From Phoronis australis (lineage: Eukaryota > Animalia > Phoronida): a stretch of DNA of 64,000 nucleotides. A program made the position numbers and the translations under genes. The stretch is from NCBI GenBank assembly GCA_002633005.1, contig NMRA01001035.1:1-64000 (forward strand), in the 5' to 3' direction. Positions 1 to 64,000 of this stretch are shown piece by piece. Each line of letters starts with the position of its first letter. Positions within the stretch are counted from its first letter, which is position 1. The notes below the pieces were generated by a model, which saw nothing but the letters and a program-made list of their open reading frames with translations, was not told where the DNA came from and ran no database searches.

Positions 1-137
1 CGCTGGAGCCTGCCTGCGCTGCCTCCGGCAGCTTGGCTGAGGCAAGCATAGGTGCTACGCTGGATTCTGCCTGCACTGCCTCCGGCAGCTTGGCTGAGGC
101 CCGCCTACGTGCTACGCTGGAGCCTGCCTGCGCTGCC
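1..137. repeat. 57-bp GC-rich tandem repeat (about 2.4 units, truncated by the window start)
   Basis: Unit cgctggagcctgcctgcgctgcctccggcagcttggctgaggc...gtgcta restarts at 1, 58 and 115. Confidence 0.85.
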
Positions 138-152
138 TTTAATCACTAACTT

Positions 153-231
153 ACAGATTCCCGGCGGTTATAATAGACCTGCGATGCATTACGATATTCC
201 CTGGGACCGATAAAACCCAGAACTGATATTT
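153..231 (-). repeat. Dispersed repeat A; inverted copy at 6433-6512
   Basis: Reverse complement aligns by eye to aatatcagttctggattatatcggtcccggggaatatcgtaaagcatcgggtcttttataaccgccgggaatct at 6433. Confidence 0.8.
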
Positions 232-829
232 TGCTGTTCCGATGTTTCCCGAGGTCGATGTTCCCTAAACCCTATGCCCGTAGCCAGCTTTTGCAACTCA
301 ATGGTTACTAGATGCAAAATTGTGGTCAGCGAACTTTTTATTCTTCTCTTCATACACCCCCGGCAGCTTTTCACTCCCCGGACCACCGTTGCAGTAAAAT
401 GTTCTGACTCCCACAGAAACAATCTTGTTCCGGCTGAAACGGGCAATTAAAAACAAAATTACTCCGGGTGGCTAAAAAGGGTACAGTGTAGGTGGTAACC
501 ATATCCAGAAAGTCACCTTTACTAGATGGAGTTTGGCTCGCCACATCGCATTATTACAACGTTTCTTGCCATTGCAGTCTTTTACTATCTCATCATCGCA
601 AACACTCGATCAAGTTAACGACTATGCTTGCTCACGCACAAGTCTATTCCCTACCTTTGAAGTGTTTCATAATAAGCGCTCACTGGTCTACTAAGCGTAC
701 CCCTTCAACTTTTGAGAATGTCCAATTAAGCGCCCACAGTTCAGGCTAGCGCCCATCATAGTGCACTACAAACGACCGCGCGTGGTTTAAAATTAACACG
801 CAGCCTATACGGTGTGTCACTCTCAGTTC

Positions 830-1064
830 ACCAGGGAGGGTCTCGGGCCCGATTTGGCGAACTGGGCAAAAAGGTCCGCCCCAGTGAAATAATAAGTAAA
901 CAAGACAAATGTCCACAGAGTCCAAAGGAATTCGGCGCAGATGCACGATTGGCAGGCCTGAAGCTACTGGCCCCGTTTTTTTAGTCCTCGTTGTATTTTT
1001 CAGTAAAAGGTCCGCATATCGAAGAATTCGAGCCCCCTATAGTTTAGGCTAGGTGCGCGCATGT
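830..1064 (-). mobile_element. MITE family B; inverted copy at 6660-6911
   Basis: Ends in ggtgcgcgcatg; the body aligns as reverse complement to 6660-6905. Confidence 0.75.
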
Positions 1065-1543
1065 TTACACAACAAATTCAGTTTTCAAAAAACGTCTTTT
1101 CTCAATATCTAAAACCAAATCCCGGCTTTGTTTTATACTCCCGAAAGAAAGTCGTCACTAGTGACCTGCGTGTCGTTTTGTGATTGACCTATTTTTCCTG
1201 TACTTGGAAGGTATTGGGGAACAAACTCACCATTACCCAATGGAAACCCGCACAGAGGGAGTTAGGAATTATTTCGAGGCTATTGATTTCATGGAAAACT
1301 AATTGTTGAGTACGTAAACAGCACAAGTACCTTATTGTTGCTGTGAAATTTGCACTGAGCTGTTCCCGCGCATCCAAATAGGTTATTTGGTTAGTGCATC
1401 GTTTCACGGTTTTTTTTTCGACAGATGTTTTTCAAACGTCGAGAGAAGTGGCAAAATTTGGGCTGCGAACATAAAGTGGAGAGAATTTTCACTCCGAGTT
1501 AGTTTGGATCTTTAATGATTTTGATGAAAGCCAGTAGCAGATC

Positions 1544-1860
1544 AGACCTAGTAAAATACTTTTTAACGGGCATTTTCTTCCTTTTCACATCGCAAACTTA
1601 GCTACTCGAATGCACGTGTCAGTTAGAGAGCACTGATTCAACTTTCACGTCGGCAACCTGCCTTTCGCTCTAAAGCCTTTCAATGGCAGTCGTGAAGAAC
1701 AGTAACGTCGTACCTGCATGAACGAACTCAATTTTGCGATCTGAAATTTGTGAGTATTTAACGCTGCAGGTAGGAGCATAATCTAAACATTTTATCGGTG
1801 ATCTTAAAAATCAAGTTTGGCGGGGAATATTTTGCGACCTGGCATTTATGAATGCGTGAG
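1544..1860 (-). mobile_element. Fragment of the non-autonomous DNA transposon at 6003-7971 (inverted)
   Basis: About 320 bp aligns as reverse complement to 6080-6412. Confidence 0.8.
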
Positions 1861-2351
1861 GCTTTGGCATCCACAAACGTTTTGTCAATTGGTTGACCCT
1901 TTTGACCGCAATTCTCCACGCCTGCAGTAACCTTAGGTCTTTTGGGAATTTGTGACCACCTGTGGAAGATTTGCTCCCCGGGAAAATGGCAATAAAAAGG
2001 CTTAGTGCGACGACGTATTTTGATAATAATTCCGTCTTTGTACCAGCTGTTTACAGGTAAACAGCGACGCATGCGCAATTCAATCACCATTGGAACAGCA
2101 GCGACACCGCATCGAATAGCCCCAATGGATAATACAATGTACGCTGCAAGCAACACAAAGTATTGGACTGGATTTTTTACAAGTTAAAGTTTTCATTTGT
2201 TAAGTTCTATTTCACGGCTTAGTTAAATACTTCAGATAACATTCACTGCTCAGATATGGAATTTACAAAAAGTATCTGGGAAACAGGTAAACATTACCCG
2301 AATGAATTATTGCAAAAGCAATTGAAAGCAGTGATAATACTTACATGCAGA

Positions 2352-2385
2352 TACACACAGTCGCACACAGACACTCGAACACACA

Positions 2386-2417
<32 letters not shown>

Positions 2418-2431
2418 CACACACATATACA
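2352..2431. repeat. (CA)n/(CACG)n microsatellite
   Basis: Visible directly in the sequence. Confidence 0.9.
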
Positions 2432-3437
2432 AACTCTTATGATTAGCTACGCAATTGCTAGTAGTTTTTCGGGGGTTACGCAAACACACGTAGTAGGCGT
2501 AGTAGGGAACTTTACATTTACAATTGAAACATTCAGAAACCAAATGCCACTTCTTTCCGTAAAATACAATACCATGATTTTAACATCCAAAATGTCTTGT
2601 TGAAAAACTCCTAGCATGTGGTAACATCTTCTCAGCTCCATCCTATCAAACTACCTTTCTGTTGCCCAGAGAATTTTGTTAATTCCATTTCTGAGCAGTG
2701 AATATAATTTGTAGCATTTACCAAAACCCATGAAATATTTTTTTTGGAAATGAAATGTTTAACTTGTGTTAGCCCATTTTTCGCCTGCAGTTGCTAACAT
2801 TTCACTGTACACCGCTGACGCAGAAAGCACCGTTCGGAACATTTGTCTATATATTCGTGTGTTTATTCATTTTCTAGTCACATTAATTTGGCTTTTAATG
2901 TCGCGTACCCGTTTAAACCACCGACGGATTTTCTTTATTCCCCAGTTTCTTGGAAAATTTTGGAACTAAAGCCAAAGGTGCACCACGATTTTTTTATTTG
3001 CAGGTGCCAAGTCCCTGTATTTGCCTACCTGTGGATGGCTCGTGATAATTCAACGGAATGAGGTCACGCGCTGTTACATTGACCCTGTAAACAATTATTG
3101 ACAGACGTGTTGCTCGTCTGTCTTGAGCTGTTTGTTCATAGGTCAATCATCACATGATCCGATAAGACGTAGTAAGTACGTCTATCTTTTTAAGGACTAC
3201 TCGAGTAATTTGGAAAACTTCGCGTCACGCCACAGAGTTGGCGATAAAAGTGTTATTCAATAGTGTATTAATATCAGGGACTTGACTGTATTTTCGGCAT
3301 GCACGAAGCCCACTTTGCGGCTGGAACGAAGCTAATTTGATGTTTGCTTTACGTGGGGCGAGTTTCTAATGAATCGAAAGCGAAAGTGGCGTATGCCTAT
3401 GAAATGAGATAGCCTTAAATACGTGTGCGCACTAAAG

Positions 3438-5003
3438 ATGTTGACGGATGGTGCTGCAGGCGGCAACAGATTGGACAAGCAGACTTGTGACTCTACAGAA
3501 AATGACAAATCGTCCGGACTGTGTAGGCCGCTGGCCGGTTTTGTGCTAATCGGTGTGTTTATCATATTGGAGCGCCTTGCATTATATGACGTGGTGGCTT
3601 TCCTTGAACGCGAATGGCACGTGTTTGGAGAGCAAGAAGACAGTGAAGTCAGACTTGTATATGCCTTTAATGCTTGCTGTTACTTTCTTCCAATTCTTGG
3701 CGGACTTCTGGCAGACAAACTTGGAAAGTCAAAGGTAGTTTTTGTGGGATTGTTCCTTTACGCAGTCGGCCTAGTAGTTCTATTTGTTGACTGTCCTGCG
3801 TTAGATGAAGTGGAACCCACGGTGTCGTCTGGCGATAAGTACTGTTCCTGGAAGCCCAAATCCACCATCGCGTTTCCACTGTGCTTGATTGCGTTAGGAG
3901 CAGCATTCGTCAAAACAAACTTAATAGTGTTACTGCTGAAGCAAGGTGAGGCATTAGCAGTGAACCATACTTCGGAGAACTGGTTTATTAAAGCCCTTGT
4001 GACAACGGAGACTTGGTTTGCTCTTAGCTTTATGTTCATTAGTGTCGGTGAAGCTCTTGCTTGGCTCGTTGGCAGCCTGCATAATGGGTTTAGTCCTCTT
4101 GTGCAAGCTTCAATGATAGTGTTTGTGTTTATTTTGTATGCAGTCGCTTCTCTTAAAAACCTTTTTGCTTCCCAAAACTGTAAAGATGGCGCTGTTCTGC
4201 CTCGTCTGGATACCAACTTGCCAACAGCAACAGAGCAGCTTGTAGCCAGGGAGAATGAACGAACAAGACGAAAAGAATTGCTGAAACAACTGTTTATTCT
4301 ACTGCCATTATATGGACTTCTGGTCACTTTCTGGATGGCATACTCTCAGATTTTAACATTCAGTCTCATACAAGTCACTCTAACAAAAGTGAATACTAAC
4401 TTGAACGGTGGAAATTTATCTAGTGTAAGTGGTTTCCAGGGTGTTACCAGTACCATAGTAACAATTGCTTTGGTCATCATTTATTCGTGCTTGCGTGCCA
4501 AGCGCGCTTGGGACAACATCCTGTTTAAAATGGGTTTGGGAATGGTTTGTGGGTGTCTTTCCCTTCTGACACTAGGTGCCGTTGAAATATACAGAAAAAG
4601 TGCCGACTTACAGCGCGTAGAACTTAACATTGTGCTTCCACAATATGTACTGATATCGATTGCTGAAACTTTTGTTTCTATTTCAGGATTTCAGTTCTTT
4701 TACACTAAAGCGCCAAAAACATTGGAATGTATGTCAGTGGGTATGTTTCTATCTACAGTAGGTTTTGGCATTTTCTTGGGAATTACAGCAACTACAATAT
4801 TTGAATTCGTCCTTAAATGCAGCGAAATGTCATGTCAGAACTTGGATTGGTATGCCTACGGGTTAGCTATTATTTTGTTGTTAAATTTCGCTATCTTTTG
4901 GTGGTACTCACATCGTTTCAATAACCGACAGGCGGAGCAGCAGGGCGAAACACCAGCAACCAAAACTTGTAGGTACGGGTCGATGAATACGACGCAGGCT
5001 TAG
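3438..5003 (+). CDS. Intronless SLC15/POT (PTR2) family oligopeptide transporter, SLC15A4-like, divergent
   Basis: Long hydrophobic MFS-like ORF. POT motifs ILERLALY, LPILGGLLADKLG, GAAFVKTN, PQYVLISIAETF, FFYTKAPK, LDWYAY. First ATG is at 3438 (aaagATG); the ORF track starts at GTG 3423. Confidence 0.88.
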   Translation: MLTDGAAGGNRLDKQTCDSTENDKSSGLCRPLAGFVLIGVFIILERLALYDVVAFLEREWHVFGEQEDSEVRLVYAFNACCYFLPILGGLLADKLGKSKVVFVGLFLYAVGLVVLFVDCPALDEVEPTVSSGDKYCSWKPKSTIAFPLCLIALGAAFVKTNLIVLLLKQGEALAVNHTSENWFIKALVTTETWFALSFMFISVGEALAWLVGSLHNGFSPLVQASMIVFVFILYAVASLKNLFASQNCKDGAVLPRLDTNLPTATEQLVARENERTRRKELLKQLFILLPLYGLLVTFWMAYSQILTFSLIQVTLTKVNTNLNGGNLSSVSGFQGVTSTIVTIALVIIYSCLRAKRAWDNILFKMGLGMVCGCLSLLTLGAVEIYRKSADLQRVELNIVLPQYVLISIAETFVSISGFQFFYTKAPKTLECMSVGMFLSTVGFGIFLGITATTIFEFVLKCSEMSCQNLDWYAYGLAIILLLNFAIFWWYSHRFNNRQAEQQGETPATKTCRYGSMNTTQA

Positions 5004-6412
5004 CGACGGCATAGGGATTTTAATTTGCCCTCTCGCTGAGCAGCAATAATCCGATCTATTAAAGATTACCAATAACTTCGACTTACCAACTTTCTGCTTA
5101 TTTCGTGTTGTCTACTTCTTTTAACTTGTCACGGAACATTGCTCTACAATATACGTTCAAATATCAAAACCTGAAAAGTCGTTAAATTAACGAATTTGTG
5201 AAATTGAAACGATCTGTGCTTTAATGCAGGGTTTATAGAAAACACGACCTCGCAAACATCACGTGACCAACTGTTGTGTTACCCACAATCGCAAGGTGAG
5301 GTTACCATTTTGCTCAAAGAACTCATCACGTGAGTGATCTGACGTCATACGCGGGTCAGAATCAAGAGATATGCGTTTGCCGGCGCGAACGTTAACTAAA
5401 ACGTCAACATTTCTCTTGGTGTTTGCAAAGTTTCTGTTGAGAATTTTGAAATGTGACCGTTCTCCTGACTCTGAGGTATAATTAGTAGCTTTCGACAAAC
5501 TTATTTATTATAAAAAATGAAGGTCATTGATAATCTTAAAATAACCAATACAGTGAGGGTCGTAGAAGCACTGGCTATATCTGAATGTGGTTTAAATAAT
5601 TTCGGTCTTCCTTGAAGATTTCATATACAGTGAAAGATATGTTCTGGTGTAGCATTCAAAACGTTATCTCCAATTAAGATGCAATCTTTCGGGTTAATAA
5701 TTTGTAAATAAAATATATTGATGTGGCTTTAATTCATTGTTTCTGCTTTACATTCATGAATTACGTAAGCAACTAAACCTGTACATTTTAACACATTCAG
5801 TTGTGTGTGCAATCCTTGTTTGCTTTCGAATATTTGAGGCAGGTGGAATATGTGGACAAATACAACGTTATCTTTGAAAGGCACAGCAAACCCCCAGAGA
5901 GGGAGCACTCACTTTTTTGCGGAGTGTGCCGTGGGGAACAACCCTTGCTACGATCAATATGGATCCATTGGTTCAAGGCTTGTGTAAAAATGGCACTCTT
6001 TTCAGGGCTCGACGCTATTCAAATCGCCAGATCGCATTTTGCGACCTAGCCAAAGTCCCTGGTCGCATTTTCAAAATCCAGCTCACATTCATAAATGCCT
6101 GGTTGCAAAATTTTCGCGCCATTTTTACCAAACTCGATTTTTTAGATTATCGAGAAAATATTTAGATTATGCTCTTACCTGCACCGTTAAATACTGACAA
6201 ATTTCAGGTCGCAAAATTGAGTTCGTTCATGCAGGTAAGGTATTACTGTTCCTCACGACGGCCATTGAAAGGCCCTCAAGCGCAAGGCAAGTTGCCGACG
6301 TGAAAGTTGAATCAGTGCTCCCTAACTAACACGTGCATTCGAGTAGATACGTTTGCGATGTGAAAAGGGAGAAAATGCCCGTTGAAAAAGTATCCGCGAT
6401 TTTGCTAGGTCT

Positions 6413-6432
6413 NNNNNNNNNNNNNNNNNNNN
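6413..6432. other. Assembly gap (20 N)
   Basis: Run of n. Confidence 0.98.
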
Positions 6433-6659
6433 AATATCAGTTCTGGATTATATCGGTCCCGGGGAATATCGTAAAGCATCGGGTCTTTTATAACCGCCGG
6501 GAATCTATGAGTTCATTTTCAAATAAACCACTGGCACGTACCCGGGTGCTTAACAGAGCCATGCCGGTATACTCTTTCATTTAGGACTGTAGCTGTTCTC
6601 TTTTGATTTGCAGCTTTGAAGTCCCCCCACTTGAATCGCTGGAGCAGGCCTACACTTTA

Positions 6660-6911
6660 CATGCGCGCACCCAGCCTAAACTAAAGGGGGGGCCTCGAAT
6701 TCTTCCATATGCGGACCTGTTACTTAAAAAAATCAACGAGGACCAAAAAACGGGGCCACTAGGTTCAGGCTTGCCAATCGTGCATCCGCGCCGAATTCCT
6801 GTGGACTTTGTGAATTTTTGCCTCGTTTACTCAACGGACTTTTTGTTTCACTGAGGCGAACTTTTTTGCCCAATTTGCCAATTCGCCCCGATCCTCCCTG
6901 GGTGCGCCCAT
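6660..6911 (+). mobile_element. MITE family B
   Basis: TIRs catgcgcgcacccag...ctgggtgcgcccat; second copy at 830-1064. Confidence 0.7.
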
Positions 6912-7055
6912 TATTTACGTTGGCAGCAACGTGTGAAAGTCAAATCATATATCGCGCACGTAGCCCCAGAAACAAGGGGTTAGATAATTTCTTGGTAACT
7001 GAAAGTAAAGACGTGGCCGTCGCTTGGCGATAAAAAGGGTTGTCATTTTCACTTT

Positions 7056-7205
7056 CAGTGGCGGATTTATAGGGGGGCCATGTCCCCCCTAAAACTCTCC
7101 CAGATTCCATTTGGCAGTTCGGAGGTGCGCCTTCTGACGGGCAAAATCCTGGCTAATACTCTGCCCTGGCCTCCCCCCTAAATAAAAATCCTGGATCCGC
7201 CCCTG
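7056..7205. mobile_element. hAT-type MITE (CAGTGGCGGAT...ATCCGCCCCTG)
   Basis: Terminal inverted repeats; related ends at about 15771 and 52435. Confidence 0.65.
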
Positions 7206-8759
7206 ACTTAGGCTGTCATAGGCAATAAAAAACGAGACGCGCATCTCTAAGTCACGATTTTCTGCCGGGACCGCTTGCGCGCTAACAACGGGACCGAACA
7301 GTGCCGCATTGCCGGCAATATCAGGGATGTTGTCGTGGATATTTGGTACATGTAATAAGGGCATATATATTTGTCCACCACAAAGTTTGATAAGTTGATC
7401 GCTTAAGAATTAGTGGAAACACCGCCGTGTTGTGACATTTTATCACTTGTTATGCAGTGGCCCGAATCCGGAAACTTGCAAAAGTTGCCGAAAGTGTTAG
7501 CACATGAAACGCGTCAAAGATTGATTCTGCATATCCCATGTTCACGCGACTTGTTGACATGTGCAAGTCATCGGGAGGGCTGTTTTCGGTTGGCGTTCTT
7601 TTGAATTTGGATTTGGAAACAACCAAATAACAGTCGGATTAACAAGAGTTGCTCTACATTTCCAAGGCGTGCGTTCTGTAGACGCTAGGACCTACGCTAG
7701 GACCTAGTTAAAACCTAGTCAAAGTCATGTGTTTTAATTTAAAATGCACGGCAATATCTCACGTAAACTCGCGAAGTCTTACTTTTTAGCGAAGTCCTAG
7801 TGTTACCGAACGGGAGGCACATTTCTCCCGAGAAGTGTAAAAACTCAGCTCGCATACGTTGGAAATTCCAGGTCGCATTTAGCGACTTGATACGAGCTGA
7901 CAAAAATCTCAGCTCGCATTTCCAAATTTCAGGTCGCAAATGCGACCTGCAGCTCGTTATGTCGAGCCCTGCTTTTGTAGTTTTTTTTATTTCCTGAGCA
8001 TATTTTTGTAATTGTTTTAACAAACCAAACCGGTGAATTAAATTGAAAAACAATAGGCAACCTTTGAGACACAAATGAATTGGCCTTTCTGTTGGCTGCA
8101 AAATGGACTCTTTAGATGTACTCGTCTGCACAGTGACCCCCTCCTAGAAAATTGAATAGGAAAGAACTTCTTTTCATAGATTACCTAGTAGCCATGGAAA
8201 CCACTTATCTGAAAAACTCGTATACGCTACCTATAAATTTCCCGGAAGAAAGCCTCCGGAGAACCATGGATCCCACGTAAAAATACTTAAACAAGGCAAA
8301 GACAATCGGGGCCGAAAGTTGCGAATTGTTTATATGTATGTTTAAATGAAAGTGGTATCTTTCAACTGACGAAACACACCATGTGTTTCATTATTATTAT
8401 TTTATTTGATAATATTCATAGTTACAATAATGAATACAGTACTATGTACAGGATATATAAATTTAAAAAATAAAGTATTAATTATGTACACTGTCCGTAT
8501 AACACCAAACAATTAAAAACTTATTACCGTGGTGGTCCATACACAAACTAAATAAATATTAGGAATAAATAATTTATTGTGAATAATTATACAGGAGAAA
8601 TGAAACATGAGAAAGAAATAAGGTATAGGCGAAAAATTTGAAAAAGACTGAAGAATGAAGTAAAGATGATAGATGATAAATAAATGAATAAATAAAAAAA
8701 TTAACAAATTAATAGATAAAATTGGAGTTATCACTTCTCTCAATAAGGCTAAATAGATA

Positions 8760-9520
8760 ATGTATGACTACAAGTCTTTTTAAAGATTTAAAAATCTGTA
8801 ATGTCTCTCAGGTGGCCAGGAAGAGAATTCCAAAGAACTATGGTTGGATTTTAATAAGTTGCAGATCCACGTTTTAACTCTTGGTTGAATTAAACCGTTA
8901 TTGCTCCTTAAAGGTTCGTGAGAATGGCGTGGTTTAAATGTTTTAGTAATCAAGGAAATAATTTGGGGCGTTGCAATGAACAAATTTAACGTGGAGCTTG
9001 AGTTGGTTAACTGTTTTATTCATAATTTAGCCACCCAAAAGACTGAAAATGATAAAAATTAATGCGAGTACGAGGTGTAAACTGAGAACATATTCAATAA
9101 ATTTGTTTTGAAACACCTGCAGCCTTTTGCGAAGACACTTGTTTAAACTGGAAAACCAGCTTGAACAAGCATAAACAAACAAAGGAATTATAAAGGAATT
9201 GCAAAGGGTTTTACGTGACCTCATTGGAGAAGCAAAATCAACAACAGTACCAAATATACGTAGATCTCTGAAACTACACCGGGTTTGTCAACATCATCAC
9301 AAGATGTCAGTACACTACAGTCAAATTCGTTTAATTTGTTGATAAAATCAGAAGGAGAGTTGTGTTTGAGAGATCTGATTTTACAGTATCTAGGACCATC
9401 AACTGGTAGTTTTCCTAGTACTATAGATCTAATGGTGGCTGCGTGATACCAATCCTATATTACACCATGCTTTGAGATAGCGGAGTTGCAACGCCGCCAT
9501 ATTGGAAATGGGTCAGAATG
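8760..9520 (-). mobile_element. Degraded LINE (CR1/L2-group) fragments: APE C-terminus/linker and RT C-terminus
   Basis: ISKHGVI..., KIRSLKHNSPSDF and KTLCNSFIIPLFVYACSSWFSSLNKCLRKRLQVFQNKFI resemble LINE ORF2 motifs; interrupted by stops. Confidence 0.6.
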
Positions 9521-11289
9521 TTGCATTGTGGTTAAGCTGGTAAACAAGTACGTCGGCAAGCGTGGGGGAGAACCGGCCACAGGGAGGTTATACGTGTTGT
9601 GTGCCTGGCATGCTATAATACCAGTTAGCGAAATAAAAAAATTAGTTACTACCTGTTTCCCAAGGATCAAGAACTGCGTTAAACATGGGTCAGAGACATC
9701 GGTAGAGCTGGTAGCAAAGGCCGACTTCGTGAATTCTTTCCGACTTCGTAGCATAAAGTGTGCAGCGCTCATTTTGAGGGCGGCAAGAAAACGTATCTTA
9801 GAAACTGCCCAACAATATCTCCCTTCAAAGAAACAGTAACAAATACTCCACGGCGGTTGGTAGTGAAAAAAAAACTTGTTTTCGCTTGACCAGAACCAAG
9901 CCAACATGAGCAATTTTGAGGATAATGCCTCTGCACAATCACCTGTTCTGGGTCGACTCACTTAACGTATGCACACTATATGCATTACGCGCTAAGATAA
10001 AGCGTGCAGATTATTATTATTTACTTTCTACAAAATTGTGGTACATTGCTATCAAAATTCGTTGTTAAATTACGATCATTTTTCATAAAATTTTGTTGAA
10101 GTTCCAGGGCGAAATCTTGCCGACAAATGCGTAGCTGCTGGTCTCGCAATCGTCGATAGGGCTTGAATTCTTAAATAAGAATACAGCTTTGACTCAACAA
10201 ATTACCTGAAATCCTCCTCAAGTTTTCCAAATAGCGTCTCTAAGATTTTTAAGTTCTTGTGAAGTCTGGATTAACTGCAGATTAAGTCCAAATCTACGCT
10301 AGATTGTAGCACGCAACCCGAGAAAAATCTCTGTGGGAACACATGTTGTTGTCACGTGACGTTTGTTTTGAAGTTTGTATGCGTGTGTGTGAGAGTAAGC
10401 GTGCGTGTGCTTGTCAGAGTTCATTTGCCAGAGTAATGTAATGATCTAGGTGTGCATTGTATCCAAAAAAAAAATAAGTCAAGCAGTCAAGCAGAGCGTG
10501 TTTTAATATTTACGGCTTAGCACTTGCTGGCCTCATCTGCTAAAAACGTTCGAGAATTTTTTCGGTAAGACCGACATGTCACTCATTGAGTCGCCGGGTG
10601 AGTGGATGCGTGACCGTAGTGTAACAGCTATTTCCCGGAAGATTTGGGGTGTAAGGGTGCGAAGTGGGTCATTTTGACCTTAAAAACACCAATTATGATT
10701 AGTTAAATAATTTCTCTTAAAAATAATGCAGAAGCTTTTTACGGTATTGGAAACTTTCGGAAATTAGTGCCAATATTTATTTGCCGATGCTATGTTACCC
10801 GATTAATCTTCGATGACAGTCGGTACATTATGCAGCGCGCGCTTCTTGGTCGCGTGCTAACACTGGTCGAGTTTTTTTTATTAGTCTTCGATTCACGGTT
10901 TTCACATGTACAAAGAAGTTTGGATTCCTGTTGAGGCCGGAGAAGATCTGTACCGGAAAGAAACAATGCAATCCCGCTCTTTGACAAGTACGCTGTGTCT
11001 GTTTTCAAAGTCCAGACCCGCGTAGTGGGGCACATCCCTCGCAAGAGCAGCAAAACTTCTGCGTTCTTTTTGAATCGCGGCGTAAGTTTGAAGTGTATAC
11101 GGACATAACGGTGAGGCTCGTGGTCCGTTACAAATTCAGGCTGTCGGATCTTTCAATTGATAAATTGGAGACGTTAGAACTGTAGGTAAGGGCATTTTTC
11201 GCATGTAGTTCATGGGCTGGGCGCTTACTTTAGCAAAGTCTGAAAACGCGTTGGGGCACTTGTTGAGCCATGGGCGCTAATTAGGGCGA

Positions 11290-11970
11290 ATAGCGGCAGA
11301 ATTACATACAACAGCGTAGTTTAATGCACACAAATTACACGTCGTGCAAACCAGTCGGCCATCCCGTTTACCATCAACAATCCCAGTAGCCTTTACGCAC
11401 CCTAATTTCCGGACATGCGCAATCGTTAAATCGATTCGGTTGCAACTCCGCTATTCTACCGGGATAGTTACAAACAATATGATCAATCAAGGAGGAAGTA
11501 GTTTCAGTGACCCTGGTTGGCTGCATAATCAATTGCGTGCAGCCGAAACTGGTAATAGTGTCAGTGTATGGTTCAGTTAACCCAGATTTATTCTGGAAAC
11601 ACCTAATGTTGATATCACCAAGTAAAATGGCCCTTTTTGCTCTCAAATCGATGAATGTAAAGTGAAGTCTGTCTTTAATGTGTCAGTTTTCTCGTGGTGC
11701 ATGGCTAGGAAAATCTGACGTCGTCAGGGATCGTATTCTTCATAAACATCGTTGTTTGTAAAGGTTGGGGACAATAGCGTTTCGAGGCTGACGTGACACA
11801 AATCAATGCACTGAGTGCATTACGAAACATATCTACTGTATGGACTGACGACTGGGTAATTTCTCGGAATAGAGAACCAGTAAGGCACAGTGTTGTTGTT
11901 CTTATGCCGAAAACGTGGCGACATATTTACATATCGAATAGAATGCATGAATTGCTGATGTGATTTAATT
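11290..11970 (-). mobile_element. Degraded LINE apurinic endonuclease fragment
   Basis: ILLGDINI...QLIMQPTRVTETTSSLIDHIVCN matches the APE motifs GDxN, PTR and IDH. Confidence 0.75.
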
Positions 11971-12710
11971 GACCACCTGCACACTTTTATTGTATCTCTA
12001 CGTCCAACTTAAACTTTGTACTCGAGACAATAGACTCATTGGTTTATCTTCTCTCGCTTTGATTACGAAGATGGAATTTATGGTTCTGGACAGGGATCAA
12101 TCCGTTTGCGTGAAATAACTCGAAAATATTTTTAGCATTTTCCATTCTACTTTAATTTGAACTCAAAGTAATTATCAGGATTACATAGATGATGATGTAA
12201 TCCTAACTTGCACTTGATGAACCCAGCATTAAAGCTACGTCTGAGTCGGAATCTAGTACTACTCGAAGTGACAAATTTCTACTCATGTCTTTATCTCCAA
12301 TATTGGGGTCACCACTAAAGTGCAAAATTGGACTAGACACTCATCTGCGTATTGTATTATATATTTGGGTACAGAGTAAATAATTATTACATGGCGAAGT
12401 CGTTATTCCCCGTTATCTAGAGCCCGAGTGGATTTTGGAGAATTATCGCCCGAGGGGCGTTAACCCCGAGGGTGATAATTCTACAAACTGAGTATAATGC
12501 TCAAGTCAAAGGATCCCGATGACACGATACCCGCATTGGAGATCGGTGAGAGAACACGAGAGAAAAATTTCACTGAATTAAAATATCGTTTTTATGGAAA
12601 TTATGCATATTATTTTTCATAGCGTATAAATGTTGGTGCAATGCCCTTTACTGAGCGTGATTGTTTTGCGTACTCATTTATGTATTCTATTTTCACGTTC
12701 GCTGACGTCA

Positions 12711-12783
12711 GCCGCTGAGTGGTGTAGTGGTAAAGTCAGCGACTCGAAACTCTTGAGGTCCGGGTTCGAATCCGGCCTCGGTT
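12711..12783 (+). pseudogene. tRNA-like sequence (tRNA pseudogene or SINE head)
   Basis: A-box tggtgtagtgg and B-box ggttcgaatcc correctly spaced; acceptor and anticodon stems imperfect. Confidence 0.6.
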
Positions 12784-15178
12784 TCCCGCCGATAAATTTA
12801 TGGGTCACGGTTGTATCTGCCATTCGAGGCTAATATTGATATACTACACAATTATCTTGAGTTCATGTGAATGAAGAACGGAAAGTGTTTTTCTAGCACG
12901 GATGCCTTATAGCCGCTTGACTTTACGGAACGGACGATGTCAGTCAAGTGAAGCCATGTTCACAACACAAGCACCCCATGGAACGTCAAAAGAAAAACAA
13001 ACAGGCTTCGTAACGTTGAATTATTATCCACAGCTTAATGCGAAACATGTAATTTCAATGATTATCATTCGGTCGACGATCTACAGTCACTTGGGGTGGC
13101 ACCACTAAACACCATCATCAGCTCCTGTTTCTCGCGTTCGAAATCCGGGGCAAGGACCAGTCGACGTTGTTCCTACAAGAATAAAACAGCCTTATATTGT
13201 CGACATCGAAGAAGAGAGGCAAGTCAAACTCAGTCATCAGTGCACACGTGTACAACTTAATTACAACAGGTGCACAATCCTACAATAGATGCAAGGTTGG
13301 TTGAACAACATATATTATTGAATGAACTCAATTTATTCAACAATGACGTTTGTGTGCTTGATGCTTATATTAATGTTTTCGGAACAAATAAAGTTATCAT
13401 AAATTCTCACCATTGCATGTTTGAAAGGTCGTCACCTTTTAGCTATGTCAACGCTGTCAGTTGGTCAAACCAGAGGAATCAGCAGGTCTTATTACCTACA
13501 ACTTCTAAACAGGGACACAAGACAATTCATACGAGCGATAACATGAACAAAAATAATGTAAATGCAACATAAACATCATTTTACGAAGGCTCGTATGATA
13601 TGCGGCGATAAGAAGATGCTTTGAAAGTGAAGTCTTGACATCCTTGGGCCTTGCTTGAGCTCTGAAGGAGTCTTCCTTAGATGGTTGCTTAGACGTTTAA
13701 ATGACATCATCTGTTCTGATAATAGAAGAGATGCAAACAAAACACACAAAGAGATACACTAAAAAGAGCAACGAGACACTGGGTTTACAATATCTATTGA
13801 TGAATTTATCAAAGGACTTACCTCTGTGTGGTCAAGCTTTCTCCAAATTCAAAACCATTTCATAATACTAGGCTAATTTATTGGTGCAAGGGGGTAAAGA
13901 TTCAAATATTCGAAGGAAACCATAACGAAAATGCCCTGCAAAATGGTTTTGTTTGGCTGAATGAAAGCATGACCATTCTTCGCCTCTGGCAAGCGTGGAT
14001 ATGTCTTTCTGCATTGTTCGCTTTATACAAAGTTTCAATTATGAAATTGATTGCATGTAACACTGGAACTTATTTTCAGAATTTTAGACAAAAAAAGTCC
14101 ATGGTACTTGTTTGAAGATTTGCCAATAACATAACAATCATTGATGTTTTTCTTTTAAATTCGCGGACATTTGAAAAATCGTGGGTTCAGATAATTTATC
14201 ATTGAAAGCAAATGAAGTGGAGTAAATGGACGCATTTTTGACAATCTCTTGCTCACGTTACAGTAGGTCTCCAAGTAACGAGCATAAACCAGAACCAAAT
14301 ACTTTTTTGGTCGGATTTGTTTTTTTTCTGAGAAAACGCGAGTTCATAAATTTAAATGCCGTCCATGCACAAAATGCAAATCAAATTTAAAACTTTCATA
14401 CAAAATACCATGCACCCTGCATACCTGTGTATGGTCCCCACAACGAGAATGAGGAACAGAAAACAGTTCCGTATCGACATCTTTGAAGTCGTGTATCTTT
14501 GGGACAACGCCCAATCGATAACAGAACTGACAATTCTCGACAGCTCACCTCCTTTTAATGTCCAATTTTGCGTGGTTGATACCACCAGGCCAATCACGAT
14601 GCAGAAATGTTGAGCGCAAGCATAGTGCATAACGCGCTAGCGCGCGATTGGTTAAAAAATTCGACTCTTGGTCGTGGAGATGACAAAAAAGAATACAGTA
14701 CAGTCGAATGTTAGTAAAAGCATTGTTCAGCCACACACTTGTTCACGTTGTTCCTGGTAGTGTTTTGGTAGAATTTTATGTTTTTAATTTTGACAAAATA
14801 AATCCTCGTTTGTTTGCCACTCGTAATTTGCTCTGGTGATCGACGGGGTGAGAAAACAATGAGGTCGGATAGCAGGTCTGCCCACGGACTTAAAAATCAA
14901 AACAAGCAGTACACACATGAAGGTTTAAAAAGCTTTGATCACGAGATTGCTGTACATATATACTCTTTAAAATAAGTGATGCGAATCATGTTTAACATCT
15001 AATATCCGGTACGTCCCTATTTGCGTCACGTGACTTCAGGTAATTTAACCAAAAGTAGCAAAAGTGTATCGTATCTCACTAGGGGACTCGGAGATTTTGT
15101 TGGATGTGGCCCTAGTAGACTTTTTGAAGTTATAAGCAATGACGCACACCACAAAGTTTATTGGCCCTAGGCTTTGAC

Positions 15179-15430
15179 CAGCGGTCCGTTTCATGAAAGT
15201 AACTTAGAAATTAAGACAGAAACTTGGTCTTTCGCTTTCACTTACAACTGGTGAATAAAAGTTTAGCCAAGTAATTTAGAGGGCATCACAGTCTAGAAGT
15301 CTGAAATTGCTTCAGTTACTAAGAGCCATGTATATATTCTCAGAGAAGGCACTATTTTTCTAAAATTTTTCTGAGGACCGAAAGGCCAAATTTCTATGTT
15401 AGGACACTAATTTCATGAAACAGACCCCTG
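15179..15430. mobile_element. PIF/Harbinger-type MITE
   Basis: Imperfect TIRs cagcggtccgtttcatgaaa...tttcatgaaacagacccctg. Confidence 0.6.
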
Positions 15431-17676
15431 GGCTATCGAACAACAAATGCATTGTGATTTTATTACAAATCGTAATTTTTCGTCGTTGTATGCTAACCGT
15501 TGGGTGAATTCAAGGCCGCTTATCAGATAATTACATTAAAAATACTCTTCGGTTGATCGAGTGGGGCTTAGCTTCGTCACCAAGCCGTGGACGGTGGGAG
15601 CTAAGGTTAAGGGTGAGGTCCCATACTGGAGTTCCTCTCCGAAGATCACACTCACCAATGATGTCACTTAAACACAGTGACATTGAATATTACTGAAAAT
15701 TGCCAGTTGTACATGTTGCCAAATATCTACAAAACTACATAATTTAACTCAGCAAAAGTATATGGTGTATTAGTGGCGGATCTAGGATACCTTAAGGGGG
15801 GCAACATGTTGCCTTGGTGAATTGGACAAGCGCGACTGTACATGTATGTGCAACACAGGTGGAACGTTGCGGCGGCCGGTATGATTAGGAAATCTATCGG
15901 TGGACTAAAAAGAAAACAAGAACAAAAAAAAAACAATTGTGTTCCGCCACGATCTGGGGTCTGAGCTCCACCCTTTTCCAGTACCGATCCCAGTTACTGA
16001 ACTTAATATTTCCTCACGCTTCACGCGGCTGCTGTTTCATTTTGCTTGCCACAGCCTGTGTATAGAAGAATTTCTTTAGAATTTCTTTCTGTTGACTTCA
16101 CACCAATGTGCCATTACTTAGACAACGTGACCTTGCTTTATACGAAAAATTAGAAAAAAAGCTGTATTCATAGTAAACCAAAGGAATCAACAACATGGCA
16201 AAATTTGGTATGATCTAAATATCCAAGATGAAATGTCAAAAACGCTCTTACAGTTTTCTAAATGATCGTCTCATTTTCGTTTTATGCAATTTTGTTCTTT
16301 CCATAAATTCATACTGATAGCATCACACGCGAAATGGAGCATTTAAAATGCGTTTTGGAGAACAGTGTGTAAAGTATAGTATCCGAAAGTTTCATAGGCT
16401 TACGATAAACCAATTCTGAGATATGATGTTCCGGAAGTTGGCTAAAATTGGAGATTTTTCGCGACAAGCGTGACTACACAACCTGAACTGAAATCGTAGG
16501 GCGAGAAGTTTTCTATTATTTGATGATGGCAAAGTTCGAATACGTGCTATTCAGGGACAAAAATGGAGAGAGTACGTACAAATTATTTATCGCACATATA
16601 AAATTATGCCGACATAAGCACATCACCCCCGCTGGGGGTTTCGATTAACTGAACGGTGTCAAACTGTGTCAGCAAATAACAGTCGGACGTCAAGCTGCTA
16701 AGGAGACGTAGTGAAATTTAATTTCATTTGCTCATTTTTGATAAAACAGTTTAATAAATTGTGCGACGGCGATGAAAAATCTTATACTGTGACTTCCTCA
16801 ACACTCATCTTTTTCAAAGCATTATAATATAATCCACGTTATTTTAAAAACACAACGTAGCTGTTCTATTTTCATTAAGTCATTGCGATGCTTTTAACTG
16901 AATTTGTTGATCATTAAAATCTATCCAACGTTGCTCTTTTGAAAATTACATTGTCGGGGTTGCTTCTTGGTCTCTAGATGAAAGAAACACGAATTGCATA
17001 GCCAAGAAACTAGTCCACGAATACAAGTTACTATGACTGGACATCCCTTGACTAAGCGTATACATCAGGACGAGAACTCAACGACGTGCCAAATTTAGAA
17101 GGCTATATCGGCCGTCGGGGTGGGCCGTAGGAAGCTTACATAACCTCTTCCTTACGGTCAATTTTCACGGGACAGATTTTCTTTGATATTACGATCTACT
17201 TTAATTTATGAAAGGTTAAAATACTTAAACGAAAATTGACTTTTAGATATCAGACAAAAGTCCAAGTCGGTGAATCGGACATGGGATAGACCATATGTGA
17301 TTCTATGAAGTCGTCAACACGTACCCAATTCTTATTTTTTCAATTCAGTAAAATTTAACGTTATTGAAAATTGGGACTACCATTCCACTACCTACTATTG
17401 TTGAAGGTTTGAACAGAAATGCTACTGAAACTGACAATTGTCATTACTTAATTTCATGATGCAATAACAAACACTTCAAAGGTGTAATTGGAGAGCCATT
17501 TTTCTTTCTGGCAAAATTCAATAAACACGAGACCCACTGATTTGATTTCATGTCTTTTATACCTTAATATAGTGACAGGTGGTTATTTGAGAATAGCCCC
17601 AGTGAGAATTCGAACGCGGAATCGTCGAGGTCGGACAAACGTTCTGCGTCCACTCCAGAAAGTGAGGTGGTTTTAA

Positions 17677-18215
17677 AGAGGCCTTGAACGCGATAAACAG
17701 ACTGGATTGCAATATTGAAAGTGGTTCTCTGCCAGTGAAAGATAATTCAACCTGCTTGCCGGGTATTTTTAGGGTTTGTTGAATATAAAAATTTTTAATT
17801 TCTGTTGATACAAAGCATTTTCTTTTAGTTTCAAATTTCAAAAAAGAAGGTCTCTCAACTGCTAGCTACTTCGTCGATTTTTCTTCCGCAAGGCAAAACA
17901 CGTCTCCTTATTTGGTATGGCAAGACATAGACGTAGCACATTTCCCTTATATGGAAAATGTGACCTTTGATATTAAGCGACTTCAAGCAATTACGAGTGC
18001 ATACGCTCATTTATCATAAGTGGGAGGAAGGTTAAAAACTCCGTGGTAGAAGTTTTTCCAGCGTGCGTACTTAAAAATGGTGAATTTAGTGATTTTTTCT
18101 GGAAATTTACTCACAAGGGAACGTACATTTCTCTGTGCTTAACGTTGCGAGATGGTGCTTTCGTCAGGAATTGTTCAAAAGATATTTTTGACGCACTTTC
18201 ACGTTCCATGCCTCT
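17677..18215. mobile_element. Kolobok-type MITE with TTAA target duplication
   Basis: TTAA|agaggccttgaacgcga...tcacgttccatgcctct|TTAA; 14/17 TIR match; purine-purine termini. Confidence 0.7.
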
Positions 18216-19529
18216 TTAAGAGTATTGAACAGTCACTGGCCTCATCTGTTAAATAGGCTTAAAACTTTCATATTAAGCTTATTTAACAGATAAAGAGGGT
18301 GACCTTAATTTATTCAGCACACGTATTTACATTTTCGATTCACTGATAGACCACCCAAAAACCTTAAATCAATGGCACTTCGTTAACACTGACAGGAGAT
18401 ATTAAAATTGACAAAATCAAACTATCAGCCAAACCAATGTCTCGTTCAATTAGACAGGAAGTGACTCGTGTAGTTGATTTGACTGGTCGAGATCAGCATC
18501 TTCAAATACTAAACTATGTATCGATTTACTGCAATGTTGATTTGACTGTATTTGAAAAGTAAATGCCGTTGTTTAAAAATTCGATTAAAGCGCCGATATT
18601 AAGTATAAAAACCCCCGGCCCTTGTACTCCCCAGTCTTCATGCTGCATCCCAGTAGGTACTCTCCTTGATCGATGTTCCTTTGGCATGGATGGGTGGGTG
18701 CCACAAGGATCCGATGTTCCGCAGGCTTGACATTCAATCTGCTTGACCACCCTGGAAGGCCTCATGTAATAATGCCAAGATGCAACACAAATTTTTGATA
18801 ATATATAAACCCCCAGTCATTTTCCAATTATATCATTGATTGTGTACTCTCCAAGTTCCATTATTGCAGTAATGCAACACTGTGATGGACCTCTGTTGAG
18901 AAATGAGCAAACTATTTGAATTAGAAATTCAAGGTGTCTGCCCCCATGTTGTAAACTGTCCAGTGAGCAAAAGGCAAAGACATTCTCTACACAGCCCAGG
19001 TAAATTTATTATTTCAATGTAATGGATTCGAACCATTAAATAACATATTATCTACTGGTGTAAACTTTATGTTGAATGTTTTGTCATCTAGGTTTGCTTG
19101 TCCTGAATAGCCATGTTGCCTAATTGCAATACAGGGCTTTCTCATCACCATGCCAACAGACTTGTTTAGTCTAAACTTTTTAAACAAAAGTGCAGTAATT
19201 TGTTTGTCTCTTTTGAGCAGTATATTAATTCTTATAAACAGTATGTATGTGAGTTTGACTAGATGAATTTTACTTTTTGTGAGAATAAAATAAACATTTG
19301 GCTTTTTGTGTTACTGGGTAGTTCATCAGTTGCCTCTTTAGTGTCATTTCAACATCACGATTCTACAGGTTCTTAACCAGCGACTTTATGAGCTTATGTA
19401 ATCGTTTATAACTCGCTATTTCTCAAGATTTTTTCCTTTGAAACACGCGTAATGTAGCGCCAAAATTGAATGGACAAATCGATTTCCCGATTAATTTTCA
19501 GATTCATAACGACAAGGAATACCGTCTAG

Positions 19530-19990
19530 TTGGGTGATGTGTTACATTTGTTAGATGGAGGTGAGAATGACTTAGAGGGCGTGGTTAGTGTGATGATGAT
19601 GATGATGATGATGATGATGACGACGACTTCGTTCCCCAGCAACTTGGTGACGATAATGAAAGGCCTGACAGTGACGATGAACCACTATACGAGTCAATCG
19701 TGTCCATCGGTGCAGTCTCAAAAGTGAAAGAGAAATGACAAAACAAGGAAGAGGTCCATTTGAAGAAAAAGTCGAGGTCGACGAAAACATCTGTGTATGA
19801 GAACAAGCCAGTAACAGCCATTCAATTCATCTTGTGTTGGTTCTAATATTACCAGTCCAACTGTTAATGTTAGAAGATGGGACAAGAGCTCAAAGGCCCA
19901 TATCCAAATTCCAAGGCCATTTTGTGTGCAGCCAGTACAATAAGTTTATGGGTGATGTCGACCTGCTGGAACATGCTGTTGATACTGTTA
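19530..19990 (+). mobile_element. Internally deleted piggyBac transposase remnant containing a (GAT)n tract
   Basis: Acidic N-terminus (DVLHLLDGGENDLEG...DDDD...DFVP) and IPRP...QYNKFMGDVDLL, matching the piggyBac YNxxMGGVD motif. Confidence 0.55.
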
Positions 19991-21164
19991 TTTTGGTTTA
20001 ATACAACTAATAACAAGATCATATGGTCAACCCAAGACGACAGAAACACCCAAAATTGAATTACACACAAATACATAAATGCTTTTTCTGAGTTTTAACT
20101 CAGTAAGGTTTTAAAAAACCTTACAGTTTTTTCAGACTTGACCAAAATGCACCATAACTAGTTGCTGAACTTAGTTCCAAACAAGCGTTACTTCTAGCTG
20201 GTATGATCAGATGACGCTGAGTAACAGAAAGTGGATGTCAAAGAAGGATCTCGACCCATATTAACTGGTAATAAGTAAGTGTGACCTGTCCGTTTCCACA
20301 AATGACAGATGATCTTACATACAGTATACCACATAAATTGCAGGCACGACACCTGTCATCGCCTGGGGGAGCCACAGTCGCACTCCCTGGACAGGCGAGC
20401 ACGCAGCTGGTATCCCTGCAACATGCTGTGATTAGCGGAAACCTCACCCATCGTTAAGCCTTTCCTGACCTTTGAATGAATCTTAATTTGCGTTGAAGAG
20501 TGTTTGTTGCGAAATAATTTAATGACATCTTGGAAACCTAAAAATTACTCGCTGAATGAAAATAAAAAATGACGACTTGGCATCGGCGTAGGCCTATTTA
20601 TCGAAGAAGTGGGGGGGGGGGGNTCAATGGGGGGAAATCTGGGATAAAATATAGAACACGGCGGTATCGGGGAGGAAAGAGTTGGCGACTGGGGAGTACG
20701 CGAATTTCGGACGAAGTAGTGGGTGAAATTTATGGAGGACTGGGGGTTGGGCGCGGTATCTATTGCTGAAAACCGAAAGGTGAAATTGGTAACGACCGAA
20801 GGCGGGGAAGGCGTGAAAGGCGTGAAATCCGCGTATTTTAGGCGATAATGTAACACCAGACGTCCCCCGGAAAGTTAAGTCCAGGTACAGCTCTGCGAAT
20901 TATCTCGGTGACCTGAACGCATTGTCTGTTTTGTCAGCAACAGTGGGTACAGAGGTAGCGATAGCCATCAAATTGAAACACACTGTTACAATAACACGAA
21001 GATTATTTTTCTAAATGCGTAAAGCATCAGATAAAAGATCCATGACCTAATCCTTTGTCATATGACACCACTTTAAATAACGGACGCATCGGGTCAAGCA
21101 ATATGTATGATGTTGCCGAGGGTGACAATGCTAGTTTTTAGCACGTTCGTAAGTAAATTTTACA

Positions 21165-22733
21165 ATGCTAGAAGTTAAACAAATAGCAGAAGACGAGGAG
21201 AATCGACATGAGAGCCGAGGTCTAGGCAAGGCGATCACTGGACTACTAGTTATTGGAACATGTGTCATCTTGGAGCGCATAGCCTTCTATAACACGTCGC
21301 AGTTCGTAGTTCACGAGCGCGACGCTTCGGAGGATAAATCCAACATTACCGTGTACGTGTTTAACGGCTGTTATTATATGCTGCCAATACTTGGGGGTTT
21401 ATTGGCCGACGTGGTGGGCAGGAACAGGACTATTCTGATTGGATTGTTCTTCTACAACGTGGGCCTGGTGCTGGTGTCAGTGGACTGTCCCGCACTAAAC
21501 AGACAGCTGCCAACCGACCAAAGATACTGCACCTGGGACCCAGAGGGCATTATCTTGTTCACCCTACCCCTAGTCGGATTAGGCACCGGCTTCATTAAAG
21601 TAAACTTGGTGACGCTTTTTCTCAAGCAAGGCGCCGCCGTGCAGGAAAAACTGCCGGAACAGAACATATTCGCACCCCACATGTCGGTAGAGAACTGGGT
21701 CGCTTTGAACTGCTTCTGCATTAGTTTAGGGGAGATAGCCGCGTGGCTATTAGGGGATGTATTGCAGATATTCACACCAATCATTCCAGCCGCAATCATA
21801 GCAGCGGTTACATTAGCGTTCGTGACATCTTTAAAATGTAAAATAATTCAACCAGAAGAAGTGCCCCAAAGACAAGTAGTACAACACGACGACTTCAATC
21901 CCAACGCCACGTTTCACTTGACGGAGCACATTGCTTTGCAACAGAGACAACGTAGGACATGTTTCCGTAAGCGAATGCTCTCCACATTGCCCTGCCTGGG
22001 TATGTTTGTAGTATTCTGGATGGGCTCTACCCAGGTACTTATGCAGACGTCCCGCCAGATGGACCCCAACGCAGTCGATCGTATTACGGTAATGAACGGC
22101 GGCGTGACGGCAGTAAATAACGCAGTCACTTCCATATGTCTTCTGTGCCTGTATACATTTCTTCGAGCAAAATTCAGATTTGAGTCACCGTTAACAAAAT
22201 TAGGCATTGGAATATTGCTTGGGGTTTTAGCACACGTTTTAATGGGACTGACCGACTCATTGGAAAAATACTATCATTATCACATACTGAAAGTCTCTTG
22301 GGCTGTGCCCCAATATATTCTCATTGGGGTATCCGAGACTGTAGCTACCATATCGGGAATCGCACTATTCCTCCAGATGGCGCCAAAGAACTTCGACAAC
22401 CTCACTGTCGGGATGTTTCTTTCCACCGTAGGATTTGGGTTGTTATTCGGCGGGGTTGCACAGGCAATAGGTGAGCCGACAGTGCGCAGCGCCGAGCCAG
22501 ATTTTGGCCATTTGGACTACTATGCCTACGCCATGTCGGGTATCGCACTGGCCAACTTCGTGATATTTTGGATTTACTCGGTGCATTTTTTCAAACCTCC
22601 ATCAGACGACTTCGAGGAGACAAACGATGACATAGCAAGACCTGTCTGCCAACAGTCCGGGACCAGGAGATATGGCGCCACCCGCAGCACACAATGCACT
22701 GTGCAACATTTAAAGCATCCGGAAAGTATATAG
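21165..22733 (+). CDS. Intronless SLC15/POT family transporter, paralogue of 3438-5003
   Basis: 522-aa ORF. Motifs ILERIAFY, LPILGGLLADVVG, GTGFIKVN, PQYILIGVSETV, APK, LDYYAY; collinear with the first paralogue (shared VDCPAL, GMFLSTVGFG). Confidence 0.9.
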   Translation: MLEVKQIAEDEENRHESRGLGKAITGLLVIGTCVILERIAFYNTSQFVVHERDASEDKSNITVYVFNGCYYMLPILGGLLADVVGRNRTILIGLFFYNVGLVLVSVDCPALNRQLPTDQRYCTWDPEGIILFTLPLVGLGTGFIKVNLVTLFLKQGAAVQEKLPEQNIFAPHMSVENWVALNCFCISLGEIAAWLLGDVLQIFTPIIPAAIIAAVTLAFVTSLKCKIIQPEEVPQRQVVQHDDFNPNATFHLTEHIALQQRQRRTCFRKRMLSTLPCLGMFVVFWMGSTQVLMQTSRQMDPNAVDRITVMNGGVTAVNNAVTSICLLCLYTFLRAKFRFESPLTKLGIGILLGVLAHVLMGLTDSLEKYYHYHILKVSWAVPQYILIGVSETVATISGIALFLQMAPKNFDNLTVGMFLSTVGFGLLFGGVAQAIGEPTVRSAEPDFGHLDYYAYAMSGIALANFVIFWIYSVHFFKPPSDDFEETNDDIARPVCQQSGTRRYGATRSTQCTVQHLKHPESI

Positions 22734-24766
22734 GGCAAAGTATTGCAGAATGCTAAAATTGAGGAGCTTGCAATGGACTTCTACAACCTATAGCAACAGG
22801 GACAGTAATGTGCGCCAACTGCTTGTCAGCAGCTATGGGTAACACTTACCATATGTTCCAGAATCACTTAGGTAGGACTGGTATAGTTGCTTGCCATCAC
22901 CAAGAACTGTTTTTATCTTTAGTTTCAGTCTTCATTCACAAAGGACCATTGTGACTGACCAAAACGATTCAACAAAGCCCTGTCTCACACACTACCAGTG
23001 CTGCCTTATCCCTTTTCTAGCGTACTCACATTCAAACCCAAACCCTTCATGCGCGACCATGGCTGAACTCTGGTAACTCATAGCAGCTAAGCAATTGATG
23101 CTGCAAACCTTGCCATTCCTTTGGGTTAGTATCATTCATTCACTGGCACTTTTTAACAAGTGTAGCTATCCCTACTGCAAAATTGCCTTCCCTTAAAGAA
23201 ATACAGTTTTGATTTAAACCTCCCCTGCGCTACTGAACTGGTCTCAACTTGCTCTTTCTCAGAGGAGAAATTATTCCTTCTGGGTTTGGAATAGTAACAA
23301 AAACCGAATTCCATGAAGATCCATCGAGGAACTTGGTGGACATTAAGGCACACAATTAAAAAAACTTGCAACTAGGGGGCATCACAGTAGTGAAGTCCAT
23401 CTGGAAATAAACCTCATATGTGCTATTTATAATAGGACATTCAACCCATCTGCCAAGTTTAGTTACAATCCTTGGAGTTCTTTGGCGGATAGTGAGGCAG
23501 TAATGAAAATGGCTAGTACGTGGACCAGAACATGTCAAATGCTTCCAAAACTGGGCAGATGGTGAGATGAAGCATATTTGCCAAATTCCATAAAAATACA
23601 CCAAGGAACTTGGTAGGTAAACACAGAGGCAAAGCTGAAAACCTAAACAAGGTTGGGACACAATGGAAGTTGACTCCATCCGAAAGTCGACATCCCTCAT
23701 CCACCTCACAGGAAACACAATCGGAAAATTCCCCGAATATCCCACAAAGGGTTTATGAGATGCAGAAGCAGGTGCTGGATACAGATGATGCAATATGCAC
23801 CCACCTATGTATAACTGTCATTTTTTGACACTAAACATGCTTATTACTAGGACTATCCTATGTTTTTGAGATAACGAAACAACCCTTTTCAAAAGACTGT
23901 TTATTAAAGACACTGTGTAGCACATTACTCAACTTTACCCATTTTGGCGTCACAGAAAAGCTTCTTCAATTTAGAACACCACTACAATAAATAAGTCTGG
24001 AAGATTTGTTTTCAATGTTCAATTGCCAAAGGTCTCATTTTACAGCTGACATCTGAGTACAAGGTGATATTCTGTGCACCTTTAACAATACAGTGAGCTC
24101 CCATTTGAGCAAGCTTTGCAATAATTCTCTCTCAGTCATCCAAATACCCTTTACCAACATACAGTAGAGGACAAAAGTAATTAGACAAAATACCATTTCC
24201 CCATCAAGACGGCTAAGTCTGTTAACAGCAAAAATGATAGCTAATAACAATTCAAGTGACAAAATTCTAATTACCAAATGACTTATCCACCTCACTGACT
24301 GTCCTGTTTGTCCCCTTCATTATTGGTCATGAGAGAGGACTAACTCTGATGATGAATTGACTTCTGCCCAGCTGTCATGATGGAGAATTCCGAGTCATTT
24401 TGTCTAAATACTTTTGGCTGGTGCTGTATCAGTGACATAATGAAATGCACCTGTCACTCGATGGCTATAAAGTAGTAGATGTACAGTGATCAGCACCATC
24501 TACAGTTTGTCTTGGATGGTAGTTTAATGCAGTGGAATCTCCCGCTTTTTTCATCACAGTCACTTGATCATCATCCTGTTAAATTGCCAGGCACGAGGTG
24601 CGTTATTCTCAGAGATCACAAAAGAATGCTTATCGCCTCAAAATGTCCATGAATGAGTGATTTACTGCATGATTTGGCGGCAAATTTCTAAATTTACTCG
24701 AAGCGTACCATCTGAATGCACCCTGAGTTACTACTCTTAACAATAAAAACTACTAAGTCATGGGGG

Positions 24767-25036
24767 TCAAAGGTCAGCACCATGCAGATACATAGCTAAG
24801 AATTTTCTAAACACGTCCGGGTTGTAATCTTCATACTTGGTGTCTCGCAGCATGGACCTTTTTGGCTCCAGCTTGTGAAACATGTGGTTGTCACTGTCCA
24901 ACCAGAAGATGTTCTTGATGCCCTCCTCACTGGCAAAGTCGAGAGTGTTCAGTTGGAAGCAGACAAAGTTGAAGTTGCGACCGTTGGTGTGCACACACTG
25001 GACGCTGATAGGCTCTGGCAGTTGAGATCCCACCTC
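24767..25036 (-). CDS. MRPL37: MRPL37 last coding exon
   Basis: ctag|GAGGTG...; encodes PISVQCVHTNGRNFNFVCFQLNTLD...FRKFLAMYLHGADL*. Confidence 0.9.
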   Translation of the reverse strand, partial: EVGSQLPEPISVQCVHTNGRNFNFVCFQLNTLDFASEEGIKNIFWLDSDNHMFHKLEPKRSMLRDTKYEDYNPDVFRKFLAMYLHGADL

Positions 25037-28000
25037 CTAGCGACACGAGAGACACGTGAATAAGTGAGAACCAATCAACAACATTGTAGGCAGAGGAAAA
25101 CTGTTTAAGAAACATTACTGTATGCACTGAGTTCATAACATACCAATATATTCCAAGTAATAGTACATGTTGAACCACAACACAAAAAGTTGTGGCTAAG
25201 TCACTGCCAAAACAACTGGCACGCCAAATTGTAAGTTGTAAAATAGCAATACATCGAAGGTTAGGTCTTTCACAGAAGGGGGTAGGCATTCACAGCAGCT
25301 TCAATAGGAAAAATATGCAATCCCCCCTCCCCTTCGACTCAACATACCCCAAACTTGTTGCGCGCCATAAGTACACCCTGTCCCAGACAGTACATCATGG
25401 CCCGGGCATTAAGCTGACTCGTCGTCCAGTCCTTCTCCAGGTTGGCTATGTACAATGTGTGCGGTGTCAGGAGGCTTCGTCCGTGTTTCCACCCTACATA
25501 ACAATGACTATTAGCTCTTTCTGCAACTTACTACCAAAATGATGACACAGATCAATTCTTAAGGTTATCTCAAACCGTATTTAGTGGCCTCCGTTCTAAC
25601 TAGTATATCAAAAATCTAAGCTTTGTCAACTGGTAAAACTGTATACTTTCTGAAAGAAAAAAGATCAGGGAATATAAAATAATTTTTGTATTTATGTACC
25701 ATTATTACCATTACGTAAATACCTTTTCTAAGCCAAGGTAGAAAGGTACATTCATAGCAAATAACCCCTCAGTCGCTTTTAATGAAACCTTTTTTAAATG
25801 AAAACTTCACCAGTTACATCAAAATGATGCTAGGAATTTTCGATTTAGTGTTTTCGTTAGATTTCTATGACAAATCAACTCGCAAAGCATAAAGTATTTT
25901 TGTCTTTGTTACATTATGCAAAAACTAGGTCTTTATATTGAAAATCCAAACAGTTTTTTTAGAGTGATGACTAAATATTAAATTTGGAAAGTTTCAGCGA
26001 AATCCACCAAACCGTTTTTGAGAACTCGTGTTCCTAAGTTCAAATGAAGTCGATTTGCCGAAGCTGAGAAAAAGCCGATTAAGCTGGGATGAGTAAAAAT
26101 CTCATAGTCTTCGGTTAATTATTTAGTGAAAACTTGTTTTCGATAAACGTAACCTATACATGCCTTAACTATGTTAGCTATTTCAACATCCATCGGCAAT
26201 GTCAACTGAATTTGCAGTGCATAGTTAACTTAATTATCATTAAAACACTGTTCCCAGCTTGATTAGGCATAGGTGTTACTCTTGTTCATTGTTCACAGTT
26301 TATTGTTATACACTTTGTCTGTCACTACACGTCACATGCCAGGAGACTGATAGAAAACCAAGTAAGAAATGGATAACAAAAATCGAATCGGTGGTTAAAG
26401 AATGTTGATAGCATGAGATTGAAACATCGAAATGTCAATTCATTAATTGACTTAAAGAATTTGGTTGAAGATTTATCTCTTTTCACAACTTGCTGTGTTC
26501 ATGACTACAGAGGTAGAATTCGTTCTCAATGCCAATGGTTGTATGAACTGTAGACGCACAACTCCCTCAGGGTCAAAACAGTACATTTAGTCTTTGTTTC
26601 CCTGGCACTATTCTATCATAAGTACGCCTCGATGGCTCAATGTTACAGCGACTTGGTGAACGAAAGGACTGAGGGTATACGAAGCTGCACTGTATCTGGC
26701 AGAAGATTCGATTTGAGTGACAGCCCTTTAACCTTTGACCTCAGATAAGTAGTAAACAAATATCCAAGCGGTTGTGCTGTTCCAACGTGATTCTGCTAAA
26801 CTTTTTTTTTCGTACTACGCGATTTACATTTAGTATTTGAAGTTCCCCGAGAATAACGATAAGGTATTTTGCAAGACACATGTGAAATATTGTAAAATGG
26901 TCAATTTTTGTGAATAAGGTTTGAGATATCCTTAAATGACTCTCTCAATAGCAAAACTCCACAGAGTGTGATTAATGTAAGGCCTTATACATGGTTTCTA
27001 TAAAATTTCAGCAACACTTGATGACACATTCATGAACAACAACAATTGAATAACACTTTTTCATCACTTGAAAGGAAACAAGATCCGAATACCACCTCAG
27101 CAGGCATCTAAAGAAAGCCCGCTCTCAACAGCATTCAGACAAAAATATTTTTCCTATACCTGTCACAAAGTCGGAGACATAGATGTTCTTCTTGACCAGA
27201 TCTATGGTCGGTAGGAGAGGGAATATGTCCGGTAGCTTGTACACGCTTGTAGCGTCCACATCACTAGTACTGGCCATAGGGGGCAGAGGTCTGGCGGTGG
27301 ACAGAAGGTACTTGAACTGACCATTCACATTCACCATCTTGTTGCCTGCACAAAGGGGAGTCTTAGCATCACTGGTTTAGGATGTACCAGTTTCAAGTCA
27401 TATAGATTGCATTCACATACCAACTTAATTTAGCAACGTCAAATTTCCGCAGCACTTATCAGGGGTGCATTGCAAAAAGAATGTAAAAAAGGTCATCAGC
27501 TCGCATCCTTAAGAACATCGGCAAAATGCCAGCCACTGAAGTGATTAGTCAGCGAGGTTGGAATGCAAGAACTGTACATGCAAACAAACACCCGATTTCC
27601 GTTACACAAACCAACACTTCTCGCAGCAAATGCAGGACAAGAGACTTGCAATACAGGGTGCACCCATGTTGCCCCTATCAGATCCATACTGGCTGGCTTC
27701 CAAAAAAATTATTTTCAGCGCAAAGAGAAAAATAAATGGATAGATCTTGCAAATTTGAACACAATGGTGAAATCTTAATTGCCCAAGAAATCTTCATCAA
27801 ACTAAACAATGTTTTTCAACAAAAGTGAAGTCACTAAAATCAATGAAGTTAGCAACATGTAATTCTTCGAGATGTAATTTGTTCCCACAATCCTTTTCAA
27901 GGTTGTCACAAGATTTTACCCATGAAAAGCCTGCTCACTTTTACCTTTCAACAAACTAAAAAAATTTTAAAATGATGCTTAATTTTGGGAATCCATGGTC

Positions 28001-31000
28001 ACTGAAATGGATAAGTTTTCGAAAACTAAAGGTAAGCATAGCAGATGAAACGCGTCAGTATTCTAAACTAAGTTTAGTGACTGTCTTAACAACCTGCAGT
28101 ATGATTAGGCAAATTTACGCGAACTTAGCATTTTTCATCTGCCTGGGATTTCTCCTTCAATATTGAGAACATATTATTGTTTGGAAATAAAAATTGAAAC
28201 ATTGTAAACTACATTCATACTAGAAGTTTTGGGTTGAACACTGTGGCAGGCACAAAAAACACCTGGGGTGAATTTTTAGTTAAAAAGTCACATGGTTATA
28301 CATCAGATGTCAACAAACTCTAACACAGAAAACAGTTCACCATAGTGAAGACTGCAAGCAAACTTTACCAACTCACCTGTGAGTCACCTCCTAAATTAAA
28401 TACAAAATGGAAGAGGTTTATAGCACCTTCTGTAATGATCCTTGAATCATTATGGAAAATGAAGTGTGCAGCTAAAGACCAAAACTTTTGCAAAGTGTTA
28501 GGCCACATTTAATTAGGTCAATACTTTACCTTTGAAAAAGTAATGTGCAGCCATAACGTGGTCCTCTGTCAGACTGCGGTCAGTGAGCAGAGACGGATAT
28601 CGGCCTCCCAACTTCTGACACAGACGCAACAAATCAGCCAACAGAGTTTCCCTGCAACAAATGAGATTTCCAAAGGAGAAGACTTATTGAGATTCACATA
28701 TTGGGAAAGAGCTATATTACTCATTATTTAATTACACAACTCACAAAGAATAGTTGTGGCACATATACAAATTACATAATAGCCATAATTTAGACACACA
28801 TATACATTTAATATTATGTAATTCTATCTATCTTTACTCTAGTCACACTCTAGTCATGACTAATTATTTAGTCACTGATTAGACATGACTTAAGTTTTAG
28901 TCACAGCTAGCCTGGGGTAAAGGTTGTTATGTAAACTTATTTGCTAGGGGCACGTGTCAGTCACTAACACAGCCCTGCCAATCAACTAACATTAAACCAA
29001 ATCCTCTCAACATTCTGCCTATTGAAGAATCATTATTACAGATTCAAACCTTGAAAGTACTGAGACTACTGGTAGCGTCCATCTACCAACAAGAGTGAAC
29101 AACAAGCTGTTCTGTTAACCAGTACAGAGGAATAAGGGTATATAAGAGTTGCAGGTGATTACCTGGGCTGCGTTCTGTAGACGCAAAAACCTCACGAGTT
29201 AAGCTAGAGTGGTCATGTGACTCCGATGTAATGCATGAAAATATCTCATGATGCCAATAGAAGCATGTACTCTCCAGTCAGATTACCTCCATATGAGGAA
29301 CTTTTAAATTAGATGCCCTTGAAAAAATCACAACATTATCTACTAATATCAGCCTTCAAAATCAATGGTATGTGACCATTTCTGCTTTTGTTAACGGGGC
29401 AGCCCTTACTCGGAAGTTGTCTCTGCCTATTTTTGAGCAGACTCGTAAAATCTAATTGGTTTCCATATAGTTTGACAGCTTTTTTGATACAACTGATAGA
29501 CAAGATGGTCTCGCGTCCTGGTGATTGCCACATGCAAGAAATGACATATTTTATCAACAAATGCACAGCACTTACACAATCAGTTGGTCTGGAATGCCGA
29601 TTTCTGCTTTAAATTTCCATCGAGGCAAATCAGGGTTGAACCTGCGCGGCAGTTTCTCTTGTGTAGGATTCCAAAGATTAGCGTGGAAAATGTACCTCTG
29701 TACAAGAGTGTCCTGGAAATACACAATAGTCACGATGAAGTTACACCATGATAGCAATTCATGGATATCCCAGGAAAACCAAGCAAAATTAGACAAAATC
29801 TAACCAAACTAGCTACATGTTGATAATTCTCTACAGCTGGAGGGTTGAAATTAATGCTTTATAGGGTGTACTTCCAAATGGCACTTGTCCGTTACTTGGA
29901 CACTTCGCAGTTAACAGTGACTTATTATGCTGTGTAATGAGTGAACTGTCAAATTATAGAGGTTCTGATTACCAAAACTCAAAACCACTGTTAATCCTTT
30001 CTTGGTTTAGACACACATCTACTCCCCTGGTCATCTAGCTACTAAGTAATTCCACTCACCTGGTCAGGTAACAACAATAATCTTGAGTAGTGCCACTCTC
30101 CTGGTCAGGTAGCGTCACTTACCTATTCATGTATTATCAATCTTCTCTACAGTCAGGTATTTATGCCCAACTGGGCCTCGTTTTATGAAATGTCATAACC
30201 CTGGTCACAGTTTAGACAATCACAGGCATCCCACACGAAACACTGTATGTTCTAAAAGTAAACCGTTGCAACTGACACTGATAATTTTTCATAGTCAGAC
30301 TTATTAACCACCTCCAGGCACAGAGAAAATTGACATCAAAAGTTATGACTGTCTTTACAACTCGCCCCAGTTAATGTAAGAGCACTTAATACCTAGTCAG
30401 GTATTTCTACTCAGCTACACTGGCAGTTCCACTCACCTGATCAGGCAGTTCTACTTTGCCCACCAGATCTTGTACTTCAGCAGGAAGCCCAGTCATTGGT
30501 TTGGACTTGGTAAGAATGAGAGCTTGCTTGACTCCTGTGAAAGGAACACCATTCTATGCAATGATATATAGACTCATGAGCTAGAGATATGTTACTTTAC
30601 AAAACAGAGCACTTGCCACTAGAACAGTTTGGGTCGTGGTCACAGGTATTATATCCTAACTGAAAATTTAGGAATGAAAAAGTTGCCTTGACGGCTACTT
30701 TTGACAAGTTTATAGGCTGACAAGTCTATTATCAGACTCTGCCACTATTGATGCAAAACGCAACTTGTCCGATATTTAAGAAACATTAAGAACGAAAAAA
30801 TTGCCTATGTCTCAGCTTTCAGAATCAAGAAAAATTCGAATCTGACTTGGAATTTCAGTGTACCAAAATTTACAGATTGATCCAAACTAGAGAATTTTTT
30901 CTGTAACACTTTATGTACAGTACTTTTTCACAGGCAGAATGTTTCAAAGAAAACGTGACTTAGATGGGTACACAAATCTAAGTCTTGCTAAATCATTTTA

Positions 31001-31869
31001 GTCGACATTCCTACAACAGTGAACAAGTCAGTCATACCTTCCAATATCTTAGTGTCCATGTCCATACACAGGGCTTGTTCATCATGCCAGTTGATGTCAT
31101 CCTGGGGATCTTTGGCTGGATAGAACTTTGCAAACCTTGGATCGTCTTCCACAGGCGGTGTCCATCGTGGAAGGTCAGGCTTTGGTGGCCAGTTGTCACT
31201 GTCTATTACTTCAACACCTTTAGTGAACAGAAACAAACAAAAGCTATGTTCCCATGCCAATCAGTTCAGAAAAAGGGAAATCTTTTCAGTCTCTAATTTA
31301 ATGTTGTAAAGCCAGTGAAAACATGGTACATTAAGTTTTGGCATTCTTATAACCAATTACCTGACCTGATAGGAAATTGCATTTGACCAGAGTAAGAAAC
31401 AATTAAGACCAGCTTCTTTTGGCAAAAAATGAGCACAATAGTCCCTCCAGCGAGTTCACTGTGGAGCAATGACAAACTGTAAAGATCATCTCAAGCCTAG
31501 CAGCCAAAGAACAAGATGAAATCGAGTTCTCATTTCTAATATTTGTTGCTTAACTACAGTATTTACATATTAGTACAAAGATCTGTCAAAAGACACTGGA
31601 GCTAAAGGCACTGTAAGGACAAAGATATCAAGAATATTTGAAATGTAACAAATTTCGGGAATGAGTTCAAATCACTCCCAAAAAAGTTCTGAGGAGCACA
31701 TGTAATTATGTAATTCTAGAGGAAAACTCTGAACTATAAATACTACACCTCTTTCAATGAGCGGTTTGGGTAGGCCAACTGGGTTAAGCCGCATCACTCC
31801 AGCTTTCTTCCAAAGTCGCTTCCATTTGAAAGGATATCTTTTCTTGAGTAGGGTCACTGTCAACCTCAT
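24767..31869 (-). CDS. MRPL37: Mitochondrial large-subunit ribosomal protein mL37, 8 coding exons, 419 aa
   Basis: GT-AG exons 31869-31749, 31217-31038, 30534-30437, 29712-29576, 28651-28530, 27345-27160, 25493-25348 and 25036-24767 total 1260 nt with consistent phases. Motifs EGVKQALILTK, PHTLY, FQLNTLD...GIKNIFWLDSD and FRKFLAMYLHGA match MRPL37 as I recall it. Confidence 0.92.
25348..25493 (-). CDS. MRPL37: MRPL37 coding exon 7
   Basis: Encodes GWKHGRSLLTPHTLYIAN...ARNKFG|gtatg. Confidence 0.88.
25563..26931. mobile_element. Non-autonomous Kolobok-type DNA transposon inside an MRPL37 intron
   Basis: TTAA|ggttatctcaaacc...ggtttgagatatcc|TTAA; 13/14 TIR match. Confidence 0.75.
27160..27345 (-). 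CDS. MRPL37: MRPL37 coding exon 6
   Basis: Encodes GNKMVNVNG...PLPPMAS...FPLLPTIDLVKKNIY...VTG. Confidence 0.88.
28530..28651 (-). CDS. MRPL37: MRPL37 coding exon 5
   Basis: Encodes ETLLADLLRLCQKLGGRYPSLLTDR...HYFFK|gtaaag. Confidence 0.85.
29576..29712 (-). CDS. MRPL37: MRPL37 coding exon 4
   Basis: Encodes DTLVQRYIFHANLWNPTQEKLPRR...|gtaagt. Confidence 0.85.
30171..30370. mobile_element. Harbinger-type MITE in an MRPL37 intron
   Basis: ctgggcctcgttttatgaaatgtcataac...gttatgactgtctttacaactcgccccag. Confidence 0.5.
30437..30534 (-). CDS. MRPL37: MRPL37 coding exon 3
   Basis: Encodes GVKQALILTKSKPMTGLPAEV...PDQ|gtgagt. Confidence 0.88.
31038..31217 (-). CDS. MRPL37: MRPL37 coding exon 2
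   Basis: Encodes GVEVIDSDNWPPKPDLPRW...WHDEQALCMDMDTKILEG|gtatg. Confidence 0.82.
31749..31869 (-). CDS. MRPL37: MRPL37 coding exon 1 (basic N-terminus resembling a mitochondrial targeting peptide)
   Basis: Encodes MRLTVTLLKKRYPFKWKRLWKKAG...; an acceptor just upstream implies a further 5' UTR exon. Confidence 0.75.
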
Positions 31870-33536
31870 TCTACTTTGTCTAAAATAAATGTACAGCAAC
31901 TTTACAACCCAAGGTTGCAGTAGGCGAATTTATTTAGTTAATTTCCACACAGTTACAATCAAAATCAGAACAAAACCCATTGATGCTTAACCCTGCACAA
32001 GCTAAATTTTACATCTGTTACTAACATTAAGAACATCAAAACCAATGAGCACACAAGAAAATGCTTTAGACCAACCCTAAAATTGCGAATCGGAAAATGG
32101 CAAAGCCAAGCATTACCTATGAAACGAATCCTATCCCTACAATGAATATTACAAGTTGATCTTAGGAGAGTAGGACTCACTTCAATGAAATGCAGCTTGA
32201 AGAATACTCTTCAAAGATTGACGTGGTAGTTTTTTTTACAAATCTTGACACCTAAATTTCTGATGGTCCAACACAAGCAAACACCCAGTTAAATTTCTGC
32301 TAAATTCTTCAATAAATTTACTAATTTTCTGCAGAATATCCAAGTTTCAAGTTTGTCCTTTTCATAAAAATCGGCTGTCCAAAGCATATGATGTATACCA
32401 TAATTATATACTGCAATCATTAATTACATAGCATCCAGTCCGTGATTGGAATCGTACTGCTGTTCTCATGTGAACATTGCCTGAAATTATCCCAGTATTT
32501 TTTCAGACAAATTTTTACTATGACATTTTTGCATTGGGACACAAATTTGCTAGGAGTGCCACCACATTTCACAGGATTAATCTAGGAGAAAATTTATTAA
32601 AGGTAGCTACAATGTATCCAATGCAATTGAAATTCCCAGCCAGCCTGCTTTTGGACAATGGCAGTATTGTAGCTCGTGCTCAGACCCTTATCAGGTGCTG
32701 TCAGTCTCATAGATGTTTTTTCAGACCTGCCAATAGAGGCTACAAAACTTGCTAGGATTCTCAGTTGCATGGGGACACAACAGATTAGTGGAAACAATTC
32801 CTGTAAAAATATACCTGAAACATATCTGTGATTCTGAAATACCTGGGAACATGACTAAATTTGTTTCTGTCCAACACTTTGAGGACTGTGTTAAAGCAGA
32901 TGTGACTACCCTCAACATGCCTTCAATATCAAAGTTAACAGTAAGCCAGGAGTTGGATATCTCCATCAAAACATGGCAGGGACATGAGGTTTGAGCAACA
33001 ACTGCAGTTATCCTGGATGGGTTGGCTCATGTCACCAGTCATGCCCATAGGTCAGAACACACCATGCACAGCTGCAGTGGAGATCATACTGAACTGTTGT
33101 ACATAGTTTCCCACCTTCCATATTTCAGGATGTACAGCTCAGGTGACCATGACACTTTCATAGTACCAAATTATTGTGGTCACAAAAACTTCAGGAACAA
33201 CCATCTCCTCCTCTAGGTCAAGGTCCTTCATCCTAAAATTCTGTCTCATTTCCTAGACATTATAAGTTAATATCCATTTTGCATAGAGAACTTTAACCAG
33301 GTGTGCTTTATTCTGTAATATGCAGAATGCTGAGTGACATGGAAAGAATTGATCCCAGCACTAAAAGTAGAGTCATGATATGTCTTCCTTAGTAGTCTCA
33401 GTCAGTTATTAGTGTGTTGGTTCAACAGCAACTCTCTTCATCTCCAAAATATGAAGTTCTTTGGTTTCCGATTCAATAAGTGGCATGTTCAGGAACAAAT
33501 GAATGTGACCTTGATACTGCATTGATTTCTTTGGCA

Positions 33537-33561
33537 TATATATATATATATATATATATAT
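33537..33561. repeat. (TA)n microsatellite
   Basis: Visible directly in the sequence. Confidence 0.9.
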
Positions 33562-34699
33562 TACAGTTCACAAGGCTCTGACTTCGCCCAACTCTGGTCC
33601 ATTGAGGTTTTTTCAAAGGTGTGCTTTCCATGGTCATCGTCATGGTGCTTAAAGCTGGCTGCCCGCAACAGCAGTAGTTTTACTTTGCGAGAGCTCTTGA
33701 GTGGATCCATGAACAACCACAGTGACAGGTACAGGTCAAGACATATATGAATGAACTTGACAAAGGCACAACCGCTATACTGGTAGCTAAGGTTCTCGTG
33801 ACTTCATACATTTTCCAGGAACGAAGTCCCATTGCTAACGGCAAATCTCAAGACTACTTTTTTGTTCAAGGCACTTGTCCATAACAACAACAAGCAGAAT
33901 GCTCGGAGCAATGTCGCATAAGTACCGAAAACACAACACTTTGATCCCTTGAAAATCCAAGGATGATTTGAATTTTAATGAATGTCTCCTCACTTCTTCT
34001 CAGGTTCTTCACAGATCAATCAAGAAGACCATCCACAGGTAGTATGTTGACCTGCGAGCATGCATCAGACAAGTTCCAAGAGCCATCACTATCAGTAGCT
34101 TATGCATAGCGAAACAATATTAACTTACTGCAGGCAACTGTTAAGAGCAGTCACAAACTACACAAAAGTCATCAAAAAGGAAAAACAAACACCGAGCCTC
34201 CAACTTAAAACAGGCTGTTTACATGTGAATGGCAAATACATGTACAATAAAGACAGTACAGAACATCACCAATGTTTCATTTATCAAAAAAAGTTTACAT
34301 AGTGGCTCACTGAGCAATGAAAGTAAAACTGCAAAAGGACCAAACTCAAAATTCAATGACAGTACTCTTACCAACACTGAGTGAGGAATAAAGGAAACTC
34401 CTGGGATTTTACAACATTTAGACAAACCATAAAGCCTAAAAAGATAGTTATTAGATAAAATACATAACAACAAACCATTTTCGCAAATTCAAACATTCTA
34501 ACATCAAGCATTCCCGAAACCGAAACGTGACATCACACTAGTTTTTGAAATTCTACCAGCTGAATAGAGAATTGTCAATCAACGAGAGTATGATGGGGTT
34601 TAAAGGTCGCATCAGTTTTTGTGAATACATGCTCTCAAAGAGAACATGCTTCGGCATAAAGAACTGAGTGCTAAATGAAAGCGCAAGTGGTAAAACTCT

Positions 34700-37600
34700 G
34701 CGCATAACACCATATGCTGGTTAGGAAAATGACATTGACGCTACTGACAGTATGGCAACTCGTGTTGTGTTAAAATTACTCAATGGCCATCAGCCAGTCA
34801 AGTCTCTAAGCATCTCCTGGACTGTCCACACGGTCCACATCTCGTACCATAAAATACAAGGGCGTACTTGAACTGTATCGAGAGAACAACTTCAGTGCAG
34901 CAGATGCTGTTAATTCTATCACTTGTGAACATGACAGTAAGGATGAAGATGAGCTTTCTACAAAGATACAGGAAGTTTATACAAGATTCACAAAAGTGAA
35001 CAAGAGTTCCAAGTACAAAAAAGACAGGTGAATCTGAGGGTGTTCTACAAGAAGACTTTCAAATTTAAAAACACCCTCAAGCTTCTCATCAGAAGACTCC
35101 ACAACCATCAACATCACAGCATTCAATCCCTTGGCCATTGAGCGTCTCCGAGACAATAAGACTGTCCACATTTCGTTATGTCTCTCCAAAGTGATCAAGT
35201 CACTCTAGGCCATCATCGCACCACTCAATATTAAAGCCATCAGAACTCCATCATATAATTGATGATCTGGCACACAAGCTTCATGAAACTAAAAGAAAAG
35301 TGCAAAGACTTGAGACTGAAACACAACAGTTGTTTAAAGTGAAATACCACCACAAAGCCAGAGAAGCCAAAGACTTGAAAAGTCAGGTGGAAGGTAATGG
35401 TCAGAAGCTTAAACGAAAGTCAAGTCAAGTGCAGTATGAAAGGGAAACAAACTTTCACAGAAAGATTGAAAAGCAGAAAGAAAAAAAAGAGAGAAGTTGT
35501 TGGAGGACAATAAGAAAACAGTTGAAGCGGTGGAACAAGAGTTTGATGATAGCTAACAGTATGTTAGACGAATAAGTAGTCAACAACCAGGATACCAACG
35601 TTGGATACTGGGAGACAGTTCAGCAACCAAATGAATGAAAGTGCATATAATTTATAGCAAGAAAACGTGTCATCTGGAAACATCCCTCGTGTAATCTCAT
35701 CAGTCTTAAAGTTAGCCCGCTTGGAAGCAACTGATTGCCCCATTAACAAATAAAATGTTGTATGCCTTGGGTAGGCAGCTGCATCCTTCTGCTGCATCTA
35801 TGACAGATTGTCACCCACCTTTACAGTTCAACGGGATAGTACATAACTTTTGTATTTATCAATGTCTGTAGTAGTTTAGTTTGTCATAACATACATGACC
35901 TTTTATCTCACCTACACATGTTGTTTCACTGTAAACTAGCTTCAGTATCACTTCGCAGTTAGCGCATATAAATATTATTTAAGTATTTTTACTAATTATT
36001 AAATTTATGTAAGCTTGACTGCTTTCTCCTCATTGTCATATTATTTGGATTCTCGGGTCCGTGACCTTCTTTGTTCTATGATTATTGGTTTAATTGTACC
36101 ACGTGATTTCTTTGTCTTGTCGCAACACTGGGCCATCGTCCCTAATTCTCTTCAAGTTTCCAGTTTTCAGTCAATTTCTATTTCCTCCCTCCCTCAAACC
36201 AATTTTCTTTCCTTCCCTGTTTACACTCAATTTTCACATGTCGCTGTCACGGTGTTGCGATGTTGCTTTGGCATATTGTTAATATCTTTCTAGTACAGCA
36301 CTTGTGTATTCCTTCATTGCTTCATTGTGCCTCCCATACAGCAGTTCAGTTGTCTGGCAGATTGTCACTCGCCTTTACAGCTCAACATATTATACAAGTT
36401 TTGTAATTATCGATATCTGTAGTAGTTTAGTTTGTCATAATATATATGACCTTTTATCTCACATACACATGTTGTTTCACTGTAAACGAGCTTCGGTATC
36501 ACTTCGCAGGTAGCTCATATAAAAATCTTGTATGTCTACAGCCACAGCTTGCTGAGGTTGTTCAGTCCAAAAAATTTTTTCCTCTCGATCTGCTTCCAGA
36601 CCAAACATAAAAATTCAGCAAGAAGTACCAGGGTTTCCACATCAATGACATCATTGGCGACATGTACACCCTTGATCCTTGCCAACTCGTCACCAAATCA
36701 TCACAAGACACACTCATATATTTCAAGAAATTTTGGCGGACATCGAAACAACATCTGTCTCATCATCATCACAAACATCAAAGAAACTTCTATTCAACAT
36801 CAATGCTACCATTTCTGACAGAGCTGCGACACAAATGAAATTCTACGAACTGCTGTTTGAATATCGAAGAGACATCCTACCACGATTGAAAATTTGAGAA
36901 ATTGGACAAAAATGAACAGCTGGCGGTCAGCCAGATTTCTAACTTTTCCTGTGGCCTGCAATCACACGATCACATGGCAGAGGCTACATCCTCATCTTTC
37001 CCTGAAGTACAGAAAGGCTTCTTCTATCACTCATTTCCCATTCTGAACTCATCTTTCTTGAGGTTGATTGAATCCGGCACATCATGCCTCATTCACATAG
37101 CTTCAAAGGCCATTGCAAGACAAGCTGATGAGAAGAATGGTTGTCACAATGAGCTGCCTTGCAGTATTTGCTAAAGAGCTTCTGACCAACCAGTCCTTAA
37201 ATCTTTGTCCATGGAACAGTATCGTGGAGCCCATTTCAACACCCTAATCTCCAATGTTGCTACCTTATTTGTCCTTTCTGGGTATCTCTAATATTATCTC
37301 TTTGTCAAATGAACTTCTTAAAGCAGTGAAGCATGACCTTCACCAGTATCTGGCAGGTTGCAATGCTCTTGGTCTCATCTGTCATCTCATCACCTCTGTC
37401 CTCTGGATCATCATTGGAGACAAACGTATCCATAATCTCGATGCCTCAACACACTATCAGGAATTGCTGACTTATATCAATCAATGTAGTAGTAGGGTAG
37501 ATCTTACACAGGGGGATTGTTGTCATTTTGCAGCCAGTGCACACTAGAGACCAGCCCTATCTTTGCCAGCCTGGTTGCTCTATGAGAACAGGTGATATTA

Positions 37601-38360
37601 GGATGCATGTTGCCAGCCTTGTCTGCAGTTGTACAGCGATTGTTCGTGGACGACCTTGAAGGTCGGAAGTGGTGCACACTACCTGAGAAGGAAGTGAAAG
37701 ACCTCCGGAGGAAGACAGTTGGCCTACCCAAGCACAATGAATACTCAGAATCTATGTTTGGTAATTTTGACCGAATTCTGAGGGAAATGCCAGCTGTTAA
37801 TACCCTGTGCACAGATAGTTACATCATGTATTGCCATGACAAGACCCACCAGTGGTTGCAAGCCAAGTCTGACATAAAGAAAGCAAAACTTCATGAAGAA
37901 GCTAGAAGCCAAGTGAGGGCACCAAGGCAGCTGTTTAAGAGCAGGGAGAATGAGATCAGAGGGAGACAGAGAGAAGGAGAACACTAGAGCAAAGAAATTA
38001 CGTCAGATGGAAGAATTCACAACTGAAATGATTGTATGGGGACTGTGGCAGAGACAGAAAGAGGTGGAAGTGAGACTGAAAGGGTTGAAATCCATCAAAG
38101 ACAAGACCAGAGCTTAGAAAGCCCAGTTAAACTTTCAGAAACATGTCATCAATCAGCCTATTGATTCACCAAGGCGCATAATAGGTGATGAATTTTTCTC
38201 ACCTGAGGAATCGGTAGCAAACAGGAAAACCTTGATAAAGTATTCAAGGCCAGAAGTGCATCCAACAACGTTGAATTTTCTGGTTGGCAAGAATGTTCGT
38301 CACAATTTTGCTAAAGTTGAGGACCAGGTTCGGCATCATGACCGTAATTTCTCAGGTTAG
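34700..38360 (+). mobile_element. Degenerate large DDE transposase gene (hAT-like fold, family unassigned), interrupted by a Penelope fragment
   Basis: Frameshifted motifs NVSSGNIPRVISSVLKLA, ATISDRAATQMKF, NFSCGLQS (CxxH-like), RGAHFN, LAGCNALGLI, PKHNEYSESMFG. Confidence 0.6.
35798..36527 (-). mobile_element. Penelope-like retroelement 3' fragment with about 170-bp direct terminal repeats
   Basis: Direct repeat 35803-35975 vs 36358-36525. The internal minus strand reads KEYTSAVL...ENWFEGGREEIEI..NLKRIRDDG..W, resembling the GIY-YIG C-terminus. Confidence 0.55.
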
Positions 38361-39440
38361 TATATAACAAGGCTTGGCAGTGGTTATTAACAAAACTGCA
38401 TCTGAAGAGCATAATCATTTTGAATTTGTTTGTTATACCCACACAACCTAACTAGCTATTTCTTTTTTGTCTTTTCAGGACTTTTAATAATATTAGATCA
38501 GCTTTGTTGAAATGGTTTGCATAATTTCCAATTGGTGGTAATATTTTCGTTTAACACAGTTCAAATAATTGTTCTCTTGTAGAATTTGTTTGTGTGACAC
38601 ACGCAAGTTTTATTTTAGTTTTTGTTTTCAATACACAAGATTGGATTATCCCAAAAATGATTCTAGCACTCCTGTATGTGGCTAATGCTTTACAACAAAC
38701 AAGTTATGATGTTTCCCGTTTTGTGGCCGGTGACTAGTCAGTTGGTTAGAACCATGGAAGGAATTTCTGATAGTTCAGGGAAGAGTTTTTATGTATTTTT
38801 TTATATTTGACCTCAATATCAAGAACCCTGTCCACAATATTACTATTACACAGTAAATTAATTGACATTACACTCAATTATTTAACTAATTAGTTTATAA
38901 ATTAGTTATAAATTGTAAATGAAGGGTTTCACTAAAACAATCGTGTATTTTTGTTTTTAGAATTCATGTATACAAAATTATAACTATTTATAAAGTATAG
39001 TAATTATCTTTTTGCTTCTTCTTTACAGTTCTATGGTCTGATTAATGCCAAGACCAAATCAATGACACCCATAAGCAATGTCATTTAAGCTATTTTATAC
39101 CACCAATTTTAGGAACTTTTTTGTGTTTTTGCATTGATGGCCCATAATCGGTGCGAAAAGATTATATGACGTTTATTTTTCAATAGTTCTCTCATGTATT
39201 GTTATAGTGGTTTAAATACTTTTACGGTCTACTGTTAATACTGAATAACTTGTAACAAAAGGAGGCAGTGTCCAAAAGTTAAATCCTGTGCCAATAGCGG
39301 ATTTGCAGCGCAAACGAACTACGCACTGCGCATGTGCGAGATACTTCCTGCGCAAAGGCTCATGGGATAGCTTGAGGTCAGGCATGTCAGCTGCTGGATA
39401 GTTTGAGTATACATTTGGTGTGATTTTCCAACGAAAAACC

Positions 39441-39588
39441 ATGAGTTCATCTATACCTGGAGTTCATCTATACCTGGAGCTCACATTTCGGAGCCTTTTG
39501 AAGTGTGTACGGTTCCTGTGCATAAGAGGTGGCTTCAATGTCGGGGTGCGTCCGTCTCTGGTTTAAAGCAAGCAGCTTTGATTGAAAG
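39441..39588 (+). pseudogene. SAP-domain first exon of a transposon accessory gene, frameshifted by a 17-bp tandem duplication
   Basis: Removing the duplicate gagttcatctatacctg gives MSSSIPGAHISEPFEVCTVPVHKRWLQCRGASVSGLKQAALIER|gttagt. Confidence 0.6.
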
Positions 39589-40745
39589 GTTAGTCATACA
39601 TAGTACTTCAATGCTGACGACAACGGCACCAGTTAAGAACTGTGTGTAAATTATTTTTCAACTAATTTCCCATGAAGGTTCGTGAGATTTAACAGTTTTA
39701 ATCAGATTTCAGCCAGGTAGATGTTTCTTATTGACTGATAAAACTGGTCACACTTCCCGATGGATTTAGTCTCATTTGCAGCACAGACAACACGCCAACA
39801 TGGCGACTTGCTGAACTGAAAGCCGTGTTCAACTTGGATATCGGTGAAGACTTAACATTGATAAATTTATGACGGAAACTGCTATAAAAGCAACTTTGCA
39901 CCAATTTGCACGTTTTTGTGCGAACATTTAAGGAATTTTTTGATTATTTTGTTGTGAATCTCCCTTGCAGTTGACCTTACATAGTTGCTTAACTTGGTGA
40001 AGGTTGAAAGGTTAAGACACTCTTGCACCGCTGATGTTTAACACACATGCTGGCACCCGAATTGAGGTCATGAGAATTCATGAACTTACTTAACCACTGA
40101 ATTAGCCAATCAATGATGGATATTAAGTGGCGGCAGAGGAGTCACAGATATTTATAACAAATAATGCTCTGGACATTATGTTTCTGCACAAACCATGGCT
40201 CAGCCTCCTACAATACCAATCGGTTCGTGTGTCAGGCTTTCCACTTACTGATTCATGCGTGTGATGTCAATGGTACAGAAGGGTCTTGGTCAACATCCAC
40301 CATTCTGCCATTAGCTATAGACTTTGGTTATATAACTTGATGTACACATTTGAGATAGTGTGGGTTTGGTTTGGGTAAATTGGCCCATAGGCATGTTTTT
40401 CTGAAATGATCTCTGGGCATGGCAAGGTTTTCCTATGCAGGTGCTCAGGGGCGTAGCAAGGACTTTCAACACTTAGGACAATAAATTCCAAGACAAAGAT
40501 GAGAGTGCTTGAATAGCCATTATATCTTAAAATTGATATGTGGTATGCTCTGTTGAATTCCTGGTATCTTATCAATATGACTGTAATATTTGGTGTTGTT
40601 TAACAGGTGCTACCATTATTTCAATGATAAAGACAGATGTAATAATATCATCGACCCAGATGACCGTCATAAAGCATGACTTCAAAGCAGAGCCCCCTAG
40701 AGCTGATCTACAGTTGATAATAGTGGGTGGACATCATCATTACTT

Positions 40746-41330
40746 GTGCTGCCACCGACGTTCACCCATGGGACAGTTTATCGCCATTTGGGCGATAAAA
40801 CAGAAAAACACCGCCAAGCTGAATACACAATGCAGCGGTGTGGTGAAGTGGAAAAACTGCTATTGAAGGAGGTGGAAATCACGCAATTCAAAGCTGTTGT
40901 TGGAGCCAGCTATGCCTCCAAAAAGTATAATGTTGTGGGTGAAGTGACTGATGGTGGGCTAATTGATGCCACGTGTAAATGTGTTGCGGGCATAAATGGA
41001 AAGTGCAAGCATGTCGGAGCAGTGCTGTACCGCCTGCTAGATAACATGGACAGTGGGGCGTCAACGATACCGGAAGATATTGCCTGCACAAGAGCGTGGG
41101 GGCTGAAAAAAAGTGCAGTCAAAGTGTCGGAAAAATTTTCTGACTTAATATTCGTTAAGTATGCGGAGAGCAAAGATTCCGGAAAAACAATTGAAAACAT
41201 CTCAAAGCGAAAGGAGTACAATTGTTTGGGGCTAAACAAGCAGACTGTGCCCAAGTCATGACTGCAGCAGTTGGGGGAGAATTTAGAGGGTTTCCAGCCT
41301 ATGTGGTCAAGGATTATTAAACAGGTTTGC
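40746..41330 (+). mobile_element. SWIM zinc-finger ORF remnant (ISL2EU/Harbinger-related accessory protein)
   Basis: ATCKCVAGINGKCKHVGAVLY...ACTRAWG fits the SWIM CxC...CxH motif followed by the CT..W block. Confidence 0.7.
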
Positions 41331-43289
41331 CAGAACTATTGACTATTGACAAAATTTGATCAATTATTCAAAAACTGGTGTTGTACCTTCTATCTTACAC
41401 ACTAAAGATGAATACACGCAATTTCAGCTAAAAATTCTGTTCATACTGTTAAACTTGTGTCTAACGTAAGGTCTGGTGCACTTCTTTTGTTATGCATTTA
41501 AGATGAAGATGCCTGATTTTGACTGGAAATATATTTCGGCAATTTTTTGTCTTTATTTGAGCTTCACGCATCTTATTTCCTGTCAGCAAGTGAAAAAGTT
41601 GCATAAACATGCATTTAATGCTAGAATAGATGCAAGTGAACTCTTTGCACTGATTTATCTGGCAGAATATTTCAGTGGTTTTCATTCAGTTTTGTATGCA
41701 AACGTGACACTGGTGTTTTTGAAATTTTCATTTTTGTTTATTAAAGGAGGCGCTTTTTGATATCTTCTAAGAACTGCATCTTGTATTAGACTGTGGGCAT
41801 CAAATTCAACTTAAATGTCTTAATTTCAGGTCAGAGACAGTTCTCAAACCATTTAGTAAGGGGTGATGTCATCCAATTTGATGACGAGAGTGGCAATGGG
41901 TGGCTGGTGGACCCTTCCTTGAAGAAGTAACAATTAAACGGGATGATGACACAGTAAAATGATACTGCGAGCAATAGGATTTCTCCAGGTTTGTTCTACA
42001 ATACTTCTTGCTGGGATTATTTTTGTGATTACTTGCCGAACGAAATAAAACATTTTATGACTAAGAGCAGATCTTTGTTTAAGGTCTGGGCAAAAATGTA
42101 TTTTGAAGTATATTTATTTAAAATATAACTGTTACTTGCACGCTCAAAAAGGTCATATTGATGCTATTTTTATCTTTGACATCGCAGTCAGGAATAAAAA
42201 GTTCTCAAACTCCAAGGAAGTTTGTCATACGAACTGCAGTTACGTCAGCGGAACAAGTAGTGGAAGCGGGTAGTATCTGAATGCAGAACTGCGGTGTTCA
42301 TTACCGTAAAAGTTGAAATGCATTTATTGGAATGCTGTCAATTGGACCTGAGTGTCACTAGCGTGCAGATAATATAGTTAATTTTATATACTGTTTTGCT
42401 TGAGCATTTAGGTTTCTTAGTGAGCAATGTTGTTTCTAATCTGTGAATGACACATGTGTCTTCAAAGACCTGTAAGACAGTTCACAGCAGAGGCAAGACC
42501 GTATAATTTTCTTAGTTTTATCGTTTTAGGCTTTTTCAGTTAGTGTTGATGAACCAAGCTTATCACAAAAGAAAAAGACAATGAATGACAGAAATAGCAT
42601 ATTAAGTTATTGGAGAATGTTCTTGATTACTGACACAACACTCAATGTATAACATACGCATCACCATTCCACCAGATAAACAAACGCAGATAAACCAAAT
42701 TATCCCCCTTGACCGAAAGTCACCCAAACAGGCAGGCCACAGTGGATTTTTAATAATCCATGTTTTGCAGTATAACCTTGTTTCAACTGCTCAGGAGACT
42801 CAAACAGATGGCACATCTCAAGTGAATGAATCTGTGTCCTTTTTCATGAATGGAAAACTCTCTAGATGTATATACAAGGTATGTCCCGAACACATAATTT
42901 CTCAAAATGATGAGTGCCATTCTTTCATATTCATAAATGGGCCAGTTGTCAACTGGCAGTCACCCATATTCACCTTGTTCTTTGATTTGTTTATGTTTAT
43001 TTCCCTCGCTGATGAAAATTACTTGCGGGATTGAAATCACTGTCAAATCCCTCTGACCCATTTCTACTGTCACAAGTTGAGTTCCAAGATAAAACGCAGA
43101 TCTAGTAGTGGGTGGTCTGCCCACTGCATATCAGCCGTAGGCTTATGTAAAGTGAGATTTTCAAGCCTGTGTAAAGTTGGTACTTTTCAGTGGCAGATGT
43201 CAAAGAGTGACCAGTGGGGGTGACCTTGGGGGGTAATCGGGGTTTTGTATATTGGGTGGGGTCTTTTAATGAAAGAACGGAATCGTTCC

Positions 43290-45770
43290 TCTATGCGACG
43301 GCAGTCTGAAAAGACAAAAGAACAGTTACATAGAGCAAGAGAATTGAGCAGAATCAGTTTAGTTGATACTCTTCAATTTAGTCCATTCATGAAGTTCATG
43401 TTTTTCTAAGATATTCCCAAAAGTCCAAGAAAGCTTTGATTTTTACCCGACTTAATCTTTTTCAGATCACAGAAATACCAAAATAATCTTAGGCACCGAG
43501 AAATCACTCAGTCAAAGCCTAGATGTGTTATCAAGAAATCTCAAGAAAGCCAGCGGTAGTACTGGAATTTAAAAAAGAGAATCAAGAATCAAATGAATGT
43601 AAGTGTCCAGAAGATGAGAAGAACAAAAGAATAAGACCGAAGACGTAATGTCAGTCCAGAAGTACAAGCAAAGGAGATGCCTGGTAGCAGCTCATCGCAC
43701 AGCCCATATAAAACTAAAGTTGCTTTATGAAAGGCTGTGAGCAGGATAAACAGTGCAGCTCCTAAGTCACCTGCCAAGTTTGCTACAGCTGCAGCAAAAG
43801 TCATTACGTCAGCATCACCTACAAAGTACTTAGAAAGAAAAGGTATTAAAGATCCTGAAGAAACTATATTGCACCACAACACCATAGCAAATGTAAAATC
43901 TATGCTGAATAACCTTTTGGAGAAAGGTAAAAAGAAAGATCATACCATTCGAACAGCTGTTGTAAGGAGTATATCAAGCAGATATGAGAGTCTTTGTGAA
44001 GTTGGAAGAATGCTAGGGATCAGGAAGTAATACCTTATAAAATACTCAGTACTATCAGAGGAAGAAGACAACGAGGTCAGATGCCATTCCCGAATCAATC
44101 AAAAAATCAGTCAATGACTTTCGTCATACACCCCGAGGTATCTGTAATCCTGCAAGATTCAAAGAAAGTCACCAAACAAGGAAGTCAGTACGTGTTAGAT
44201 AAAACGGTTGAAGAAACATGTGAAAAGTCCTGCTAAGATTAATGCTATCAAATCAATGCAACTAGCAGAAATGTATCACGGATATGTAATGAATTGCAAG
44301 AAACTTTGTAGATTATTGGATTTTTTATTTGACATTTATTTTGTTATATTAGATGAGCACATCCATGTTACTGGGTAACACAGGAGTCCATTGTACTTTT
44401 GTCACATTTTCTTTGCTTGAGCAATACAATGAGTGATAAATCCGATTTGTAGTTGTTAGTTACGTACATACGTTATGAAATACAAAGTGTAAATTCAACA
44501 GTTGTTGTTATTTTTGTGTTTATGAGCACAAAATCAGCCCATTTTGAAGAAAAATGGTGGCAATTTTTGGGACATCGGACACTGCTACTCAAACTTTTTA
44601 ATGAAAAACGGGCATTATCATATCGAAAGTTAATATTAATAAGTATAAGCTTCAATGATCAGAAAGAAACATCGTTTTTCATTGATAATACTACAGTGGG
44701 GCAGTTTTTGGATGTTTCAAATTTGTCATTTTGTTCATTACATTTGGTTTCCGCCGACAGCCGGAATTTGCTTAGATTCGTTACAAAAGTATGGTGATGA
44801 GTCACTTGATTGAAGAATTCTAAAAGAATGTTTGAAAGATGGTTAATGTGTCACAAATGCTTTTAGAAACGAAGCATGTAATCAATTTTATCTCACAGGC
44901 CAAATTAATGAGCTCACTTGAACTCGTTTCCGGTTGTAACAAACATAGTACACGGCGTTGTTTATAAATCGCGTAAGCTTGCACTGGGCAAAATGAACTA
45001 TGAGACTCAGACTTAGTTTGCACATGACCCCGATTCATAGAAATTGACAAATTAAGTGCCATCATTTCCGTTTACGCGGGAGTAACGCAACGTCATTTTT
45101 TTGTCAACTTTGTCGCATTGAACAAACGTGAGGTGCCTGTCACCAAACTCATCATGTTTTCTGATGCTGCACCAGGCCAATACAAAAATAAAATAGCATT
45201 CACAGATTTATCTCACATAGAAGAAGCTTTTGGGATTCCAGAAGCCGAACGACACTAGTTTGGAACACGCCATGGCAAGGGACCTTGTGATAGAAAATTT
45301 GGAATCCTCAAGTTTGCCGTGTCGAGGGCAATAAGGAATCGTAGGGCGGAAATTGATTCCCCTTAGCAGTTCTTTGATTTCTGTAAAAGAAATTACTCAA
45401 GCCTGTAGCTGGTGAACACTGCCACTACAAACGAGAGTTTGTATATGTTCAACAAAATGATGTTGATCGCCAAAGACAACGGGCATCAAATGTCAGGGCT
45501 GTGAAGGAAACTCAAAACCAGCTTTGCATATGCACGACAGTTCCATATGTGGTTTCTTTTAGAGAGTTGAGCTGTTTTTGCGAGCCATGACTGGGTTTGG
45601 GAATGGGCACGTGCTCAAACCTCGATGTCACAGGGAACTGGAAAACAGTGTCACTGCTGAAGAGACAAAGAAATGCTCGGCAAAATGTTCCAGAAGAGCC
45701 ACAAGATGATGAATGGGTCCCTTCCTCCTCCCCAGAAGCCAATGTGGATGAAATGGACCAGGCAATTTTA
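43290..45770 (+). mobile_element. Degenerate Sola2-like transposase with a non-coding insertion at about 44390-45110
   Basis: SPYKTK..KAVSRINSAAPKSPAK; MFSDAAPGQYKNK; FGTRHGKGPCD; RELSCFC. Contains multiple stops. Confidence 0.65.
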
Positions 45771-46059
45771 TTTTTAAGGCAGAAACACTTTGCTAAAAAG
45801 TTTGTTCTCTTAAAACAGTTTATTTAAGTCTTTGAATCTTTCTAGTGCCTAGCAGATAAATATCTAGACTGTCTGGCATTTTGTAGGACACTTTACCACT
45901 ATCACCAACCATTTCCGTGGTGGATCACCACATTAGATAGGTGTATGGGATTGGCTTCAAGTTACAGAAAAAGTTTAAAAGAGCTACCTGTCTCTCACAT
46001 TTGGTGGGAAGACAAAAAAGAAAGACGCCTTGCCAGTCAGAACAAAAGAAATCATTGCT

Positions 46060-46470
46060 CGTTGGTCGTGCCATACCATCTGAGAAGGAAGTGAAGGCGA
46101 AGAGGAGAGGACACTATGAATGTCAAGTAGAAGTATTAAGAAAGTTCAGTGCAGTGTCATGGTTTGATAACAAGCCGATCACTCTGGTCTCCTCGTTTGC
46201 TGGTGCACAACCTGAGGATACAGTGGGATCGGCATTCCAAGTCGTTTGTGAACATAAAACGACCATTCCTAGTTGGCGAGTACAACAAATATATGGTAGG
46301 AGTGGATCTGTTGGATGGGCTGATATCGAAATACAAGTACATGATAAGATGTTGACGGCGGTACTTGTATTTGTTTTGGCAAACTGTCAAAATTTCACTT
46401 GCCAATGCTTGGTTGGTATACCAAAGACACTTTAAGCTCCTTGGCCTACCAGAAAAGGAAATGATGAAAC
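46060..46470 (+). mobile_element. piggyBac (PGBD-like) transposase fragment
   Basis: WFDNKPITLVSSF..., RPFLVGEYNKYMVGVDLLD, NAWLVY; frameshifted. Confidence 0.8.
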
Positions 46471-47529
46471 TCTATACTAGAATAGCTTGGTAAGGACGGC
46501 ACACAACAAAGACGTGCCATGTTGCTGTAGTAATGTCCACCCTTCCACAACAAGGGGTGAGGGATGCTGGTTCGCCATACCCTCAGATATCGTATACGGC
46601 TAAGGCCCGCAAGCCACCTGGCCGGCCTTTAAGGGTCGACGAACATCTAGGGCTTCACAGTCCACATCCAAAGCCAAATCAGGACCAGTCCTTGATTTGG
46701 TCACTTGTCGGCATCCTTGGCCCCCTCACAGTTTTTTCAATACCCAACTGAGGTACTCAGATTTGTAGTGTGACGGACATGTTGGATGAATGGAAAATTG
46801 CTTGGTCATGAAACGAATCTTTTTTTCTCATGACCAGTTCTTTTTCTGAAATTGTTTTGAAAGGCCCCAAGTACAAGTTAGATTAAAAATTTTACATTTG
46901 GGGATATTAATTGTTATTTGTGGTCTAAATACAAAGATTTTGCTTGATTTGTGTTGCAGGAATTCAGGTCACGTGACATGATTATGACAATGTGATTGGT
47001 TTATTTGCCAAATAAATAAACAGTGGCTGCCAAACAAAGAACATCCGACTAACTAATGTAAACAGTGCACCTTGCTGGATGAGCTAAACTTTTGTGAACA
47101 TTTTTGAAATCCTGTTATATCTAACTTGTAATGATAAATTTCAACATGAAAGTTTGTTCTTTATTTTCAACATATATTTATGGTAAAAGTGGTTTCTTAA
47201 CATGGAGTAAACACAATTTCACCACAGGAAACTTAGATGGAAACAAACTTCCTTGACAAGTGATAGTAGATGTCATTTTTGCAAAACACTTCATCAAAAT
47301 TGTTTTCAGTGCTGAAACAAAGTGCATTAATGTTACCAAATTTTTAGTTCGTTTTAATACGCAACCAGTGGAGTACAATTACCTTTTGCATTCCAAAAAG
47401 GACTTCCTTTTGGTATAAATATTCAGAATCACACATTTCGACATTTTTTTCTTTTCAGACTCCACATACTGTTTCATTTATGTGGCAAGTATTTTCACCA
47501 TCAAACGATTTTCAGCGAATTTCTGCAGA

Positions 47530-48150
47530 ACTCTGCTCTTGCCTGTGGAGTGCTCCAGAAAGCTGTGGCTGTTGATTTCTCAACTGAAGTGGCAAAAACA
47601 TAGCTTCAAGTTCTGGGCTTACTTGGAAAGCTGGTTACTGGGCCCTGGATGACACGTTTTTACCAGCCCAGCACTGATGTCAACCACCTGGAAGCCTTCA
47701 TGTGTCATAGATGACTGTCAAGTCGTCCTTGAGTGTCCGTCTAAGACCTTATCGACATCTTTCGACTTCTTTGGAGAGGAACTGGACAAAGACGAGACCC
47801 TTGTATCATAGCAGGTGACCTCGTACAACATAGGGCTGTTTGACAAGGTCATGACGACCTGTCTAGAGACCATAATTGAAGTTCTTGAAAGGCAATACAT
47901 CTGGTACTTTCAGATTGAGACTACAGAGGAGCTAAAGAAAGCAACTCAGCAAAACTCCATAATATGGATAGCGTAAGGAGGAGGTAATGGGCATTTTCAG
48001 TGCTATCCAAGCCAAGGAATCGAGTGCGACTCTGGATTACCTGTCATGCAAGATACGTGCCACAAAGAAGAAAACCGTACAAAGGCTCAACAGAACACCC
48101 AAAGTGGAGAGAGATCGAATCATCTGACCAGCCAGGTCCAAATTCGAGAG
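47530..48150 (+). mobile_element. C-terminal remnant of a hAT-like transposase
   Basis: LHNMDSV...MGIFSAIQAKESSATLDYLSCKIRATK parallels the PKHNEYSESMFG region at 37730. Confidence 0.4.
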
Positions 48151-48901
48151 TTGACTGTGTTACGGTATAAAATAATTTTTTTGGTCACTTACCAAATGCC
48201 AACTGAATATTATATGCAAAGAGTTATTTATTTGTGTAAAATAAAAAAAGAATCATCAAAGTTAGACTATGTTTTAGAAATTTATGCATGTTTTTGTCTA
48301 TAAATTTCATGCATTTTTAGCGTTAGGAGTGGCCATTCTAAAAATTACAATTTTCAATTGTCAGCAGTAGAAAAGAAATATATTTTAATAAGTATGCAAT
48401 TGCTTTGATATGACACAAAGCTCGATACGCATTTTTGTTATAAAAAGCGTACATGTATTTACAATAAACATGATACTATGGTTATTCAAGTACATTTAGG
48501 TAATTAGTTGATTACTAATTAATACTTGTTTTCTGCATAAACAAAAAGGTACGTATTGTTACTCTTAATTAAGATCCCGTCACTCTAGAATCCTATTAGT
48601 GTTACCTCTAGAGAAAGAATTGCGTGAAATCTTCTCAAAATTAATTAACTTAATTACAATCACTTAATCATTCCAGTTGAGAATTGTTTTGGTGTTTATC
48701 AAAACAGATTCTAAATATTACTATCTTTCAAACAAGAAAAGTTTCATTTGAATTGGTTGAGAACTGGCGAAGTTATGATAAGGTTGTAAAAAATTACTAA
48801 CATAATGCGGCTTGCTCTAGGCTAAAACAATGGGACAATTAGTAGCTTCAAAAGCGATTGCTACAATGCAAAATCTCTAGAAGTACTTCAGGTACAAGGA
48901 A

Positions 48902-49830
48902 TTGTTTGCAATTCGTAAAGTTGACTTTGTAGCTGCTGGAAGAGATATTGCGTCGCAACAGCGTAAAGATCCCCATGTATCATTGTTATTGACCTGGTTG
49001 GAGCAGGGGGTCTCTCCTGATGACGGGGAATTATTTCTAGCTAGCAAGGAATCGAAGACTTTGTGGGTTAATCGTGATCGGTCCTTGCTTAAGGATGTTT
49101 ATGTTCTCTCTAAGCAAAAAGAGGATGATAAACTGCTTTGCTTTATTCCCTCTTCATTACGACGAGAGATACTTGCTATTAGTCATGATATTCCATGCTC
49201 AGGTCATCAAAATGTAGCTCGTACTACTAAGAATATGAAAGCTAAGTATTATTGGCCAGGAATGACTTCGGAGATTAAGCAGTACGTTGGTTCTTGTGAC
49301 AGGTGTGGTCTGATTAAGAAACCCAATAGATATCCTAAGAAGCCCTTAGATATATATCAGGCATCTTTACCAATGGATCGGGTGCATCTAGAGTTTTTAG
49401 GTCCATTGCTGGTGACTCCCCGTGGGAAGGAGCATATATTAGTCATGGTTGATCAGTTCACAAAGTGGGTGGAGTGTATACCTGTTGAGTCTGAGACAGC
49501 GGAGGTTACCGCTCAGGCTGTAGTGGAGCATTTCTTCTCCCGTTTTCAATTTCCGCTTCAGATCTTTACAGATAGGTGATCTAACTTTGAAAGCGAACAG
49601 TTTACTCAACTATGTATTTTAACAAGAGTGCATAAATCTAGTACGACTGCTTATTGACCTAGTGTTAATGGACAATGCGAGCGGTTTAATCGCACTTTAA
49701 TAGATGCAGTGCGATGCTACATGGATAAGAAGCAGTCAGATTGGGACCTCTTCATTCTACAGACAGCATGCGCCCTACGATGATGTGTTAATCTGAATAC
49801 TGGTTTTAGTCACAATTATCTAGTACTGAC
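48902..49830 (+). mobile_element. Gypsy integrase fragment (HHCC zinc finger plus catalytic core), with stops
   Basis: HDIPCSGH...YYWPGM...CDRC; VDQFTKW; IFTDR*SNFES; NGQCERFNRTL. Confidence 0.88.
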
Positions 49831-52434
49831 TTGTATTTAGTAAAATATTCACTTTACCTCAATATTTAGGATTTGTCAAAATACATTCCATTTTATGAAT
49901 ACGCATGTGTAAGAAGTGGAAATTTGGTGTCCATTATCAAAAGATTTAATCGAGCCCTTGTCTCTTAGCTGACACCAATTTCTCATCTAATTCACCTGTA
50001 GTCACTTCTGATTGGTCACATTGCTCTATCTGTATAACCAAAGATACATAATTTTCCAAATATGCATTGGAACCCCATTACAATGGGGCCTAATTTAACT
50101 AACATGGCTAAAGTTTTAACACCGTTAAGGTACCTAATACCTGAATCATTCAACCTCAAGAATAAGACTGGGGAAAACATGTGGGGATTTAAAATACAGC
50201 ATTCTATTGGGAGATCTGTTATGCCTACTTTCCATAAAATTCTATTGCAGGTCTATGCAGAAATTGTAAGCGTTAACCAAAGAAGTTAGCCACTGTTGTT
50301 CAGCTTACTACAGAAAGAGTACAAGAAAGTAGTTAGTTAATGAATTGGAGTGTTGTTACACAAAACCTTTTTCTGAGATTCTTGGTTCCCGGATTAAGTG
50401 AATCAACATTTAATGATCGCAAAACAGTAGTTGTTGTAGATTTGTAGATTTTTATTTCAGTTGTATTGTGGCTGCTTATGAACCTCGTAGACAAATAAAA
50501 ATGCCGTGCATTCAGCGAATTTTGCGTCTCTGAAGTTTTACTGCACAAGTTGTCCATAATTACAGGAGTATGTAACTACAAGGTTTGCAAATTGCCTCAA
50601 ATATAAACAGGGCTGGTGGGCTTGTAAACATTACTGATGGACTGTAACACTGTCCTTGTATTTGCAGACAAAACACTTAGCATGTATGCTGTATTTACTG
50701 TCTTGTCAACCATGTCTCTCAGACAAAGTGGATTTGACTCCATGCACAGCAATTTTTGGGTGCACAAGTTATGTTTTGCGAGTTTGGGCCAGAGCTTGCG
50801 AGTCAATGGATAGCATTAAGAGACCTTGAACTATGTTTATTTGAGGAGCTATGTTCATAAGTGCACAATCTGTTTAGTTCTGCACCAGTTATTTCACCAC
50901 AACTGTCAACATTTGAAAATTCCTCTGAGAGGGAAGACTGCTTGTAATGAAAGCTTAGGTACTCCAAATAGGTCATAACAGGATTTTTATAGTTGCTCCG
51001 GGTTGTTTTAGTGACCACGGAGGCAAATTTTGAAAGGTGCATTAGGTAAAAATATTGAAGATGCAATTGTATTCCTTTTAGCCTGAAAAGCATGTACTAA
51101 AGCAAAAATTTTCTCAGTCAGCATCGTGGCATGAAGAGTGTTGGATCTTGTCTTAACTTTATGGCATTTCGAAGCCGTGGCAATGCTATATATCAAAGTT
51201 CATGGTTTTCCAGGTTTTAGTAGTGAATTTACATTTTGCTTAATTGATGACACCTTTTGTTTTGAGTGCTGCTTACACACAATGAGGGTTGCATGCATAT
51301 GTGAGTGGCCATCTTTCCAAGCTATTTTGAATGGTGAAAATAAATACTTTGGGGAAAGGCTATTGATGGAAAATATAATTCTTGTGTTTACGGATTAATT
51401 TGCATATAATTGTAATATTTACAGGCAAATTTTTCAAGTGGAAACGAGGGGGACCAACCATCATTCTGGCTGCCCACGCCTTTGCCAAAGATCCATAAGT
51501 CGAATCAGTTTCTCACTGCTGCACCTGATGGAAGAGTCAACCCTGTTAGGACCCAGCTTCTAACTGACATCGATGAATTTGCCAAAAGGTCCTAGCGATA
51601 TTACAAGCAAAAAGCCAGCAGAGCATTATCTGTAACCCATGAATGTATTGCTCCTGGTCATAGTGATGTTCTGAAGAACGTCTCTCACCTCAGCAGATTA
51701 AATACTTTCCTGTTTAGCAGCACTCAATCATTCTGGGAAACTTGCACAGTTTGATGCCTTTGGAATGAAAAGAATCGCTGAGGAAGACCGTCGATTTGAA
51801 CTGTGACAAAAGATTGTTGAGTCAATGGAATTGCCGCAGTAGCACATTTTTCATGTATGCAAGACTCAAAGACATTTGAAATACAGTATGTCAAAAGTAG
51901 TCAGACAAAATGCTATTTCCATTTTGTGACGTGTCATCTGTGCTGACTAAAGGTGTCTCATTGTACACTTAATTTGCTCGCATTTTGTAAATGTGACATT
52001 TGTTCTTTTCTATTTACTTGATTTGAAGCGTGTAATTAGCCTATATCAGCGTCAATATAGTATTACTATTCTCTAAACCACTTTGGTTTTTGTTTAATGT
52101 TTGGCTATCTTATCGTTTTGCTACATAAGTACAGTATAACCTGCTCTGCTGTATCTCTATGTCTAACATAATACACAATAATTTAAATCAGGACAGTTTT
52201 TAAATATTGCCCAACTTTGTTCCAAAATTTCTTTGCAGCATTACCCAAGTTCACCTTAATGCAGTCGTTAATGTTAACTTAGTGTATTTTATTTTCGTTT
52301 TGCTGCGCATGCATTGTCTTATGATTTTTCAATGAAGTAGCTGACACTACATGTATCAGTCTCGAGATTTCTGAATTTTTGGAGTCTGACTGATGGTAAG
52401 CACCAAACACCATTGCATACCCATACTAAACCTC

Positions 52435-52634
52435 GGGCGGATCCAGGATTTTGAGTTGGGGGCAGGGCACAGAATTTCGCCACATCCGCGCGCCCACCCT
52501 AAAATGTAGGGATGCAGGGTTCTCGAATTTTTGGGTTTGAGGACCTTATTACTAAAAAAATCCGGTAAACAGGGTTTGTTGAAGGCCAATGCATTGTACA
52601 TTCGCCCCTGGAGCCCCCTGGGTGCGCGCATATG
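52435..52634. mobile_element. hAT-type MITE related to 6660-6911 and 7056-7205
   Basis: gggcggatccaggatttt...cccctgggtgcgcgcat. Confidence 0.55.
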
Positions 52635-54060
52635 CTAGTCAGCAATTCGTACCCCAAACTGACAAATGGTATCTGGGAGAATTTTAGGGAATCCGCCATT
52701 GAAACTGTGATAGATGCAAAAAACATCTCAACTGATTTTTCTGCTATCTTGCGTGTTTTTTGTGAAAATGTCTACGAACCTTCCGCAAATACATCATTCT
52801 ATGCGTTGTTGGTGAAAACTAAAAAACATTGGTATCCATAGTGCGAAAATATTCAGACATCCATATGCCCATCTGGGCATGTGCTGTTTGGGGACTTTCC
52901 TTAATGAGAAGTTTAAGAAAAGTTATTCAACAACGCCAATTTCACCGGTAGTCGACTATCCTTATAAGTTTTTCTAACCTCATTTCACAGCATCTATCCC
53001 ATACCATTTCAACATATCTCTTTTTTATGACCAACTACTTTGCTGTCTGATTTGTTCGGGTTAAGTGATATACACTGTATGGAGATGCAGTTGTCTCCTT
53101 CCGGCCCAATACACCTATTATAATTGTTTTGATAAAATTCGTTGAATTGAGATGCGTCAGGACACGATCAACCGACTTCGAGAACATTAGAAAACTAAAT
53201 TTCAATCAGACCCACACATTAAAATTTCAGAATTCGAGTTCGCAGTTATGTATAACTGGACTTACTTTATAGATTTTTTACTCACAATGCATTTTGAAAT
53301 GGTGACTACGGTATATGCACATGCTATTGGCAGCGTTATCGTCAGGATCAAAGGAAACCAACGTGCCTTGTTGTGCTTCTCATTCTTTTCTGTAAAATAA
53401 GAAAATTAAAGCTCTCTTGATATGTTCGATCGCCTATTTTAATATTTCAAAACTGTATTTTAAATCCTTGCATACATTTGTTACTATGCAGACATTGGTC
53501 AGTTGTACAATTTTGGTGAGGTGCCCTACTTCTAGAGCCCGATGCGGTATGAAGAAGGTTGATTGCCTAGACTTTTTATGGTTATATTTTGTAGAGCTCA
53601 GATCAATCTCAACACTGGTTGTAGTTTTGTTGTTTTAAATTTGGCTTCAGCTGAGATATTGAGGCAGGAAGTAGGGCAATTTTTTCAACATTTTGGAATC
53701 ACCGCAAACTAGCTAAACTGGTAGCCTTCAAAAATGGCTAAGATGTAACTGAAACCGTGACATTTTCTATGACTGGCAAGTTGAAAGACACCCCAATTCA
53801 GTGATAAACTTGAAGTGTTTCATTTTGCACTATTGTTCTCAAGGTAAGTTCGCAAAAAGTGCCAAAACGTAGCTGTAACGAGACTTGGCATTGGCAGAAA
53901 AACAACACGTTCCCATAGCAACCACAAGGTGGCGCACACAAAAAATTAATGTTGGTATGAAGGTTGGGGCATCAACCCCTACCATCATGCAAACAATCGA
54001 GGAAATCCGTGACATAGCCTTTATCACTTTTCGCCTGGTCCATTCGTGGACGTGCTCTTA

Positions 54061-55550
54061 ATACACTGTAGTTTTGCTTGCAAGTTTACTTGGTCCAGTC
54101 TGTCAACGGCCGAACCGAGTGCACTATGACGTCATCAAACTCGCAGGTTGACATGCAAGAGGTCCGGACACCTACTTGAAGCCAATGGAAAGTATTCATT
54201 TTCATTTGACACTTACCCAGCAGCTTCAACAAAACCTTTTACCTCTTCTACGTGTCTTTAGAAAATTATCAACCAATTTTGAGGCTCAATACACTGTAAT
54301 TGTAGTTTTACTTGCAAGTCTACTTGGTCTGGTATGTCACAACCGGACCAAGTGCACTGTGACGTCATCAAACTGACAGAATCAGAATATTCCCTAAGAT
54401 ATTTCACTTTTTATCCCAAGAGTGCTTCTTCTGTTAACATTTCCGATGTCTACAATGCTTTGTCGTGCTTTTCGCTGTTCAAAAATCACTACGTTTTCTG
54501 GCATCGTTCACGTGGCGTGATACCACGCTGGGGTAACCCTATGTTGTTTGAGTATATGAAAAGCTGTCAAATTTTGTTTTCTTCTAAAATTGGGGTTGTT
54601 TTCGGGTTGCATATTGATATAAACCAGCTTTTAAAAAATAATGAAGGCGTACTGGCATGGTCCCTGGCACGGTCACTCTAGTTACCCTGAACCAAAGGAC
54701 ACATTCGCGCAAAAAGCAAAAATGACAGGAAGCACTTATTTTCTGTTTTTCGTCACAGAGAACTTTATTTCACATAGCTTGTTGACTAAAAACGTCAATA
54801 CAGGCTGAAATGATCTGTGTTCAAAACTTTACTCGAGAAAACAGGCAAAGTAAAAATACTCATGTTAACTGCCGATAGTTCAACAATGAAATCACACAGC
54901 AATGACATGTAAGAAAATGTAATGCCAGGTACTAAAGAAACGATTACAATAATAACAAGAAGCAAGCATAGGACAATCGTACCCCGTCGCTTTTTGTTTG
55001 AATTTAGATTGCGACCTCCTGGATATAAAACCAAAATCATGACGATGTCTTATCAAAGCCGGAAATCTAAAAAAATGAAACAACTCATGAAATATTTCGA
55101 TTCTGCGAGTTTGATGACGTCACAGACAGCGCACTCGGTCCGGCCGTTAGACCGGACCAAGTAAACCTGCAAGAAAAACTACAGTGTATTGAGCCTTAGA
55201 AATTTGGTCGATAACTTTATAGACATATAGAAGAGGTAATAATTTCTTTCCCAGCTGCTGAGTACATGTCAAATGAAATTGAATACTTTTCATTGACGTC
55301 AAGTATGTCCGGACTTCCTGGTAGCCATCCCGGGAGTTTTGTGACGTCACAGCTCACTCGGTCCGACCGGGGAAGAGATCGGACCAAGTAAACCCTCAAG
55401 CAAAACTTCAGTGTATTGTGCCGCAAAATGGGCTGATAACTTTCTAGAGACATGTAGAAGAGGTAATGGTTTTGTTGGAGATGCTGGGTACTCATAAAAT
55501 GAAGTTAATTATATACTTTTCATTGAGTAAGTATGAGATCTGGATCTCCT
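54061..55550. repeat. Foldback structure: inverted arms made of about 230-bp tandem units
   Basis: Left arm 54061-54390 (TGACGTCA at 54127 and 54360) is the reverse complement of the right arm 55092-55550 (55115, 55342). Further partial units lie at 57895-58112. Confidence 0.8.
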
Positions 55551-56037
55551 GCCGTAGCAAGCCCAAGTAAAACTTAGAAAGAATTTTTATACTTTATGTT
55601 GAGACGCTAACAACGTCTGACTATATTCTGTGGAATAGGCATGAAGTTGTCAACGACCAGTAATTACATAAATAGACGAAAATTTTGCCACTCAAAACAT
55701 ATTGTTAGACCATTGCCTGCACGGTTGCTCAACACTCAGCCAAGTGAAACTCTATGAATCGGAATGCTTCAGTTTTTCTTCAAAGATCGCTTCTTCTAAA
55801 ATAGTTTCCTGTGCTTTTCATTGTTAAAGAACCATTTCCTTTTCTTGTATTGCTCGGCACTTGGCTTGACACCACAAGTCGGTGGCACGCTGCCGGCTGG
55901 AACCACGTCAGATGGCAACACTCCAGGTTATCGATGTTTCGAAAATTCTGAGTCGTAATAATTTTCGTCTATACTTGCAATAACTGATCCTTAACAACTT
56001 CACATCAATTTCACTTTATGTAACAACTTCATTGCAG

Positions 56038-57516
56038 GTAAACTTTTTGGATTACCGGTGGGTTTTTATGCCAATCAACCTAAATCAAAGCCATTGGGTC
56101 ATTCTAGTTGCGGACATACAGCAGAAGACGGTAACAGTACTGGACTCTCTTGGAAATCACCACAAAGAGTTGACATCATGGTGGAAGTATATGAAGAGTC
56201 ATAAACACTGTTGCTACACATGTGCAAGAATTAGTGTGTCCTCTATCACACCCTGTGTTTGCATAATTGTCCACATAATATTCTTCACCTGTTTATCACA
56301 CTACAAAAGTGACAAGTGATTTTAATGATGGAATGGACTTCTTTTTTCACAAAGGCAAAAATTCAATAGACATCATGTGAATATTTTAGGTAATTAATTC
56401 ATGTCTACCAGTATATGCAAGGTAATAGGGATTGGGTTGTGTGACACAGTAACAGTTGGGGAATATGATTCGCTGACAATGCCCAAATAGGCCTGCAGTT
56501 GTAGGTGATCAGAGTCCGCATTCAAACTCAAATTTCCAAGAATTCTTCCATGTGGCGCATGTATTAGAAACTCGTCCCAGATTGAAACATGATGCGATAC
56601 ACAGCCAGAGAAAAACATACAAAACGTCGTTTTCTGTAAGGTCATAATAGATGTAATACTTTATCACAAGTTTCTAATGCTGGTGGAAGTACCTAACAAC
56701 CCTATATCTGACATCTATGTCCAATGTGTAGTGCATCTTTTAAACAAACCTCTGGAAATAAAACAATGCTTCAGAAACATATTTAACACCAAAAACATAC
56801 TCTCTGAACATTAAGGATAGGAATGAAAATAGTGTAACATGTTGTTTCAGGAGATTCATGAGAGAAAGAAACACTACAACAAAACATGAGGTGTGGACTG
56901 CAGTTCACACAACATCTGTTCAACAGAGCGATGGCCACAGCTGTGGACCAATAGTTCTACTGGTAAATTTTAGTGTTGAATGAGCCTGGGGCATGGACAG
57001 TTTTTATCAGTTCCTTTATACTCACGTTCATGTGGCATATAGGTTTAGACATCATCACAAGAACAAATAAGTTGTGGAAAAATAAACCATCTATTGCAAA
57101 TGTGGACTGAATTTCACGGTTTTCTTTGATATGTTTAATTTGCCTTTGGTTCAACTGTTCTGCTAAGAAAGTTAATTAAGGAGCAAAAACGTAATACGCC
57201 TTGTTTTAAAAAGGTAAACTATGATTTCTATTTTCAGAATACATACGCCATTTTAAAGACAGTGCCACTGCAATTGATCAAGCAAGAGCATGTGAAGAAT
57301 ATGCCTAACTTTATTTAAAAAAATTTGATAACGAACATGACATCACAAAAGGAAGACAACTTTATATGTGACATGGTTGGGTGTCTAGGACGAGATGGGA
57401 AACAGAAGTGGATAATGTGTGACGTATGTACGCGCTGGCTGCATATGAAATGTGCCTTACTTGTCAGTGCAACAAACGATTTTACCTGTGCCATTTGTGA
57501 AGCACAGTACAAGTGA
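56038..57516 (+). pseudogene. Spliced Ulp1/C48 SUMO-protease plus PHD finger gene fragment (transposon-derived)
   Basis: Exons 56038-56186 (NQSHW, LDSL), 56851-56962 (QQSDGHSCG) and 57238-57516 (C4HC3 PHD) join in phase. One stop at 57316; AATAAA at 57574. Confidence 0.75.
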
Positions 57517-58116
57517 GTGACAATCACAGTACGTTTTGGTATTGAGAACAGTCAGGTGCCTTTGTTCATGTACAATAAATGATTGATTAATTAGCTGAGT
57601 GATTGAAACAAGTCATCGTCTCATTCCAAGTCAAAAATGTCCTGGCTGTAATACATACCCTTCATTTCACTCTTCGGGTTCAGTCGGTTTTAATACTTAA
57701 CGCTGGTTGTATCATTGTAAACAATACAACATCCAATTATTTTTTTCAATCCAAGTCAGTGCAGATACTGTGAACAACGTTCGAAAGTATTTTTAAGCAA
57801 GTTTTCAAAAATTTTGCATTGGCTATATAGACTACCACACACTTCTTCATCTCCTAGCGTTTCACCTGTGACACCTTTTCCGGTGAAATTCTGCGAGACT
57901 TTGATGACGTCACAGGTCTGGACGGTTATTTGAAAACATGATTTTTGAACAGTGAAATTCAGGAAAATAATTCCAACATCAAAAATGGGAACAGAAAATG
58001 TCTTTTTGAAGAAAAAAGTGAATGAACTGATAAATTATTAAAATTGTCTCAGTTTTTATGACGTCACAGCGCGCACTCGGTCCCGCAGCCAAAGACCAGT
58101 CCAAGTAAACCTCCCT

Positions 58117-60033
58117 GGGGCACCATCAAGTTATTCACGGGCTATCGGTCTAGTCTTGAAAGGTATAAATTGGAATACGGCATTAGCATTCTTAGACGAT
58201 ATTGTGGTATTTGGGAGGACTTTTGAGGATCATTTGCTTAATTTGAAGTCTGTCTTCGAGAGGTTTAGACAGTATGGGCTCAGATTGAAACCTAAGAAAT
58301 GTGACCTGCTCAAGGCCAAAATTGAATTCTTGGGAAGACAAGTAGATGCTCATACATTGAGTATGACAAAGGAACAGATAGATAGCGTTCAAAAATGGCC
58401 TAGGCCAGGGAATCGGAAACAAGTTCAACAGTTTTTGGGCTTGGCTAACTATCATAGACAGTTTGTACCAAACTTTGCTGAGATAGCTGCACCATTATAT
58501 GTGATAACGGGGTCAGCAGATTTTGTTTGGATGGAAGCACAGGAAACTGCTTTTAACCAGTTAAAGGAAGCATTGATATCTCCACCTGTGTTAGGTTTGC
58601 CTACTAAGGAGGGGCAATTTATACTGGACACTGATGCAAGTCTGGTTGCTATAGGTGCACAACTTAGTCAGTTACAGGAAGGGGTTGAACGGGTATTGGC
58701 TTATGCAAGTTTGAGTTTAAGTCCAGAACAGCAGAGGTATTGTGCTACTCGACGAGAGCTATTGGCTATTGTAAAATTTGTAAATCAATTTAATGTTTAT
58801 CTGGCAGGGCGACGTTTTGTTGTGAGGTCTGACCATAGTAGCCTGAGATGGCTGAAAAATTTCAAAAACCCGAAAGATCAGCTTGCGAGATGGTTGGAAA
58901 ACTTGTCAGAATATGATTTTGAATTGCAATATAGAGCGGGGAAAATGCATACCAATGCTGATGCACTATCAAGAATTCCAGGTGTGGAAATATGTCATGA
59001 CTTTCAACGAGGGGTACCATTAGAATCCTTGCCCTGTGGAGGCAGCTCAAAATGCACAAAACATCATCGGGAATGGGCAAAATTCTATAGTACAGTGGAT
59101 GATGTGGTTCCTTTAGGTGCTAAGGTGAAAACAACTAGGGAGGATCCAGTGGATATAATCGCATCTAGTTCTTTATGGAACAGCTATAGAGAAGACAGTG
59201 ATACCCGGGGTATACAAGTAGTAACTAGGCAACAGGAGAAAGTAGTTTCCGGCGCAAATGGACAGGCGGAAAGGGTGAATAGGTCACTGATGAATGCAGT
59301 TCGCTGTTTTGTGGGGGAATTTCAGTGTGATTGGGATTTGTATGTACCAATGATTGCAGGAGCACTGAGAGCATGTGTGAATCGTTCGACAGGTTTAACG
59401 CCTAATATGATGGTGTTGGGTAGAGAAGTAAATACTCCAGCGGAAGTGGCTTTCAGGTTAAGTCCGGGAGTAAGAGTCTTGGAGCCGAGAAGGTATGCTG
59501 ATGAGTTGGTGGATAAGATGGCACGAGCTCATGAACTTGCTCGGAAAAATTTAGGTACGGCTCAGCTAAGAGCTAAAATTCATTACGACATCATGGTTAA
59601 TCAGTATGGTTATGCAGAGGGAGATGTTGTAAGAGTGTTTCGGGATGCTGTACCACAGGGAATGAGTAGGAAACTGTATCCACCATGGTCAGAACCGGCG
59701 ATAATAGTAGCTAAGATATCGGATCGCTTATTTAAGGTAAGGTTTAAGCGATCAGTTGGCACGTATAACCATGATAAGCTGAAGAGATGTAAGGATAGGG
59801 TATGTCCTGAGTGGATTCAACGGTTAAAGGGTGATCCACTGCTATTAGCTGCTGAAAAGGTCAAAGCATTGTCTACGGGGGTACAATTGTATTGTATATG
59901 TCATCAACCTGATGATGGTTCTACAATGGTACAATGTGATGACTGTAAACAATGGTTTCATGCATTGTGTTTTGGGTTGAACCAAGAGCAGGCTATGGCT
60001 CTTCCTGAATTCAAATGTTCATTATGTGAATGA
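58117..60033 (+). CDS. pol: Gypsy Pol (RT C-terminal half, RNase H, internally deleted integrase, C-terminal PHD finger)
   Basis: GAPSSY..AFLDD, FLGLANYHR, LDTDAS, RELLA, SDHSSL, NADALSR, NGQAERVNR, LYPPWSEP (GPY/F), YCICHQPDD...CDDCKQWFHALC...CSLC. Confidence 0.92.
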   Translation, partial: GAPSSYSRAIGLVLKGINWNTALAFLDDIVVFGRTFEDHLLNLKSVFERFRQYGLRLKPKKCDLLKAKIEFLGRQVDAHTLSMTKEQIDSVQKWPRPGNRKQVQQFLGLANYHRQFVPNFAEIAAPLYVITGSADFVWMEAQETAFNQLKEALISPPVLGLPTKEGQFILDTDASLVAIGAQLSQLQEGVERVLAYASLSLSPEQQRYCATRRELLAIVKFVNQFNVYLAGRRFVVRSDHSSLRWLKNFKNPKDQLARWLENLSEYDFELQYRAGKMHTNADALSRIPGVEICHDFQRGVPLESLPCGGSSKCTKHHREWAKFYSTVDDVVPLGAKVKTTREDPVDIIASSSLWNSYREDSDTRGIQVVTRQQEKVVSGANGQAERVNRSLMNAVRCFVGEFQCDWDLYVPMIAGALRACVNRSTGLTPNMMVLGREVNTPAEVAFRLSPGVRVLEPRRYADELVDKMARAHELARKNLGTAQLRAKIHYDIMVNQYGYAEGDVVRVFRDAVPQGMSRKLYPPWSEPAIIVAKISDRLFKVRFKRSVGTYNHDKLKRCKDRVCPEWIQRLKGDPLLLAAEKVKALSTGVQLYCICHQPDDGSTMVQCDDCKQWFHALCFGLNQEQAMALPEFKCSLCE

Positions 60034-60272
60034 TTCACTGTGAGAACGGGATGAATTGGGAAGAGGAATACTACTCTATGAACATATTTAGGTAAACGCC
60101 TGGGAAAGGTGTGGCTAAAACTCTTCGTCTATAAATTCAGCTTTCTCTGATTATTAAGCATGCTTGTTCACCGGATGAGATGTTCTCTATAAATACACGA
60201 ATAAGCGAACAGCAGAAGACATTCCTTTCATCAAAATGACTGTTAAGCTGCTATTCTATTGGTTATTGTAGA

Positions 60273-61360
60273 ATGTCGAATGCACGCAGAGAACAGTTGT
60301 GGCGCGGGGTAGCGGACAGCCTGATGGAGCTGCTCAAGGGTGACGCGGGTGCCTCAGGAAGTCAGAGCGAGGAGACGCCGCGACGGGGAAGGTCGCCCAC
60401 CCGCCGGAGGAGCAGATCACCCCGGGAAAGAGGATCTTCCAGGAGATCGATGGAGAGATCGGGCCGAAGGCAACACCGAGGTCGGCGCTGGGAGAAAACC
60501 CAGAAGAAGGATCGCAGCCATGGGGGACCGTCGGGGAGTCACATGAAAGATCCGGCGAGGGGATGTCCTCACTGCCTTCAGGACCCCAGTGACATGGCGA
60601 AACATGTCCTGGATTGCCACTTACCTTGTGGGATCCTGCTGGGAACGGGACTGGGGGACCAGGAGCAGTCCCGTAAAAGAATGTGGTTCCTCCACGATGT
60701 GGCCAAGGTTGTGGATGAAAAGCCCAAGGAACTGATTATGCGGGTCGAAGGGTGCCCGTTCTTATCTAGCCTGGAGACGCCAATGGAAGAGGAAGTCCAG
60801 CTGATATGCCAGCATGTGGGTTTGGAGAGGCCGAGCAGTATGTCCTTGGGGAATGTAGAGCCTGCCTCTTCTACTGCACCCAGAGGTTTTGGAGGCTCTT
60901 CTACGATCATTCACCCGGTCCCAGCTCATTAGGGTGGCTGGGAGAAGGTGGCCGGCAGGGAAATGCATCCCATACAGGTGGTTGGGAGATTGTTTGGCGG
61001 AGCAGCCTATGGAGACATCCTACGCTGAGGTAGTTCGGGGGAAGCCGGCGTCAAAGGGTGCGTCGGGGATGAGTTCGGCAGCGAGCTCATCAGGGGTTCG
61101 ACCCCTTTCCCAAGGGAAGGCTACCGGGAGCGGGGAACCGACGGCGGTGTCCAAGGAATCTCGGATTTCTTCAGGGGCCTCTTCGTCGAGTAACTTGTCA
61201 GGGACCACGGAGATGGGATCAAGGGAATCACCTCATCAAAGGTTGATGAAGACCATGCGAAGTTCCCAAGGGGGTGAGTTGAACTTTCCTGATAGTAGGG
61301 ATGATAGTGGTAAAGTTCTGAAATCATCTTTCTTACAGGTGGAACCTCAGGTACCCGTAG
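60273..61360 (+). pseudogene. ORF2 N-terminal part (RS-rich region, C2H2-like finger, Ser-rich linker); frameshift near 60866
   Basis: Overlapping ORFs 60273-60932 and 60889-61386; CPHC-x9-HVLDCH; RGRSPTRRRSRSPR. Confidence 0.6.
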
Positions 61361-61361
61361 A

Positions 61362-62225
61362 GGTGGAGATGCCCACTTTCACTTAGATAGGGTGATTCAA
61401 AGGCATCGGATGTCATCAGAGGAAAGTGCTCTAGATGTGTATAGGCAGTTAGGGACCCTTTGTGAAGTGAAAGTAAATGTGGAAGTAGTAGGGGGGATAG
61501 CTGTATTCTGCGATCCTGAAAGATGGGATATGGTTTCCGCTGTTAGGGATTGGGAAGAGTTTCATGTTGCCTTAGGGTTGCATCCAAAGTCGGTAACCAT
61601 GCAGGTAGTGGAGAAGCAGATGAATACTTTGTTGGAATTTCTAGCTAATGAGGATTTACCCATTGCGGCATTAGGAGAAATTGGTATTGATCTGACGGGT
61701 CCTTACAATGAGGAAGCGCGGGAACTGGATTGGTTGTTTATGCAGGAGCATTTCTTAAGATCACTCTTGGTAAAATGGGATCGACCACAAATGGGACGGG
61801 GTAGACCTGTGGTTTTCCATTATCGAAATGCTTCGACCATGACGAAAGATGCTGGGGATATTCTATGGGAAATAGCTAGGGATTGCCTGAATGAAGCTAC
61901 ACCCATTCAATTGCATTCTTTCCGTGGGGGACCTCAAGTGGTGGAAAGATGGTTAAAGACATTTCATAACACATACTTCTCAGTTTCATGAGTTGGATTA
62001 GGTCACATTAGGGGGGACCGAGCTCGCGGGATACGAGCTATTCCGTCAAAGCGATTGTTGGTGGAAACGGATGCACCTTTTAATCATCCAAGTGGCACGG
62101 GAATGCGTCAGTCCCATTCCGTATTAATAGGGGAATGGTGCAAGCAAATAGCGGAAGTCCGGGGAGTTAGCATGGGAGAAATTTGCAGACTTTCGCGGGA
62201 TAATCTAGCGTCCTTTATTCATTAA
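61362..62225 (+). pseudogene. tatD: TatD-family metal-dependent nuclease domain with one in-frame TGA at 61989
   Basis: DAHFHLD (61368), GLHP, GEIGID, PVVFHYR, LHSFRG, YFSVS*, IPSKRLLVETDAP and the terminal helix ...RDNLASFIH* (62225), all in one frame. Confidence 0.88.
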
Positions 62226-62741
62226 GAAAGGGAGGAAAAGTAAGAGTAAGGGATGTATGGCATGGGGAGAATCACTGCTAGTAGTATGAAATTTGGATGT
62301 TAATGTCTTTATTCAAGTGTTGTCTCCTTGGCTTTTCCATCAGATTCTGGGAGTCAAAGGGCTCTTTTCCGGTGACTTTATCCATAAGGGTATAATTGGG
62401 AAAAGTATGGGTATTTAGTCGTGATTCTTGTTGTTTGTCCATACATGTGTTACAGGTATGGGATGGCACTCCACAAGAGAATGGGATGCAACATACCTTA
62501 CATACTCGTACTATGTTTCAGAACCAGCCAAGAGGACTCAGTAGAGGGTAACTGGGAAGGGGTGGCTGGGGGAACTTATAGGGGATTTGAATAGGGATGG
62601 CTCGGAGTACAATTGGGGAAAATTAAACATTGGAACTGCAATTTGGACTATGTTGATATTGGGTACATTAGTCTGACTCTTATATCATGGCTGAGTAAGA
62701 GAATCTTTTATGGTATGATTGGCTAGATTATCTAGGGGAAA

Positions 62742-63185
62742 TGTCATAGGGATAGTCCGGCTGAGGTTAACTTTTAATAAGTTTTAAACAACTGGGTTGG
62801 TACAGCAGTTCCGATTAACATTACCAGGGAAAGCTCCAAAAAATAGAATGGGGAGGAAATGTAGTGAGCCAGTGCATATGTTACGTGAGGTTTAATTGGA
62901 TAGTCAGGTTCGCGGGCTTCTCTGTTAACTTGGCTGCGATTGGAGAATGGATGGAACCTGCTGGGATGGATGATGTAACATGATGTAACGATGACGTCAC
63001 GACCTCGTGGTTCACTCGTCCTTCGCACTTGAGACTCGAAAGAGACAAGACGCAATCTAATACGACTCCAACGCAATATAACACGACTCCAACGTATACT
63101 TCAGAGACCTGTATTAACCAGTTAGGTAAGCTGTCTTATAGTTCTAGTGTATATTAGACTAACGTGGTCGGGGAAAGACACAACA
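62742..63185 (+). repeat. Putative 3' LTR preceded by a polypurine tract
   Basis: aggggaaa|TGTCATAGG...GACACAACA. The matching 5' LTR is absent, so both boundaries are inferred. Confidence 0.6.
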
Positions 63186-64000
63186 AAAGTAGTGTTCATG
63201 TAAAGACGTCTTCTTTAGTCCTCTCTCCACAAGCCATTACAAACATAACCCACGTGTTTTGCGTGGAGTATTTGGAGGTAGCGAAGTTAGATACAAGCTT
63301 TCATCAACGTGACATGACGTACAGTTGAAGACTGAACCTCAACACGGCCAGACGCGTAAAGTGTGATTGTAGAAGCGAAGCAGAAAATGCTGGTGAGCGC
63401 CCTAATGAGCTAGCCTATAAGAGGCCCGTCTGAACCTAGGTAAGAGTTCACTACACTAATTTAATGTATACTGGGGAACCCAATGTTCGTCCGCCTAAGC
63501 ATAAAACCGACTTGCTGTTGTACTCACCGAATTATTCCACTTCAAAGTTATGATCTGAATAGGATTCGATTTAACTCTCACAGATATACCGCATTCATCG
63601 ATTCGGAAGTTTTCTTTAATTTGTGCCGAGTTATTTCAAATGTGCACTGCCTTCGGCAGCCATTTTATTGTGACACCTAAGTTCGTCATATGCTGCCCCC
63701 TTTTGTAAAAACTGAGAAACATGCAGAAAAAGGCCAACGAAGTAATGAAAATTGCAACAGCCTGTTTTTATTGACATAAACTCGATTTGAAGCTTTGATG
63801 TTGAGCTCTGCACTGTGGTTTCCAATAAAAGCCAATTGGACAACATTTCAATGCAGTTTAATGGTGAATGCGTGAGGCAAAATGTTAAGAACCCAGCGTA
63901 TCGCATTTGTCTGCGGATTTTTCCTTTGGCCTTCTAGATCCTACTAGTGCCTGGGAAAAACAGATACATTGCATAAACAAACCCTGGATCATGTTTTGTG

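What the first reader, a model, noticed from the sequence alone, without database searches (positions are those of the whole stretch)
58117..63185. Gypsy LTR retrotransposon carrying a TatD nuclease in the env position
Seen: between the pol stop (60033) and a PPT plus TG...CA LTR (62742-63185) lies a full TatD domain (61362-62225) with every TatD metal ligand motif: DAHFH, GEIG, FHYR, LHSF and ETD. It has one TGA where Gly is expected. Established: TatD enzymes are TIM-barrel 3'-5' exonucleases/AP endonucleases, and Gypsy third ORFs are usually env. Inference: this lineage captured tatD as a stable accessory gene. It might trim or repair cDNA, remove damaged or excess cDNA that would trigger cytosolic nucleic-acid sensing, or interfere with rival elements. 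I do not recall a formal description but cannot check the literature. This copy is decayed.
Basis: partly seen in the sequence, partly recalled or inferred. Interest (0 to 1): 0.88.

Follow-up and report, generated by a model that had tools for sequence, protein, structure and literature searches.

The report
Gypsy retrotransposon carrying TATDN2-like nuclease
This is the broken tail end of a jumping gene whose third gene encodes a TatD nuclease most like the host enzyme TATDN2, and related genes occur as near-identical repeated copies in clams and other marine animals, pointing to a widespread, likely retrotransposon-borne family that would clear RNA-DNA tangles, a role not yet tested.

Summary
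Observation largely confirmed. A 5'-truncated Gypsy remnant (half RT, RNase H, integrase lacking its core, PHD tail) is followed by a TatD domain with all seven metal/catalytic residues, then a PPT and 3' LTR. Corrections: the LTR is better placed at 62860-63185, and 'ORF2' and TatD are one ~650-codon ORF3 (basic arm, unnamed Cys/His domain, linker, TatD) broken by two frame changes and a stop. It is not a chance host retrocopy. It belongs to a large family of long TatD proteins (bivalves, a brachiopod, unnamed animals) that sit as 96-100% identical dispersed copies and keep their active site (139 of 149). Reads and contigs of this species show the LTR at many sites and RT joined to ORF3 in another copy. 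I found no contig linking pol and TatD in another species, and RNA may be antisense. Nearest precedent in print: DEDDy exonuclease ORF3 of rotifer Gypsy elements; I found no paper on TatD. This scan noted the layout before, in sea-urchin and flatworm DNA.

The parts
58108..60033 (+). pol remnant: C-terminal half of RT (FLDD motif), RNase H, integrase with internal deletion, C-terminal PHD; 5'-truncated against a flanking repeat
   Evidence: 12 of 12 closest full pols share FLDD and the PHD tail
59170..59252 (+). approximate junction of the integrase deletion (H2C2 finger and most of the core missing)
   Evidence: blast gap against P0282 and P0273; contigs branch at 59252, one contig of another sample bridges the deleted form, one enters from other sequence; RNA loose end behind 59169
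59893..60027 (+). PHD finger at the integrase C-terminus
   Evidence: PF00628 E 6.3e-9
60034..60272 (+). pol-ORF3 spacer with candidate splice acceptors (AG ending at 60091, and at 60271 one base before the ORF3 ATG); splicing not shown
   Evidence: 8 RNA reads with one foreign 5' part end at 60096; deletion joints of other copies land at 60091 and 60246-60249
60273..62225 (+). ORF3, one gene of about 650 codons, broken by frame changes near 60853 and near 61364 and by a TGA at 61989
   Evidence: other copies differ in length at or beside both frame breaks
60273..60560 (+). basic, Arg/Ser-rich N-terminal arm (27 R+K in 96 residues); likely disordered and nucleic-acid-binding or nuclear-targeting
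   Evidence: the matching stretch of relative P0139 is modelled with pLDDT under 50 over residues 39-120; role inferred
60561..60927 (+). unnamed conserved middle domain (CxxC...H...H motif then helices, about 150 aa), split by the first frame change
   Evidence: family HMM positions 5-111 match 60561-60851 (iE 3.8e-5); positions 115-137 continue weakly in the next frame (E 0.013); hhalign 91%; pLDDT mostly 94-98 in P0139
60928..61367 (+). low-complexity Ser/Gly-rich linker
   Evidence: 9-base (frame-keeping) deletions in other copies at 61060 and 61159
61368..62225 (+). TatD nuclease domain, group II (HxH), TATDN2-like
62850..62859 (+). polypurine tract
62860..63185 (+). 3' LTR, 326 bp, TG...CA with imperfect inverted ends
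   Evidence: mixed-flank loose ends behind 63185; in 5 RNA reads the LTR end runs into a TGG-led primer-site-like stretch, i.e. a 5' LTR of another copy (tRNA-Leu assignment recalled)
63186..63241 (+). insertion target: 3' end of an unrelated LTR-like repeat
   Evidence: uniform loose ends before 63186 and mixed ones behind 63241 in DNA and RNA runs

Best explanation
This is a decayed copy of a Gypsy LTR retrotransposon whose third gene, in the env position, joins a basic arm and an unnamed Cys/His domain to a TatD nuclease that was likely captured long ago from host TATDN2 and likely degrades the RNA strand of R-loops and structured RNA formed by the element's own transcripts. Shown: the layout, the intact catalytic residues, the single-gene ORF3, membership of a large multicopy family and TATDN2 as best host match among those tested. 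Inferred: one ancient capture; that the family rides in Gypsy elements in other species; expression from a spliced subgenomic RNA; nuclear action. Predicted mechanism: the basic arm and Cys/His domain bind the hybrid (TATDN2 needs its disordered N-terminus for R-loop binding, PMC10711561) and the two-metal barrel removes the RNA 3'-5'. That would keep integrated copies transcribable and spare germ cells the R-loop damage that kills them when Tatdn2 is lost (PMC12709183). This copy cannot make the full protein.
For: Family: 279 representatives (50% clusters) at E<=1e-10, best 150 listed at 26-39% identity. 67 of 69 long ones carry the middle domain, though the HMM was built from 49 family members; 0 of 71 bacterial hits do. 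139 of 149 rows covering all seven sites keep all seven (167 rows; 18 incomplete). Copies: clusters of 17-64 members on many contigs; full-length members 96-100% identical in the TatD domain; one 866-aa Dreissena protein on 5 contigs. TATDN2: profile A5 scores Argonauta TATDN2 P0226 223 bits, best of 71 bacterial 148, YcfH 144, TATDN3 84, TATDN1 78. [FY][CS]DP motif in window, P0226 and 130 of 167 family rows, 0 of 71 bacterial. Tree of 35 rows: family+window 97/98, family+TATDN2 versus bacteria 100/100. Same species: LTR with many flanks; joint 58303->60783 (RT to ORF3, side 43); several distinct spacer forms in one sample; a TatD contig about 84% identical. TATDN2 biochemistry: PMC10711561.
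Against: No contig from another species with pol and TatD together was found (contig-length matching; 0 fused proteins). Only one host TATDN2 was in hand, labelled by its source, and the same label sits on family member P0003. TATDN1/3 were not in the tree, which is unrooted. An AU test did not reject placing the window's TatD with bacteria (p 0.237). RNA reads are few (326, 397, 129 laid of 11-13 million read) and first mates lie on + across the internal region, which in most stranded libraries means antisense RNA; strand was not calibrated and no splice joint was listed. TATDN2 has minimal activity on plain RNA:DNA duplexes, so it would not replace the RT RNase H. In yeast, loss of host RNase H raises Ty1 mobility (PMC4214602 abstract), so hybrid removal can also harm an element. 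Substrate specificity can shift after capture.
Confidence: 0.45

Rival explanations
1. Same stable Gypsy ORF3, but a DNase: it would trim 3' ends, cut AP sites or nick circular and excess cDNA.
For: TATDN1, TATDN3 and bacterial TatDs are 3'-exo/AP endonucleases with the same barrel (PMC10085689). TATDN2 still nicks catenated DNA, more so without its N-terminus. The nearest solved structures are YcfH-type DNases.
Against: The family scores 223 bits on TATDN2 against 78-84 on TATDN1/3, and TATDN2 has little activity on ss or ds DNA and only very weak AP activity.
Confidence: 0.2
2. Same stable ORF3, acting on RNA outside R-loops: it would trim the element's RNA or tRNA primer in the particle, or destroy small-RNA precursors and so blunt silencing, as proposed for the rotifer DEDDy ORF3.
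For: TATDN2 is an exo- and endonuclease on hairpin RNA. PMC5408684 proposes 3' processing or a silencing role for a nuclease ORF3. The possibly antisense RNA over the element suggests silencing pressure.
Against: The basic arm looks more like a nuclear, hybrid-binding tail (inference). No localisation or small-RNA data here.
Confidence: 0.22
3. The TatD family is mobile but rides in several kinds of element or as its own unit; its place behind Gypsy pol holds for this lineage only.
For: No cross-species pol link was shown. Rotifer nuclease ORF3s are shared between LTR and Penelope-like elements. Subgroup P0020/P0044 has a shorter build. One contig has TatD inverted against an LTR end.
Against: In this species TatD, spacer, pol and LTR are covered together and joined by deletion joints. 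An unchecked earlier scan note reports the same layout in complete sea-urchin elements.
Confidence: 0.1
4. Chance insertion of a host TatD retrocopy behind pol at this locus only.
For: The copy is decayed and only one LTR is present.
Against: The gene has the family's middle domain, absent from host TATDN2 P0226. It falls inside the family clade. Other copies link RT to ORF3, and an 84%-identical TatD copy exists in the species.
Confidence: 0.03

Closest known systems
DEDDy 3'-5' exonuclease ORF3 of bdelloid rotifer Juno/Vesta Gypsy-like LTR retrotransposons (PMC5408684; read abstract, sections 3.3 and 4, passages)
   Same: Enzymatic, non-envelope third ORF between pol and the 3' LTR; a 3'-5' nuclease with intact catalytic residues; no transmembrane segment; function unproven.
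   Different: Unrelated fold (TIM-barrel TatD, not DnaQ/DEDD); fused to a basic arm and an unnamed Cys/His domain; the family spans several animal phyla; that paper never mentions TatD.
Host TATDN2 (human: PMC10711561, abstract and two Results sections read; medaka: PMC12709183, abstract only; Argonauta P0226)
   Same: Group II HxH TatD at the C-terminus of a long protein with a disordered N-terminus; shared [FY][CS]DP and HxHLD motifs; best host score; adjacent in the tree.
   Different: Multicopy, fast-evolving, inside a retrotransposon, with an extra folded Cys/His domain that P0226 lacks; activity untested.
TATDN1, TATDN3 and bacterial YcfH/YjjV/TatD (PMC10085689, passages read)
   Same: Same fold and acidic/His active-site residues.
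   Different: Much lower profile scores for TATDN1/3; TATDN1 lacks the HxH motif; bacterial hits lack the family motifs and the middle domain.
env ORF3 of errantiviruses and other env-bearing Ty3/gypsy elements (PMC13524379, passages only; TatD not mentioned)
   Same: Position after pol; a candidate splice acceptor just before the start codon.
   Different: No hydrophobic segment in the window's pieces and in 60 of 64 long relatives; an enzyme, not a fusogen.

Membership tests
Ty3/Gypsy LTR retrotransposon | pol order PR-RT-RH-IN | tested here: met
   RT-RH-IN remnant in the window; the closest full pols carry protease, RT, RH, IN and PHD, read in that order in P0273 and P0276
Ty3/Gypsy LTR retrotransposon | PPT followed by a TG...CA 3' LTR | tested here: met
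   62850-62859 and 62860-63185; flank breaks at 63185
Ty3/Gypsy LTR retrotransposon | paired LTRs, PBS and target-site duplication | tested here: inconclusive
   5' half absent from the window; 5 RNA reads show an LTR end followed by a PBS-like stretch in another copy; no genome held
TatD nuclease, group II | TIM barrel with HxH, Glu, His, His and Glu-x-Asp ligands | tested here: met
   motif definition from PMC10085689
TatD nuclease, group II | metal-dependent nuclease activity | not testable with these tools
   needs an assay; this copy is broken
TATDN2 clade | groups with TATDN2 rather than TATDN1, TATDN3 or bacterial TatD | tested here: inconclusive
   profile scores and motifs favour TATDN2; tree 100/100 against bacteria, but one TATDN2 row, no TATDN1/3, no root, and AU p 0.237 for window+bacteria
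TATDN2 clade | R-loop-specific RNase activity | not testable with these tools
   shown only for human TATDN2 (PMC10711561)
env-bearing errantivirus-type element | ORF3 with signal peptide and transmembrane anchor | tested here: not met
   highest 19-residue hydropathy 0.8-1.4 in the window's pieces; 4 of 64 long relatives exceed 1.8; Pfam shows TatD and no env family in 22 and 17 relatives
host TatD processed pseudogene | single locus, derived from a host gene, lacking element-specific domains | tested here: not met
   family middle domain present, absent from P0226; several diverged copies in the species

The most novel reading that the evidence does not exclude
An ancient, still-active clade of animal Gypsy elements (FLDD RT, PHD-tailed integrase) captured the germline R-loop RNase TATDN2, fused it to a new Cys/His domain and uses it to resolve R-loops at its own copies: a retrotransposon-encoded R-loop resolvase that protects its transcription and the host germ cell, and that explains the many 'TATDN2-like' genes annotated in bivalve genomes.
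Probability: 0.35. Interest if true: 0.85.

Novelty: new variant of a known kind. Interest (0 to 1): 0.62.

Why it matters
Most Gypsy third ORFs are env or have no known function. A nuclease ORF3 tied to TATDN2 gives a specific, testable role that links retrotransposons to R-loop biology in the germline. It would supply hundreds of natural, fast-evolving TATDN2-like enzymes and a new conserved folded domain for study; TATDN2 itself is a proposed drug target and has no solved structure among the PDB hits. It also warns that 'putative TATDN2' and 'YcfH-like' gene counts in bivalves are probably inflated by transposon genes.

Tried and rejected
No genome is held for the window, so copy counts, paired LTRs and dN/dS could not be computed. 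A pol scan of viral contigs found nothing. No pol hit in any of 144 loci. Matching contig lengths between pol and TatD clusters gave no pair (only 15 members listed per cluster and 10 TatD representatives asked, so this is weak). No pol-TatD fused protein among 323 TatD and 37 pol proteins held. Atlas searches gave leads under 0.8 only. The middle domain has no Pfam family or PDB sequence hit; its fold was not really tested because TatD filled the structure list, and the viral fold search was not run. No RNA holder was listed in the run index; raw reads were laid instead. Variants in TatD among the rows shown were 5 synonymous of 8: too few, and taken from 40 of 405 and 40 of 233 rows, so not used. 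P0220 and P0228 are repetitive fragments and were dropped from the second tree (against 106). The integrase piece at 48944-49828 is not the missing part of this pol (52% identity where they overlap). Rejected: LTR start at 62742; ORF2 as a separate gene; env function. Literature: searches (2 papers; 3; 0; 33 papers, 31 listed, one opened: PMC6962438, a host TATDN2 label only; 0) showed no description of a TatD-bearing retrotransposon, judged mostly from listings; PMC6431247 passages name DEDDy but no TatD cargo. Repbase, Dfam, GyDB, subscription journals and supplements were not seen and may hold one.
Full report
What is there. The pol frame (58042-60033) holds the C-terminal half of RT, RNase H and a C-terminal PHD finger. 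Similarity to full pols starts at 58108, against an unrelated repeat. No gag, protease or 5' LTR lies in the window. The 12 closest full-length pols found with the integrase tail all have an FLDD RT motif and a PHD tail. Against them the window's integrase lacks about 250-290 residues, including the H2C2 finger and most of the core. Contigs of the same species branch at 59252: one from another sample bridges the deleted form with no differences, and one enters from other sequence, so deleted and other forms both exist.

The LTR. The 3' end at 63185 is well supported: loose ends behind it have mixed flanks in 3 contigs and in 13 and 19 RNA reads. The next 56 bases are the end of another LTR-like repeat into which this element inserted. 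In 5 RNA reads the LTR end runs into a TGG-led primer-site-like stretch, which is what a 5' LTR of another copy would show (the tRNA-Leu assignment is recalled).

One ORF3, not two genes. TatD hits flank a single TGA at 61989, all seven metal or catalytic residues are present, and the model is a confident TatD barrel. The relatives are long proteins with a conserved CxxC...H...H plus helical domain ahead of TatD. An HMM of that domain matches 60561-60851 in the 'ORF2' frame (hhalign 91%) and picks up weakly in the next frame at 60859 (E 0.013). From the ATG at 60273 to the stop at 62225 is 651 codons, within the family's 609-1126 range. Other copies differ in length at or beside both frame breaks, and show 9-base deletions in the linker. 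In relative P0139 the middle domain folds at pLDDT mostly 94-98 between disordered stretches. It has no Pfam or PDB sequence match; its fold was not tested apart from TatD.

The family. A search of 50%-identity representatives gave 279 hits at E<=1e-10; the best 150 are 26-39% identical to the window's TatD. Of 69 proteins of 550 aa or more, 67 carry the middle domain (the HMM was built from 49 family members); 0 of 71 bacterial hits do. Of 149 rows that cover all seven sites, 139 keep all seven; 18 of 167 rows were incomplete. Named members come from Mercenaria, Dreissena, Pecten, Argopecten and Lingula, where they are annotated as TATDN2-like, YcfH-like or uncharacterised. Clusters have 17-64 members on many contigs. 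Full-length members are 96-100% identical in the TatD domain, and one 866-aa Dreissena protein is on 5 contigs. Some unnamed duplicates may be haplotypes or repeat assemblies. Dispersed, near-identical, catalytically intact copies are what a mobile gene under selection gives.

Is TatD tied to pol beyond this locus? In this species, probably. One contig joins RT (58303) to ORF3 (60783), one sample shows several different spacer forms (joints 60015->60249, 60130->60246, 60047->60091; two have sides under 30 and the sample could be pooled), and a TatD contig about 84% identical marks a diverged subfamily. No listed contig spans the whole element. One contig has TatD inverted 1.6 kb from an LTR end, which I cannot explain. 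In other species I could not show the link: all locus scans and contig-length matches failed.

Origin. The family profile scores Argonauta TATDN2 (P0226, not in the profile) at 223 bits, the best of 71 bacterial proteins at 148, and YcfH, TATDN3 and TATDN1 at 144, 84 and 78. An [FY][CS]DP motif is shared by the window, P0226 and 130 of 167 family rows and by 0 of 71 bacterial ones. In a 35-row tree the family with the window's protein is one side of a branch (97/98), and family plus TATDN2 stand apart from 13 bacterial rows (100/100). Against: only one TATDN2, no TATDN1/3, no root, and an AU test did not reject the window's TatD grouping with bacteria (p 0.237). A 67-row quick tree gave the bacterial split at 98. 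Capture from TATDN2 is likely, not shown.

Expression. Three RNA runs of one study cover the element thinly (326, 397 and 129 reads laid; X5 and X6 in all 30 bins, X7 in 24). First mates lie almost only on + over pol and ORF3 and on both strands over the LTR. No splice joint was listed, though a donor would lie in the missing 5' part. Eight reads with one foreign 5' end stop at 60096, near an AG at 60091, and another acceptor-like site lies one base before the ATG. This is a lead only.

Mechanism. Human TATDN2 is a 3' exo- and endonuclease on hairpin RNA, degrades the RNA of R-loops, needs its disordered N-terminus to bind them, has minimal activity on plain RNA:DNA duplexes, little DNase and very weak AP activity, but nicks catenated DNA (PMC10711561; abstract and two Results sections read). 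Medaka Tatdn2 protects primordial germ cells from R-loop damage (PMC12709183, abstract only). TATDN1/3 are the DNA exo/AP enzymes (PMC10085689, passages). In yeast, loss of host RNase H raises Ty1 mobility (PMC4214602, abstract), so the benefit to an element is not obvious and needs testing. The structural claim, a stable Gypsy-borne TatD ORF3 in this lineage, I put at about 0.85.

Novelty. Enzymatic ORF3s, including a DEDDy 3'-5' exonuclease, are known from rotifer Gypsy elements (PMC5408684; abstract, sections 3.3 and 4), so this is a new variant of a known kind. Searches showed no paper on a TatD-bearing retrotransposon, judged mostly from listings; PMC13524379, PMC6431247 and PMC6962438 were seen as passages only. 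Repbase, Dfam, GyDB and supplements were not seen. This scan noted the layout earlier in sea-urchin DNA and disarmed versions in flatworms.

Noticed in passing
window 3408-5003 (+), within inverted repeats at 114-1820 and 6128-6831: An uninterrupted POT/PTR2 transporter ORF (PF00854) lies between four pairs of inverted repeat arms, as if captured in a foldback-type element; a second uninterrupted POT ORF is at 21153-22733.
   Followed up: no
window 48944-49828 (+): Decayed integrase fragment (H2C2 and core) of a different family similar to the same PHD-tailed pols; 52% identical to the studied pol where they overlap.
   Followed up: partly
window 55984-57516 (+): Ulp1 (C48) protease piece and a PHD finger in what look like separate exons; likely a DNA-transposon remnant (recalled association).
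   Followed up: no
window 54057-58114: Several diverged direct and inverted copies of one repeat with a GACGTCAC core; one abuts the truncated RT.
   Followed up: no
run X3 record 22, matching window 62858-63185 (+) and 61267-62342 (-): A 3031-base contig has an LTR end and, 1.6 kb on, TatD in the opposite orientation; other contigs also branch at 62342. Unexplained rearranged copy.
   Followed up: no
proteins P0020, P0044 (cluster of 20): Shorter (466-469 aa) multicopy subgroup with the middle domain and a Cys-rich insert after the GEIGID motif; may belong to another element.
   Followed up: no
protein P0126: A family-type 973-aa TatD is filed under a Sedimenticola MAG; likely animal host DNA in the bin (inference).
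   Followed up: no
window 59170-59252 and run X3 record 18: The integrase-deleted form occurs in another sample too; it could be a shared old insertion or a non-autonomous subfamily that kept ORF3.
   Followed up: partly
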